Shown here: positions 1 through 64,000 of the stretch, piece by piece
Layout of the letters: each line of letters starts with the position of its first letter
How positions within the stretch are numbered: the stretch's first letter is position 1
Assembly: GCA_904501925.1 (NCBI GenBank)
Contig: CAJGCO010000005.1
Location: forward strand, 16,219 to 80,218
Source of the DNA: an uncultured Alphaproteobacteria bacterium
GTDB taxonomy: Bacteria > Pseudomonadota > Alphaproteobacteria > RF32 > CAG-239
DNA: 64,000 bases
Direction of reading: 5' to 3'
Notes under the pieces: model-generated
Seen by the model: only the letters and a program-made list of their open reading frames with translations
Told to the model about the DNA's origin: nothing
Databases searched by the model: none
Position numbers and translations under genes: made by a program

Positions 1-12
1 TCAGATGTTAAA

Positions 13-3000
13 ATGAAGATGATGGATGGTAACGAAGCTGCTGCTTCTGTTGCACACCGCATGAATGAAGTCTGCGTTATTTACCCAATTACACCTTCAT
101 CTCCAATGGGTGAGTGGGCAGATGCGTGGTCAGCTGCAAAACAAAAAAACCTTTGGGGAGTTGTTCCGTTTGTTCAAGAAATGCAATCTGAAGCTGGTGC
201 TGCTGGTGCTTGCCATGGTTCAATACAAGCAGGCGCTTTAACAACTACTTTTACAGCATCTCAAGGTTTGTTGTTGATGATTCCAAATATGTATAAGATT
301 GCAGGTGAACTTTCTCCATTTGTTATGCATGTGGCTGCTCGTTCGCTTGCTTATCATGCTTTGTCTATTTATGGTGACCATTCGGACGTTATGGGATGTC
401 GTCAAACAGGTTTTGCAATGCTTTGTTCAAATAGTGTGCAAGAAGCTGGTGATATGGCTTGTATTGCTCAGACATCGACATTAAGGGCACGTGTTCCTTT
501 TATGCATTTCTTTGATGGTTTTAGAACATCTCATGAAATTAAAAAAGTAAATACAATTTCTGATGAACAATTATTAGCGATGTTGGAGGGCGTTGATTAT
601 AAGTTTAATGCTAAACATGCTCTTAGACCTGAAAATCCTGTTATTCGTGGTACAGCACAAAATCCTGATGTGTTCTTCCAAGGAAGAGAAGCATGTAATA
701 AATATTACGATGCAGTAGAAGGTATTGTTCAAGAAGAAATGAATAAATTTGCTAAAATTACTGGTCGTTCTTATAACGTTGTTGATTATGTTGGTGTTAA
801 AGATGCTGAGCATGTTGTAGTTGTTATGGGTAGTGGTGCTGAAACAGTTGAAGAAGCTATCGAATACTTAAATGCTCATGGTGAAAAATATGGGGTGTTA
901 AAAGTTAGACTTTATCGTCCTTTCCCTGCTGACGCTCTTCTTAAAGCAATGCCTACAACAGTTAAAACAGTTAGCGTGTTAGATAGAACAAAAGAAAGTG
1001 GATCATTGGGTGAACCATTGTATTTGGATGTTGTTACAACTTTATCACAAGCATTTGCTAATGGTAAAATTGAAACATTACCTAAAATTTATGGTGGACG
1101 TTATGGTCTATCTTCTAAAGAATTTACTCCAGCTATGGCAAAGGCTGTGTTTGATAATGCAAAGAGTGAAAATCCTATTAATGGATTTAGTGTTGGTATT
1201 ATTGATGATGTAACATATAAATCTTTGGCATTTGATGAAACATTTGATGTTGAGCCAGATGATGTTGTTAGAGCTGTATTCTTTGGTTTGGGTGCGGATG
1301 GTACTGTTGGTGCAAACAAAAACTCTATTAAAATCATTGCAGAAGATGCAGGTAAATATGGTCAAGGATATTTTGTATATGACTCAAGAAAAAGCGGTAG
1401 TATGACAACTTCTCACCTTCGTTTTTCTGATAAACCTATACGTAGTGCATATTTGGTTAATAAAGCAGATTTTGTTGCTTGCCATCAATTCCAATTTATG
1501 CAAAAGGTTGATATCTTAAAAATTGCTAAAAAAGGTGGTACATTCTTATTGAATGCTCCATATAAAGCTGATGAAGTTTGGAACCATTTACCTAAAGAAG
1601 TTCAAGAGCAAATTATTTCTAAAGAATTGAAGTTCTATACAATTAATGCAATAGAAGTGGCTCGTGCAACAGGTATGGGTGCTAGAATTAATACTATCAT
1701 GCAAGCTTGTTTCTTTGCTATTTCTAATATTCTTCCTAAAGATGAAGCAATAGCTCAAATTAAAGCAGCTATTAAGAAAACTTATTCTAAGAAGGGTGAG
1801 GCTGTAATTGAGAAAAACTATGCAGCTGTTGATGCAAGTTTGGAACATATGTTTAGAGTTAATTATCCTAAATCAGTTACTTCTACATACAATCGTTTGG
1901 CTCCAGTTCCTGTGGATGCTCCAGAATTTGTTCAAGGTTTAACAGCTAAGTTAATTGCAGATGTCGGGGATAGTATTACTACATCTGAATTGCAAGAAGT
2001 TGTTGATGGTACATGGCCTACAGCTACAACACAATATGAAAAACGTTGTATCGCTACTGAAATTCCTGTTTGGGATCCACAAAGTTGTATTCAATGTGGT
2101 AAGTGTTCTATTGTATGTCCTCATGGCGTTATTCGTATGAAGGTGGCAAGTGAAGAAGAATTGGCTAATGCTCCAGAAACATTAAAAAGAGCAGATTATA
2201 AGGGTAAGGAATTTGCAGGTAAGAAATTTATGTTACAAATTTCTGCTGAAGACTGTACAGGTTGTGGTGTTTGTGTATCTGCATGTCCTGCTAAAAATAA
2301 AGAAAATCCAGAATTACATGCTATCAATATGGATCATATTGAAAATCATTTGGAAAATGAAAAAGCTAACTGGAAGTTCTTTGAAACTCTTCCTTATGTG
2401 AAGAGAACTGAAGTTATGAAAAATCTTCCAAAGACAACACAAATGATTCAACCTTTGTTTGAATTTTCTGGTGCTTGTGCCGGTTGTGGTGAAACTCCTT
2501 ATATTAAATTGATTACACAGTTATTTGGTGATAGAATGGTTGTTGCTAATGCAACTGGTTGTTCTTCAATTTATTCAGGTAATCTTCCAACAACTCCATA
2601 TTGCAAAGATGAAAAAGGTTTTGGACCAGCTTGGGCTAACTCTTTATTTGAAGATAATGCAGAGTTCGGTTTAGGTATGAGAGTTTCTATTGATCAAGGT
2701 GTTGAAACTGCAAGAGCTTTATTGGAAAATATGAAAGATAAAATTGGTGATGTGGCTAATAGAATTCTTGAAAATCCTCAATTAAGCGATGCTGAAATTG
2801 ATGTTCAACGTGCATATGTTAAAGAATTAAGAGCTAAATTGGCTGAGCTTGAAGGTGAAGAAGCTAGTCACTTGAATGAAATAGCAGATTACCTAATTAA
2901 AAAATCTGTTTGGATTATTGGTGGTGATGGTTGGGCTTATGATATTGGCTTTGGTGGTTTAGATCATGCAATTGCTAGTGGTCGTAATGTTAATATTTTA

Positions 3001-3546
3001 GTTGTTGATACTGGTGTATATTCAAATACAGGTGGTCAACAATCTAAAGCAACTCCAATGGGTGCAAGTGCTAAATTTGCAACAGCTGGTAAAGAGTTAC
3101 CTAAAAAGGATTTAGCTATGATTGCTATGTCTTATGGTAATGTTTATGTTGCTCAAGTTGCAATGGGTGCTAATGATACTCAAGTGATTAAAGCCTTAAA
3201 TGAAGCAGAAGCATTTGATGGTCCATCTTTAATTATTGCATATTCTCACTGTATTAACCAAGGTTTGAATATGGCAGAAGGTTTGAGACATCAAAAAGAC
3301 GCTGTAGAAACTGGTTCTTGGCCTTTATATCGCTATAATCCAGAAAATGTTAAAGAAGGTAAAGCGCCTCTAATGTTAGATTCTAAGGCTCCTTCAAAAC
3401 CTCTTTCTGATTATATGTCATCAGAGACACGTTTCCAAGTTGTAAATAAATCTAATCCTGAGCGTTATAATGCACTACTTGAAAAAGCTCAAGAAGGCGT
3501 TAATGCGAAAAGGGCTATATTGGAGCATATGTCCCAATATAAATAA
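13..3546 (+). CDS. nifJ: Pyruvate:ferredoxin (flavodoxin) oxidoreductase, single-chain NifJ/YdbK type, 1177 aa
   Basis: Full-length ORF with an N-terminus (MDGNEAAASVAHRMNEVCVIYPITPSS) typical of PFOR. It has two 4Fe-4S ferredoxin motifs (CIQCGKCSIVCP, CTGCGVCVSACP) and a TPP-binding GDGW motif, and its length matches single-chain PFOR. Confidence 0.93.
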   Translation: MKMMDGNEAAASVAHRMNEVCVIYPITPSSPMGEWADAWSAAKQKNLWGVVPFVQEMQSEAGAAGACHGSIQAGALTTTFTASQGLLLMIPNMYKIAGELSPFVMHVAARSLAYHALSIYGDHSDVMGCRQTGFAMLCSNSVQEAGDMACIAQTSTLRARVPFMHFFDGFRTSHEIKKVNTISDEQLLAMLEGVDYKFNAKHALRPENPVIRGTAQNPDVFFQGREACNKYYDAVEGIVQEEMNKFAKITGRSYNVVDYVGVKDAEHVVVVMGSGAETVEEAIEYLNAHGEKYGVLKVRLYRPFPADALLKAMPTTVKTVSVLDRTKESGSLGEPLYLDVVTTLSQAFANGKIETLPKIYGGRYGLSSKEFTPAMAKAVFDNAKSENPINGFSVGIIDDVTYKSLAFDETFDVEPDDVVRAVFFGLGADGTVGANKNSIKIIAEDAGKYGQGYFVYDSRKSGSMTTSHLRFSDKPIRSAYLVNKADFVACHQFQFMQKVDILKIAKKGGTFLLNAPYKADEVWNHLPKEVQEQIISKELKFYTINAIEVARATGMGARINTIMQACFFAISNILPKDEAIAQIKAAIKKTYSKKGEAVIEKNYAAVDASLEHMFRVNYPKSVTSTYNRLAPVPVDAPEFVQGLTAKLIADVGDSITTSELQEVVDGTWPTATTQYEKRCIATEIPVWDPQSCIQCGKCSIVCPHGVIRMKVASEEELANAPETLKRADYKGKEFAGKKFMLQISAEDCTGCGVCVSACPAKNKENPELHAINMDHIENHLENEKANWKFFETLPYVKRTEVMKNLPKTTQMIQPLFEFSGACAGCGETPYIKLITQLFGDRMVVANATGCSSIYSGNLPTTPYCKDEKGFGPAWANSLFEDNAEFGLGMRVSIDQGVETARALLENMKDKIGDVANRILENPQLSDAEIDVQRAYVKELRAKLAELEGEEASHLNEIADYLIKKSVWIIGGDGWAYDIGFGGLDHAIASGRNVNILVVDTGVYSNTGGQQSKATPMGASAKFATAGKELPKKDLAMIAMSYGNVYVAQVAMGANDTQVIKALNEAEAFDGPSLIIAYSHCINQGLNMAEGLRHQKDAVETGSWPLYRYNPENVKEGKAPLMLDSKAPSKPLSDYMSSETRFQVVNKSNPERYNALLEKAQEGVNAKRAILEHMSQYK

Positions 3547-3559
3547 AAGGGAAAATTTT

Positions 3560-3829
3560 GGTGTCTAATCGTCAATGGAAGCCTGTTGGCAAAAATTCAT
3601 TTACTATTTTGTAAACTAAAATTTTTGCCACAGGACATTGACTTCTATCCACTCAAAATTTTCCTCTTTTATTTTTGAGGAGAGGTGTCTAATCGTCAAT
3701 GGAAGCCTGTTAGTAAAAATTCATTTACTATTTTGTAAACTAAAATTTTTGGAACAAGCCATTGACTTCTATCCACTCAAAATTTTATTCCTTTATTGAG
3801 CGACCTTTGTGGTCGCTCTTATTTTTTTT
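3560..3829 (+). repeat. Tandem duplication of a ~124-bp intergenic module (copy 1 3560-3683, copy 2 3684-3829). Each copy contains a conserved GTG-initiated 17-codon micro-ORF (VSNRQWKPV[G/S]KNSFTIL*) and ends in a hairpin plus T-run.
   Basis: Direct alignment of the two copies is near-identical apart from one short divergent patch. Terminal hairpins are cctctttt..gaggagag (copy 1) and gagcgacc..ggtcgctc + T9 (copy 2). Confidence 0.8.
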
Positions 3830-3920
3830 GTGGTTGGTTGCATATGTGTTTTATCTTAGTATTTTAATTAATTTTTTATAATATTCTGTTAGTATGCAAG
3901 TATTGCATAGGAGATTATTT

Positions 3921-5309
3921 ATGAAATTAGCTTTTAATCTAAAAGGAATGTTTTTATTTTCCCTATTTCTAATGTTTTGGCATATGTTATTGTCGGGTGT
4001 TTTTATATGTGGAAGTAGTTTGATTTTAGGTTATATGGGATATTGCTATTATTTGAAAAAAGTAAATATTTGTGATATTTTATTTAGTAGTAGTGTTATT
4101 ATTAATTTATGGTATGTTTCAAATCTTTCTATTAATATTCATCAATATGATTATTTTAATTTTTTTATGCATGCAATGTATTTTGTTGATCATGATTTTT
4201 TTGTTAAAAATCCGATTTATTATTTAAGTTCAGTATATTTTCAACCACCACTTTGGGGATTAATTGCAGGAATAGTTACAAAGATAGGTGTAATTTTTTC
4301 TTTGACTAATGAATATGCGTTTGATCATGTTAGATATATTAGTTTTTTTGCAATATCAGGTACCGGAATTTTGGGGTGGAGATTTTTTAATTTATTTAAT
4401 TTAAGTAAAAAGATTTTGTTATGGGGATATGGTATGTTTTTGTTTATGCCAATTCATACTATTATGGCAGGTCTTAATAATAATGATTCATTTGTATATT
4501 TTTTAATGGTTGCAATTTTATATAAAGGTTATCAATGGTATATTGATAACAATAAAAGAGATGCATTTATTATTGCTGGATTATTTGTATTGGCTGGAAT
4601 GACAAAATTTTCGGGTTTGATGATGATGGCTTATATTGGTATTTTAGGATTGGCATTGTTGATTGAAAGTAAAAATAAACTTTCTTATAAATTGTGGAGT
4701 GAGTTCTTTATTATTGGGATGGGGGGAGTTATTGGATTTTTATGGGGGTGGTTGCTTTTATATATTGGGTTTGCTTTGGTTCCTCCACCAAATAATGTTA
4801 GTTTTCAATTTATGGGGGATTATTCTATTTTTGAACGTTTATTGGATTTTAGTAATATAAATGTTTTGTTTGCTGATGTGCGCAATGGAATAATTGAGCC
4901 AAATGTTTGGTTATCCTTGATTAAAACCTCTATATTTGGCGAGTGGAGTTGGAATAATATTTACTTTTCCTATTTGTTATATTTGAGTGCTATACTTATT
5001 TCATTGGTGTGTATTTGGTGTTTTGGAGGTGTGTTTAAGTATCAATTAGGTAAAGATTTTGGACTTAATTTGGCAATTATAGTATTAGTTTTTGTTGTAT
5101 TTATGTCATGGGCTATGTTTTGGATTGAATATCCATATTTTTGTTCAACAGAATTTAGATATGTGGTGGTATTAGTTCCAGTTGCTTGTTTATGGGTGAT
5201 GAATTATTTAAATCAAAAAAAATTGCCAATGTGGGTTAATTATACATTAGCAATTTTTTGTTGTGTTTTTGTAATGGCAAAAATTATTGTTTATTTAAGT
5301 ACCATTTAA
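3921..5309 (+). CDS. Polytopic membrane protein, GT-C-like glycosyltransferase (ArnT/PMT family-like) or O-antigen-related transferase
   Basis: It has more than 10 predicted TM helices. An AGGAG RBS lies 8 nt before the ATG at 3921 (the ORF track start at 3894 is probably too early). It is convergent with the rfb operon; the family assignment is tentative. Confidence 0.5.
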   Translation: MKLAFNLKGMFLFSLFLMFWHMLLSGVFICGSSLILGYMGYCYYLKKVNICDILFSSSVIINLWYVSNLSINIHQYDYFNFFMHAMYFVDHDFFVKNPIYYLSSVYFQPPLWGLIAGIVTKIGVIFSLTNEYAFDHVRYISFFAISGTGILGWRFFNLFNLSKKILLWGYGMFLFMPIHTIMAGLNNNDSFVYFLMVAILYKGYQWYIDNNKRDAFIIAGLFVLAGMTKFSGLMMMAYIGILGLALLIESKNKLSYKLWSEFFIIGMGGVIGFLWGWLLLYIGFALVPPPNNVSFQFMGDYSIFERLLDFSNINVLFADVRNGIIEPNVWLSLIKTSIFGEWSWNNIYFSYLLYLSAILISLVCIWCFGGVFKYQLGKDFGLNLAIIVLVFVVFMSWAMFWIEYPYFCSTEFRYVVVLVPVACLWVMNYLNQKKLPMWVNYTLAIFCCVFVMAKIIVYLSTI

Positions 5310-6297
5310 CGGTTTTTACTATACCAGTTTTAAATGTTTCGTCTGGTTTATAATTTAACATGTCTTCGATTTTGGTTGGATCAATTGCATAGCGCATATC
5401 GTGTCCAGCTCTATCTTTTACGAAGGTGATTAAATCGGAATATTTTTTACCATCTGTGCGTGGTCTTTCTTTATCTAAGATATCACAAATGATGTTGGTT
5501 ATTTCAATGTTTGTAAGTTCATTATGTCCACCAACGTTATATGTTTGACCATTAATGCCATTGTGATAGATAATATCTATGGCTTTGGCATGATCTGTTA
5601 CGTATAGCCAATCTCTAATATTTTGCCCATTGCCATAAATTGGTATAGGACTTAAATTTAAGCAATTTCTGATAATGGTTGGGATTAACTTTTCATTGTG
5701 TTGTTTAGGGCCGTAATTATTTGAACAATTTGATGTTGTAGTATTTAGGCCATAAGTGTGATGATATGCACGAACTAAAAAGTCTGAGCTTGCTTTTGAT
5801 GAGGAATATGGTGAGTTTGGAGCGTAAGGTGTTGTTTCACTAAAATACCCTGTTGGACCAAGTGAACCAAATACTTCATCTGTAGAAATATGATGAAAGC
5901 GATAATTTTTGCATTCTGGTTTTGGACTAAATGGTGCATCAAACCAATGTGTGCGACAAGCTTCTAGTAGATTAAATGTGCCAAGTATATTAGTATTTAT
6001 AAAAGCTCTTGGCGAAGAAATTGAATTATCAACATGGCTTTCTGCGGCAAAGTGGATTACACCTGTTATGTTATATTTATCAAAGATATCATTAATTGTT
6101 TGTTCATCACAAATATCTGCTTTAATAAAAGTGTAGTTAGGGTTGTTTTCTACTTCTTTTAAGTTATCTAAATTACCAGCATAAGTTAGCTTATCTAGGT
6201 TTATTATTTTATAGTCTGGGTGTTGAGACATAAAATAAGGGATAAAATTGGCACCAATAAAACCAGCACCACCTGTTATTAAAATTGTTTGAGACAT
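5284..6297 (-). CDS. rfbB: dTDP-glucose 4,6-dehydratase
   Basis: ILITGGAGFIGANF Rossmann motif and SDR-extended family features; an AAGGA RBS precedes the MSQ start, and the gene is last in the rfbACDB operon. Confidence 0.9.
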   Translation of the reverse strand: MSQTILITGGAGFIGANFIPYFMSQHPDYKIINLDKLTYAGNLDNLKEVENNPNYTFIKADICDEQTINDIFDKYNITGVIHFAAESHVDNSISSPRAFINTNILGTFNLLEACRTHWFDAPFSPKPECKNYRFHHISTDEVFGSLGPTGYFSETTPYAPNSPYSSSKASSDFLVRAYHHTYGLNTTTSNCSNNYGPKQHNEKLIPTIIRNCLNLSPIPIYGNGQNIRDWLYVTDHAKAIDIIYHNGINGQTYNVGGHNELTNIEITNIICDILDKERPRTDGKKYSDLITFVKDRAGHDMRYAIDPTKIEDMLNYKPDETFKTGIVKTVKWYLNKQ

Positions 6298-7103
6298 TTT
6301 TTTAATCCTTCTTTCCAATGGGGAATTTCAATGTTAAAACGTTTTTTGATTTTTGATTTATTTAATACGCTATAATGTGGGCGTGGAGTAGGCGTTGGAT
6401 AGTCTTTGCTTTCAATTGGATAAACATGGCAATTTAAGTTTGATTGTTCCATGATTTCTAATGCAAAATCATACCAAGAGCATACTCCTTCATTGGAGTA
6501 ATGATATATGCCTTTTTCTCCAGGTGTAAGTTGTGGGATTATATCGATAATAGCTTGAGCTAAATCGTATGCATATGTTGGTGTTCCAATTTGGTCAAAA
6601 ATTACGTTTAGGCTTTCTTTTTCTGCACCGAGTTTACGCATTGTTTTTACAAAATTTGAACCATGGGGGGAATATAACCAAGATGTGCGAATTATTATAG
6701 CTGTATTAGCATTATCTAGGACATTTTTTTCTCCCTCAAGTTTTGTTGAGCCATAAACAGAAATAGGTGATGAGGTATCATCTTCTGTGTATGGTTTGTG
6801 GGATGTGCCATCAAAAACATAATCAGTTGAAACATGGATAATGTTTTTGCCATATTTTGCTAAATAAAGTGGGGCTAGAGCATTTACATTGTGAGCAGTT
6901 TCTTGGTCGGTTTGTGCTTTATCAACGGCTGTATATGCAGAACAATTTATGATTAAATCATATGAATTTTTTGAAAAGAATTCTTCGACGGCTTTTTGAT
7001 TAGTAAGGTCTAGTTCTTCTTTGTCAATATAGTGAGCTTTATCTTTTAATAAGCTTTGAATTGCTGTACCTAATTGACCTTTACATCCGGTTACTAAAAA
7101 CAT
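6279..7103 (-). CDS. rfbD: dTDP-4-dehydrorhamnose reductase
   Basis: MFLVTGCKGQLG N-terminus and a length typical of RmlD. It sits between rfbC and rfbB with overlapping stop/start codons. Confidence 0.88.
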   Translation of the reverse strand: MFLVTGCKGQLGTAIQSLLKDKAHYIDKEELDLTNQKAVEEFFSKNSYDLIINCSAYTAVDKAQTDQETAHNVNALAPLYLAKYGKNIIHVSTDYVFDGTSHKPYTEDDTSSPISVYGSTKLEGEKNVLDNANTAIIIRTSWLYSPHGSNFVKTMRKLGAEKESLNVIFDQIGTPTYAYDLAQAIIDIIPQLTPGEKGIYHYSNEGVCSWYDFALEIMEQSNLNCHVYPIESKDYPTPTPRPHYSVLNKSKIKKRFNIEIPHWKEGLKKCLKQF

Positions 7104-7642
7104 GATTCTAATTCCTCTAAGTTAGGGTGTGATAAATCTCGATCTAAAATATTTGCTTGTGAAAGTGGAATTTTCCAATCAATGTTTAAATTTTTATCCA
7201 AAGGATTTAATCCACCTTCAGAGGCTTTATTGTATAAATTGTCACATTTATATGCAAAAATTGCAGTGTCTGATAAAACAGAAAAACCGTGTGCAAAACC
7301 TCTTGGAATTAAAAGTTGTTGTTGGTTTTCATCGGATAAATGTACGGCAACGTGTTGTCCATAGGTTGGTGATTCTTTTCTTAAATCAACAGCAACATCT
7401 AAAACTTCGCCTTGGATTACTCTTACTAATTTTGCCTGAGCAAAATCACCTTTTTGAAAGTGTAGACCTCTTATTGTTCCGTATTTTGAAAAAGATTGAT
7501 TATCTTGTACAAAGTTGTAAGATAAGCCATTGTCTTTGAATTCTTTTTGGCTATAGCTTTCAAAAAAGTAGCCACGTGTATCTGTAAAAATGCGAGGAGT
7601 TATAATATACACTCCTTCTAATTTGGTTTTAGTAAAGATCAT
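7094..7642 (-). CDS. rfbC: dTDP-4-dehydrorhamnose 3,5-epimerase
   Basis: RmlC cupin motifs (TKLEGVYII, RGLHFQ). The start is taken at the second ATG (MIFTK), which has a GAGGA RBS; the ORF track start at 7654 is an alternative. Confidence 0.88.
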   Translation of the reverse strand: MIFTKTKLEGVYIITPRIFTDTRGYFFESYSQKEFKDNGLSYNFVQDNQSFSKYGTIRGLHFQKGDFAQAKLVRVIQGEVLDVAVDLRKESPTYGQHVAVHLSDENQQQLLIPRGFAHGFSVLSDTAIFAYKCDNLYNKASEGGLNPLDKNLNIDWKIPLSQANILDRDLSHPNLEELESCF

Positions 7643-8516
7643 GTTTTTCCTCATATACTTTTTGTAAATATTGTTTATATGCTACTCCATCTTTTAGATT
7701 AGAGATAAGTTGTTGCATTTGTGTTTTATCAATAAAGCCTTGGCGAAAAGCTATTTCTTCTATGCAAGCAAGTTTTAAGCCTTGGCGTTGTTCTATGATT
7801 TGAACAAACTGTGATGATTCCATTAGGCTATCTGGTGTTCCTGCATCTAACCAAGCATTTCCTCTTTTTAGAGGGATTACGTTTAATCTTTTTTCTTTTA
7901 AGTATAATTTGTTTAGGTCGGTTATTTCAAGTTCGCCACGTTTTGATGGTTTTAATGTTGATGCTTTTTTTATGACGTCATTTGGATAAAAATATAATCC
8001 GGTTACAGCATAGTTTGATTTGGGTTTTAATGGTTTTTCTTCTATAGATTTTACAGAGTTATTTTTATCAAATTCTATAACACCGAAACGCTCTGGATCT
8101 GAAACGTGGAAGCCAAAAACTGTGGCATTGTTGGTGTCTTCATGTACAATTTTTCTATAATTTTTCATTTGTGATTGCATATAAAAGATATTATCACCAA
8201 GTATTAAACATACGTTATCGTTTTTTATGAAATCTTTTCCAATGATAAAGGCTTGAGCAATACCTTCTGGTTTTTCTTGAACTTTATATTGAAGTTTTAA
8301 GCCAAGATTTGAACCATTACCTAATAGCTTTTTTATGTTAGGGGTATCGTTAGGGGTAGAGATTATTAAAATTTCTTTGATACCAAAAAGCATTAAAGTA
8401 GATAAAGGGTAGTATATCATTGGTTTATCATATACTGGTAGTAATTGCTTGGAGATACATTGGGTTAGTGGGTATAATCTGGAGCCAGAACCTCCTGCTA
8501 ATATAATACCTTTCAT
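7629..8516 (-). CDS. rfbA: Glucose-1-phosphate thymidylyltransferase
   Basis: MKGIILAGGSGSRLYPLT nucleotidyltransferase motif; 295 aa, typical of RmlA. Confidence 0.92.
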   Translation of the reverse strand: MKGIILAGGSGSRLYPLTQCISKQLLPVYDKPMIYYPLSTLMLFGIKEILIISTPNDTPNIKKLLGNGSNLGLKLQYKVQEKPEGIAQAFIIGKDFIKNDNVCLILGDNIFYMQSQMKNYRKIVHEDTNNATVFGFHVSDPERFGVIEFDKNNSVKSIEEKPLKPKSNYAVTGLYFYPNDVIKKASTLKPSKRGELEITDLNKLYLKEKRLNVIPLKRGNAWLDAGTPDSLMESSQFVQIIEQRQGLKLACIEEIAFRQGFIDKTQMQQLISNLKDGVAYKQYLQKVYEEKHDLY

Positions 8517-8529
8517 TTTTCCTCCTTTT

Positions 8530-10590
8530 TTAGAATTTTAGTTCTTTGAGAAGATAATCTATTTGTGAGAAAATCTTAACATTTTGATATTTGTTTTCAA
8601 GTCCATAAGCATAGATATAAGGAACTTTGGATGTGAAATCTTTTAATGAAGATTGAAGTTCAGTATTTTTTTGTAAATATGTTTTATGATCTTGAGTTTC
8701 TTTAATCTTATTTCTTAATAAGCCGTTTCTTTTAGAAAATAATTGGTAGTATTTTATAATTGTTATTAAGCTTGTAATTGTAATGATAGCATATAGTTTT
8801 GATGTGTAAATGCTTAACCATAATGCAATTACAAATATAGATAATACGCTAATTATTTTAGTAAGAATATTTAGCCATTTTTTCTTAAAGTTTACAAAGT
8901 ATAAAAGTATATAAGGTGTAATTAATGTTGAGCATACAAGAATTACTAAAAATGTATGTTTAGGATTGATAGATATTTGGGAGCTACCAATAAATCCAAA
9001 AATAAGCATTGAGAGGCTAAATAATATATATGGGAGGTTAAATCTTAGTTTTAATAAGATATAACGAGTTAAATTGTCTTTATGTATATAATTGTAGGCT
9101 CTTTTTAGTTTTAATAAAGATGCTTTTGATGATGAAAAAGTTGTTTCTGATGAAGGAAATAATATTTTTAATAGATTTTTTTCTTGAGATGATAATTTAC
9201 TTATATCATCAGTTTTTTTTGCAGCTATTACTTCATCATCTTTATTTATAATATCAATTATATTTTTTGAATATAAATTTAATATTTCAGCACCAAGTGA
9301 ATGTTTATCTTGGTTGTTTATGTTTAATAAGCGACAAAAAGATGGTGTTTTAGTAATTTTTACGTTTGTTTTATCTTGGTTTTTATATACTTGTTGTAGT
9401 GATATTTTATAGGCAAGAAATATTGCTATAAGTGCAAGTAAGCCAAATATTTCTATACCAAAATCTTGAATTATATATAAAAATCTTTTGGTTAATGAAG
9501 GGGGGATAATTGTGTTTTTATCTAGAGTTAATAGTAAGTGTATGTCTTCACCAACACCTAGTGCTTGAGTGTCTGCAAAACCGATTGATCTATCATCTAG
9601 AAATGTCATTGTTACACGATTATCGTTAAAACCATCTTGGGTAGATGCTATTACGTTTTGACCTAAGAATTGATTGCCATTAGGAATGGTTACAACAGCA
9701 TTAGCTGAGCCAATTACATTTTTAATGGTTTTACCGGTTATATCCCAATAAAATTCATCAAATTTATCGTAGTTCCAAATAGTTCTATCTATGATGTATT
9801 CAAAGCGATAAGTGTAAATTCCTGTTGGAAGATTTATTGGAGTTTTAGGTTCGATATGTAAATGGTTTCCTATTTCTGTTACTTTGTATTGATATTCTTT
9901 ATCGTTGATTGTAACTTTATCTAAAGTAAAGTCTAAGCGACGTTTTTTATTTGCTCTAGAATATGTGTATTTAGGTAAAATTCTGAAAAAACCATAAGGG
10001 AAACCTTCATTGTTTGAAATGAATATAAATTCTTCGGTTACTCTGATTAGTCCGATACTTTCAATGTTTATTGTGGTAAGTAAATATGCGATATGTTCTT
10101 CGGCAGGTGCTAGAATTTCTTTGGTATCTGAAAGTTTTACTGTAACATATGGGAAATCTGGTATAAATTTTTTAGGTTCTTGAATTACTTCGCGATAGAA
10201 TTTTCCTTGTATTTCTAAATCGTTATTTATTGTGTCAGTTTTTTTGGCTTTTTTCATATTTTCTTGATAGATTTTATCATAGGCAGATATTGTTTTTTTG
10301 TTTTTTTCTTCATTTTCTACAATACTTGTGGAGCCAGGATTGCCTAATTCGTCGCTTTTAATATTAGCTTTTGTTACTTTTTCTAAGCGTTTTATTAGGT
10401 ATTTTTTTAGAGCCTCTTTATCGTTTATGTCTGGAATTTCTTTGTATAAATTTATTAAATCTTGTTCACGTTTTTGTGGTGATATAAGAGGTTTGCTTCT
10501 GGGTGATGCTATGCTATCAACGCTTGAGTTTGCATGATGAGGAGTTACTAGAGTTGTAAATAAAAATATGTATGTAAAAAACTTCTTCAT
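8530..10590 (-). CDS. Large membrane protein (DUF2207-like topology: signal peptide, extracytoplasmic N-domain, multiple TM helices in the C-terminal half), first gene of the rfb operon
   Basis: Signal peptide MKKFFTYIFLFTTLVTPHHANS and several hydrophobic helices after residue ~375. The family call is tentative. Confidence 0.5.
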   Translation of the reverse strand: MKKFFTYIFLFTTLVTPHHANSSVDSIASPRSKPLISPQKREQDLINLYKEIPDINDKEALKKYLIKRLEKVTKANIKSDELGNPGSTSIVENEEKNKKTISAYDKIYQENMKKAKKTDTINNDLEIQGKFYREVIQEPKKFIPDFPYVTVKLSDTKEILAPAEEHIAYLLTTINIESIGLIRVTEEFIFISNNEGFPYGFFRILPKYTYSRANKKRRLDFTLDKVTINDKEYQYKVTEIGNHLHIEPKTPINLPTGIYTYRFEYIIDRTIWNYDKFDEFYWDITGKTIKNVIGSANAVVTIPNGNQFLGQNVIASTQDGFNDNRVTMTFLDDRSIGFADTQALGVGEDIHLLLTLDKNTIIPPSLTKRFLYIIQDFGIEIFGLLALIAIFLAYKISLQQVYKNQDKTNVKITKTPSFCRLLNINNQDKHSLGAEILNLYSKNIIDIINKDDEVIAAKKTDDISKLSSQEKNLLKILFPSSETTFSSSKASLLKLKRAYNYIHKDNLTRYILLKLRFNLPYILFSLSMLIFGFIGSSQISINPKHTFLVILVCSTLITPYILLYFVNFKKKWLNILTKIISVLSIFVIALWLSIYTSKLYAIITITSLITIIKYYQLFSKRNGLLRNKIKETQDHKTYLQKNTELQSSLKDFTSKVPYIYAYGLENKYQNVKIFSQIDYLLKELKF

Positions 10591-10692
10591 ATCTTTTCCT
10601 TCTTGGTTGCATAGAACGATAAATTGCTATAAAAAATTATTATATTTCGTAATTATAGTGATAATAAGTTAATTTTTTTAAAAGAGGAAGAT

Positions 10693-11421
10693 ATGATTAA
10701 TAAAAATATTTCTGCGATTATTTTAGGAGCCGGAAAAGGTACTAGAATGCAATCTTCGTTGCCTAAGGTTATGATGGAGGTTTGTGGAAAACCTATGATT
10801 AGGCATATTGTTGATACGTTAGAAAAAATGAATGTGAAAGAAATTGTTACGGTTATTTCAAGTGATGGTGAGTTGGTTAAAAAAGAGACTTATCCTCATA
10901 AGTGCGCTGTACAATTTGAACAATTAGGAACAGGGCATGCTGTAAGATGCGCAAAAGATGAATTGAAAAATATTGAAGGTCCTGTTTTGGTTATTTTTGG
11001 TGATACACCTTTAATTAGTGAAAATACATTTGTTAAGATTGCTGATAAAATCAATGAGGGGTTTGGGGTGGTTGTTCTTGGTTTTAGACCTGAAGATCCT
11101 GCGAGATATGGTAGATTGAAAATGGAAGATGGCGAACTTAAATCTATTGTTGAATTTAAAGATGCTAATGAAGATGAGTTGAAGATAAACTTTTGTAACT
11201 CTGGTTGCATGGGATTTGATGGAAAATATTTGTTTGAGATATTAGATAGAATAGATAATAATAATATGGCAAAGGAATACTATCTTACTGATGCAGTGAA
11301 GATTGCTCGTGATATGGGGTTAAAATGCTCTGCAATTGAAGGTGATGTAGAAGAAGTAGCTAGTGCAAATACTAGGGAAGAGCTTGCGATATTAGAAGAG
11401 TATTATAATAAAAGAAAGTAG
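10693..11421 (+). CDS. Sugar-1-phosphate nucleotidyltransferase resembling the N-terminal uridylyltransferase domain of GlmU only (242 aa, no LbH acetyltransferase domain)
   Basis: ILGAGKGTRMQSSLPKV and QLGTGHAV motifs, as in the GlmU N-domain. The ORF ends at 242 aa, so the C-terminal hexapeptide-repeat half is absent. Confidence 0.65.
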   Translation: MINKNISAIILGAGKGTRMQSSLPKVMMEVCGKPMIRHIVDTLEKMNVKEIVTVISSDGELVKKETYPHKCAVQFEQLGTGHAVRCAKDELKNIEGPVLVIFGDTPLISENTFVKIADKINEGFGVVVLGFRPEDPARYGRLKMEDGELKSIVEFKDANEDELKINFCNSGCMGFDGKYLFEILDRIDNNNMAKEYYLTDAVKIARDMGLKCSAIEGDVEEVASANTREELAILEEYYNKRK

Positions 11422-11427
11422 TAAGGT

Positions 11428-11814
11428 ATGAAATATTTTACAGGTTTGTTGAGTTTTATTTTTTTATTAGTTGTTGGTAGTATAACTTTAATTTCTATTG
11501 CTCCACATAATGATGCAAAAATGAGAGGGTTTACTCCTTGTACGTATGAGATGGGGGTAAAACTTAGTGATCCTAGGATGAATGTAGGATTAATGTATGC
11601 TTTTAGAGTAGTAATGCAAAGTTATGTATGTTATGGCAAAGTTATTAAAGACGGGGTGCAATTATGGCTAAATGGAGAAATAGAAAAGCCTTGGGATAAT
11701 TATTTGTTTGAGCCAGAAATTTGGGAAGTTCCATCTGAGCTAGAAGAACCATTTAGTGATGATTTATTAAGAGCTAATAAATTAGATAGTGATGGTGAAG
11801 TTTTTCAATTTTAA
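11428..11814 (+). CDS. Hypothetical membrane-anchored or secreted protein
   Basis: N-terminal hydrophobic segment; the gene is tightly packed between the GlmU-like gene and pepF. Confidence 0.4.
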   Translation: MKYFTGLLSFIFLLVVGSITLISIAPHNDAKMRGFTPCTYEMGVKLSDPRMNVGLMYAFRVVMQSYVCYGKVIKDGVQLWLNGEIEKPWDNYLFEPEIWEVPSELEEPFSDDLLRANKLDSDGEVFQF

Positions 11815-11831
11815 TATTGTGAGGTGAAGAG

Positions 11832-13604
11832 ATGAAAGAGGAAAAATTACCTGTATGGGATTTGAGCGAGTTTTATGAAAGTGTTGATGATGTAAATATT
11901 GATAAAGATTTACAAGCTTATGAAAAAAAAGCAAAAAACTTTTGTAAAAAATACAAAGGTAGAGTTAAAGATTTAACTATTGATGAATATTTAAGTGCTT
12001 TTAAGGACTTGGAAAGCTTAAAGAGAATCGCAGGAAAACTTGGTGGTTTTGCTCATCTTAATGCAACAACAAATATGTTGGATACAAAAGCAACTGCGTT
12101 GTATCAAAAGGTTGAAGAAAAACTTAGTGAAGCTGGAACAAATTTGGTGTTTTGGAGTTTGGAATATAATAAACTTAGTGAAAAAAAACAAGATGAGTTA
12201 CTTAAAAAAATCCCACAATATGCGCCATATTTAAAAAGAATGAAAAAATATAAAAAGTATGAACTATCAGAGGAAGTTGAGCAAATTTTATTGCAAAAAG
12301 ATATTACTTCTGGTTCTGCATGGGTGAGATTTTATGAAGAAAGTATGTCTAGGCTTGAATACGAAGTTGATGGTAAGAAATATAATGATGCTGAGATTTC
12401 TAAGTTATGTACATCCAAAGATGAAGAGACTAGACTGAAGGCCGGTAGAGAATTAAATAAGGTTACTAGAGATAATGCATATATGATTTCTTATTGTTAC
12501 AATATGATTATGAAAGATAAGGCTATTGATGATGAGAAGAGAGGGTTTGAAACTCCTATATCTGCTAGAAATTTGGCTGAAGAAGTTAGCGATGAAACAG
12601 TTAATTGTTTGGCTGATACTGTTAAGGAAAATTATAAAAATATAGCGTGGAGATTTTATAAAATAAAAGCCCATCTTATGGGAAAAGAGAAAATTCATTA
12701 TTGGGATAGAAACGCTCCATTGAATATTGAAGATGACAGAGAGTATAGCTGGAAAGAAAGTGTAGATATGGTTTTGAATGCGTATAAGGAATTTTCGCCA
12801 AAACTATACAAGATTGCAAAAGATTTTTTTGAAAATGATTGGATTGATGTGGCGCCTAAAAAAGGAAAAAGAAGTGGTGCTTTTTGTTCATCTCCTTTGG
12901 TTAAAGGACATCCTTTTTTGATGTTAAATTTTGTTGGGCAAAAAAGAGATGTATTAACTCTGGCTCATGAATTAGGTCATGGTTGTCATCATCAGCTAAG
13001 ACGTAATAATGGTGAGTTAAATGAACGTACTCGTATGACAACTGAAGAGGTTGCTAGTGTGTTTGGTGAGATGTTGGTTTTCCAATCAATGTTAAAAAAA
13101 GCTGTAAGTGAAAATGAAAAGATTGCATTATTGGTTATGAAAATTAACGATATGATTAATACAGCGATACGTCAGATTGCATTTCACTTTTTTGAAAAAA
13201 GAGCTCATGATGAAAGAAAAATGGGAGAAGTGTCTCATGAGAGATTGTCTCAAATTTGGATGGAAGAAATGAAAGAAAGTCTTGGTCCTGATGTGGTTGT
13301 TGACGATAGTGTTGACTATATTTGGGGTGGAATTGGACACTTTTTCTTCTTGCCGTTTTATGTTTATGCATATTCTTTTGCTGATTGTGTTGTCAACTCT
13401 TTGTATTGGTTAAAGATGCAAAACAAAATTGAGAATTTTGAAGACAAGTATTTAGAGTTATTATCAAAGACTGCTATTGGTGATTATGATGATATATTTA
13501 AGGAATTTGGCGTAAATCCTAAAGATAAGGATTTTTGGCAAGGTGGACTTAATTTGATTGATTATTATTTAAATGAGTTAGAGAAGCTTGTTTATAATAA
13601 ATAA
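11832..13604 (+). CDS. pepF: Oligoendopeptidase F (M3B family)
   Basis: HELGHGCHH zinc-binding HExxH motif; 590 aa, typical of PepF. Confidence 0.85.
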   Translation: MKEEKLPVWDLSEFYESVDDVNIDKDLQAYEKKAKNFCKKYKGRVKDLTIDEYLSAFKDLESLKRIAGKLGGFAHLNATTNMLDTKATALYQKVEEKLSEAGTNLVFWSLEYNKLSEKKQDELLKKIPQYAPYLKRMKKYKKYELSEEVEQILLQKDITSGSAWVRFYEESMSRLEYEVDGKKYNDAEISKLCTSKDEETRLKAGRELNKVTRDNAYMISYCYNMIMKDKAIDDEKRGFETPISARNLAEEVSDETVNCLADTVKENYKNIAWRFYKIKAHLMGKEKIHYWDRNAPLNIEDDREYSWKESVDMVLNAYKEFSPKLYKIAKDFFENDWIDVAPKKGKRSGAFCSSPLVKGHPFLMLNFVGQKRDVLTLAHELGHGCHHQLRRNNGELNERTRMTTEEVASVFGEMLVFQSMLKKAVSENEKIALLVMKINDMINTAIRQIAFHFFEKRAHDERKMGEVSHERLSQIWMEEMKESLGPDVVVDDSVDYIWGGIGHFFFLPFYVYAYSFADCVVNSLYWLKMQNKIENFEDKYLELLSKTAIGDYDDIFKEFGVNPKDKDFWQGGLNLIDYYLNELEKLVYNK

Positions 13605-13612
13605 TCGAGATA

Positions 13613-13648
13613 AAAAATAGCCTCTCAAATGAGAGGCTATTTTTTTGT
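13613..13648 (+). terminator. Rho-independent terminator after pepF
   Basis: Hairpin atagcctctca aat gagaggctat followed by a T-run. Confidence 0.8.
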
Positions 13649-13664
13649 GTGGGAGTTATAAGGT

Positions 13665-14507
13665 TTAGAAAATATCTAAACTTTTACGAACCTCATCAAA
13701 TTGTTTTAATGTAGATAAAACAGATTTCATATCAGCAAGAGCTATTGTGTTTGGACCATCTGATAAAGCTTTATCTGGATTTTCGTGAGTTTCGATAAAC
13801 ACAGCTGCAACACCAACAGCAACAGCTGCACGAGCTAAAACTGGAGCGAATTCTCTTTGTCCACCAGAGCTTCCCCCCATACCACCAGGTTGTTGTACAG
13901 AGTGTGTTGCATCAAAAATGATAGGGCAACCAGTATCATGAGCCATTCTAGGTAAACCACGCATATCTGTAACAAGAGTGTTATAACCAAAACTTGTACC
14001 ACGCTCTGTTAAACAAACATTTGAATTACCTGATTCATCGCATTTTGTAACTAGATTTTTTGCTTCCCATGGAGCTAAAAATTGTCCTTTTTTGATGTTT
14101 ACAACTTTATTTGTTTGAGCTGCAGCAACAACTAAGTCTGTTTGACGGCAAAGAAAGGCAGGGATTTGTAGCATATCAACATGTTGAGCTACAATAGCGC
14201 ATTGTTCTTTTTCGTGAACGTCTGTAACGATTGGTACGTTGTTATATAATTTTTTTATTTCATCAAAGGTGCGTAAGCCTTCTTCAATACCTACACCACG
14301 AGCACCATTGATAGAGGTACGATTGGCTTTATCAAAAGAGGCTTTGAAGATATATGGGATATTAAGTTCTTTGGTGATTTCAATCATTGCGCCTGCGATA
14401 TCAATAGCATGTTGGCGACTTTCTATTTGACAAGGTCCACATAATAACCCAAATGGTAGGTCATTACTAAGGTTTACTCCATTTACATTAACAATTCTTT
14501 GTTTCAT
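13665..14507 (-). CDS. kdsA: 2-dehydro-3-deoxyphosphooctonate aldolase (KDO-8-P synthase)
   Basis: N-terminus NVNGVNLSNDLPFGLLCGPCQIES and a length typical of KdsA. Confidence 0.9.
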   Translation of the reverse strand: MKQRIVNVNGVNLSNDLPFGLLCGPCQIESRQHAIDIAGAMIEITKELNIPYIFKASFDKANRTSINGARGVGIEEGLRTFDEIKKLYNNVPIVTDVHEKEQCAIVAQHVDMLQIPAFLCRQTDLVVAAAQTNKVVNIKKGQFLAPWEAKNLVTKCDESGNSNVCLTERGTSFGYNTLVTDMRGLPRMAHDTGCPIIFDATHSVQQPGGMGGSSGGQREFAPVLARAAVAVGVAAVFIETHENPDKALSDGPNTIALADMKSVLSTLKQFDEVRKSLDIF

Positions 14508-14590
14508 TGTAATCTCCTTAAGTTTTACATATTAGTGAGGATATGTGGTGTTTTTGAATATGTCAATACAATTAGTTTTATTCTTGGAGT

Positions 14591-15682
14591 TTATTCTATG
14601 TAATTTTTAATAAAACGAGTATTTTTACCAATGTTAGATATTACTTCATAAGCGATTGTATCTGAAGCATGAGCAATATCATCTAATGTATAATCATTGT
14701 TTATGATATAGGCAAAATCACCACATTGTAGATTATTAATGCAACTTATATCACAAATTATGTTATCCATGGATACGCGACCAATTATTGGGCAAAAGTG
14801 GGGAGTGTTGTTCGAATCGTAAATAACTACTTTGCCTCGATTTGAAAGAGAACGAGATATTCCATCACCATAACCGATTGAAACAATAGCTGTTTTTGTT
14901 TCTTTGAGTGCTTTATATGTTGCGCCATAGCCAACGTATTCATCTTTTTTTATGGTTTTAATTTGTAATATAGGGGCTTTAATTTCTATAACGTTTTGCA
15001 TGGTGTTGGTGCGATATGGGGTTGTGTTGATGCCATAAATTGCGGCTCCTAAGCGAACCATGTCAAAGTGATAGTTTGAATTTATAAAAATACCATCAGA
15101 AGCAGAAAGAGTTGCTTTTGTATTAGGGAAAAATTTGTTTTTAATTTGGATGAAATTTTTTAGTTGATATTCGTTCATGAAATGAGCAGGGGCATCTGCG
15201 CAAGATAGGTGAGAAAGCACATATGAAAATGAGTTTAACTCATTTTGGGATAATTTTTCTAATTCATTGATTGTAAATCCTAATCTATTAAGACCTGTTT
15301 CCACTTGAATTATGGGCGAAATTTTTTGATATAAAGGAGTTTGTTTGAAGTATGCGAACATTTCAGGAGAGCATATTACAGGAATTAAATTATGTTCAAT
15401 AAAATATGGAAGGCTATCTTTCCCAATTCCTTGTAAAACATATATGTTGGCATCTTTTAGGTATGGGGCAACTATAGCACCTTCTTTAGCGTGTGCTACA
15501 AAAAAGTCTTTACAACCGGCGTTATATAGGGTTTGTGATATTTTTATTGCGCCTAATCCGTAGGCATCGTCTTTGATTACTGCGCTAGGCGTTGCGTTAG
15601 GGCATAAATTTTTTAGAGTTAAATAATTTTTTGTTATTTTTTTTAGATTGATATTTAGGATAGGTGTGGTATATATAGTCAT
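14591..15682 (-). CDS. alr: Alanine racemase
   Basis: AVIKDDAYGLGA (PLP-lysine motif region) and a length typical of alanine racemase. Confidence 0.85.
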   Translation of the reverse strand: MTIYTTPILNINLKKITKNYLTLKNLCPNATPSAVIKDDAYGLGAIKISQTLYNAGCKDFFVAHAKEGAIVAPYLKDANIYVLQGIGKDSLPYFIEHNLIPVICSPEMFAYFKQTPLYQKISPIIQVETGLNRLGFTINELEKLSQNELNSFSYVLSHLSCADAPAHFMNEYQLKNFIQIKNKFFPNTKATLSASDGIFINSNYHFDMVRLGAAIYGINTTPYRTNTMQNVIEIKAPILQIKTIKKDEYVGYGATYKALKETKTAIVSIGYGDGISRSLSNRGKVVIYDSNNTPHFCPIIGRVSMDNIICDISCINNLQCGDFAYIINNDYTLDDIAHASDTIAYEVISNIGKNTRFIKNYIE

Positions 15683-15714
15683 TATTGTTTATCCAAAAGA
15701 GGTTATTAAATAAG

Positions 15715-16437
15715 ATGCATTTTATTGATACACATATTCATTTGCAAGATTTTAGTGAAGATTTTGCACCTAAAGTCATTGATAATTATAATTTAGAAAA
15801 GATGATATTAGTTTGTGCAAGTCTTGGTGATTTAGAAAAAGTTGAAAGGTTGATTGATAGTAATCCTAATAAGTTTATAGGGGCATTTGGTTTACATCCT
15901 TGGTATTGGGAAGATATTGATAAGGTTGATGAAATTAAGAAGTATTTGATTAAATATAAGAATGCGCTTGTTGGGGAAATTGGGGTAGATAGATTGCGTG
16001 GAGAAGTAAATGATGGGCAAAGAAATTTATTTTATAAGCAACTAGAGATTGCAAAAGAATTTAATAGGCCAGTGATTATTCATGGGGCAAAAGCTTTTGA
16101 AGAATTAAAAGAATTTAGAGAAAAATTAAAAGAAGTTAAATTTGTTCATCATGGATTTGTTAAAGGAATGGATTTGATTGATTTTATTAATGAGTGTGAT
16201 GGGTATATTGGTATTGGGGCATTGTTCTTGAAACAAGAAAAAGCAAATGAAATGATAAAAAAAATGCCGTTAAATAGAATATTATTTGAGACAGATGCGC
16301 CATTTAGAGTTAGTGAAGAAAAATATGATGAAGTTTCAAGAGATAATTTATTATATTTAGCTGAGCTTATGGGGGGAGATAAAGATAAGATGGTTGCGCA
16401 ATTATACCAAAATGCAAAGGAATTTTTGAAATGTTAA
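15715..16437 (+). CDS. TatD-family metal-dependent hydrolase (paralog 1)
   Basis: MHFIDTHIHL start and the TatD fold signature. The ORF track starts 10 codons earlier at 15685. Confidence 0.7.
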   Translation: MHFIDTHIHLQDFSEDFAPKVIDNYNLEKMILVCASLGDLEKVERLIDSNPNKFIGAFGLHPWYWEDIDKVDEIKKYLIKYKNALVGEIGVDRLRGEVNDGQRNLFYKQLEIAKEFNRPVIIHGAKAFEELKEFREKLKEVKFVHHGFVKGMDLIDFINECDGYIGIGALFLKQEKANEMIKKMPLNRILFETDAPFRVSEEKYDEVSRDNLLYLAELMGGDKDKMVAQLYQNAKEFLKC

Positions 16438-17135
16438 GTAATAGATTGATGCGAACGATTGCTTTAATTGGTAAAGACAATGTTGAGAAAATTTGTAATA
16501 CTTCTGTTATGATTATTGGGTGTGGTGCAGTTGGTGGTTATGCTTTAGAGATGATTGCAAGACTTGGTTTTGGTAAGATATTTGTTGTTGATTTTGATGA
16601 ATTTGATGAAAGTAATATTAATAGGCAGATATTAGCATTAAATACAACGTTAGGTAAAAAGAAAGTTGAAGTGGCAAAGCAAAGAGTTTTAGATATAAAT
16701 GGTGATGCAGATGTAATTGTAATTGATAAAAAAGTAAAAGCTGGTGATTTGGATTTTATTTTAGAGTGTAAACCTTGCTTTGTTATTGATGCGATTGATG
16801 ATGTTAAAGCTAAATGTGAATTAATATCTTGGTTGGTTAAGCATGATATTAAATTTGTATCTGCAATGGGGGCTGCTCTAAAAACTAAATCTGAGTTATT
16901 AAAAGTTGATAGATTGGATAAAACAAAGGGGTGTAATTTAGCTAAAAAAATTAGAGATAATTTACGTAAAAATGGAACTGATTTGAAAAAGGTTGAATGC
17001 GTATATTCTGATGAAAATGTTGAAATATGTAAAGACGAAGTTGGAAATAATGTTTTAGGTTCTTTGCCTATGGTGCCAGCTGTGATGGGGATTATGCTTG
17101 CAAATGTAGTTTTGCAAAAATGTATTAAGGAGTAA
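16431..17135 (+). CDS. tcdA: tRNA threonylcarbamoyladenosine dehydratase (ThiF/MoeB-like E1 family)
   Basis: VMIIGCGAVGGYALEMIARLGFGKIFVVDFDEFDESNINRQ nucleotide-binding motif. Confidence 0.8.
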   Translation: MLSNRLMRTIALIGKDNVEKICNTSVMIIGCGAVGGYALEMIARLGFGKIFVVDFDEFDESNINRQILALNTTLGKKKVEVAKQRVLDINGDADVIVIDKKVKAGDLDFILECKPCFVIDAIDDVKAKCELISWLVKHDIKFVSAMGAALKTKSELLKVDRLDKTKGCNLAKKIRDNLRKNGTDLKKVECVYSDENVEICKDEVGNNVLGSLPMVPAVMGIMLANVVLQKCIKE

Positions 17136-17139
17136 CGGA

Positions 17140-17748
17140 ATGAAAATCGTTATTTATTTATTGATGCTGTTGATATGGAATGCATTAAATACTGAGGCTA
17201 AGGAAAATTTTTATACACCAAATGATGTTAAATGTGTTAGTGATGATGAATGTTATATTAAAGCGACTGATAAGTTGTTGTCTGGTGAATTGAGAGTTAT
17301 GGATAAAAAAGGAAAACTTTATAAGTTAGTTTATTACAAAAAAGGTAAACGTAACGGTAAAAATATTGAATATTATGGAGACGGCAAAATAAGATTTATT
17401 GAGATGTATAGTGATGGTGTATTACATGGTGTTTCAAGAGAATTTTATGAAAATGGGAGGTATAAAACTGAGCTTTACTTTAAGAATGGAAAGCGCAATG
17501 GGCGATATAGAGAATATTATGAGAATGGAAAGCTTAAAGAAGATAAAATTTATGTAGATGGGGTGTTAGATGGGCGAGCAAGAATGTTTTACGAAAATGG
17601 AAAAATGGCGATTGATATAGAATATGATAATGATGAATTAGTAAACCTTTATTGTTTGAGTAAAAGAGGTCGACGATATAATATGAGAGCTCAAATAAAA
17701 GATTTTAAAGAACGAGGGCGTGCTGTTTGTGAGAAAATAGCAAATTAA
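17140..17748 (+). CDS. Secreted MORN-repeat protein
   Basis: Signal peptide plus repeated YKKGKRNGKxxEYYxxGK / YENGxxK MORN-like units. Confidence 0.6.
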   Translation: MKIVIYLLMLLIWNALNTEAKENFYTPNDVKCVSDDECYIKATDKLLSGELRVMDKKGKLYKLVYYKKGKRNGKNIEYYGDGKIRFIEMYSDGVLHGVSREFYENGRYKTELYFKNGKRNGRYREYYENGKLKEDKIYVDGVLDGRARMFYENGKMAIDIEYDNDELVNLYCLSKRGRRYNMRAQIKDFKERGRAVCEKIAN

Positions 17749-18392
17749 AGTTCTTTAATCTTTTGATTGAATTTTTCAATAATTTCAAGACTTACTTCAT
17801 CAATGGTTTTGTTGGCATCTATAATACAGAAACGTTGAGGTTCTTTTTTAGCAATTTCTAGATAACCATTACGTAATCTTTCGTGAAACGATATATCAAC
17901 ATTTTCAAAACGTAGTTCTTTTGTTTGTTCGGTTTTGGCTTTATTGAAGCTACGTTCTAAGCCAATTTTAACATCTACGTCTAATAAAAAGGTTATGTCT
18001 GGTTTTTTGCCTTCTGCAACTATTTGGTATAGATTATCCATTAAAGATGTGTCATTAAATTTATTTGATCCATAATATTGGTAGGCAATTGTTGAATCAT
18101 TATAACGATCAGATATAACAGTTTTACCTTCTGATAAGGCAGGAAGAATAACTTTGGTTAAATTTATTCTTCTATCTGCATAAAAAAGTAATAGTTCGGT
18201 TGTTTCATCGATTTTATCTTTGTCGCCTTCAACAAGGATTTTACGAATTTCTTTACCGACTTCTGTAGATCCTGGTTCACGGGTTAAAACAACTTTATGA
18301 TTAAGGGTTTCTAAATATTCTTTGAAACGAAGTATTTGCAAAGATTTTCCGGCGCCATCACCACCTTCAAATGTTATGAATAAAGGTTTCAA
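17745..18392 (-). CDS. tmk: Thymidylate kinase
   Basis: P-loop ITFEGGDGAGKS at the N-terminus; 215 aa. Confidence 0.9.
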   Translation of the reverse strand: MKPLFITFEGGDGAGKSLQILRFKEYLETLNHKVVLTREPGSTEVGKEIRKILVEGDKDKIDETTELLLFYADRRINLTKVILPALSEGKTVISDRYNDSTIAYQYYGSNKFNDTSLMDNLYQIVAEGKKPDITFLLDVDVKIGLERSFNKAKTEQTKELRFENVDISFHERLRNGYLEIAKKEPQRFCIIDANKTIDEVSLEIIEKFNQKIKEL

Positions 18393-18397
18393 AACTA

Positions 18398-19567
18398 TTA
18401 CTCCTTACTAAATAAGTAAAATTTTATGTTTTCAATAAAACGACTAAATGCTCCCATTTTAGCAACATCTTCTTTGGAAACTAATGGAATTTTCTCAATA
18501 GTTTTATCGCCATATTTGATGAATAATTCACCAATTTTATCGCCTTTTTTGATTGGGGCTGTAAGAGGGGTATTATATGTTGCAGTGGATGAGTATTTAT
18601 GTTTTTTACTCTTTTTGATAGTAAGAGTTATGGTGTCAGGAACAACTGCTTGTACTGATTTTTGCATACCATACCAAACTGGAACTTCTGTGATAATTTG
18701 ATTTTTATTAAAGAATGTATAGTTATCAAAAGTTGCAAATCCCCATGTCATTAAGCTTTCTGTTTCCTCAGAACGTTCTTTGTTACTAGAAAGTCCTGTT
18801 ACAACTTCAATTAAACGACGGTTGCCTCTTTCAACAGAGCCTGTTAAACAGAAGCCTGCTTCATCTGTGTGACCTGTTTTTAAGCCATCAGCACCTTTAA
18901 GGCTATATAATAAAGGATTTCTGTTTCCTTGTTTGATGCCGTTGAAAGTGAACTCTTTTTGCTTGAAGAAGTGATAATAATCAGGAAAATCTTTGATGAT
19001 GTGACGAGCAAGGATTGCTAAATCTTCAACAGAGATTTTGTGATCTGGGTGTGGTAGACCGGTTGAATTTTCAAAATTGGCATTTTTAAGACCTATTTTT
19101 TGAGCTGTTTCGTTTAATAAGGAAGCAAATTCTTCTTCTGATCCAGCAAGGTTTTCTGCAACAGTTATGCAGGCATCGTTACCTGATTGAATTATTATAC
19201 CTTTGATTAAATCTTCAACTTTAACTTCTTGGCCAATCTTTAAAAACATAGTTGATCCGCCAGAGGCTGCTCCACCTTTGCGCCATGCATTTTCACTTAC
19301 TCTAAAAGTATCATCAAGAGATATTTCCCCTTCTTTTATTTTACTGAGAAGAACATATATTGTCATAAGTTTACTCATGGAAGCAGGAGGAATCATATCT
19401 TGATGGTTTTTTGTGTAGATATATTTTCCTGTTTCAAAATCCATAAGGATAGCATTTTTAGCTTTAGTTTCAAAAGCATTTGCTTGGCTAATAGCAATTA
19501 AAGAGATGCTTGAAGCTAAGATAAACATTTTTTTATAATTCATTATATAACTCCTATCCTTGAACAA
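18398..19567 (-). CDS. dacA: D-alanyl-D-alanine carboxypeptidase (S11, PBP5/6 family)
   Basis: SMSKLMT SxxK active-site motif, a signal peptide and a C-terminal beta-sandwich region. The true start may be an internal Met. Confidence 0.85.
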   Translation of the reverse strand: MFKDRSYIMNYKKMFILASSISLIAISQANAFETKAKNAILMDFETGKYIYTKNHQDMIPPASMSKLMTIYVLLSKIKEGEISLDDTFRVSENAWRKGGAASGGSTMFLKIGQEVKVEDLIKGIIIQSGNDACITVAENLAGSEEEFASLLNETAQKIGLKNANFENSTGLPHPDHKISVEDLAILARHIIKDFPDYYHFFKQKEFTFNGIKQGNRNPLLYSLKGADGLKTGHTDEAGFCLTGSVERGNRRLIEVVTGLSSNKERSEETESLMTWGFATFDNYTFFNKNQIITEVPVWYGMQKSVQAVVPDTITLTIKKSKKHKYSSTATYNTPLTAPIKKGDKIGELFIKYGDKTIEKIPLVSKEDVAKMGAFSRFIENIKFYLFSKE

Positions 19568-20459
19568 TTGTTACGTCTGCATGACCATAATCTAAGAGGC
19601 GATCTAAAATTTGCATTGCTTCACTACGTGATTGATATGCGCCTAATCTAACTCTGTATACGCCATCTTTACTGAGATATGCTTCATAAATTGAAACATT
19701 ACCAAAGCGTTTCATACTTTGAGCAATTTCTTTTGCTTTTTTGTAGTCAGAAAATGCACCAACCTGAACAAAAAAGTTTCCACTATTATCTGAGGTAATT
19801 GGTTTTGATTGTTGAGAAGTGGAAACATTAGATGTATTTGAAATGGTTATTTCAGTTGTGTATTTTGGGGTGGTGTTTTCTACTAAAGAATAATCAATAG
19901 CTGTGTTATATGTTTTTGAAGTAGAGGTTTTTGAAAGCATTGCTTCTTTTATGGCTCTACTTTCTTTTTCTAAAACTTCAACTTTAACTCTTGTGGTACC
20001 TTTTTTGCGATAACCTAGTAATTCTGCACCTTTTTGTGAAACGTCAATGATTCTGTTTTTTACATAAGGACCTCTATCATTAACACGTGCAATTATGGAT
20101 TTACCATTTTCAAGATTTGTAACTTTTACAATAGATGGAAGAGGTAATGTTCTGTGTGCGGCTGTAATTGCACGCATATCGTAAGTTTCACCATTTGCTG
20201 TTCTTTTGTTATGAAAATCGTCACCATACCATGATGCTATACCAACTTCACTATAATTGTAATCTTCTTTTGGGGTGTAGCTTTGTCCCATGACTGTATA
20301 TGGATTTCCAACTTTGTAAAAACCACCATCGGCTTTGATTGCTTTTACTTCTTGTGTTAAGTTTTCATAACGAAAAGGTTTGTTATCTGATGCACATCCA
20401 GTAACTAGTATAAAAGCAAGTGTTGATAATGTTAGTTTTATGTTTAATCGCGTTTTCAT
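19554..20459 (-). CDS. rlpA: Septal ring lytic transglycosylase RlpA (DPBB domain + C-terminal SPOR domain), lipoprotein
   Basis: Lipobox LVTGCAS, a DPBB region (SWYGDDFHNKRTANGETYD) and a SPOR-like C-terminus (FFVQVGAFSDYKKAKE...YRVRLGAY). Confidence 0.85.
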   Translation of the reverse strand: MKTRLNIKLTLSTLAFILVTGCASDNKPFRYENLTQEVKAIKADGGFYKVGNPYTVMGQSYTPKEDYNYSEVGIASWYGDDFHNKRTANGETYDMRAITAAHRTLPLPSIVKVTNLENGKSIIARVNDRGPYVKNRIIDVSQKGAELLGYRKKGTTRVKVEVLEKESRAIKEAMLSKTSTSKTYNTAIDYSLVENTTPKYTTEITISNTSNVSTSQQSKPITSDNSGNFFVQVGAFSDYKKAKEIAQSMKRFGNVSIYEAYLSKDGVYRVRLGAYQSRSEAMQILDRLLDYGHADVTIVQG

Positions 20460-20627
20460 ATTTCCCTCTTGAGGTGAGTATATTTTATGTGTTGGGTGAT
20501 TGTAAAGAATTATTATAAAGTTATTATCTTGGTTTTTGGGTGTTCTTTATAATTTCTTTTGACAATTATAATCTTCTTTTTTATTATAAGTTTAAATGCT
20601 TAACAAATAGTAATAAAAAGAGGGTTT

Positions 20628-21329
20628 GTGATGAAAAGTATGTTATTTTTTGGTTTAGTTTTAGCTCTTATGCTTGGTTGTTCTCCTGAAATAAAGGCTT
20701 ATGATGTTATATCTGAGGAAGATGAGGGGTTGTTAATAGGGGTTGTAAAAGGCGCAAAGAAGAGTGTTGAAGAGCTTAAGTTAGAGCAAAAAAAGAGGGA
20801 TGCAGACCTTAGTTTGAGAGAAAATTTGGATAGAAGTTTTGAATATCCAATTGGTGATGAGAGAAAAGAAGATAATGAATGGTTTAAGCCTTTCGAATTT
20901 GGTGAAACAAAGGAAGTTGTTGATGAGGCTTTTGAAAAAGTTAAAGATGAATATAAAACAAGAGCAAATGATTGTTTTGAAAGTCATTTAGGTAATTATG
21001 GTATAGAAAGAGCAATATCTAGCGATGGTAATGTATATGATAATACTGCAATGATGAGTGTGAATTTTGAGGGAGCAAATTCTTGTTTATCAGATTTAGG
21101 TAATGAAATTTTAGATGAATTTTATGGATCAGATATTGATAAAATCAAAGAGTATGAAGAAAAAATTGCTAATTTCTATATGAGTGGAACCGGTGTTGTT
21201 ATGGATCCTTCGTTTTGTGGTGAAAGATGTAGTTTGAAGGCTTTATTTGATATGCAATTATCTAAAACAACAGAATTTAAAAAACTACTAAATGAATTGG
21301 TTGATAATGCGCCAAAAGTGAGTAATTAA
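20628..21329 (+). CDS. Hypothetical lipoprotein
   Basis: Signal peptide with lipobox LMLGCS; acidic, coiled-coil-like sequence. Confidence 0.5.
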   Translation: MMKSMLFFGLVLALMLGCSPEIKAYDVISEEDEGLLIGVVKGAKKSVEELKLEQKKRDADLSLRENLDRSFEYPIGDERKEDNEWFKPFEFGETKEVVDEAFEKVKDEYKTRANDCFESHLGNYGIERAISSDGNVYDNTAMMSVNFEGANSCLSDLGNEILDEFYGSDIDKIKEYEEKIANFYMSGTGVVMDPSFCGERCSLKALFDMQLSKTTEFKKLLNELVDNAPKVSN

Positions 21330-22369
21330 TGCAAGAAGAAATTTTATCGCCAGATAGTAACTCTTATTTAATTGGCCATGATGCTGAAGTGGACTTGTTT
21401 TTAAAGTCATTTAATTCTAAATCTTTGCATCATGGGTGGTTAATTACTGGAGATGAGGGAATCGGCAAAGCTACTCTGGCATACAAAATTGCTAGGTTTT
21501 TGCTTTTGGCTGAAGACGATAAAGAGTATAAAACAATTGATGTAGCTATGGATAATCCTGTTTTTGGGCAGGTTGTTCAGCGTTCTCATCCTGATTTTAA
21601 GGTTTTAGAGAGAGATTATACAGAAACGGATAAAAAGAAATTGCTTAAGGCTATTAAGCAAGGTGATGAAATTGATAATGAGTTAAAAGGAAGTTTAAAA
21701 CGTTCTTCGGTTATTAAAGTTGAAGATGTGAGAGATGTTGTTTCTTTTTTATCAAAAAGTTCGTTTAATAATGGATGGCGTGTAGTGATTGTTGATAGTG
21801 CTGATGATTTGAATACGTCTAGTGCTAATGCTTTACTTAAGATCTTAGAAGAACCACCTGCAAAAAGTATTTTATTATTGTTGTCTCATAATCCTGGTAA
21901 ATTATTACCTACTATTCGTTCTAGGTGTGCAAGGCTTGCTTTAAAGCCGTTAGAGGATACTGAAGTTGCTAGTTTGTTAAGACGATATATGCCTGAGTTG
22001 AAAGAAGTAGAGGTTCAAGGTTTGGTTAAAATTTCTGGAGGAAGTATTGGTAGGGCAATTAAATATGCAAGAAATAATGCTCTAGAAATGTATGAGAGTA
22101 TTCAAAAGGTTTGTTATGCTGGTAGTAAGTTTGATGGTAGTGTTATGTTAGATTTAGCTAACGATGTGGCAAATGATGAGGATTGTTGGGATTTATTTGC
22201 AGAGCTTGTGTGTCGTTTTGCTCGAGATAATTTAAAAGATGCAAAAAATCCTCGTGAATTTTATGAGGTGTATGAAAATATATTAAAAATATTAGATGAA
22301 ACATTGAGGTTGAATATGGATAAAAAACAATCATGTATTCAGATTTTGTATCAGTTATCACAGGTATAA
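21329..22369 (+). CDS. holB: DNA polymerase III subunit delta prime
   Basis: AAA+ clamp-loader features (HHGWLITGDEGIGKATLA, SRC motif TIRSRCARL). Confidence 0.82.
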   Translation: MQEEILSPDSNSYLIGHDAEVDLFLKSFNSKSLHHGWLITGDEGIGKATLAYKIARFLLLAEDDKEYKTIDVAMDNPVFGQVVQRSHPDFKVLERDYTETDKKKLLKAIKQGDEIDNELKGSLKRSSVIKVEDVRDVVSFLSKSSFNNGWRVVIVDSADDLNTSSANALLKILEEPPAKSILLLLSHNPGKLLPTIRSRCARLALKPLEDTEVASLLRRYMPELKEVEVQGLVKISGGSIGRAIKYARNNALEMYESIQKVCYAGSKFDGSVMLDLANDVANDEDCWDLFAELVCRFARDNLKDAKNPREFYEVYENILKILDETLRLNMDKKQSCIQILYQLSQV

Positions 22370-22372
22370 AAA

Positions 22373-22412
22373 ACGGCAAAGCCTCTGTTAGAAAACAGAG
22401 GCTTTGTTTTTT
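22373..22412 (+). terminator. Rho-independent terminator after holB (left edge of the accessory region)
   Basis: Hairpin aaagcctctgtt agaaa acagaggcttt + T7. Confidence 0.85.
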
Positions 22413-22571
22413 TAATAATTCTAATAATTGAATACTCGTTCTTTCATTTCGTCGCATTTTTTTTCAAATGCTTCGATTTTTTTTGTTTGAAGTTTTTTTT
22501 CAATCCTTCTGCTGATGTAAACAAACAGCAACGTGCCACTAAGGAACATTTCCAGAAGAGTTATTGTTTCC

Positions 22572-22640
22572 ATAAAAAAAATATAAAAATTGATTATACG
22601 TCGTTTAATGTAGTCTAAAAATCTTTTTTGTCAACATTTT
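22572..22640. repeat. R2-right partial repeat (~80% identical to 25812-25880)
   Basis: Alignment: aaaaaaatataaaaattgRttaWacgtYgtttaatRtagtctaaaaa. It overlaps the 3' end of the C26 peptidase gene. Confidence 0.7.
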
Positions 22641-23577
22641 TTTGTGCAATTTTATCAGATATTTTTTGAGGATGTTTTTTCTTGTATTCTTTAGCAAGAA
22701 TTGCAACGTGATTGTATAAACTTTGCATTTGAATATCTCCTTTGGCTGCAAGGTCTTCCGGGTGTCCTTGAATGCATAAAATACCTTCATCACTATTACC
22801 CCATATTTCTGGGATATTATCATCATTAGATATTGCGTAAATATCCATTTTAATTAATGGTTTTTCTTGTACATAATCTTGAATAGAAGAGTGAACCATT
22901 GATTGATTATGGCGAGAATTTATTTTTATTGTGGTAGTATCTTTAGAGATTTTCATTATATCAAAAATTGGTGTATTGGGTATTAGTTTTATATCGTGCA
23001 TAATTACTTGAGATGGTTGTGGTTTATGTGCTGCAGGATGAGGGATTTCTTCCTTTAAACTGCGATACATTTTCATTTTACCTAAGATGGCACCAATCAT
23101 TTGAGCACCAGCACAAATTCCTAGCATTGGTTTTTTGTTTTTATGAGCGTTCATTATTGCGCAATGATATGCGAAATAACGTTTGTTTTCATTAGAGGGT
23201 AAATTTTTATTATCAATGAAAAAATTATCAGGATTATCAAATGCTCCGCCAGGTAAAATAATACCATGACAATTTTTGCATTGTTCATATGTGTTTTCAA
23301 AGTCTAAAAATTTGATTTTAGCACCAGTTTTTAATGTTGTTTCTAAATATGGTTCAGAAATTGTATAAAATTCTTCTTTGGTAATACTTGATTTGTCTTG
23401 CCCAAGGAGAAAACCTAAAGTTGGAGCTGTGCTAGATGTATATGCATTAAAGCCTTTAGGAAGTCTAATGTCTGCTACTATATTTTGTTTTTTTAGTTCA
23501 GCGATGGTTTGTTTAGAAATTCCATAGCTTTCGAATTCATCGATATATTCTAGGTATACTATTTTTGTTTTTATCAT
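22615..23577 (-). CDS. Class I glutamine amidotransferase-like / peptidase C26 (gamma-glutamyl hydrolase, PuuD-like) family protein
   Basis: Nucleophile elbow PMLGICAGAQM and a C-terminal GHPE His-Glu motif. The start is taken at MIKTKIV; the ORF track has it 13 codons upstream. Confidence 0.65.
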   Translation of the reverse strand: MIKTKIVYLEYIDEFESYGISKQTIAELKKQNIVADIRLPKGFNAYTSSTAPTLGFLLGQDKSSITKEEFYTISEPYLETTLKTGAKIKFLDFENTYEQCKNCHGIILPGGAFDNPDNFFIDNKNLPSNENKRYFAYHCAIMNAHKNKKPMLGICAGAQMIGAILGKMKMYRSLKEEIPHPAAHKPQPSQVIMHDIKLIPNTPIFDIMKISKDTTTIKINSRHNQSMVHSSIQDYVQEKPLIKMDIYAISNDDNIPEIWGNSDEGILCIQGHPEDLAAKGDIQMQSLYNHVAILAKEYKKKHPQKISDKIAQKNVDKKDF

Positions 23578-23734
23578 TGTAATCTCCTTTGTAGAGGTAC
23601 ATATGTATAGTATCACTGAAATGGGGTGTTGTCAATAAAAACTAGATAGAGTAAAAGAGATGGATATTGCAAGTCAACTATGAGTAAAAAAATGATATCA
23701 TATGTCGAGGTATGGATATATGAAAGGATAGGAT

Positions 23735-24034
23735 ATGAGCGAAAATATTACAAAAGAAATTGAACAAATCAATACTGAAACATCTGAAAGTATTGATAAA
23801 TTTTTGTATCGGATTATAAATTTATTTTACATTATCAGCCCACTTAAGACGGCAAAACCATTCGTTTTTATCTTTTTTCCAAGTTCCTTCAAGTTTTGCA
23901 CATTCTTCTTTGATTATAACATTTTCATAACAAATTCCTGTATCACTATTTTTAATATGCTAAATTTACAACTTTTTCGCGCAATATATCAAGCTTGTTT
24001 TGAGAGGTTTGAGGTGTTTCAGGTTTTGCTTTAG
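23735..24034 (+). CDS. Possible small protein (doubtful), overlapping the opposite-strand ORF 23952-24203
   Basis: It is preceded by the same tatatgaaaggata-N-ATG Shine-Dalgarno context found before both toxin genes. The sequence becomes F-rich low complexity after ~35 aa. Confidence 0.25.
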   Translation: MSENITKEIEQINTETSESIDKFLYRIINLFYIISPLKTAKPFVFIFFPSSFKFCTFFFDYNIFITNSCITIFNMLNLQLFRAIYQACFERFEVFQVLL

Positions 24035-24203
24035 GTCTTTCAACACCTTGCTCTTCTCGCAATTTCTTGATAATACTTAATTGGTTTGCCATATCTAGCT
24101 TTTTCAAAGCCATTCTTTGTTTATCTGTTAAAGTTAATCCATCTAGCGAAAAATCTTCATCTTCCGGAAGTAAAGAGTTTGATTGCTTCGTGTTTGACTT
24201 CAA
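23952..24203 (-). CDS. Hypothetical small charged protein (83 aa)
   Basis: ORF with a non-biased, charged composition, immediately downstream of immunity-like gene 1. Confidence 0.4.
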   Translation of the reverse strand: MKSNTKQSNSLLPEDEDFSLDGLTLTDKQRMALKKLDMANQLSIIKKLREEQGVERPKAKPETPQTSQNKLDILREKVVNLAY

Positions 24204-24216
24204 TCTATCATTATTG

Positions 24217-24272
24217 CTACATTAATTGTTATTTAAGAGCAACAAGTTCCTCTTAAATAACAATTAATGTAG
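24217..24272. repeat. Perfect 23-bp inverted repeat (ctacattaattgttatttaagag / ctcttaaataacaattaatgtag) with a 10-nt spacer
   Basis: Read directly from the sequence. The right arm overlaps the last 13 codons and stop of the 125-aa ORF. Confidence 0.9.
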
Positions 24273-24610
24273 TTATAAACAATAACTAAAAAAATCAATG
24301 ACAAAATTAATAAAGCTTTTGTTTTGTATTTTTTTAATAACAAAAAAAATGAAAAAATAGTAAATATTAGTGGAAATACAATATTGATAATAATATTTAA
24401 ATATTCTAACAAGGAAGGTTTTTCTATACTGAAAAAAGATGGTGTATAGTTAATGTGCCAGTATTCATAATCAAAAATAAGATAATATAACTCAAATAAA
24501 GAAAATATTAGTATTGATAGATTAATAACCATAAACAAGGTATATATAGACCAAAATAAAAATTTTTTGAATAACTGAATAAATTTATCTTTTGACATTA
24601 ATATTTCCAA
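24233..24610 (-). CDS. Small multi-TM membrane protein, candidate immunity protein for toxin candidate 1
   Basis: 125 aa with 3-4 hydrophobic helices, lying 55 nt downstream of the toxin-like gene on the same strand. Confidence 0.5.
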   Translation of the reverse strand: MEILMSKDKFIQLFKKFLFWSIYTLFMVINLSILIFSLFELYYLIFDYEYWHINYTPSFFSIEKPSLLEYLNIIINIVFPLIFTIFSFFLLLKKYKTKALLILSLIFLVIVYNYINCYLRGTCCS

Positions 24611-24665
24611 TTGTTGTTCTTATTTTGTTCACGATATACCTTGTTTATAAAATGTCAAGAAATTT

Positions 24666-25556
24666 TTATCTTAATTTTTCTTTAGGATATTTAACATTTA
24701 TTATCATATCCCGACCATATTTTTTTAATTTGTTAAAAAATTCTAATTCATGTTTTGCTAAATCAATGCATCCAGAAGATCCTAGATTAGCACCACCATG
24801 TATAGAAAATTTATTTCTATTATACATTGAATTAGTGTTAAATGGTTCTAACCAAACACGCTTTAGCCCCCATGAGTTCCAACCTCCAGGCGCCATTCCT
24901 CTACCGGTATAACCTAATAAATTACTAACTTTGTCAATATCTTGTACATTGTTTTGTTTTATTCTATAACTTCCTTCAGGTATTGGTCCTTTATTTATTA
25001 AATTTTGATATTTCTTTTCTTGATATTCGGATTTTCCGCTCATTGCTGGCAATTCTAAAATTGTATGCCCATTTTCAATAAAACGTAAATATTGACCATC
25101 AAAATCAACTCGAGATAAATTATCATAATTAATTAATTTATTATATGCATGATTTATTCGATTTATAATATTTTCATTATTTAGATTATCGTCTTCGGAA
25201 TAATCATTTAATGCTTTATAAAAACTAGGAGATAAGCTGTTATTAATTTCTCCCTGAAAATATCCTAAATTTGTTAACATTGTTTTTAATTCTTTTATTT
25301 TAGATAACGTGTCAATAGATGAATTATTACTAGAAATACTATTTTTATTATTCAAAAAATAATTTTCCAGTTGCCTTTCTTCCAAAACTTCTTCTAATGT
25401 TCCGTTAATCTTTGCAAAATCAAAAGCATAAGCATCTTGCAAATTGCCACTTCGCTCAATTTCCCCAACACTTCCGTATTTATCTAAAAGTTCATGTAAT
25501 TTCTTTTTATTTGCTTTTTTGATAGCTATTTCACTATCTCCAATTAAATTAAACAT
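24666..25556 (-). CDS. Candidate peptidoglycan-targeting toxin 1: PG_binding_1-like domain + L,D-transpeptidase-like (YkuD / Tlde1-DUF2778-like) C-terminal domain
   Basis: IKELKTMLTNLGYFQGEINNSLSPSFYKAL resembles the PG-binding domain 1 consensus. FSIHGGANLGSSGCIDL resembles the LD-transpeptidase HG...SxGC(I/V) catalytic signature. There is no signal peptide, and an AAAGGA RBS precedes the start. Confidence 0.5.
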   Translation of the reverse strand: MFNLIGDSEIAIKKANKKKLHELLDKYGSVGEIERSGNLQDAYAFDFAKINGTLEEVLEERQLENYFLNNKNSISSNNSSIDTLSKIKELKTMLTNLGYFQGEINNSLSPSFYKALNDYSEDDNLNNENIINRINHAYNKLINYDNLSRVDFDGQYLRFIENGHTILELPAMSGKSEYQEKKYQNLINKGPIPEGSYRIKQNNVQDIDKVSNLLGYTGRGMAPGGWNSWGLKRVWLEPFNTNSMYNRNKFSIHGGANLGSSGCIDLAKHELEFFNKLKKYGRDMIINVKYPKEKLR

Positions 25557-25760
25557 ATTTTATCCTTTCATATAAAAAAAGAGCTATGCACGAAGCATAA
25601 CTCTTTGGTTAAATTTAAAAACAAAAAAACTCTCCCAAAAGGAAGAGTTCCAACATATAGAATTTTAAGTATAAAATTCCATACTATCAAAATTCATACC
25701 ATCTGGTGTCACTAAAGTCAATACTTTCAGAAAATTTTAATTAAATATTTTTGATTATAT
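25557..25760 (-). promoter_or_regulatory. R1 leader copy 1, transcribed on the minus strand. It holds a sigma70-like promoter (-35 ttgact 25716-25721, 17-nt spacer, -10 tatgaat 25692-25698), a stem-loop, intrinsic terminator T1 (25622-25650, stem ctcttcc/gggagag + U7), intrinsic terminator T2 (25572-25604, 11-bp stem + U7), and an AAAGGA SD before the ATG at 25556.
   Basis: About 85% identical to 29729-29938. The hairpins have compensatory base changes between the two copies. Confidence 0.65.
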
Positions 25761-25766
25761 CCAATT

Positions 25767-25880
25767 GGGGAAAATCGTAAAAAATCTTACAAAATCAAGT
25801 AAAGTGTCTTCTACAAAAAAATATAAAAATTGGTTAAACGTTGTTTAATATAGTCTAAAAAAAATTTTTGTTAATATTAT
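25767..25880. repeat. R2 mosaic repeat (full unit). The left half recurs at 30143-30200 and the right half at 22572-22640.
   Basis: Direct sequence comparison: ggggaaaatcgtaaaaaatcttaYaaaa... and ...aaaaaaatataaaaattggttaaacgttgtttaatatagtctaaaaa. Confidence 0.7.
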
Positions 25881-25915
25881 TTTTAAGCTAATTTTTACTT
25901 TTGGAGTAATACATT

Positions 25916-26596
25916 ATGCGTATATTACCAATTACTATTACGTTTGGAGGCGATATGTCTGAAGAAAAAATATCTAAATTAAAAAATATTCTACCCTATA
26001 AACACAGATTATATACTATTTTATGTTATATAGCATACATCGCTTTCATAATTTTCATGGGGTTTGTATTTTTTAGCCATGCGGATGACTTGAAAATTTT
26101 TATGAGAACAATAAGTTGGCGTCTGACGAAGCCTCAATCCGTTTTAAACATGGCGGTTGCACGTTTTACTTATAGAACATTATTGGAAGTTCCTTTAATT
26201 ATAGTTTACACAATATGTTTATTTAAATCCATAAAAGCAATAATAAACAAAACTTTTTCTTTCTATAGGATAACCATAAAATTCTTAATTATATCTGGTT
26301 TCTTCTTACCTGAGATGTTAATTTTTCCTTGTGCGTGCTCATCAGGCCAAAGAATGGGAATGTCAATATATATCTTTCTTCTAATCCCTTTAATTATGAC
26401 TATAAAAAGTTTAATTAAGAGAAGTAAGAATATAACGTCAACTTTAAAAATTATAATTAATCGAATTTTAATTGGCGCACTTTTGATGATTTCGGCAGGA
26501 TTAATAGTTGGCTTTATTACATTAGCAAATCATGATCCACATGCTGCTTATGAGATGACTGATGAGATGACTGTTAAAACATTTGAAGCTCAATAA
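25916..26596 (+). CDS. Hypothetical polytopic membrane protein (226 aa)
   Basis: 5-6 hydrophobic helices and a GGAG RBS 9 nt upstream. It is convergent with 26677-27291 and shares a terminator with it. Confidence 0.5.
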   Translation: MRILPITITFGGDMSEEKISKLKNILPYKHRLYTILCYIAYIAFIIFMGFVFFSHADDLKIFMRTISWRLTKPQSVLNMAVARFTYRTLLEVPLIIVYTICLFKSIKAIINKTFSFYRITIKFLIISGFFLPEMLIFPCACSSGQRMGMSIYIFLLIPLIMTIKSLIKRSKNITSTLKIIINRILIGALLMISAGLIVGFITLANHDPHAAYEMTDEMTVKTFEAQ

Positions 26597-26609
26597 TTAG
26601 TTGCTCCAA

Positions 26610-26648
26610 CACAAAAAAGGTATCACATTTGTGATACCTTTTTTATGC
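26610..26648. terminator. Bidirectional rho-independent terminator between the convergent genes
   Basis: aaaaaaggtatcaca tttg tgataccttttttat: a perfect 9-bp stem flanked by an A-run and a T-run. Confidence 0.85.
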
Positions 26649-26676
26649 TAATAACATCTTAAATAATTTAAAATGG

Positions 26677-34570: not shown

Positions 34571-35341
34571 GTGAAAATAGGGATTAATTTTAAAAATTAT
34601 ATGAAAAATTTGATGAAGGGAATTGGGAAAAGACCCTTTGTGTTGAATTTGATTGGTGATATTGCATTTGCTTATACTTGGTTGGTAGGAAAAACCAGTA
34701 AGATTGAAGTGCAAGGTATGATTGAATTTGAAGATTTAATTGAACAAAATGATGGTGGTATTTTTGTAACATGGCATGGTAGAGCTTTAATATTACCATT
34801 TTTTTGGCGTCGTAAAAGACAAATGAAAGCTTTGGTTTCACCTCATCAAGATGGAAGAATAATTGCTAGATTATTAAAGAGATTTGGTATTTTAAGTATT
34901 GATGGTTCATCTGATAGAAATGCAGGTGGAGCAGCTGTTGAAATATTTAGAGAGTTAAAAAAAGGGAGTGTTGTTTCGCTTATCTCTGATGGTCCTAGAG
35001 GTCCTTCTATGAGATTAAATAAAAGTGTTATATATTTTGCTCAAAAAACTGGAAAACCAATTATGGGGTTTACTTATAGTACTCATAATGCTTGGGTTGT
35101 TAGAAAAAGTTGGGATGATATGATTATTCCAAAGCTTTTTGATAAAGGTTATATTAGACATACTGAGCCTTTATATGTACCTGAATATATTGATGATGAG
35201 CAGTTAGAAGAAATTCGCTTAAAATTTGAGGAAGAACTTAATAGGTTAACTATTGAAATTGATAAAAAATGTGGTTTAGATCCAATTCTTCCCGGTGGAA
35301 CCAGAAAACTTAAAAGACTTATTAAAAATGAGAAAGTTTAG
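34571..35341 (+). CDS. DUF374-family protein (lysophospholipid acyltransferase-like), commonly linked to waaA
   Basis: GTG start, 256 aa, directly upstream of waaA as in many Proteobacteria. Confidence 0.6.
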   Translation: MKIGINFKNYMKNLMKGIGKRPFVLNLIGDIAFAYTWLVGKTSKIEVQGMIEFEDLIEQNDGGIFVTWHGRALILPFFWRRKRQMKALVSPHQDGRIIARLLKRFGILSIDGSSDRNAGGAAVEIFRELKKGSVVSLISDGPRGPSMRLNKSVIYFAQKTGKPIMGFTYSTHNAWVVRKSWDDMIIPKLFDKGYIRHTEPLYVPEYIDDEQLEEIRLKFEEELNRLTIEIDKKCGLDPILPGGTRKLKRLIKNEKV

Positions 35342-35350
35342 AGAAGGAAA

Positions 35351-36619
35351 ATGTATATGTATATAAGGTTATATAGAATTTTGATGACTTTGTTTTTTCC
35401 TATTATAAGGTTTACTTTAATAAAGAAAAGATTGCAAAATGGAAAAGAACCTAAAGATAGATTTAATGAGAGAATGGGCAAGTATTTAAAAAAACGTCCT
35501 GAAGGTAAGTTGTATTGGTTTCATGGGGCATCTGTTGGTGAGTCTGTTTCAATGTTGCCATTGATTGATAAGTTATTAAAAGAAGATGACAATTTGCATG
35601 TGTTGGTTACAACAGGAACGCTTACATCTGCAGAAATTATGGAGAAAAGATTGCCAGAGCGTGCAATGCATCAGTATATTTCATTTGATGTGCCAATGTT
35701 TGCAAAAAAACTTATAAAACATTTTAAACCTGATGCTGTGTTATGGTTTGAGTCTGAACTTTGGCCTTCAATGCTTTATGAAATTAAGAAAAATAATATA
35801 CCATTGATATTGGTTAATGGCAGAGTTTCTGATGTATCTTACAAAAATTGGAAGAGATTTAAGTTTGTTGCTAAAGAATTGTTAGATTGTTTTTCTTTGT
35901 GCTTGGGACAATCTGAGCAAGATAAAAATAGATTGATGTTTTTAGGGGCTAAAAAGGTTGAATGTGTTGGTAATTTGAAGTTTGCCGGAATGCCTTTGCC
36001 TATTGATGAAGTTAAGTTTGAACATATAAAAGAAAAAATTTCTGGTAAAAAAGTATTTTTGATATCATCAACACATTATAATGAAGAAGAATTAATCGCT
36101 AATTATTTAATTGAATTATATAAGTTGGTTGAAAATGTGTTAGTAATCGTTGCTCCTCGTCATCCGAATCGTGGTGGGGAAGTGGCTAAAATGTTTAGAA
36201 ATAAAAGTTTTAATGTGGCTCAGCGTTCTAAAGATGAAGAAATAAATGAAGATACAAATGTTTATGTTGCAGATACTATTGGTGAGATGGGGATGTGGTA
36301 TAAGCTTGCTGATGTTTGTTTTGTGGGTGGTTCTTTGATTAAACATGGTGGGCAAAATTTTGTAGAGCCTGCAAGAGATAAAGTTGCTGTTATTGTTGGG
36401 CCTCATATGCATAATTTTAATGAGATGATGAATAGGGCTAGAGTTAAGAATGCTATTATACAAGTTGGTAGTGGCCCAGATGTTGTAGAAGAAGTAATTA
36501 AACTTTATAAAGAGCCTGAGTATTTGCGTGAATGTCAGCAAAATGCTTATGATTGGGCGATGTTTGAAGCTAAAGTATTAGATGGAATTAGTTTGGCTTT
36601 AAAGAAGGTGTTAAAGTAA
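35351..36619 (+). CDS. waaA: 3-deoxy-D-manno-octulosonic acid (Kdo) transferase
   Basis: WFHGASVGESVSMLPLI motif (cf. KdtA HAVSVGE), a GT30 family length, and lpxK directly downstream. Confidence 0.85.
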   Translation: MYMYIRLYRILMTLFFPIIRFTLIKKRLQNGKEPKDRFNERMGKYLKKRPEGKLYWFHGASVGESVSMLPLIDKLLKEDDNLHVLVTTGTLTSAEIMEKRLPERAMHQYISFDVPMFAKKLIKHFKPDAVLWFESELWPSMLYEIKKNNIPLILVNGRVSDVSYKNWKRFKFVAKELLDCFSLCLGQSEQDKNRLMFLGAKKVECVGNLKFAGMPLPIDEVKFEHIKEKISGKKVFLISSTHYNEEELIANYLIELYKLVENVLVIVAPRHPNRGGEVAKMFRNKSFNVAQRSKDEEINEDTNVYVADTIGEMGMWYKLADVCFVGGSLIKHGGQNFVEPARDKVAVIVGPHMHNFNEMMNRARVKNAIIQVGSGPDVVEEVIKLYKEPEYLRECQQNAYDWAMFEAKVLDGISLALKKVLK

Positions 36620-37539
36620 TGAAAACTCCAAGATTTTGGAATGAAAATAATCTTATAACAAAAATATTATATCCTGTGTCTTTGGTATATGGATATGTTA
36701 CTCAATTAAGGGTAAAAAAGGGATATAGATATAAAAGTAGTGCAAAAGTTATTTGTATTGGAAATATTACAGCCGGTGGTGTTGGAAAAACTCCTGTTGC
36801 TATGGCTGTTGCAAAAAAATATATTGATGAAGGAAAGAAGGTTGTTTTTGTTACCAGAGGGTATAAGGGTAAATTAAAATATATTGTTGTGGATTTAGAT
36901 AAGCATTCTGCGATAGAGACAGGTGATGAAGCTAGATTGTTGGCTAGTGTTGCTGATGTTGTTATTGCTCCTCAAAGAGATAAAGGAGCTAAAATTGCTG
37001 AAACCCTTGGGGCAGAAATAATAATTATGGATGATGGGTTTCAAAATCCTTATTTATACAAAGATGAAAGTTGGCTTGTTTTTGATGGTGAAATTGGTAT
37101 TGGTAATGGAATGATTATACCAAGTGGTCCATTAAGAGAAACCTTAGAAAATGGTGAAAAAAGAGCTGATAGAGTTGTTATTATGGGAAATGATAAAACA
37201 GGACTTGCAAATAAGACAAAACTTGATGTTTATATGGGGAAATTGGTTGCGGAGCCTATAGATGTTGAAAATAAGAAAGTTATGGCTTTTGCAGGTATTG
37301 GTAGACCACAGAAATTTTATAATACATTAAAAGAATTAGGATTTGATGTGGTGGTTACAAAGGATTTTGAGGATCATCATAATTACAACAATGATGAACT
37401 TGTTGAGCTTATTGGTATGGCTAAAGAAAAAGAATTAACATTAATTACGACACAAAAAGATTATGTTAAAATTCCTAGTGAGTTTAGGAATAGTATTAAG
37501 TGTTTAAAAGTTAGAGCTGAGCTTAGCAAATATAATTAA
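36619..37539 (+). CDS. lpxK: Tetraacyldisaccharide 4'-kinase
   Basis: P-loop GNITAGGVGKTPV; 306 aa. Confidence 0.88.
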   Translation: MKTPRFWNENNLITKILYPVSLVYGYVTQLRVKKGYRYKSSAKVICIGNITAGGVGKTPVAMAVAKKYIDEGKKVVFVTRGYKGKLKYIVVDLDKHSAIETGDEARLLASVADVVIAPQRDKGAKIAETLGAEIIIMDDGFQNPYLYKDESWLVFDGEIGIGNGMIIPSGPLRETLENGEKRADRVVIMGNDKTGLANKTKLDVYMGKLVAEPIDVENKKVMAFAGIGRPQKFYNTLKELGFDVVVTKDFEDHHNYNNDELVELIGMAKEKELTLITTQKDYVKIPSEFRNSIKCLKVRAELSKYN

Positions 37540-38459
37540 ATATATTTTTCTAATTCGTTGTAATAGCTATTGGTTATTTTGGATTTAGCACATATTATTT
37601 CTAGTACAAAATATGGGATGTTTAGGTTGCGTCGTTTTCCTGTTCCTAATTTGTTTTTAGGGTGAGCTGTTCCTCCGTGGAAATCTGAACCACCTGAGCA
37701 AATTAGATTTAAATCTTTAATGATGTTTAAGTATAATTTTCTTTCTTTCTTTTTTTGTGAAGAATGGAAAATTTCTATGCCATCTAATCCATAAGATTTT
37801 AGCTCAGATATTAGATTATATAAATCTTTGGGGGATTTTTTGGTGTGAATAGGGTGAGCAAGGATTGCTGTTGCTTTATTATCTTTTATAAATTCAATTA
37901 TTTCTTTTGCATCTTTGGGTCTGTCTTCAATATGAGCAGGGCTGTTTTTTGCAAAGATGGTTTTATATGCTGTTTGTGTGTCTGGTATATAGCCTTTTTT
38001 TAATAAGGCATCAGCAAAGTGAGGTCGTCTAACTTGGGTACGAAGATTGCCTTTGTCATCATAGGCTATGTCTTCAAATGTTATATTGTATCCTAGTTTT
38101 TGGAGAGCTTCTAAGCGTTGTAAAGTTAATTCTTTGCGACGTTTAATTTCTGAATCTTGATGAGCCTTAAATTGAGATAAGTTTTTTTTAGGGATATTTA
38201 ATGCAATTATTTCTATATCGGTATTAGGGTAATATACTGAAAGTTCTGAACCGGTTACAATATGTATGTTTTTGTTTTTTGATAAAGATAATAATTCAAG
38301 GGAACCTGTTATTGCATCGTGGTCAGTTAAAGCTAATGCTTCCAAATTTATTGAAAGAGCTTTGTTTAGTAGTTCTTGAGGGGTGAGAAAACCATCGGAA
38401 TGGTTTGAATGTGTATGTAAGTCAATCATATTAAAACCGTATAGTGAAAATGTTTGCAC
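37536..38459 (-). CDS. PHP-domain phosphoesterase (TrpH/YciV-like)
   Basis: IDLHTHSNHSDG metal-binding motif. The start could be the internal MIDLH (38429). Confidence 0.75.
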   Translation of the reverse strand: MQTFSLYGFNMIDLHTHSNHSDGFLTPQELLNKALSINLEALALTDHDAITGSLELLSLSKNKNIHIVTGSELSVYYPNTDIEIIALNIPKKNLSQFKAHQDSEIKRRKELTLQRLEALQKLGYNITFEDIAYDDKGNLRTQVRRPHFADALLKKGYIPDTQTAYKTIFAKNSPAHIEDRPKDAKEIIEFIKDNKATAILAHPIHTKKSPKDLYNLISELKSYGLDGIEIFHSSQKKKERKLYLNIIKDLNLICSGGSDFHGGTAHPKNKLGTGKRRNLNIPYFVLEIICAKSKITNSYYNELEKYI

Positions 38460-38609
38460 TGATGTTTGCGCTTTTATGGGAGCCAGAAGCTTGGCATGAA
38501 CTTATAAATAAACATATAGCTAAAATTAGAAATAGGCGCATCTTTGTTTCCTTTATTGTGTTTTTTTATATTGTATGGTTAAAGAGTAAAAATATATTTA
38601 AGTTTGAAA

Positions 38610-39950
38610 TTATTTTAAGAAACTTTTTATGCGTGGTGAAAAAATAATATCGTCTTCGGTTAGGGTGTTTTTTATTAGCATATCAGTTTTTTGGCGAGTT
38701 CTTGAAAGGGCAACATATAATTGTCCATGTGCAAATGCTCCTTTGTTTATATCTATAATAACTCTATCTAAGGTTTTTCCTTGAGATTTATGAATGGTTA
38801 ATGCATATCCTAATTGTAGTGGAAATTGAATAAAAGAACCTGTTTCTTTTTCTGTGATGTCGCCAGTTATTTGATCTACATCATAAGAAAAAGATTTCCA
38901 TTCTTCTCGATAAACAGTAATAAATTTGTTATCGTGTAGGCACCTAACTACAATGTATCTATCTTCTAAACGTTCAATAATTCCAGATGTTCCATTGATA
39001 TAGTCGGGAAGATTGTTTTTATTAAATACAACTAGTGCGCCAACTTTAAGAGTTAAATTTTTGGGAGATGGGGTATCTTTTAATTTTTCAAAACTTCCAT
39101 TTAATTTTGCTTCATATGTTGATGAAGGGGTTTTTAGTTCGTTTAGTCGTTTTGAATTAATTTCATCTGCTATTTGGCGATATGGAGTAATTGTTATAGC
39201 TGTTGAAATGAAATCGTCAGGATATGTTTCTTGTTGGTTGAAATAATTTAGAGTTTCAGGTATTAGTTCGTTATTTCTAATATTTTGCAAATAGCTTAAT
39301 AATGTGGGGTCTTTTTGGCGATATACTTCTGTTAGTTCAATTTTTTCGAAAGATCCTTTTTGATATGATTTTGAATCAAAAAAATATGGTTCGTTTGTTT
39401 GATATTCTTGTTTAAAAATTGGAATGGTTTCATGTTTTATAATAGGGGGAAGTTGGCATAAATCACCAATTAGTATTATTTGTAAACCTCCGAATAAAGA
39501 TAAGTTGCCACGAGCTTGGCAGCAAAGAGCTTCTATTGCATCAAGGATATCAGGGCGAAGCATTGATACTTCGTCAATTATTAAAATATCTGTTTTTTTT
39601 AGTATTGATTTTAATTTGCGACGTTTGGTTGAAAGTATATCGCTAATTATTATGTAGTCGCTTAAAGGGAGGTTGAACATAGAGTGAATTGTGGAACCCT
39701 CTATATTTAAGGCGGCAATGGCAGTTGGTGCTATAATACGAATTCTTTTTTTAGAGTGTTTCTTTAAGTATTTTATGAAAGTTGATTTACCGGTGCCTGC
39801 TTGTCCTTGGATAAAAAAATTGGTATGAGTATGTTCTATTTTATCAAATAGTTTGCGTTGCACTAAATTTAGAGTATCTATATCTTTTACGGATTTTGAT
39901 AGTGCTCTAATTGAGTTTGGGTTGGTTGATGTTAGGTCTAATATGCTCAT
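38610..39950 (-). CDS. Pif1/RecD-like SF1 DNA helicase
   Basis: Walker A GQAGTGKST, a DExx region (IIDEVSM) and C-terminal HKSQGKTLDRVIID, typical of AAA_30 + UvrD_C_2 helicases. Confidence 0.75.
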   Translation of the reverse strand: MSILDLTSTNPNSIRALSKSVKDIDTLNLVQRKLFDKIEHTHTNFFIQGQAGTGKSTFIKYLKKHSKKRIRIIAPTAIAALNIEGSTIHSMFNLPLSDYIIISDILSTKRRKLKSILKKTDILIIDEVSMLRPDILDAIEALCCQARGNLSLFGGLQIILIGDLCQLPPIIKHETIPIFKQEYQTNEPYFFDSKSYQKGSFEKIELTEVYRQKDPTLLSYLQNIRNNELIPETLNYFNQQETYPDDFISTAITITPYRQIADEINSKRLNELKTPSSTYEAKLNGSFEKLKDTPSPKNLTLKVGALVVFNKNNLPDYINGTSGIIERLEDRYIVVRCLHDNKFITVYREEWKSFSYDVDQITGDITEKETGSFIQFPLQLGYALTIHKSQGKTLDRVIIDINKGAFAHGQLYVALSRTRQKTDMLIKNTLTEDDIIFSPRIKSFLK

Positions 39951-40004
39951 ACAATTTATTTCCTTATTTGATAATAAGGTATAGATAAGTAGTTGTATGT
40001 CAAG

Positions 40005-41327
40005 TTATTTTTCGTATTTTTCTTTTAAAGTATTAGCGATTTTGAATACTTGTGAAGAATAGTGAGCACCTTTGATTAAAAGGATGTCATCATTTTGTAG
40101 AATATTGTGGGTAAGAACATCTAATACTCCTTCAATTGATGGAAAGTAGTATTGCTGAGTTGATGGAGATAATTGAGCTAAGATGTCTTTTGTTTCTTCG
40201 CATATGCCAATTACGATGTCTATATTGTTTTCTTTTAGGGTTTGACCTACTTCTATATGAGCTGTTTTAGAATAATCTCCTAATTCTGCCATTTTGCCAA
40301 GAAGGGCTATTTTTCTTCCAGAAGTTTTTATGTTTGCTAAAGATTTAATGGCTAGTTTTACAGCATCTGGTTGGCCAGAATAGCTATCATCAATTAAAGT
40401 TATGTTGTTGTTGTTGATGTTTAATTGATGTTTTTTACCTCTTCCGGCAGGGGGGGTAAATTTATTTATAGCAGAAATTGCTGTATCAATATCTAAGTTT
40501 AGAGCTTTGATTACAGATAGTACAACCCAAGCATTATAATAATTGTGTTCACCAGTATCTTTTAGGTTTAGTTTAATATGTTGGTATTTTTCTTTGGAAT
40601 ATGCGTGAATGTTGTTTGTGTATTTTAATGCATTATTTTTTATGATATCTGCATGCAAGCTATCTGCATTGTAAATAGCTAAACCAGAGGAGGATAAGCC
40701 TTCAAAAATTTCAGATTTTGCGATAGCTATGTTTTGAGTGGTTTTTAAGAATTCTATGTGCATTGGATATACATTAGTAACAATTGCAATATCTGGTGAT
40801 GCTAGTGATGTTAGGTAACTAATTTCACCAAGAGATGACATTCCCATTTCTATTATGGCAAATTTAGAGTTCATATCTAAATCTAAAAGAGAGCGAGGTA
40901 CGCCGATATGATTGTTAAAATTACCAGAGGTTGCATAAGTTGGGGCGAAAGTTGAAAGTGTATGTTTTAGCTCTTCTTTTGTCGTGGTTTTGCCAGAACT
41001 TCCGGTTAAAGCTATCAAAGTTCCTTTATATTGCATACGATTATGGTGGGCAATTTTACCTAAAGCCTTTAGAGTATCATTTACTATGATTATTTTTGAA
41101 TTATCAATATTGGGAATTTCTTTTTGAGAAACAACAAGGGGAACGCCTTTTTCTAAAACATCTTTTATGAAATCGTGACCATCAAAGTTTTCACCTTTTA
41201 TTGCAATAAATAATGATGAAGAATTTACGTTTCTGCTATCGGTTGAAACGTTGTTAATGGTTACATCATCTATTGGTTGGTTGCAATCTAGTATGGTTAG
41301 AATTTGTTTTGATGTTAGTTCTAGCAT
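40005..41327 (-). CDS. murF: UDP-N-acetylmuramoyl-tripeptide--D-alanyl-D-alanine ligase
   Basis: Mur ligase motifs (TGSSGKTTT, DDSYSG); 440 aa. Confidence 0.85.
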   Translation of the reverse strand: MLELTSKQILTILDCNQPIDDVTINNVSTDSRNVNSSSLFIAIKGENFDGHDFIKDVLEKGVPLVVSQKEIPNIDNSKIIIVNDTLKALGKIAHHNRMQYKGTLIALTGSSGKTTTKEELKHTLSTFAPTYATSGNFNNHIGVPRSLLDLDMNSKFAIIEMGMSSLGEISYLTSLASPDIAIVTNVYPMHIEFLKTTQNIAIAKSEIFEGLSSSGLAIYNADSLHADIIKNNALKYTNNIHAYSKEKYQHIKLNLKDTGEHNYYNAWVVLSVIKALNLDIDTAISAINKFTPPAGRGKKHQLNINNNNITLIDDSYSGQPDAVKLAIKSLANIKTSGRKIALLGKMAELGDYSKTAHIEVGQTLKENNIDIVIGICEETKDILAQLSPSTQQYYFPSIEGVLDVLTHNILQNDDILLIKGAHYSSQVFKIANTLKEKYEK

Positions 41328-41472
41328 TTTGATCCTCGTTGTGTTGTATTTTTTATGTAAATATTATGATGTATAAAAGTTAATTAGAGCTTACTTTTTG
41401 ATAAAAAAAATCTTGATTTTTATTAAAATTTTGAGTATGTTGAGAAGACTTGAGAAATATTGGAGCAAAAAT

Positions 41473-41922
41473 ATGAAATGTCCATTTTGTGGAAAGACTG
41501 ATACGCAAGTTAAAGATTCGCGTGATACGGTTGATGAAACAGCTATTAGAAGAAGGCGCGAGTGCCCTGATTGTGGGGGACGTTTTACTACATATGAAAG
41601 AGTTTGGTTGCAAGATTTAATGGTTATTAAAAAAAATGGTGAAAGAGTACCATTTGATAGAGAAAAATTATTTCGTTCAATTAGTCTTGCAGTTAGTAAA
41701 TGTGGTATTTCAACATATGAAGTGGAAAAACTTGTTGAGGAAATTAGACGTGAATGTGAAAGCGCTAGTGTGTCTGAGATTTCATCTAAAAATATAGGTG
41801 AAAAAGTAATGGATAGGCTGATAAAAATAAATAAGGTTGCCTATATTAGGTTTGCTTCAGTTTATAAAGACTTCAAAGAAGTTAAAGATTTTGAAGAATT
41901 TGTTAGTAAAATTAGTTCTTAA
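41473..41922 (+). CDS. nrdR: Transcriptional repressor NrdR
   Basis: MKCPFCG...CPDCGGRFTTYE zinc ribbon + ATP-cone. A GGAG RBS lies upstream, and the ORF track start at 41398 is too early. Confidence 0.9.
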   Translation: MKCPFCGKTDTQVKDSRDTVDETAIRRRRECPDCGGRFTTYERVWLQDLMVIKKNGERVPFDREKLFRSISLAVSKCGISTYEVEKLVEEIRRECESASVSEISSKNIGEKVMDRLIKINKVAYIRFASVYKDFKEVKDFEEFVSKISS

Positions 41923-41947
41923 TTAATGTGTGTTATATGAGGATAAT

Positions 41948-42433
41948 ATGGTAAAGTTTGTTTCTGAAAAAATTAGAAAAAAATCTGGTGCTAGATTGGC
42001 ATCTGTTCAAGCTGTTTATATGGCAGGTTTTTCAGGGTTAAGTGTTGATGAAGTTGTTGAAGACTTTGTTAGAGGTGATGTAGGTCGTTATGCAATTGAA
42101 GAAGATTGCTTTAATGGCGAAGAAATGGTTGAACTTGCTGAAATTGATAAACCTTATTTTGAAAAACTTGTAAAAGGTATTTTATCTAAAAAAGAAGATT
42201 TAGAAAATTCTTTGAGAGTGTATTTAAAAGATGGTGGTTCATATGATTATATGAATGCAACTATGCAAGCACTTTTGTTGTGCGCAATTTATGAACTTAA
42301 TTATACAGTTGAAGTTGATAAAAAAGTTATTATTCAAGAGTATGTGGATTTGGCTTATGCTTTCTTTACAAAAAATGAGCCAAAAATGATTAATGCTCTT
42401 TTAGATCAAATTTCAAAGAATGTTAGAATATAA
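41948..42433 (+). CDS. nusB: Transcription antitermination factor NusB
   Basis: ARLASVQAVY NusB signature; a GAGGA RBS lies before the ATG at 41948. Confidence 0.8.
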   Translation: MVKFVSEKIRKKSGARLASVQAVYMAGFSGLSVDEVVEDFVRGDVGRYAIEEDCFNGEEMVELAEIDKPYFEKLVKGILSKKEDLENSLRVYLKDGGSYDYMNATMQALLLCAIYELNYTVEVDKKVIIQEYVDLAYAFFTKNEPKMINALLDQISKNVRI

Positions 42434-42449
42434 TTAAAAGAGAGTTGAG

Positions 42450-42956
42450 ATGGCAATACTTAAGCTTTATACATATCCTGAAAAAATTTTAGCACAGAAA
42501 TGTGAAAAGGTTGATGTGGTTGATGATAAAATTAGGCTTCTGCTTGATGATATGTTAGAGACTATGTATGAAGATAAAGGAGTTGGGTTGGCGGCTCCTC
42601 AGATTGGAGTTTCAAAGCGTATAATTGTTGTTGATGATAAAACAACTGAAGAAGGAAAGGGTGAAAACCCTATGTATATGGTTAATCCTGAAATTATTGA
42701 AAAATCTGATGAAAAGATTTTATTTAATGAGGGATGTTTATCCGTTCCTGGACAATGTGCAGAAGTTGAAAGATATCAACGAATTAAAGTAAAATATCTT
42801 GATTATAATGGAAAAGAACAAGTAATTGAAGCAGAAGATTATTTGGCTGTTATTCTTCAACATGAAATTGATCATTTAGATGGTATTTTGTATATTGATA
42901 GAATAAGTAGATTGAAAAAAAATATAATAATTAAAAAGTTAAAAAAACAAGCTTAA
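42450..42956 (+). CDS. def: Peptide deformylase
   Basis: GVGLAAPQIG, EGCLS and HEIDHLDG motifs. Confidence 0.93.
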   Translation: MAILKLYTYPEKILAQKCEKVDVVDDKIRLLLDDMLETMYEDKGVGLAAPQIGVSKRIIVVDDKTTEEGKGENPMYMVNPEIIEKSDEKILFNEGCLSVPGQCAEVERYQRIKVKYLDYNGKEQVIEAEDYLAVILQHEIDHLDGILYIDRISRLKKNIIIKKLKKQA

Positions 42957-42970
42957 TTTGTGAGTGAATT

Positions 42971-43729
42971 GTGTTTATAGATAGTCATTGTCATATTGAT
43001 AAAGATGAGGTATTGATTCGAGCTTTTGATGCTGGTGTTAAAGGGGTATTAAATGCAGGAAGTGATTTAGATAATAATCTAATTGCTTTAGAAATGGCTG
43101 AAAAATATGATAATGTATGGACGAGTGTTGGTATACATCCTGATAGTGTAGTTGAAAAAATAGATAAAATCAGAGTTGAAGATATTGTTGAGAAATCCAA
43201 ACATAATAAAGTGATTGCTATTGGAGAATGTGGTTTAGATTATCATTATGGTTTTGATGTTAAAAATGTGCAAAAAGAAATGTTTTTAAGGCATATAAAA
43301 GCTAGTATGATTACTAAATTGCCACTAATGATACATCATAGAGATGCTGAAGATGATATGATAGAAATGCTATCAAAAGCAAAAAGTGAATGTTGTGATT
43401 TGAGGGGTGTTATTCATTGTTTTACAGCAAGTAAAGAATTTGCAAAAGCTGTTTATGATTTAGGATTTTATATTTCTGCTTCAGGGATTATTACTTTTAA
43501 GAGTGCTCAAAGTATTGTTGAAGTATTTGAGAAGTTTGATAGAAATCGAGTTTTAATAGAAACTGATTGTCCTTATCTTGCGCCAGTTCCATATAGAGGG
43601 AAGGAAAATGAGCCAGCATATGTGGTTAAAACGGCTGAAAAGTTAGCTCAAATATGGGGGGTGAGTGTTGATAAGGTTGCAGAAATTACATCTAATAACT
43701 TTTTTAGATTATATCAAAAAGCATTATAA
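42971..43729 (+). CDS. tatD: TatD-family DNase/hydrolase (paralog 2)
   Basis: GTG start; MFIDSHCHID and the other TatD metal-ligand motifs. Confidence 0.82.
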   Translation: MFIDSHCHIDKDEVLIRAFDAGVKGVLNAGSDLDNNLIALEMAEKYDNVWTSVGIHPDSVVEKIDKIRVEDIVEKSKHNKVIAIGECGLDYHYGFDVKNVQKEMFLRHIKASMITKLPLMIHHRDAEDDMIEMLSKAKSECCDLRGVIHCFTASKEFAKAVYDLGFYISASGIITFKSAQSIVEVFEKFDRNRVLIETDCPYLAPVPYRGKENEPAYVVKTAEKLAQIWGVSVDKVAEITSNNFFRLYQKAL

Positions 43730-43750
43730 AGAAAAATAGGAGAGACGTAA

Positions 43751-44536
43751 GTGGCTAAGGTTATAATATTAGGTAGTGGGGCAGCTCCAGGAGTTCCATC
43801 TTTGTCGTATGGGTTTGGTAATTGTGATCCTGAAAATCCTAAAAATTATAGATTAAGAACAGGCACATATGTTGAATTAAGTGGTGTTAAATTTTTGATT
43901 GATACGTCTCCTGATTTGAGATTGCAGTTAATAAATAATAATATTAGAGATTTGGATGCTGTTTTTTATACTCATTCTCATGCAGATCATTTGCATGGTA
44001 TTGATGATTTAAGAGAGATAAATCGTATTACAGGAAAAGCGATAGATACTTATGCATCTAAAAATAATATGGAGATTATTAAAATTCGTTTTCCATATTT
44101 GATTGCTGAAAATGATAGTGATGTTAATCCTGTTTTTAGAGCGGCTCTTCGTCCTAATGTTATTAATTATAATGAAAGTTTTTTTATAAAAGATTTAAAA
44201 GTAACTCCAATAAAATTAATTGGGCATAATGTAGAAAGTACCGGATTTATTTTTAATGATGGGGAATTAGTTTTTATTGCTGATTTTAGAGAAATTGCCA
44301 AAGAGGATTTGGGGTATATTTTGAGAAAACCTGAGTTGATGGTAATGCCTTTAACAACACCTAGAGGAACAAGATTTCATGCTGGTTTAGATGATTTGCT
44401 GGTATATAATGAACAAATTGAGCCTAAGCGAATGGTTATAAATCATATGGCGGTTGAGAGTGATTATCAAGAGGTTTTATCTCAATGTCCAAGTGGAGTT
44501 GAGCCAGCTTATGATGGTATGGTGATAGAGTGGTAA
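43751..44536 (+). CDS. MBL-fold metallo-hydrolase
   Basis: HSHADHLHG metal-binding motif; GTG start with an AGGAGA RBS. Confidence 0.75.
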   Translation: MAKVIILGSGAAPGVPSLSYGFGNCDPENPKNYRLRTGTYVELSGVKFLIDTSPDLRLQLINNNIRDLDAVFYTHSHADHLHGIDDLREINRITGKAIDTYASKNNMEIIKIRFPYLIAENDSDVNPVFRAALRPNVINYNESFFIKDLKVTPIKLIGHNVESTGFIFNDGELVFIADFREIAKEDLGYILRKPELMVMPLTTPRGTRFHAGLDDLLVYNEQIEPKRMVINHMAVESDYQEVLSQCPSGVEPAYDGMVIEW

Positions 44537-44538
44537 TA

Positions 44539-45963
44539 TTATTTTGTTTCAAATGATATTGGAAGATATATATTAAAGCAAAATTCATCATCATTATTTT
44601 CTATTTCGTAATTACCTAGGTGGCGACGAATAATTTGGGTTACAATGGATAAGCCTAATCCGGTACCTTTGATGTTTTGATTTTTATGTTCTTGTAGACG
44701 ATAAAAACGTTCGGTTAATCTAGTTAGATTACTTGTTGATATAAGATTTGCTTTGTTTTTTATGCTAATTTTTATTGCAGGGCTAGTAGATACATCATAA
44801 AATTTATTTTGAGGTATGTTATTTACTTTTTGGGTTTTGATGCTTATTGTTGAATTTGGTATGGAATACTTTATTGCATTATCTAATATATTTTGTATGA
44901 TTTGAGTTACTTGATGATTATCTGCGATTATTTGGGGTATTCTTGTAAGTTTATTTTCTATTTTTAGTGATTTATTTTTAGCTTTTAATTCTAAGGCAGA
45001 TGATACTTCTCTTATAATATCATTTAGTTTTGTTTTTTCATTTGGGAGGGTATCTATTGATAATTCAATTTTTGATAATGATAATAAATTTTCAATTAAT
45101 GCAGACATAAAATTTGCTTGTTCTTGCATTATGTTTAAGAATTTTTCTTGTGCATTTTTATCGTTTTTAGCGGTGGTTTGCAATGTTTCAATAAAACCTG
45201 ATATTATTGATAAAGGGGTACGTAATTCGTGAGATGCATTTGCAACAAAATCTTGTTGCATTTTTTCTAAAATAAGAACTTTTTCTAAATCATAAAAAGA
45301 TACAACTGCAACAATGTCTCCTTTAGCAAACCAAGGAAGCATAGAAATACGAATATGGAATTTAGGTTTGTTTTTATTTATGTTTAAATTTATTGATAAT
45401 TCTTCATTGCGGCTTGTTCCTGTTAATACTTTATTTAGTGCAGTAACGAACTTAGGATTATCGATAATTGAAATTAAATTTATGTTGTTTAGCTTGTTTT
45501 GAAATAATTTTCTGGCTGATAAATTTGATCCAATTATATGAGCTTCTTTTTCTATTAATATTAAAGGATCGGGTAGTGTATCTAATACAGCTGCATCAGA
45601 GAGTGTTCTGTTTTCTAACATTTGGTTTTTATCGCTCCAAAATTTATGCATGGAGTTGATGGCGCTAATTAAATCTTTGGTTTCTTTTTCTGTGATATTG
45701 CTTAATAACTCTTCTTCTGAGGTACCAGAGGATAATTTTGATATGTATTTTTTTATTTGCTGAATTTCAGTTGAAATCGGCATTAAAAATATGGCATTAA
45801 AAAATAAAAGTGAGATATATGAAAAAATTGCAATGTGTGATGGTAAGATATTAAATATGCTTAAAATTAAAAATATTGAGCCACAGGGGATAGATAGAAT
45901 TAAAACTCTTAAAGAAAAACCGGAGTTTTTATCAATTCCAAATAATTCATCATCATTTAACAT
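44539..45963 (-). CDS. Sensor histidine kinase (PhoR-like; 2 TM + PAS-like + HisKA + HATPase), with no cognate response regulator adjacent
   Basis: HisKA H-box ANASHELRTPL and a C-terminal G-box GTGLGLSIV. Confidence 0.8.
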   Translation of the reverse strand: MLNDDELFGIDKNSGFSLRVLILSIPCGSIFLILSIFNILPSHIAIFSYISLLFFNAIFLMPISTEIQQIKKYISKLSSGTSEEELLSNITEKETKDLISAINSMHKFWSDKNQMLENRTLSDAAVLDTLPDPLILIEKEAHIIGSNLSARKLFQNKLNNINLISIIDNPKFVTALNKVLTGTSRNEELSINLNINKNKPKFHIRISMLPWFAKGDIVAVVSFYDLEKVLILEKMQQDFVANASHELRTPLSIISGFIETLQTTAKNDKNAQEKFLNIMQEQANFMSALIENLLSLSKIELSIDTLPNEKTKLNDIIREVSSALELKAKNKSLKIENKLTRIPQIIADNHQVTQIIQNILDNAIKYSIPNSTISIKTQKVNNIPQNKFYDVSTSPAIKISIKNKANLISTSNLTRLTERFYRLQEHKNQNIKGTGLGLSIVTQIIRRHLGNYEIENNDDEFCFNIYLPISFETK

Positions 45964-46053
45964 TAGTATATCTCTAAAAATTAGTGGACTAAAAAATATA
46001 AATTAGTATAGTGAGGTAATGTTTAGAAATGGTTAATTTGTGAGAAAATAGTA

Positions 46054-48798
46054 ATGAGTAGCGATGCTGTAGAGAATATGGGTGAAGAAATAAAAGGTGG
46101 AGTTGTAACTTTTAGTGAAATGGCAATGAATCCTAATACACCTGCTATGAAACAATTTGTAGAAATTAAACAAGATTATATGGAATATTTGTTATTTTAT
46201 AGAATGGGGGATTTTTATGAATTGTTTTTTGAAGATGCCGTTACAGCATCTCAAGCGCTTGGATTAACATTGACATCTAGAAGTAAGATGGATGGAAGGC
46301 AAATTCCTATGTGTGGAGTACCTTTTCATGCATATGAGTTGTATTTATCCAGATTAATCAAAATGGGTTATAAAGTTGCTATTTGTGAACAATTGGAAGA
46401 TCCTAAAGAGGCTAAGCAAAGAGGTGGCTATAAAGCTATTGTTAAAAGAGATGTGGTAAGACTTGTTACAGCAGGAACTTTGACAGAAGATACATTATTA
46501 GAAGCAAAGAAGAATAACTATATTGCTTCAATATATGTTAGACCAACTGAAATTGGTTTGGCATGGCTTGATATTTCAACTGGTGCTTTTTGTATGCAAA
46601 GGCTTGAAGTTGGCAAAATGTCTCAGTATGATTTAATTTTAGCAAGTTTATCTCGTCTTGATCCTGTAGAGATTATTATTGAAGATAAATTAATGGAACA
46701 TCCTCAGTTTTTTGGATTGTTTAAGGAGTTTCGTGATAAATTATCAGTTCGTTCTCGCTCACAATTTAATTATACAAGTGCTATAAATATATTACTTAAA
46801 GCATTTAAGGTGGGAGCTATTGATGCGTTTGGTGATTTTTCTAAATCAGAGTTAATTGCAGGTGGGGTGTTGCTTGAGTATGTTGAAAATACTCAAAAAG
46901 GTGCATTGCCTAGAATTGATAGACCTAAGCATATTGTTGGTGAAGATATATTAGAAATTGATGCGTCAACTAGACGTAGTTTAGAAATTTTAGCTCCAAA
47001 TAGTATTGGTGGAAGTTGTTTATTAAGAGTATTAGATAAAACATCGACAGGTATTGGTGGAAGATTGTTGGCGCAACGTTTGGCAATGCCTGTTATGAAT
47101 ATTAAAGTTATAAATGATAGATTGGATATGGTAGAATTTTTCTATGATAATCCTGAAGTCAGACGCGAAATTAAAGATGTTTTATTAGGCTCAATGGATA
47201 TTGAAAGATCAATAGGTAGATTAAGTGTGGGACGAGGTGGGCCAAAGGATTTGTTTGATTTGGCGATTACCCTTGATAAAGTACCATATGTTAAAAATAT
47301 TATAAATGGATTTAAGAGTTATCAGAAAGATAGTATGTATGCAGATATTCCAGCTGAATTGAGAAGGTTAGTTGATAAGTTTTATGATCATGGTCAGTTG
47401 GTGAATAATATTTTTACATTATTGGGTGATGATAGATCTGTATTACCTCAGTTGGCAAGAAATGGAGGTTTTATTAAAGAAGGGGCATATCCTCCATTAG
47501 ATTACCTTAGAGATATTAGAAAAAATAGTGTGGCGAAATGTGAGGAGTTACGTCAAAAATATGCAGAAGAAACAGGAGTATCTGGCTTAAAGGTTAAAAA
47601 TAATTCGGTTGTTGGGTATTATGTTGAAGTGCCAACAAGGTTTGCTGATGCTATATTTGAGAATAAGAAATTTATTCATAAACAAACGGTTCTTAATGCT
47701 GTTAGATTTACTACAGATGAATTATGTGAATTAGAAAATGAAGTGCTATCAGCAGATGAGCGCGCTATTGAAATGGAAATAAAACTATTTGTTGAACTAG
47801 AGCAAAGAATTTTAGCTCAAGCAGATGCTATTATTCGTTCGGCTGAAATTATGGCTGAAATTGATGTGGCAGTTAGTTTAGCATTGGTTGCTGTTGAAAA
47901 TGGTTTTATTAGGCCGATTATAAATGATGGTCTAGATTTTGAAATTGTTGAAGGTAGACACCCTGTTGTTGAAGAAGCTTTGAGAAAAGATGGAGAAGCT
48001 TTGTTTGTTGGAAATGATTGTTGTTTGAAAGAAAATGAGGAGCATATTTGGCTTATAACTGGTCCTAATATGGCTGGTAAATCAACTTTTTTAAGACAAA
48101 ATGCGCTTATTGTTATTATGGCACAAATGGGTGGTTTTGTACCTGCTAAGAGTGCTAAATTTGGTGTGGTTGATAAAATATTCTCTCGTGTGGGGGCTAG
48201 TGATGATTTAGCACGTGGGCGTTCTACATTTATGGTAGAGATGGTCGAGACTGCTTCTATATTAAATCAATCTACAAAGAGATCTTTTGTGATACTTGAT
48301 GAGATTGGTAGAGGTACTGCAACATTTGATGGTTTATCTATTGCGTGGGCGGTGGTTGAACAATTGGCTGAGGTTAATAAATGTAGAACTTTGTTTGCTA
48401 CTCACTATCATGAATTGACAAAGCTTGAGAAGAGAATGCCTCAGCTGAGTTTAAGATGTATGAAAACAAAAGAATTTAATGGTGATGTGGTGTTTATGCA
48501 TGAAGTTATTAAGGGGGCTGCTGATAGATCTTATGGTATTCATGTGGCAAAATTGGCAGGTCTTCCTGATTTAACGGTTAAACGAGCCGAACAGGTTTTA
48601 AAACTTCTTGAAGATGAAAAACAAAATAAGATGGTGGCAACTATTGAAAATGATTTGCCATTATTTGAGGTGTTAAAAAATGAGGTTAAGAAAGAAGAGA
48701 AAAATCCAATTATTGAAGAGATTGAAAATCTTAATTTGGATAATTTGACACCATTTGAAGCGTTAGAAAAATTATATAATCTAAAGAAGATGCTTTAA
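46054..48798 (+). CDS. mutS: DNA mismatch repair protein MutS
   Basis: TPAMKQFVEIK N-terminus and Walker A GPNMAGKST; 914 aa. The start may lie at an internal Met. Confidence 0.92.
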   Translation: MSSDAVENMGEEIKGGVVTFSEMAMNPNTPAMKQFVEIKQDYMEYLLFYRMGDFYELFFEDAVTASQALGLTLTSRSKMDGRQIPMCGVPFHAYELYLSRLIKMGYKVAICEQLEDPKEAKQRGGYKAIVKRDVVRLVTAGTLTEDTLLEAKKNNYIASIYVRPTEIGLAWLDISTGAFCMQRLEVGKMSQYDLILASLSRLDPVEIIIEDKLMEHPQFFGLFKEFRDKLSVRSRSQFNYTSAINILLKAFKVGAIDAFGDFSKSELIAGGVLLEYVENTQKGALPRIDRPKHIVGEDILEIDASTRRSLEILAPNSIGGSCLLRVLDKTSTGIGGRLLAQRLAMPVMNIKVINDRLDMVEFFYDNPEVRREIKDVLLGSMDIERSIGRLSVGRGGPKDLFDLAITLDKVPYVKNIINGFKSYQKDSMYADIPAELRRLVDKFYDHGQLVNNIFTLLGDDRSVLPQLARNGGFIKEGAYPPLDYLRDIRKNSVAKCEELRQKYAEETGVSGLKVKNNSVVGYYVEVPTRFADAIFENKKFIHKQTVLNAVRFTTDELCELENEVLSADERAIEMEIKLFVELEQRILAQADAIIRSAEIMAEIDVAVSLALVAVENGFIRPIINDGLDFEIVEGRHPVVEEALRKDGEALFVGNDCCLKENEEHIWLITGPNMAGKSTFLRQNALIVIMAQMGGFVPAKSAKFGVVDKIFSRVGASDDLARGRSTFMVEMVETASILNQSTKRSFVILDEIGRGTATFDGLSIAWAVVEQLAEVNKCRTLFATHYHELTKLEKRMPQLSLRCMKTKEFNGDVVFMHEVIKGAADRSYGIHVAKLAGLPDLTVKRAEQVLKLLEDEKQNKMVATIENDLPLFEVLKNEVKKEEKNPIIEEIENLNLDNLTPFEALEKLYNLKKML

Positions 48799-48804
48799 GC
48801 AAAT

Positions 48805-48839
48805 AAAAAAGAGGCTTAAATTAAAGCCTCTTTTTTTTA
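48805..48839. terminator. Bidirectional terminator between mutS and the convergent OMP gene
   Basis: aaaaaagaggctt aaatta aagcctctttttttt. Confidence 0.85.
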
Positions 48840-48852
48840 TTCTTTGGTAAGA

Positions 48853-49380
48853 TTAAAAATTATATCTTAAACCGAATGAAAGTTCATCTAATTCATTTAA
48901 GTATGAAGAATGAACCCAAGCATGGTGATACATAGCTCTAAGAGTTGTTTTTTCTGATAAAGCATATTGAACACCAGCACCTAAACGTTCAGCTAAACCT
49001 GTATCAGAATTATAGCCGTGTGCTTTAACTTTGTATTCAGCAATACCAGCAGAACCAACTAATTCCCAACGACCAGAACAACCTAAATCTTGGAATACTA
49101 ATGCATCAACACCATAGCCACTGATACGTGTTGTGTTGTTTGCTTTGTGTTCTCTTAAACCTGTGTTATAGAAAGCTTCTAAACCAAAACGATCTGTTCT
49201 AGCACCGATTACACCAGATAAAGACCAGTCTTTTGAGCTTAGTTTAACATCAGAATCGCTATCAACCAAAGCATAGTTCATATCTAAACCAACATATGGT
49301 GTAGCATCAATAGCTTCTGCATTTGCAGCAAGCATTCCGGCAATACCTGCCAATAATAAAGTTTTTTTCATTGTATACAA
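48853..49380 (-). CDS. Small outer-membrane beta-barrel protein (OmpW/OmpA-like porin family)
   Basis: Signal peptide, alternating amphipathic strands and a C-terminal aromatic residue (…GLRYNF). Confidence 0.65.
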   Translation of the reverse strand: MYTMKKTLLLAGIAGMLAANAEAIDATPYVGLDMNYALVDSDSDVKLSSKDWSLSGVIGARTDRFGLEAFYNTGLREHKANNTTRISGYGVDALVFQDLGCSGRWELVGSAGIAEYKVKAHGYNSDTGLAERLGAGVQYALSEKTTLRAMYHHAWVHSSYLNELDELSFGLRYNF

Positions 49381-49547
49381 TCCCTCTCTTAAATTTAAGG
49401 TAATATCGTTAATAGTTAAACGATGCTACAACTTTAGTTTATATTTTATTATTTGCAAGAAAAAAATTATATAATTTTTTAGATAGTATTTAATTTGTTT
49501 GATTGGTGATTATATTATTAGGAAATCAATGAGACAAGGAGTGAGAT

Positions 49548-50462
49548 ATGAAATATTTAAAATTAAATAATGATGTTGAAATGCCAATTTTGGGGTTAGG
49601 AACGTGGAAGAGTGATAAAACACAAATTTATAGTGCAATTAGATGGGCATTAAAATTGGGATATAAGCATTTTGATTGTGCTAGTGTTTATGGAAATGAG
49701 GAAGAAATTGGAATGGCCTTAAAAGGTGCAATGAATGAAGATGGCTTAAAGAGGGATGAATTTTTTGTTACTTCAAAATTGTGGAATAATATGCATAGAA
49801 AAGAGGATGTAAGAGAGGCTTTAGAAAAGAGTTTGAAAGATTTAGGATTGGAGTATCTTGATTTATATTTAATGCATTGGCCTGTTGCTCAAAAAAAAGA
49901 AGCTATTATGCCATTAACTAAAGATGATATGGTCTCGTTAGATGAGGTTCCTATTATTGAAACATGGAAAGCTATGGAGGAGTTGTATAAGGAGGGAAAA
50001 ATTAGAGCTATAGGGGTTTCAAATTTTGGAATTAAACGGCTTGAGGAGTTATTAAAAGAGGCTGATATAAATCCAATGGTGTTGCAAGTTGAAAGACATC
50101 CTTATTTGCAGCAAAATGAATTATTAGAGTTTTGTGATAAAAATATGATAAAGATGGTTGCTTATTCACCATTAGGGGGCGATAGAAAAGAGGTTTTAAA
50201 AGAAGATGTGGTGATAGATATTGCTAAAAGGAATAATATTAGTGAGGCTCAAGTGGTTTTGGCTTGGAATATGATGAATGGTGTTGGAGTTGTTCCTAAA
50301 TCTGTAAATGAAATGCATTTAAGAGAAAATATTGGATCACTTAATGTAGAGTTAGATGAACGAGATATGGAAGAGTTAGGTAAAATAAATAAAGATGAGC
50401 GTTTTTTAAGTGCAGATGTGTTTAAAATTGGGTGGTATAAAAATGAAGATATTTTAGCTTAA
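49548..50462 (+). CDS. Aldo/keto reductase (AKR family, 2,5-diketo-D-gluconate reductase-like)
   Basis: MPILGLGTWK, IGVSNF and other AKR motifs. Confidence 0.85.
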   Translation: MKYLKLNNDVEMPILGLGTWKSDKTQIYSAIRWALKLGYKHFDCASVYGNEEEIGMALKGAMNEDGLKRDEFFVTSKLWNNMHRKEDVREALEKSLKDLGLEYLDLYLMHWPVAQKKEAIMPLTKDDMVSLDEVPIIETWKAMEELYKEGKIRAIGVSNFGIKRLEELLKEADINPMVLQVERHPYLQQNELLEFCDKNMIKMVAYSPLGGDRKEVLKEDVVIDIAKRNNISEAQVVLAWNMMNGVGVVPKSVNEMHLRENIGSLNVELDERDMEELGKINKDERFLSADVFKIGWYKNEDILA

Positions 50463-50467
50463 AAATA

Positions 50468-50499
50468 AAAAAGCGTCTACCATAAAGGTAGGCGCTTTT
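50468..50499. terminator. Bidirectional terminator
   Basis: aaaagcgtctacc ataaa ggtaggcgctttt. Confidence 0.8.
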
Positions 50500-50507
50500 C
50501 TTTTAGA

Positions 50508-51764
50508 TTAGGAATGAACTCTTAACACTGTTTTACCAGTTGATCTGGTAAAGAAATTGCCATTGAGTGTGGTTTCAATGGTAAATATACGAGTATTAAT
50601 ATAGTCCGAACCCATGTTTTCTTCATGTACCATTTCTTTTTGAGTACACTTAACATCTCCAGTGAACGGGAAGCTAAAGCTTGTTTCTCCATCGCTCCAT
50701 GTTATGCTCTGTACAGTGAGTACAATAGCATCAACATGTGGAACTTTAATCTTCTCACCTTCAAACAAAGCTGTCCAGGTATGAGTTGATTTCTGTTCTT
50801 CGAGGTAGAAATTACCCTTTGTTGAATTGCTGATGGTTACATCTGAGTGCTCTTCTGTTTCATATGGGATGCCATTATCAACATAAAGAGTTTCAGATCC
50901 AGCCTTACCAACTCTAATGACAGCAAATTCACGATTATTAACCGGAACTGTGTCGTTAGGTGCAATAGTGTATTCGTTTACACGACGTACAATAACGCGA
51001 AGGTATGCAGCATCAACATCATATCTCATTGTAGTGTCACAAATAAGATATGAATGCTTTAATTCATTTGTGATGTCTTTGCGTACTTTTTTCTGGAAAT
51101 AGTACGGTCTTACCATGAGCGTTTCGCTTTCAAGGCTGTCGTCTTGCTCATACTTATTGCCGGTGTTGGCATAAGAGTATACAACTTCATAATTTAGACC
51201 GACGTTTGAAAGTTGATCGTCAATGATTGTTGTATCTGCATGAGAAAATTCAATGCTCTGAATTTCAATGTGAGGATAAGCAATGGTGTCCATCTTTTGC
51301 AAGATGAAATCATATGCCCATTCTCCTGAAACAATCGCTGACTGAGAGTCAGAAAAAGCATCAGTTCCAGAAATAGAGCCCTGAATTGGCTTGTTGTTTT
51401 TGATGACAACAGACCTTTCAGAAGCCTGAATAATCTCAGGAAGAGTAAACTCTTCAACGAGGATTGTATCCTTGTTTAAGAGGATTGTCGCCTTGGCTTC
51501 GGGGTTTGATGGTAAAATATATTCAACATCATTGCCATCGGCAGTAAGGGTTGCATTTTGCTCAAAAGAAACGACACCTTCACAAAGTGTTTCGCTTGTT
51601 TGCGCAGAAGCAGAAATTTTTCCTTCAAAGAATAAATCCTTTGAGACCACAATTGTGTCATTTGTGCTTGGGGGCACGAATGATGTTTTGTACTCTTCAC
51701 TTGAGCATGAGCTCATTAAAACTACACAGATTGCGACGTTTGTCGCGAATAACATTTTCTTCAT
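50508..51764 (-). CDS. Hypothetical surface lipoprotein (418 aa), paralogous to the N-terminal region of the 1116-aa lipoprotein
   Basis: Lipobox LMSSC followed by an acidic SSEEY. The shared motif (EVVYSYANTGNKYE...LMVRPYYFQ) matches (EVNYSHVGTTYTDGNYTIMAKPWYYK) in 55354-58704. Confidence 0.55.
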   Translation of the reverse strand: MKKMLFATNVAICVVLMSSCSSEEYKTSFVPPSTNDTIVVSKDLFFEGKISASAQTSETLCEGVVSFEQNATLTADGNDVEYILPSNPEAKATILLNKDTILVEEFTLPEIIQASERSVVIKNNKPIQGSISGTDAFSDSQSAIVSGEWAYDFILQKMDTIAYPHIEIQSIEFSHADTTIIDDQLSNVGLNYEVVYSYANTGNKYEQDDSLESETLMVRPYYFQKKVRKDITNELKHSYLICDTTMRYDVDAAYLRVIVRRVNEYTIAPNDTVPVNNREFAVIRVGKAGSETLYVDNGIPYETEEHSDVTISNSTKGNFYLEEQKSTHTWTALFEGEKIKVPHVDAIVLTVQSITWSDGETSFSFPFTGDVKCTQKEMVHEENMGSDYINTRIFTIETTLNGNFFTRSTGKTVLRVHS

Positions 51765-52047
51765 AATAGTTATTTTTGGGGGTTTTTACTATACTTGGTA
51801 TTTAGCACGCATAATACTAACATATTTCAAAACCCATAAGGATTATGAAAAAGACTGATAATAATAAAACGTACTAATTTTTATAATTTATATTTTTACG
51901 GCTTAATTGTAGCATAAAAAATGAGATGTTTCAAGAGTTTTTTGGGCAAACAAATATTTAAAAGGGGAGAAAGTATAAAAAGATATTGCGTTTGATGTGG
52001 TTAAAGTTTATTGTTGCTAGAGTTTATTTTGTGATGAGGATTGTATT

Positions 52048-52794
52048 ATGGAGCGCAATTTAGAAGAAAAAAAAGAGGAATCTTTATGGGAAACACTTAA
52101 AACTGTTTTTTTAGCAATTGTTATTGCAGGATTAGTTAGAACATTTTGGATTGAACCTTATAAAATTCCTTCTGGTTCGATGTATCCAACTTTAGAAGTG
52201 GGGGATTTTTTATTTATATCTAAATATACGTATGGATATTCACGTCATTCTTTTCCATTTAGTTTTCCTAAATTTGAGGGAAGGTTTTGGGATGATAAAC
52301 CTAATAGAGGTGATGTTGTTGTGTTTAAATATCCAGGAGATAATAAAACGGATTTTATTAAAAGAGTGGTAGGGCTTCCAGGTGATAAGATTCAGGTTAA
52401 AGGGGGAAGATTATATATAAATGGAGTTCCAAATAAGAGAGAATATATTGATAATTATGTGATTAATAATATTATATATTCGGTTGATTTTAAAAAATAT
52501 AAAGAAACAAATCCTGAGGGAAAGGAATATGAAATCATTGAATTATCAGATAATGTAAAAGGTGTTGATAATACGATAGAGTTTAATGTTCCTGAAGGGC
52601 ATTACTTTATGATGGGTGATAATAGAGATAATTCTAATGATTCTCGTAAAGATGTTGGGTTTGTACCATATAATAACATAACAGGTAAGGCTAGATTTTT
52701 ATTTTATTCTCATGATGGAAGTCAAAAATGGTATAATCCAGTTACGTGGATAAAGGCTATTCGTTGGAATAGGATATTTAATAAAATTATCTAA
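52048..52794 (+). CDS. lepB: Signal peptidase I
   Basis: Catalytic Ser motif IPSGSMYPTL and a Lys box (GDNRDNSNDSR). Confidence 0.9.
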   Translation: MERNLEEKKEESLWETLKTVFLAIVIAGLVRTFWIEPYKIPSGSMYPTLEVGDFLFISKYTYGYSRHSFPFSFPKFEGRFWDDKPNRGDVVVFKYPGDNKTDFIKRVVGLPGDKIQVKGGRLYINGVPNKREYIDNYVINNIIYSVDFKKYKETNPEGKEYEIIELSDNVKGVDNTIEFNVPEGHYFMMGDNRDNSNDSRKDVGFVPYNNITGKARFLFYSHDGSQKWYNPVTWIKAIRWNRIFNKII

Positions 52795-52801
52795 AAAATA
52801 T

Positions 52802-52829
52802 GTAGCCACCAGATAATGGTGGCTTTTTT
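52802..52829 (+). terminator. Terminator after lepB
   Basis: tagccacc agataa tggtggct + T-run. Confidence 0.8.
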
Positions 52830-52866
52830 GTATAAAAAATAGTTGATTTGATTAAAAATATATAGT

Positions 52867-53202
52867 ATGGGTGTAAAAAAAATATTAATATGTACAATTA
52901 TGGCAATACCGAGTAAAAAACTCTCAGATATTGAGAGCTGGCTAGTTCTGAATTCGTTTTGTTTGGAATTAGGCGCATTGTTAGCAGTTGTTAAAGAATG
53001 TGTAGCATTGGCAAAAATTTTGTGTGTAATAGGATTACTATTTTATACAATTGCTAAAGTTTTCAGACTTTATGATATATTGTTTATTAGTTCTTATAGT
53101 GTAAAGGCTACAATATATCTAGTTACAATCAATATATTACTTGGAGGACTTTCTGGTTTTATTTTGGTTGACTTGTTCATGAAGTTTTTTATAGGTTGTT
53201 GA
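52867..53202 (+). CDS. Hypothetical small membrane protein (111 aa)
   Basis: Three hydrophobic helices; it has its own downstream terminator (53225-53266: aaagagtac...gtactcttttttttt). Confidence 0.45.
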   Translation: MGVKKILICTIMAIPSKKLSDIESWLVLNSFCLELGALLAVVKECVALAKILCVIGLLFYTIAKVFRLYDILFISSYSVKATIYLVTINILLGGLSGFILVDLFMKFFIGC

Positions 53203-53315
53203 GCACGTGATTATGATGTGATTTAAAGAGTACGTTAAGGTAAGCCTTAAGGTACTCTTTTTTTTGATAATGAATATTATTGACTTTGGTATACAAAAAG
53301 TTTATATAAAAATCT

Positions 53316-55307
53316 ATGAGTAAAGAATTCCAAGTTGTAAGTCCGTTTGAGCCATCAGGAGATCAAGTATATGCAATTAAAGACTTGTGTGATGGGTTGA
53401 AACGAGGTGAAAGAAATCAAGTTCTATTGGGTGTTACCGGAAGTGGTAAAACTTTTACTATGGCTAAAATTATAGAAGAGATGAAAAAGCCAACGTTGAT
53501 TATGGCTCCTAATAAGATTTTAGCTGCTCAGCTTTATGCAGAGATGAAAGAATTTTTTCCTTATAATCATGTGGAATATTTTGTTTCATATTATGATTAT
53601 TATCAGCCAGAGGCGTATATTCCAAAAACAGATACTTATATTGAGAAAGATTCTGCTGTAAATGAGCAAATAGATAGAATGAGACATGGTGCTACACGTA
53701 ATGTGTTGGAAGAAAAAGATGTTATTATTGTGGCATCGGTTTCTTGTATTTATGGTTTGGGTAGTATGGAATCTTATTCATCTATGGCTTTTAGCATAAA
53801 AAAAGGTGATTGTTTAGAACCTAAAGAAATATATCATAATTTGGCAGCTCTTCAATATGAAAGAAATCAAGCAAATTTTGTGCGTTCTACTTTTAGAGTG
53901 AAAGGGGATACTTTGGATATTTTTCCTGCACACTATGAGGATAGAGGATGGAGAATTTCATTTTTTGGTGATGAGGTGGAAAAAATTAGTGAATTTGATG
54001 TGTTAACGGGCAAAAAAACTGCAGATTTGGATGAAATTACTGTATATCCAGCAAATCACTATGTAACACCAAGGCCAGCTCTTTCTCAAGCGATGATAAA
54101 TATAAAAAAAGATTTGGCAGAGAGATTGGATGAATTTAAGGCGCAAAACAAACTGGTTGAAGCTCAACGCTTGGAGCAGAGAACACGTTTTGATTTAGAG
54201 ATGATGGAAACAACAGGACATTGTAAAGGAATTGAAAATTATTCAAGATATTTAACAGGGAGAAATCCTGGAGAGCCACCTCCAACATTATTTGAATATT
54301 TTCCTAAAGATGCATTGTTGTTTATTGATGAAAGTCATATTTCTGTTCCACAAATTGGTGGAATGTATAGAGGAGATAGGAATCGTAAGTCAACTCTTGC
54401 GGATTATGGTTTTAGGTTACCTTCTTGTGTTGATAATCGTCCTTTAAAATTTGAAGAATGGGATGAATTTAGAACACAAACAATATTTGTTTCTGCAACT
54501 CCTGGAGACTGGGAATTAGAACAAAGTAATGGTGTTTTTGCAGAGCAAGTGATTAGACCAACGGGATTGATGGATCCTCAATGTGTGGTTAAGCCTGTTG
54601 AAAATCAGGTTGATGATTTAATGGCTGAATGTCAACGAGTTATTGCCAAAGGTGAAAGAGCTTTAGTTACAACATTAACTAAAAAAATGGCTGAAAAACT
54701 TACTGAGTATTTGATGGAAAATGGTATTAAAGTTAGATATTTGCATTCTGATATTGATACATTGGAGCGTATAGAAATTATTAGAGATTTAAGAAGTGGG
54801 GTTTTTGATGTTTTAGTAGGTATTAACTTACTAAGAGAAGGATTAGATATTCCAGAATGTTCGTTGGTTGCTATTTTAGATGCGGATAAAGAAGGATTTT
54901 TAAGATCGTATCGTTCACTTATTCAAACGATTGGTAGGGCTGCTAGAAATGCTGAGGGCAGGGTTGTTTTATATGCAGATAAAATGACTGATTCTATTAA
55001 AAAAGCACTTGATGAAACAGAGCGTCGTCGTAATAAACAATTTGAATATAATAAGAAGCACAATATTACTCCTAAAACGATTAAAAAAGAAATTTCTAAT
55101 ACGTTAATGACAATGACTGAGTGTGATGATGCTAAGAGTAAAAAAGTTAAAACGTTGGATGTATGTGGACTTAAGGATATTGATAAAGAAATTAAGCGTT
55201 TAACAAAAGAAATGAGAGATTATGCTTCAGATTTAGAGTTTGAGAAGGCAATGGAGTGTAGAGATAAAATAAAAGAATTGGAAAGTTTGCGCTTAACGAT
55301 AGAATAA
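53316..55307 (+). CDS. uvrB: Excinuclease ABC subunit B
   Basis: Walker [11 protein letters not shown] and a C-terminal UVR domain ([14 protein letters not shown]); 663 aa. Confidence 0.95.
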
Positions 55308-55337
55308 AAAAAAGCCCCCGTTTGAGGGGCTTTTTTG
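55306..55337. terminator. Bidirectional terminator after uvrB
   Basis: aaaaaagcccc cgtttga ggggctttttt. Confidence 0.85.
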
Positions 55338-55353
55338 AATAGAGATTAGTACA

Positions 55354-64000: not shown

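Follow-up and report, generated by a model that had tools for sequence, protein, structure and literature searches.

Positions 24233-25556 of the 64-kb stretch of DNA analysed here (the window) probably hold one cassette of a polymorphic toxin-immunity system of uncultured gut Alphaproteobacteria, and its gene context points to delivery by a phage-derived particle. A first-pass annotation had reported a toxin gene with a small membrane-protein partner at this site, and both are real. Its interpretation survives in part: the toxin is of the Tlde1 type and its partner is a membrane protein, but delivery by a T6SS looks improbable from the neighbourhoods examined. On balance, we favour a swapped polymorphic Tlde1 toxin and immunity cassette, delivered by a podovirus particle and not by a T6SS, as the best explanation of the locus as a whole; the toxin, immunity and particle-packaging roles of this first cassette are predictions from the genes alone. 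Tlde1 toxins and polymorphic toxin cassettes are already known, which leaves no novelty in the enzyme as such. The new elements are the N-terminal module of the toxin, the repertoire of cell-wall enzymes that this module carries and its tie to podovirus head-assembly genes.

The module is important for what it would mean if it is a capsid or portal tag. Phage-derived particles could then deliver antibacterial enzymes that act in the periplasm; capsid-borne (MuF) toxins have so far been described mainly as acting in the cytoplasm. Such a module would also provide a short, transferable loading tag, together with natural toxin-immunity pairs from poorly studied uncultured gut bacteria. A caution applies as well: a Tlde1-domain gene alone need not signal a T6SS.

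The toxin gene, its parts and the partner gene are arranged as follows.

24666..25556, minus strand: 296-aa chimeric effector gene, with N-terminal module, PG_binding_1-like and Tlde1-type domains
25368..25556, minus strand: conserved helical N-terminal module, codons 1-63, ending at the ...EEVLEER(Q/R)L junction
25134..25319, minus strand: degenerate PG_binding_1-like three-helix domain, codons 80-141
24693..25115, minus strand: Tlde1-type LD-peptidase domain, codons 148-288
24233..24598, minus strand: 121-aa three-TM immunity candidate (125 aa from TTG 24610), with predicted TM segments

What kind of enzyme is the 296-aa protein? The Pfam family Tlde1_dom (PF10908/DUF2778) matches residues 169-279 with 43.3 bits against a cutoff of 30.1, and three homologs (P0002-P0004) score 42-45 bits. 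YkuD (PF03734) also exceeds its gathering score (30.6 bits versus 23.4), at a score below that of Tlde1_dom. The characterised relative is Tlde1a of Salmonella Typhimurium, a T6SS LD-carboxypeptidase/transpeptidase effector whose immunity protein is Tldi1a (PDB 7UMA, 7UO3, 7UO8; PMC9638812). A single-sequence phmmer search of the PDB gave no match for the 296-aa protein, and a family profile was required; the profile of 37 homologs matches Tlde1a with an E-value of 1.6e-11. In the homolog-profile alignment, H253 (codon 24800-24798), S260 next and C263 (codon 24770-24768) fall on H121, S128 and C131 of Tlde1a, where the His and Cys are catalytic and the Ser has a supporting role (PMC9638812). 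H253 does not vary among the 37 homologs, and C263 is conserved in at least 90% of them. The scores above both Pfam cutoffs and the alignment of the His/Cys pair bear out the proposed Tlde1/LD-transpeptidase relationship, and the protein has the altered LD-transpeptidase fold that is closest to Tlde1a.

There are differences from Tlde1a as well. The second His of its motif (H129, in S-H-G-C) is absent and Ser261 is found instead, the family consensus being G-S-x-G-C, while the position of R99 is taken by Trp235. Because of these two replacements the exact chemistry may differ from that of Tlde1a. Tlde1a is also a single-domain protein that needs no PG-binding domain, whereas the 296-aa protein adds the N-terminal module and a PG-binding-like domain. 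By analogy with its characterised homolog, the enzyme would act in the periplasm of a target cell, trimming D-Ala4 off peptidoglycan tetrapeptide stems and/or swapping other D-amino acids in. Either activity would starve cross-linking and leave a weaker wall.

The PG_binding_1 segment described earlier stands as a fold and not as a Pfam match. Codons 80-141 form the three-helix PG-binding fold, but PF01471 reaches only 13.9 bits against a gathering score of 23. The homologs score 16.3-18.5 bits, with only the first ~37/57 model positions covered, and a profile of the segment reached SleB among PDB sequences at no better than E 1.2. The lack of a signal peptide was noted correctly, since the N-terminus has no hydrophobic stretch. 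We agree, too, that this is not a housekeeping Ldt: the protein has neither export signal nor lipobox, and in place of the canonical (S/T)HGChR motif of YkuD it has S-S-G-C-I-D. We dropped the housekeeping reading because the export signal is absent and the gene is built in modular fashion, like a cassette.

The module itself, residues 1-63, is previously undescribed. It is common to ~55 protein clusters from uncultured gut Alphaproteobacteria (60-98% identity), a narrow distribution given that 1.84 billion representatives were searched; the window copy is 97% identical to residues 1-63 of P0015. Residues 5-75 are helical in a structure model (pLDDT 83-94). Behind the module lies a GH108 domain in 11/41 proteins, a VgrG3-like lysozyme in 7/41, and in others a GH46-like or unknown C-terminus. 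The cell-wall enzymes joined to the module are of no fewer than five kinds, and every kind has a partner gene of its own. A charged linker of ~110 aa comes after the module in most paralogs, extending the constant region to ~175 aa. Small ORFs with signal-peptide or lipoprotein N-termini come after nearly all other module genes. The family thus shows the constant N-terminus and variable C-terminal toxin domains of polymorphic toxins in the sense of Zhang et al. (2012). No match to the module was found in IMG/VR viral contigs or in deposited phage genomes, and a metagenome scan for it returned one further locus only (L022).

How did a Tlde1-type toxin come to stand behind this module? An uninterrupted allele (L020) has 54 nt where the window has a 1,179-nt segment, with breakpoints relative to L020 at 25369/25368 and 24190/24189. 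This comparison and the remainder of the island give the following features.

24190..25368, minus strand: inserted 1,179-nt segment with toxin domains, partner gene and hairpin (blastn of L020 against the window)
23974..24189, minus strand: displaced linker remnant of a former gene, within the ORF 23952-24203
24217..24272, no strand assigned: perfect 23-bp inverted repeat (hairpin) that overlaps the partner stop codon and lies at the insert's right edge
28583..29930, minus strand: second cassette, with the same leader type (leader 29729-29930, motif 29885-29900)
29099-29728, minus strand: 209-aa weakly SLT-like protein of the second cassette
28583-29080, minus strand: 165-aa three-TM partner of the second cassette

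The linker remnant has 90% protein identity to residues 77-154 of P0015 and 95% DNA identity to L020 740-955; beyond this the homology stops, and the GH108 domain of the former effector and its immunity gene are lost. At the DNA level, comparison of the two alleles shows that the toxin-plus-partner segment recombined in at the ...EVLEER junction, directly behind the module, and took the place of the linker and the GH108 hydrolase portion of a previous effector. A second swap is visible at the cassette-2 locus when it is compared with L007, where the C-terminal part of cassette 2 is an orphan 3' of a gene that joins module and GH108 and of that gene's immunity partner. Orphan fragments are also present in L008, L010 and L020. 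Another mark of polymorphic toxins, the exchange of cassettes with displaced or orphaned pieces left behind, is found here repeatedly. The N-terminus of the 209-aa protein has no significant similarity to the short N-terminus of P0003, and a second class of module is for that reason not established. A frame-broken duplicate of cassette 2 lies at 27387-28091, and the GC content of the island is low, 25-28%.

In CdiA-CT/CdiI and Rhs-CT arrays, toxin-plus-immunity cassettes are exchanged at a conserved junction and orphan fragments are left downstream. The module family behaves alike, swapping cassettes at a junction with the displaced fragments downstream (for a general description, see PMC3482391). 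In contrast to those systems, its constant region is very short, 63 aa (~175 aa with linker), and unrelated to CdiA or Rhs, and its junction is ...EVLEER(R/Q)L and not VENN or PxxxxDPxGL. The hairpin at the segment boundary (dG -33.3 kcal/mol, z -8.9) lacks a T-run and is unique in the window; no hairpin of this type was found 3' of other Tlde1-partner pairs, which end in ordinary terminators. Its Rfam matches are to miRNA families at chance level; Rfam holds no family for it or for the leader described below, whose matches are likewise at chance level. The flanks of L001 and L002 share no genes with the window besides the cassette, so synteny gives no functional clue.

The partner, as reported before, is a small membrane protein encoded 3' of the toxin on the same strand, with three predicted TM segments. 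The positive-inside rule predicts a cytoplasmic N-terminus, an aromatic/acidic periplasmic loop of ~33 aa and a Cys-rich periplasmic C-tail. In another sample, a full-length toxin copy (96% identical) comes with an identical partner (100% over the 92 residues covered in L005), and in L006 a 44%-identical partner homolog follows a 52%-identical toxin. Unrelated small polytopic ORFs follow the Tlde1 genes of L003/L004, L018/L019 and L016; in all, Tlde1 genes have a small polytopic ORF downstream in five contexts. As a gene pairing, then, the downstream partner varies with the toxin, as it does in polymorphic toxins. The recurrence of the pairing across Tlde1 contexts and other module genes upholds the effector-immunity gene architecture claimed earlier. 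Conserved pairing and topology together suggest an immunity role for the 121-aa protein, which would shield the producing cell, probably by means of its periplasmic loop and tail. It differs from Tldi1a, which has a sec signal and is periplasmic; topology and the absence of any Pfam or NCBIfam match set the partner apart.

How might such a toxin, without a signal peptide, reach the periplasm of another cell? Module genes of four genomes lie within a BPP-1-like podovirus gene cluster (L001/L012, L008, L015, L010). Genes for a T7-type portal (333 bits), TerL, TerS, a nozzle-type tail protein (E 3.5e-145) and a head-fibre protein adjoin them, and the cluster is collinear with BcepC6B/BPP-1 phages. 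The L008 portal gene lies at 8311-9939, and a scaffold-like 241-aa protein and a 299-aa head protein (L001:13358-15007) also belong to this machinery. Between species-level bins, portal and TerL are ~80% identical and an embedded GH77 gene 73%. A module gene stands immediately 3' of the portal gene three times (L001, L012, L008), which amounts to two distinct sources, L001 and L012 apparently coming from one organism. The slot after the portal is the site of MuF toxin genes, and Gp7 of SPP1 binds the portal (PMC5576092). These are paralogs of the window gene. For the window gene itself, no phage gene lies anywhere in the 64 kb: portal, terminase and tail homologs were sought throughout the window and none was found.

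MuF toxins (Jamet et al. 2017, PMC5576092; PMC3482391) resemble the module family in their constant N-terminus, variable C-terminal toxins and small downstream immunity ORF, and some module-family members, those of L001/L012 and L008, likewise occur directly 3' of the portal in a terminase-portal module. The two differ in several respects. The module has no Pfam MuF domain (neither the window protein nor the 41 module proteins gave a match to PF04233 or PF06152), its toxins act on the cell wall and have periplasmic or membrane partners, many copies, the window's included, lie far from phage genes, and the portal is of the T7/BPP-1 type. The word 'peptidoglycan' is absent from the MuF paper (PMC5576092). 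Other Tlde1 relatives do carry MuF matches, some of them faint. No similarity between the module and any viral structure could be detected; a module-plus-linker model of P0013, itself poor (pLDDT 63.5), gave nothing significant against viral structures (best E 0.32). BcepC6B gp06, the product of the gene behind the portal in the closest phages deposited, is unrelated to the module (hhalign probability 0.5%). From gene context, we infer delivery by a podovirus particle and not by a T6SS. The module, with the charged linker in most paralogs, would target the protein into a BPP-1-like podovirus-derived particle. Loading would follow the logic of MuF phage toxins, and scattered copies like the window gene would be supplied in trans.

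Such a protein could instead serve the particle's own entry. Ejected from the capsid, an internal enzyme of the virion would open or remodel the recipient wall for DNA, and the partners would be superinfection-exclusion factors against related particles. GH108, lysozyme-like and SLT-like domains are typical of virion-associated hydrolases. Their presence in the family fits this explanation, as does the position after the portal within a podovirus-like cluster, and a phage-versus-lysogen arms race would suit diversifying enzyme-inhibitor pairs. We nevertheless consider it unlikely. A single entry enzyme would not be expected to have several paralogs scattered over each genome, with promoters of their own and arrays of orphans; a Tlde1-type enzyme, to judge from Tlde1a, acts on stem peptides by trimming or exchange and leaves the sacculus unopened; and displacement of toxin-immunity cassettes is a hallmark of polymorphic toxins (PMC3482391).

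A T6SS effector-immunity pair is quite improbable. In that case the module would be a domain of a new type that loads the toxin onto a VgrG, Hcp, PAAR or adaptor protein encoded elsewhere in the genome, and the toxin would be fired into the periplasm of neighbours. Tlde1 is indeed an experimentally established T6SS effector family (PMC9638812), and the pairing of an effector that acts in the periplasm with a periplasmic immunity protein is what T6SS typically show. Moreover, some paralogs carry the domain named for the lysozyme of VgrG3, and distant Tlde1 relatives are fused to a TssD/Hcp-like (P0073) or RHS-type (P0034) domain. Yet no T6SS gene was found among the ten largest ORFs of the window, in the locus flanks or among the Pfam-annotated neighbours of related loci, and the one type of machinery that recurs beside module genes is that of phage heads and tails. 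Among Pfam families, no known T6SS loading domain matches the module, and the partner is not Tldi1-like. Whereas Tlde1a/Tldi1a come from a T6SS, the 296-aa gene was found without T6SS context, in an uncultured gut alphaproteobacterium. The neighbourhoods examined thus speak against the T6SS delivery implied at first. An LD-peptidase domain whose H, S and C are conserved also serves as the C-terminal toxin in a related group, the Tox-LD-peptidase toxins of Zhang et al. (2012). These toxins have been described with T2SS, T6SS and TcdB/TcaC trafficking and Imm16/Imm57 immunity, and were not reported in Alphaproteobacteria or with phage-type trafficking (PMC3482391); the window cassette differs from them in trafficking module and in partner.

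Could the pair be a lysis cassette of phage type, a signal-less endolysin with the three-TM protein as its holin? The missing signal peptide, the combination of PG-binding and catalytic domains, the adjacent small multi-TM protein and the phage associations of the family would all suit this, but we rate it very unlikely: the partners of paralogs are of signal-peptide or lipoprotein type and not holins, the partner here lies downstream and not upstream, and there are many copies per genome. An endolysin would have no use for the 63-aa module (with a ~110-aa linker in paralogs), Tlde1 chemistry does not lyse cells directly, and no lysis family in PHROG gave a match. We give hardly any credence to an inert relic, in which the island would be a decaying collection of recombined fragments that has lost expression or function, since the fragment at 23974-24189, the broken duplicate and the low GC content are outweighed by an intact 296-aa ORF with all conserved catalytic residues, the near-identical cassette in another sample and the conservation of leader, RBS and hairpins.

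We return to the swapped cassette delivered by a podovirus particle, and to the leader upstream of its toxin gene.

25557..25760, minus strand: conserved 5' leader with promoter-like element, two terminator-like hairpins and RBS (GAAAGGA)
25626..25651, minus strand: leader hairpin 1 and T-run, terminator-like, the T-run invariant across loci
25578..25606, minus strand: leader hairpin 2 and T-run, terminator-like, directly 5' of the RBS

The promoter-like element has a -35 sequence, TTGACT (25721-25716), that overlaps the motif ATTGACTTTAGTGACA, followed by a 17-nt spacer and TGG-TATGAA (25698-25693); a generic sigma-70 scan missed it, owing to the final A of the -10 hexamer. In the whole window there are just two copies of the motif, one per cassette. 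The leader is 75-96% identical to the DNA upstream of module genes in L005, L007, L009, L013, L002, L010 and L020, an identity that extends to the DNA upstream of the second cassette. The two hairpins are the sole terminator-like sites within 2.3 kb, and the consensus fold of hairpin 2 keeps 14 pairs in nearly all sequences, with two covarying positions. Scattered copies share the promoter-like element and the two hairpins, and their transcripts would have to pass two terminators; with both to be read through, the copies are probably switched on together with phage late genes.

A fuller picture, which we offer tentatively as one possibility, is that gut Alphaproteobacteria carry a vertically conserved BPP-1-like podovirus-derived particle (prophage or domesticated) that is loaded in trans with interchangeable cell-wall effectors, the module serving as the capsid or portal tag. 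The effector genes would be scattered beside tRNA genes and co-regulated with the late genes through the shared promoter and antitermination of the two leader terminators. A gene for a LexA/CI-like S24 peptidase 5' of the L005 leader was considered as a repressor candidate and set aside, as it recurs in no other locus. In L008, the one locus that links the promoter to phage structural genes, a similar promoter and terminator hairpin precede a structural (tail) operon. In both L001 and L008 a comparable hairpin and T-run separates the module gene from the portal gene.

The 296-aa protein carries a Tlde1-type domain with its catalytic set intact. Pfam places Tlde1_dom at residues 169-279 (43.3 bits; cutoff 30.1) and YkuD at residues 150-279 (30.6 bits; cutoff 23.4). 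The genes and the upstream sequence of this locus are:

24666-25556, minus strand: 296-aa ORF, the Tlde1 gene (ORF reading)
24233-24610, minus strand: small hydrophobic ORF, the partner gene (ORF reading)
25557-25760, upstream of the Tlde1 gene: conserved leader of about 200 nt, also present 5' of module genes at many loci

Across 37 homologs H253 is invariant, C263, D265, W229, R233 and R247 are each at least 90% conserved, and the consensus motif reads FSIHGGxxxGSxGCIDL. Searched against the PDB, the profile of these homologs matched Salmonella Tlde1a (E 1.6e-11), placing IHGG...GSSGC on IHDSTKGYSHGC. The structure paper assigns H121, S128, H129 and C131 to the Tlde1a motif and W93, R99 and R115 to its conserved cleft (PMC9638812). 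From the alignment and these published roles, H253 therefore corresponds to H121, S260 to S128, C263 to C131, W229 to W93 and R247 to R115; the two proteins differ in that Ser261 occupies the place of H129 and Trp235 that of R99. The first-pass annotation had proposed the LD-transpeptidase/Tlde1 relationship, which these matches bear out. It had also taken the His-Cys spacing of 10 residues to be short and possibly a mark of a divergent family; the spacing in Tlde1a is exactly the same, so it is no such mark. The protein is free of hydrophobic segments (19-aa hydropathy at most 0.39; -0.38 at the N-terminus) and therefore lacks a signal peptide, as had been noted. AlphaFold2, run on the alignment, gave a confident model (mean pLDDT 84, pTM 0.70). 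The enzyme adds a new member to an already known family and would be expected to be toxic in the periplasm.

The segment earlier described as PG_binding_1-like scores below the Pfam cutoff for both PG_binding_1 (13.9 bits) and PG_binding_2 (17.3 bits), and three homologs have sub-cutoff PG_binding_1 matches at the same position (16.3-18.5 bits). Clear PG_binding_1 domains occur in more distant Tlde1 proteins (P0022, 42 bits; P0030, 39 bits), and when a profile built from the window-type segment is aligned to the P0022 domain, hhalign gives a probability of 71%. The description holds through this alignment and the predicted structure, if not through Pfam scores; mainly on the strength of the model, we read the segment as a probably degenerate yet real PG_binding_1-type domain.

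Many database matches cover just 21% or so of the protein, at 60-98% identity. Their common part is residues 1-63 (MFNLIGDSEIAIKKANKKKLHELLDKYGSVGEIERSGNLQDAYAFDFAKINGTLEEVLEER), an N-terminal module that the family shares and that the first-pass annotation had not noticed. In most members it is followed by a conserved charged linker reaching to about residue 175 (...SNSLLPDDEDFSLEGL...QGVEKPK...ELDVLREKV...NREIKVADNE) and then by a variable C-terminus: among 41 module proteins this is GH108 in 11, a VgrG3-like lysozyme in seven and weakly GH46-like in three, the remaining C-termini having no Pfam match. Some Tlde1 proteins also start with the module (P0002, P0006, P0007). When 1.84 billion representatives were searched exhaustively with a profile, 119 matches came back, about 55 of them to module or linker, many of these being short fragments. 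Within the genome collection searched, the module is confined to MAGs of uncultured gut Alphaproteobacteria from human, roe deer, water buffalo and other hosts, sometimes in several copies per genome. In other lineages the Tlde1 domain is fused to TssD/Hcp-like (P0073), RHS-type (P0034), DUF4157 (P0086) and MuF (P0010, P0026, P0027) sequences, and is therefore a promiscuous toxin cassette using several delivery routes.

Effector genes are consistently paired with genes for small membrane or periplasmic partners. Here the partner more likely begins at the ATG at 24598, giving 121 aa, because its homolog in L006, a related locus, starts at the equivalent Met. The downstream membrane immunity candidate of the first-pass annotation thus keeps its predicted membrane segments (three) and its conserved pairing but probably not its length of 125 aa. 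By the positive-inside rule, the N-terminus would be cytoplasmic, and a loop of about 33 aa and the Cys-rich tail periplasmic. In L005 all 92 partner residues covered are identical (100%), beside a 96%-identical toxin; in L006 a 44%-identical homolog follows a 52%-identical toxin. Unrelated small polytopic ORFs follow the Tlde1 genes in L003/L004, L018/L019 and L016 (uncalled in L016), and nearly all other module genes are followed by an ORF of 130-250 aa whose N-terminus is of the signal-peptide or lipoprotein-like type. That the partners face the periplasm and vary along with the enzyme fits a role as immunity proteins against toxins that act there, and the partner presumably confers immunity; it does not fit a role as holins. 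Whereas Tldi1a is a Sec-exported soluble protein, the partner here has three predicted TM segments.

How did the toxin come to stand behind this module? P0015, a module-linker-GH108 protein, is 97% identical to the window protein across residues 1-63, and a small ORF directly downstream of the partner gene (23952-24203) is 90% identical to P0015 residues 77-154. The DNA of the P0015 locus, L020, matches window 25809-25369; 1,179 nt (25368-24190) then stand in place of 54 nt, and the match restarts at 24189-23974 with 95% identity before ending. Cassette replacement at the Tlde1 locus thus has defined breakpoints, from which it follows that a segment inserted after the ...EEVLEER junction brought in the PG-binding and Tlde1 domains together with the partner gene and the terminal hairpin. 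The old linker was displaced downstream, and the former GH108 domain and its immunity gene were lost.

A perfect 23-bp AT-rich inverted repeat (24217-24272) lies over the partner stop codon, on the border of the inserted segment (dG -33 kcal/mol, z -8.9). It lacks a T-run and occurs once in the window; other Tlde1-partner pairs are closed by ordinary GC-stem terminators. It may be a terminator, a recombination site or something else. In L005, the 96%-identical Tlde1 locus, a gene for an S24 (LexA/CI-like) peptidase (L005:83-760) lies upstream of the leader, replacing the window's 226-aa membrane protein; the cassette therefore has different flanks in different strains.

An exchange of the same kind is seen at a second cassette:

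28583-30264: second effector cassette, with the same leader as the Tlde1 gene; 209-aa protein and 165-aa three-TM partner
29729-29930, upstream of the second cassette: its leader, the same conserved sequence

In the window the leader is joined straight to the full 209-aa gene; in L007 it is followed by a module-GH108 gene (P0044), the immunity gene belonging to it and, after that, a copy of the 209-aa protein truncated at the N-terminus. L008, L010 and L020 contain orphan fragments of module or linker. Replacement together with orphan fragments marks a polymorphic toxin system (PMC3482391). Such toxins are themselves known; what is new is the trafficking module and its phage linkage.

The first-pass annotation had implied a T6SS effector, which the gene content does not favour. 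We found no T6SS gene among the ten largest ORFs of the window (PFOR, MutS, UvrB, Mur ligase and similar), among the Pfam-annotated neighbours of related loci, or in the locus flanks, which hold a C26 peptidase, a 346-aa ORF (21329-22369) that by eye we take for the delta prime subunit of DNA polymerase III, and two ORFs (31001 and 31610) resembling, again by eye, ribosomal proteins L10 and L7/L12. Elsewhere in the genome there may be genes for a T6SS or a different secretion system. Near module genes, phage-derived genes are the sole recurrent type of machinery, and the family is recurrently linked to a podovirus-like cluster. The L008 order is a head-fibre-like protein, a nozzle-type tail protein (phrog_376, E 3.5e-145), two unknown ORFs, an Sf6-type small terminase, the large terminase, a T7-type portal (333 bits), a module gene, its immunity gene and an orphan fragment. 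The portal is found in L001, L012, L008 and L015, with a module gene directly downstream in the first three (L001 and L012 apparently represent one organism); in L010, five module genes or fragments form an array, and homologs of the structural genes lie a few kb upstream of it. All four genomes with enough contiguous sequence have module genes inside the phage cluster and copies elsewhere. The closest deposited relatives of the portal belong to BcepC6B/BPP-1-like podoviruses (31-37% identity); the MAG cluster is collinear with their gene order, TerS, TerL, portal, gp06, gp07, major head protein.

The slot right after the portal is the position of MuF polymorphic toxins, and Gp7 of SPP1 binds the portal (PMC5576092). 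Several Tlde1 relatives have MuF-domain matches, some of them faint. The module shows no similarity to MuF, gp06 or any viral structure; it resembles MuF toxins in position and logic, not by homology. We infer that the module loads effectors into particles.

Between portal and scaffold/head, the cluster is broken by non-phage-looking genes (L001:3307-9878; L008:13511-17300) for an ankyrin-repeat protein, a conserved 512-aa unknown and a GH77 4-alpha-glucanotransferase, in the same order in three species-level bins. Identities between L008 and L015 of 73% for GH77 and about 80% for the portal hint that the whole region is vertically inherited. In L001 the phage-like cluster ends with a protein exceeding 1,400 aa (19223-21164) that has an LPD23 (large polyvalent protein) domain.

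The leader contains promoter-like elements (TTGAC(T/A), about 17 nt, TGnTATGAA), with the motif ATTGAC-N3-TGTG(A/T)CA overlapping the -35 region. Downstream come two hairpins, each followed by a T-run, and then the RBS; the hairpins are the sole minus-strand terminator-like sites detected in 2.3 kb (0.7 expected), and the second has two covarying pairs. In L008 the motif recurs ahead of the cluster's first structural gene, together with an early transcribed region that is similar and a hairpin of the terminator-like type. This single structural-operon example suggests that scattered effector genes and particle genes form one regulon controlled via terminator read-through; effector and particle genes would then be co-regulated.

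The window is AT-rich (about 30-36% GC), and the stretch at 24-30 kb is lower still (25-28%). In the second cassette, the 209-aa protein has a weak SLT lytic-transglycosylase match (13 bits), with PF01464 found in two homologs; its family comprises 19 matches with variable N-termini in the same Alphaproteobacteria. At 27387-28091 the 3' end of its gene (90% over 61 aa) and the 165-aa partner (51%, with the frame broken to leave three short ORFs) recur as a degenerate, inverted copy; this looks like a decaying duplicate cassette. Other features of the islands are:

25916-26596, plus strand: 226-aa protein, predicted to have five TM segments and encoded divergently from the Tlde1 gene; no family match
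26677-27291, minus strand: 204-aa Cys-rich protein; no family match
Window 30478-30551: tRNA-Gly gene
L010:9817-9891: tRNA-Glu gene
L013:6343-6433: tRNA-Ser gene
L020:54-141: tRNA-Ser gene
L007:446-521: tRNA-Thr gene

Neither the 226-aa nor the 204-aa ORF was found to recur in the related loci. Elsewhere in the window, two large ORFs, 55354-58704 (minus strand, 1,116 aa) and 3894-5309 (plus strand, 471 aa), match nothing in Pfam at E <= 1e-5. The tRNA genes lie immediately past the leaders of module or effector genes at five loci, which suggests that effector islands occupy tRNA-adjacent hot spots. In the five-member array of L010, clusters of short GC-richer repeats (11650-12120 and 15850-16215; units like CTCGCAATGACGAGG) abut 5'-truncated module copies and may be a small repetitive element interrupting or separating cassettes.

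Follow-up and report, generated by a model that had tools for sequence, protein, structure and literature searches.

The two toxin genes in the window, a 64,000-nucleotide stretch of contig CAJGCO010000005.1 from an uncultured alphaproteobacterium, are each preceded by a copy of one non-coding leader that combines a predicted strong promoter, a 5' hairpin and two intrinsic terminators. We give an about even chance to the interpretation that this is a dispersed late-gene-type leader working by processive antitermination; the toxins are probably kept silent until some factor permits RNA polymerase to read through. Support for this interpretation comes from the anatomy, which is that of the lambdoid PR'-tR' and Bartonella BaGTA leaders, both under Q-type control.

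In both copies the promoter, the 5' hairpin (P1), the terminators (T1 and T2), the Shine-Dalgarno (SD) sequence and the ATG follow one another in this order on the minus strand (Table 1). All elements that a preliminary description of this DNA had placed before the two toxin genes are present, and the promoter that it had read in both copies, TTGAC(T/A)-N17-TATGAA, was confirmed from the sequence. A terminator scan recovered all four of the terminators expected from its claim of two in tandem per copy, but T2 of copy 2 ends in U8 and not in U7 as first reported. The identity of the copies, which had been put at ~85%, was somewhat lower when measured (82% over aligned columns, 77.5% with gaps counted), as against 62–65% for their flanks aligned likewise, and the pair was also returned by a repeat finder (family D2). 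P1 of copy 1 would lie at the transcript's 5' end or close to it, given the predicted transcription start. In the window the SD context ATATGAAAGGATA is found at three positions, as had been claimed, against 0.34 expected. Its third occurrence has no hairpins upstream and is probably what remains of a leader 3' end together with the first codons of a lost cassette. Absent from the preliminary description were the -10-like element, the motif in the spacer, the connection with late genes of phage type and the role of the leader as a junction for cassette exchange.

Table 1. Coordinates of the leader elements, toxin genes and candidate immunity genes in the window.
Feature	Position	Strand	Description	Source
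Leader copy 1	25557-25760	(-)	directly 5' of toxin 1 ORF 24666-25556	
Copy 1 promoter	25693..25721	(-)	-35 TTGACT 25721-25716; 17-nt spacer; -10 TATGAA 25698-25693	sequence
Copy 1 -10-like hexamer	25679..25686	(-)	TAGTAT then GG, 6 nt past -10; candidate sigma-dependent pause or loading element	
Copy 1 hairpin P1	25655..25684	(-)	13-bp stem, UACU loop	RNAfold
Copy 1 terminator T1	25623..25651	(-)	CUCUUCC/GGGAGAG, GAACUCUUCC/GGGAGAGUUU + U7	terminator scan
Copy 1 T1-T2 spacer	25607..25622	(-)	U/A-rich GUUUUUAAAUUUAACC; near-invariant in alignments A4, A6	
Copy 1 terminator T2	25574..25606	(-)	AAAGAGUUAUGC/GCAUAGCUCUUU + U7; abuts SD	terminator scan
Copy 1 SD context and toxin 1 start codon	25554..25573	(-)	AUAUGAAAGGAUA; SD AAGGA 25567-25563; ATG 25556	
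Toxin 1	24666..25556	(-)	~62-aa shared N-terminal region + Tlde1/YkuD L,D-transpeptidase-like domain	Pfam PF10908, PF03734
Candidate immunity gene 1	24233..24610	(-)	membrane protein; function inferred from position	
Leader copy 2	29729-29938	(-)	directly 5' of toxin 2 ORF 29099-29728	
Copy 2 promoter	29871..29899	(-)	TTGACA 29899-29894; 17-nt spacer with TGTCA; TATGAA 29876-29871	
Copy 2 -10-like hexamer	29857..29864	(-)	TAGCAT then GG	
Copy 2 hairpin P1	29833..29862	(-)		RNAfold + covariation
Copy 2 terminator T1	29799..29829	(-)	CUCUUCU/AGAAGAG, AAAGCUCUUCU/AGAAGAGUUUU + U-tract	terminator scan
Copy 2 terminator T2	29747..29783	(-)	AAAGAGUUAUGACU/GGUUGUAACUCUUU + U8	terminator scan
Copy 2 SD context and toxin 2 start codon	29726..29746	(-)	ATG 29728	
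Toxin 2	29099..29728	(-)	SLT-like (lytic transglycosylase); without the shared N-terminal domain	
Candidate immunity gene 2	28583..29080	(-)	accompanies toxin 2 in L142, L143, L154	
SD context ATATGAAAGGATA	23718-23730	(+)		
SD context ATATGAAAGGATA	25561-25573	(-)		
SD context ATATGAAAGGATA	29734-29746	(-)		

T1 and T2 of both copies consist of a G+C-containing hairpin followed by at least five U; across nine copies their hairpins had predicted energies of -9 to -14 kcal/mol (-13.1 kcal/mol for T1 of copy 1), with 6–7 U among the first 8 nt that follow; the U-tracts as a whole comprise 6–8 U. Both window copies folded into structured RNAs (RNAfold z-scores of -8.9 and -6.2 versus dinucleotide shuffles). 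The compensatory stem mutations claimed from these two copies were upheld over 12 alignable leader copies found in metagenome-assembled genomes (MAGs) of related low-GC Alphaproteobacteria. Across the three hairpins of this set, 94.9% of cells were paired, versus 40–58% with the partners slid, and 13 of 27 pairs had changed on both sides. The observed covariation values were reached by none of 500 shuffles, and the conserved structure was also backed by RNAalifold. Both-side changes affected 6 of the 10 pairs of P1 (91% of cells paired), 4 of the 5 pairs of T1 and 3 of the 12 pairs of T2 (97% of cells paired). The outer 6 bp of T2 are near-constant (three pairs are invariant and three deviate in one unpaired copy only) and its inner pairs are variable, with compensation; at the T2 base and in the T1-T2 spacer, sequence is kept as well as structure. 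The 5' arm of P1 carries a conserved (A/G)UGGA, in the same place as the DNA-level -10-like hexamer. Hairpin loops vary in sequence and in length (4 to 14 nt), as does the P1-T1 linker (0–8 nt), and no single-stranded segment or loop is conserved across the leader alignment. P1 lies upstream of T1 and T2 and overlaps with neither, and the interval between the terminators accepts insertions of 60–180 nt in some copies.

A long, highly structured and conserved leader might be a classical attenuator or riboswitch, in which a ligand, a tRNA, a protein or the ribosome toggles between terminator and antiterminator folds, and several copies do have a mini-ORF starting at the conserved ATG/GTG of TAnnATGG. 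However, P1 and T1 do not overlap, and when the terminator 3' arms were blocked in folding, P1 stayed intact and no conserved competing helix appeared. A switch would furthermore be needed at each of two independent terminators, the T1-T2 insertions are tolerated, and the mini-ORFs are unlike in length and sequence (MEFYT, MDFYA, MENSIL, MWGFISLY, M-stop). An Rfam search for a match to the leader, as the preliminary description had suggested, gave nothing at the gathering threshold: the sole match at that level in the window was a tRNA-Gly, and the best around the leader was the Phe leader (22 bits versus a threshold of 55, E = 0.3). As the copies share no alternative antiterminator fold and can accommodate extra sequence between T1 and T2, it is exceedingly improbable that the leader is a riboswitch or classical attenuator. 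A leader peptide was likewise rejected, as the mini-ORFs are not conserved. Of the paired proposals in the preliminary description, regulated antitermination or a riboswitch-like switch, the second is thus unsupported, there being no exclusive fold, two independent terminators, tolerated insertions and no Rfam match, whereas the first, in a processive and factor-dependent form, is better supported than its other option, an RNA product with a function of its own.

That other option was a ~65-nt RNA ending at T1, serving as antitoxin or regulator. An RNA of roughly this length is almost certainly made, going by the promoter and T1. In blocked folds, the pyrimidine-rich 5' arm of T1 was complementary to the purine-rich SD region. 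A different, long-range pairing, between the T1 U-tract and the SD region, was predicted in 8 of 9 copies but was set aside; the SD region aligns poorly, and the richness of the two segments in U and A may be all that the prediction reflects. Efficient terminators behind a strong promoter must yield a small RNA in abundance, its 5' hairpin being protective, and together with the T1 arm's complementarity to the SD region this could suit a P1-T1 RNA of about 60–70 nt that acts in trans or in cis, for example by repressing translation of the toxin or as an antitoxin. The lack of any conserved loop or single-stranded stretch nevertheless makes a trans-acting sRNA unlikely, the P1-T1 linker is variable, and the stems covary freely, as expected of structure-only elements. 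Candidate protein immunity genes lie downstream of the toxins, the toxins themselves are predicted to be secreted-type peptidoglycan hydrolases rather than RNases, and tandem RNA repeats like those of type III antitoxins are absent. The RNA itself is therefore retained from the earlier option, but an antitoxin or trans-regulatory role finds no support in view of the variable loops and linkers, the freely covarying stems, the protein immunity genes and the promoters before phage-like genes that lack P1 (see below); we consider such a role very unlikely.

Turning to the DNA level, each of the 13 leader promoters combines TTGAC(A/T) with a spacer of 17–18 nt and a TAnnn(A/T/G) -10; they would be strong, near-consensus promoters of the sigma-70 type. 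Past the -10, at 5–6 nt, all 13 have a NANNNT hexamer followed by GG or AG, as do 3 non-toxin promoters, and its A2 and T6 never vary. The weight of this hexamer comes from the fixed spacing and from conservation among copies that are related and hence non-independent. NANNNT is commonplace in AT-rich DNA. In most of the promoters the spacer also holds a TGWCA motif (TGACA in copy 1). In a survey of -35/-10 matches over about 300 kb, 11 of the 97 matches had TGWCA, at a fixed position, and every one of these 11 also had the -10-like element; 81 of the 97 had neither. In one lineage (L142) CCGTCGG replaces TGWCA. By analogy, TGWCA is a candidate factor-binding DNA element.

In related MAGs the same promoter class, again with terminators, stands before podovirus-like genes (capsid, tail fibre, holin): at one locus before scaffold, capsid, tail-tubular and internal-virion genes (L001 13090), at another before a gene for a tail or head fibre, together with a toxin (L153 8699), and at a third before a T7-like tail-fibre gene and a holin-like gene that are followed by a toxin leader (L141 598). 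No P1-like hairpin is found at these promoters. MAGs that carry the leader include GCA_045633945.1 (JAZQZH01), SUUK01 (SIG44), JAEIGA01 and OHTM01. An SD-anchored pattern found three real loci in two Alphaproteobacteria MAGs and one chance match in the genome collection, so the lineage is rare among reference genomes. A metagenome scan with the alignment of the N-terminal toxin domain gave three loci only, yet these were the most informative divergent copies. In IMG/VR, neither the SD 18-mer nor a loose T2 pattern hit anything but chance combinations of terminator and SD (for the latter, among the matches listed). The leader had no blastn match among annotated phages and plasmids, nor had the N-terminal domain a tblastn match among phages.

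A covarying hairpin ahead of two terminators raises the question of antitermination through RNA, in which nascent P1 would bind a specialised NusG paralogue or another RNA-binding factor, or act on the polymerase directly, so that T1 and T2 are resisted. HK022 put RNA acts directly on RNA polymerase, and the LoaP leader hairpin binds LoaP. The both-side changes at 6 of 10 P1 pairs and the conserved (A/G)UGGA of its 5' arm are in keeping with such a mechanism, and so is the placing of P1 upstream of both terminators and clear of them, an arrangement reported for LoaP-dependent leaders (PMC12691694). But the same-class promoters before phage-like genes do without a P1-like hairpin, loops differ in sequence and range from 4 to 14 nt in length, the window and the loci compared showed no NusG paralogue, and the portion of the 5' arm that is conserved falls on the -10-like hexamer, a DNA-level signal. 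We consider RNA-based antitermination quite unlikely.

The toxin labels are reasonable for both ORFs. The N-terminal region of toxin 1 is 60–98% identical to proteins with different C-terminal domains, and this shared domain is joined to GH108, VgrG3-C-like or Tlde1 C-termini. The toxin 2 homologues P0095 and P0101 have a faint SLT lytic-transglycosylase match (PF01464); the window protein itself has no Pfam match. Candidate immunity gene 1 has a predicted promoter of its own (TTGACA-N16-TATCGT, 24658-24631). The leader is a junction for toxin-cassette exchange. In a related contig (L154), the upstream flank and leader of copy 2 precede a GH108 toxin, with toxin 2 5'-truncated and displaced downstream, and the copy 2 promoter block (about 29870-29974) is 100% identical between the two. 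Orphan toxin and immunity fragments also lie in the window (23965-24215 and 27387-28057), and the loci thus show a conserved 5' module, variable toxin and immunity genes and displaced, 5'-truncated orphans, the pattern of polymorphic toxin cassettes. Being common to many cassettes, the leader offers the upstream homology for swapping toxin-immunity pairs.

Replacement exactly at the leader might mean that no dedicated regulator exists: the tandem terminators would bring the output of a strong promoter down to a small constitutive flow of toxin mRNA and insulate the cassette, and the block would be kept mainly as a homology arm for exchange. The L154 identity, the orphan fragments and the conservation of the T2 base and T1-T2 spacer in sequence as well as structure all fit this proposal. 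So do the copies without promoter and P1 that lie behind ordinary genes (L001 and L006, after a GH77 gene, and L152 17374), which cannot themselves load a promoter-bound factor. However, recombination homology does not need compensatory upkeep of hairpins, and the proposal leaves unexplained both why two strong terminators come after a consensus promoter, not before it, and why TGWCA and the -10-like element are linked in non-homologous phage-like promoters. We judge it unlikely.

Returning to processive antitermination by a factor acting at the promoter, we propose the following sequence of events. The near-consensus sigma-70 promoter would fire constitutively, and by default RNA polymerase would halt at T1, and escapers at T2, so that only the short P1-T1 RNA is produced and the peptidoglycan-hydrolase toxin stays silent while the immunity gene is transcribed from its own promoter. 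Upon induction, a putative antiterminator would load on RNA polymerase in the promoter-proximal region, the candidate loading signals being TGWCA in the spacer and the -10-like TAnnnT-GG 5–6 nt past the -10, with the latter causing a sigma-dependent pause. The modified polymerase would then pass T1 and T2 and transcribe the toxin. Since the same promoter class and terminators precede podovirus-like genes, the toxins would be co-induced with a phage-derived particle and lysis programme, and the shared leader would provide the homology where incoming toxin-immunity cassettes replace old ones. The promoter-less copies behind ordinary genes stand against this scheme, and a Q-type mechanism leaves unexplained the covarying P1, the near-constant T2 base and the conserved T1-T2 spacer.

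A gene for the antiterminator itself was found neither among the window ORFs nor in the loci compared, which also counts against the scheme. In this respect the 40 window ORFs scanned with Pfam yielded housekeeping genes only, including NusB, and no protein of the Q-lambda, Q21/BrrG, AlpA or GafZ type; the Pfam lists of the loci compared likewise showed no Q-type antiterminator. Neither the window ORFs nor the genes beside any of the copies gave a NusG paralogue or KOW match, and clustering of all ORFs from the loci revealed no small protein conserved beside the leaders. A Cys-rich 204-aa island ORF (26677-27291) was considered as a regulator and rejected: its pairing with a neighbouring membrane protein is conserved in other contigs, and no leader follows there. 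It has four close homologues, and an exact look-up of the window copy of its protein found no record. A Foldseek search against PDB with its AF2 model (pLDDT 73) gave no hit below E = 0.1, and the modelled fold did not look Q-like.

A further interpretation, which we judge unlikely, takes the leader as the hallmark of a regulon that belongs to a domesticated podovirus-like particle (GTA- or tailocin-like) of uncultured low-GC gut Alphaproteobacteria; one antiterminator would switch on capsid, tail and holin genes together with exchangeable peptidoglycan-hydrolase toxins. P1 and the T2 base would then be recognition features of a mechanism outside the Q, N, put, RfaH and LoaP types, and the shared toxin N-terminal domain is possibly a signal for loading into the particle or release with it. 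If late-gene-type antitermination is the correct interpretation, it would show how uncultured gut bacteria lock self-dangerous cell-wall toxins at the level of transcription and release them with a phage-derived programme, and Q-type antitermination would reach beyond the single operons of phages or GTAs, to a leader found in many dispersed copies on exchangeable toxin cassettes. The leader is a compact RNA/DNA element (about 170 nt) that covaries strongly, and it can serve as a query for further regulon members and as bait for the antiterminator.

Of the known systems, the lambdoid late leader PR'-qut-tR' has a constitutive near-consensus sigma-70 promoter, a -10-like element, a terminator and a short abortive RNA, and Shiga toxin genes downstream of tR' depend on Q for their expression. 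Likewise, the leader described here has a predicted sigma-70 promoter, a -10-like element, intrinsic terminators within about 100–200 nt, an expected short RNA, and lysis, toxin and morphogenesis genes downstream. It differs in its host, a low-GC gut alphaproteobacterium, in its many dispersed copies with one toxin cassette each (the lambdoid leader occurs once per phage), in having a 5' hairpin that covaries and a pair of terminators of which the latter adjoins the SD, and in that neither the window ORFs nor the loci compared yielded a Q-family gene. The Bartonella BaGTA promoter (TTGACA-N17-TATCAT, with NANNNT 5 bp downstream) is followed by a leader terminator that the Q21-like BrrG reads through, and its PbgtA-K leader is about 860 nt long with one weak predicted terminator and occurs once (bioRxiv 10.1101/2024.11.20.624540). 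That system is also alphaproteobacterial, with a leader terminator silencing a strong constitutive promoter, and in both cases antitermination would link dispersed loci of a domesticated phage-like element. By contrast, the leader here is about 140 nt long and multi-copy, has two strong terminators and controls genes that include polymorphic toxins.

Caulobacter GafYZ and Pseudomonas AlpA bypass terminators at several loci to express GTA or self-lysis genes; the binding elements of GafZ, lambda Q and AlpA lie between -35 and -10, and the Caulobacter terminator, made up of 150-bp GC-rich repeats, is inside the cluster (PMC11150451). TGWCA occupies the place of these factor-binding elements, although neither GafZ nor AlpA was detected in the window ORFs or the loci compared. 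LoaP leaders (PMC12691694) resemble ours in having a small 5' hairpin upstream of intrinsic terminators and in read-through that is, or here would be, processive. The two systems belong to different phyla, and the loaP gene adjoins its target operons, whereas none of the copies here had a NusG paralogue in its vicinity among the genes compared. The order of promoter, short structured RNA, terminator and toxin gene is that of type III ToxIN systems; however, the repeat finder and reading of the sequence revealed no tandem antitoxin repeats in the leader, the toxins are predicted peptidoglycan hydrolases, not endoribonucleases, and candidate protein immunity genes are present. Lastly, Rhs, CDI and other polymorphic-toxin loci share with the window a conserved 5' region, variable toxin and immunity genes and 5'-truncated older toxins downstream. 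Unlike in Rhs and CDI, where that homology is a long coding N-terminus, here it includes, and for toxin 2 consists only of, the non-coding leader, which thus takes the part in polymorphic toxin replacement that usually falls to conserved coding N-termini.

Both toxin genes are preceded on the minus strand by one common block of ~170–205 nt, in which a promoter is followed by a 5' hairpin (P1), two tandem intrinsic terminators (T1 and T2) and an SD. The promoter, stem-loop and two terminators that the preliminary description had placed before each gene lie where it had put them: a terminator scan recovered all four terminators, and folding energies against shuffled sequences gave z = -8.9 for copy 1 and -6.2 for copy 2 (RNAfold). 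The two copies do have a leader in common, at 82% identity over aligned columns (flanks, 62–65%) rather than the ~85% first given, and the tract after T2 of copy 2 is U8, not U7. The 13-nt SD context said to recur a third time occurs three times in the window versus 0.34 expected.

Coordinates of the leader elements upstream of the two toxin genes
Copy	Feature	Sequence or length	Position	Strand	Basis
1	-35	TTGACT	25721-25716	-	read from sequence
1	Promoter spacer	17 nt		-	
1	-10	TATGAA	25698-25693	-	
1	P1 hairpin		25684-25655	-	
1	T1		25651-25623	-	terminator scan
1	T2		25606-25574	-	terminator scan
1	SD	AAGGA	25567-25563	-	
1	Toxin ATG		25556	-	
2	-35	TTGACA	29899-29894	-	
2	Promoter spacer	17 nt		-	
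2	-10	TATGAA	29876-29871	-	
2	P1 hairpin		29862-29833	-	
2	T1		29829-29799	-	terminator scan
2	T2		29783-29747	-	terminator scan
2	SD		within 29734-29746	-	
2	Toxin ATG		29728	-	

A search of Rfam, suggested earlier as a check, returned no relevant family for the leader. Further copies were gathered from contigs encoding homologous toxins, together with one genome scan and one metagenome scan. Among these homologous loci from related MAGs, full leaders were present in L002/L005, L139, L140, L141, L142, L152 and L154, and partial ones (T1-T2 or T2 alone) in L001/L004, L006, L152 (17374-17512) and L143. L142 carries four copies on a single 12.5-kb contig, the fourth of which (10467) is partial, with promoter, P1 and T2 present, T1 broken and no ORF after it. 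Between T1 and T2, L142 also has a GC-richer ~57-nt unit (tggtcatcctcgag...ccacaaa; ~1150-1330, minus strand, and 7925-8000, plus strand), single in one leader and three in tandem in another, after which comes one more small hairpin (aaagccgtaaggcttt); the unit resembles a short repeat, mobile or expanding, that the leader tolerates. Within the window, a nine-copy covariance model matched only the two known copies. In L144 and L146, where the toxin-2 homologues are more distant, their promoters are plain and the leader is absent; it is therefore specific to one clade.

RNAalifold recovered three hairpins. Standard pairs filled 94.9% of cells in a 12-copy model alignment versus 40–58% with partners slid by 1–3 columns, 13 of 27 pairs had changed on both sides, and none of 500 shuffles matched any observed measure; this alignment was fitted to the model and favours structure, yet the hairpins are visible in every single-sequence fold. 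The earlier proposal that compensatory mutations keep the stems is thus upheld in 12 copies. P1 and T1 covary freely. The inner pairs of T2 vary (UUAUGC/GCAUAG, UUUUGAUG/CAUCAAAG, UUACGAC/GUCGUGG, AGUCGCGAUA/UAUCGUGACU), its outer six (AAAGAG/CUCUUU) are identical in every copy but L141, and the U/A-rich spacer preceding it is almost invariant. No model accounts for the function of P1, the near-constant T2 base beside the SD or the conserved T1-T2 spacer.

The preliminary description had offered either a short regulatory RNA ending at T1, or antitermination or a riboswitch-like switch. The short RNA itself is expected, since P1-T1 must be the predicted main product; that it is a functional sRNA we consider very unlikely, the lack of conservation in loops and linkers speaking against a trans-acting sRNA with a seed region. 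A riboswitch or a classical attenuator, in which alternative helices would decide termination, is highly improbable: with the 3' arms of T1 and T2 blocked, P1 stayed intact and no conserved competing helix appeared, P1 and T1 do not overlap, and L142 copies tolerate T1-T2 insertions of 60–180 nt, including the three tandem units. A leader peptide was rejected, mini-ORFs from the conserved ATG/GTG differing in every lineage.

The T1 3' arm (25623-25651) resembles its own gene's SD (25561-25573). When the same regions were compared in nine other copies, GGGAG went with SD GGAG or GGGAG, and GGAAAGAG or AGAAGAG with SD GAAAGGA; because of this resemblance, the T1 5' arm would be an anti-SD. In eight of nine copies, pairing is also predicted between the T1 U-tract and the A/G-rich SD region around T2. 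Such complementarity could constitute a translational lock, or could be mere base composition.

In every leader promoter, a NANNNT hexamer (the -10-like element) lies 5–6 nt past the -10 (TAGTAT, TAGCAT, TAGTGT, TAATAT, TAATGT, CAGAAT, TATAGT or CATAAT), with GG directly after it, or AG in the case of L141. TGWCA occupies a fixed spacer position in most promoters, and CCGTCGG is found there in the L142 lineage. Among 97 -35/-10 matches in ~300 kb, 11 had TGWCA, all 11 with the -10-like element, and 81 had neither; the composite pattern occurred at 19 sites versus 1.8 expected, and the promoter copies are related, so these counts overstate independence. More independent support for the promoter class comes from the three of the 19 sites that are not toxin leaders. 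At L001 13090, the promoter and two terminators precede scaffold-like, head, tail-tubular and internal-virion genes; at L153 8699, promoter and terminator precede a tail or head-fibre gene and a toxin; at L141 598, promoter, hairpin and terminator precede a T7-like tail-fibre gene, a holin-like gene and an unassigned gene, and beyond these lies a complete toxin leader with its GH108 toxin.

T7-like podovirus genes (portal, scaffold-like, head, tail tubular, internal virion proteins, giant LPD23 protein, tail fibre, holin) span L001 1-2374 and 13090-21164, L153 8699-11176 and L141 598-3639. They are interspersed with host-type genes and with toxins sharing toxin 1's N-terminus, which suggests a putative domesticated phage-like particle in the related MAGs; the 64-kb window holds no podovirus structural genes.

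The best-supported reading, to which we give an even chance, keeps the antitermination half of the earlier second option. The strong promoter would fire and transcripts would end at T1 and T2 by default; a processive antiterminator loading near the promoter would relieve this termination, and toxin expression would be coupled to that of a podovirus-like particle and lysis programme. A variant in which antitermination depended on an RNA hairpin we hold to be unlikely.

L154 has its upstream flank and leader in common with copy 2 (100% identity over 29974-29870). The homology stops at the SD: the gene driven by the leader in L154 encodes a GH108 toxin that carries the shared N-terminus, and toxin 2 lies downstream without its first 157 nt, its immunity gene at 95.6% identity. 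Within the transcribed leader, the two differ by compensatory changes in P1, T1 and T2. Two orphans lie in the window: a middle piece of a toxin of the shared N-terminal family just downstream of immunity gene 1 (23965-24215, minus strand), and an inverted toxin-2 3' end with a decayed immunity-2 gene in three short ORFs (27387-28057, plus strand). From the L154 replacement and these fragments, the leader is thus also a 5' junction for cassette replacement. That it acts as a passive damper and recombination arm, a reading that centres on such exchange, is possible though rather doubtful.

A 28-nt exact direct repeat (28199-28226 and 30467-30494), made up of the last 17 nt of tRNA-Gly(CCC) and the next 11 nt, brackets a 2.27-kb segment with leader copy 2, toxin 2 and immunity 2; the repeats resemble the att sites that would flank a small integrated islet lacking an integrase. 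The tRNA end occurs a third time in degenerate form (30266-30308), and this copy and a 67-nt D3 repeat beside each site (28099-28165, 30368-30434) suggest possible serial insertions at tRNA-Gly. Upstream of the leaders are two more repeat families. D5 (…GATTTTTTACGATTTTCCCCAA…; 25756-25804 and 30133-30181) adjoins copy 1 and is ~195 nt farther away from copy 2 on its upstream side; L154 has it twice, in one case beside an integrase fragment; D4 (22575-22643 and 25815-25883) marks the other edge of the island. Both may be island-end or recombination sequences.

Toxin 1 (24666-25556) has Tlde1/YkuD domains (Pfam), and its first ~62 residues are 60–98% identical to many proteins with other C-termini (GH108, VgrG3-C-like lysozyme, others), a predicted polymorphic toxin family. 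Across homologues P0015-P0081, this region is conserved to ~165 aa in most members, and the peptidoglycan-hydrolase C-termini joined to it are of at least four different kinds. Neither Pfam nor PHROG has a family for the region, tblastn against 50,697 phage records gave no match, and it may serve in secretion, particle loading or something else. Toxin 2 (29099-29728) lacks this N-terminus, and its relatives give faint SLT matches. Small genes occupy the immunity-gene position downstream of both toxin ORFs, the first with its own promoter.

Between holB and tRNA-Gly, a low-GC island houses the toxins; the remainder of the window is ordinary Gram-negative chromosome (~31% G+C; PFOR, rml, kdtA, lpxK, nusB and rplJL genes), and relatives with a named source are Alphaproteobacteria MAGs. 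Ankyrin-repeat proteins occur near toxin cassettes in several related loci (L001 3307-5028, L152 12803-14524, L153 11226-12947) and in the window ~2 kb past tRNA-Gly (32509-33216, plus strand). Directly 3' of the pyruvate:ferredoxin oxidoreductase gene are tandem 114-nt repeats (3560-3673 and 3684-3797; 92% identity, 124-nt spacing).

No Q, AlpA or NusG-paralogue candidate turned up when the window was scanned with Pfam and the gene lists of every locus were checked, and the sole family-less island ORF tested (204 aa, 26677-27291) is not Q-like. This Cys-rich protein (minus strand) forms a convergent, tail-to-tail pair with a multi-pass membrane protein (25916-26596, plus strand); the pair has no family assignment and recurs in other contigs beside cell-division genes, and for the 204-aa protein just four close homologues were found and no PDB entry matched its fold. 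As no antiterminator protein was found, we treat the leader as one that would function like a Q-type leader, without counting it among the proven members.

The BaGTA promoter of Bartonella (TTGACA-N17-TATCAT) is constitutive, and 5 bp downstream lies a NANNNT element in which mutation of A2 and T6 abolishes expression; the terminator in its leader is read through by the Q21-like protein BrrG (bioRxiv 10.1101/2024.11.20.624540). In the Caulobacter GTA cluster, terminators are bypassed by GafZ, which, like lambda Q and AlpA, has its putative binding element between -35 and -10 (PMC11150451). Judged from sequence alone, the present leader has counterparts to these features, TGWCA being a candidate for the element between -35 and -10, and phage-late-type genes lie downstream.
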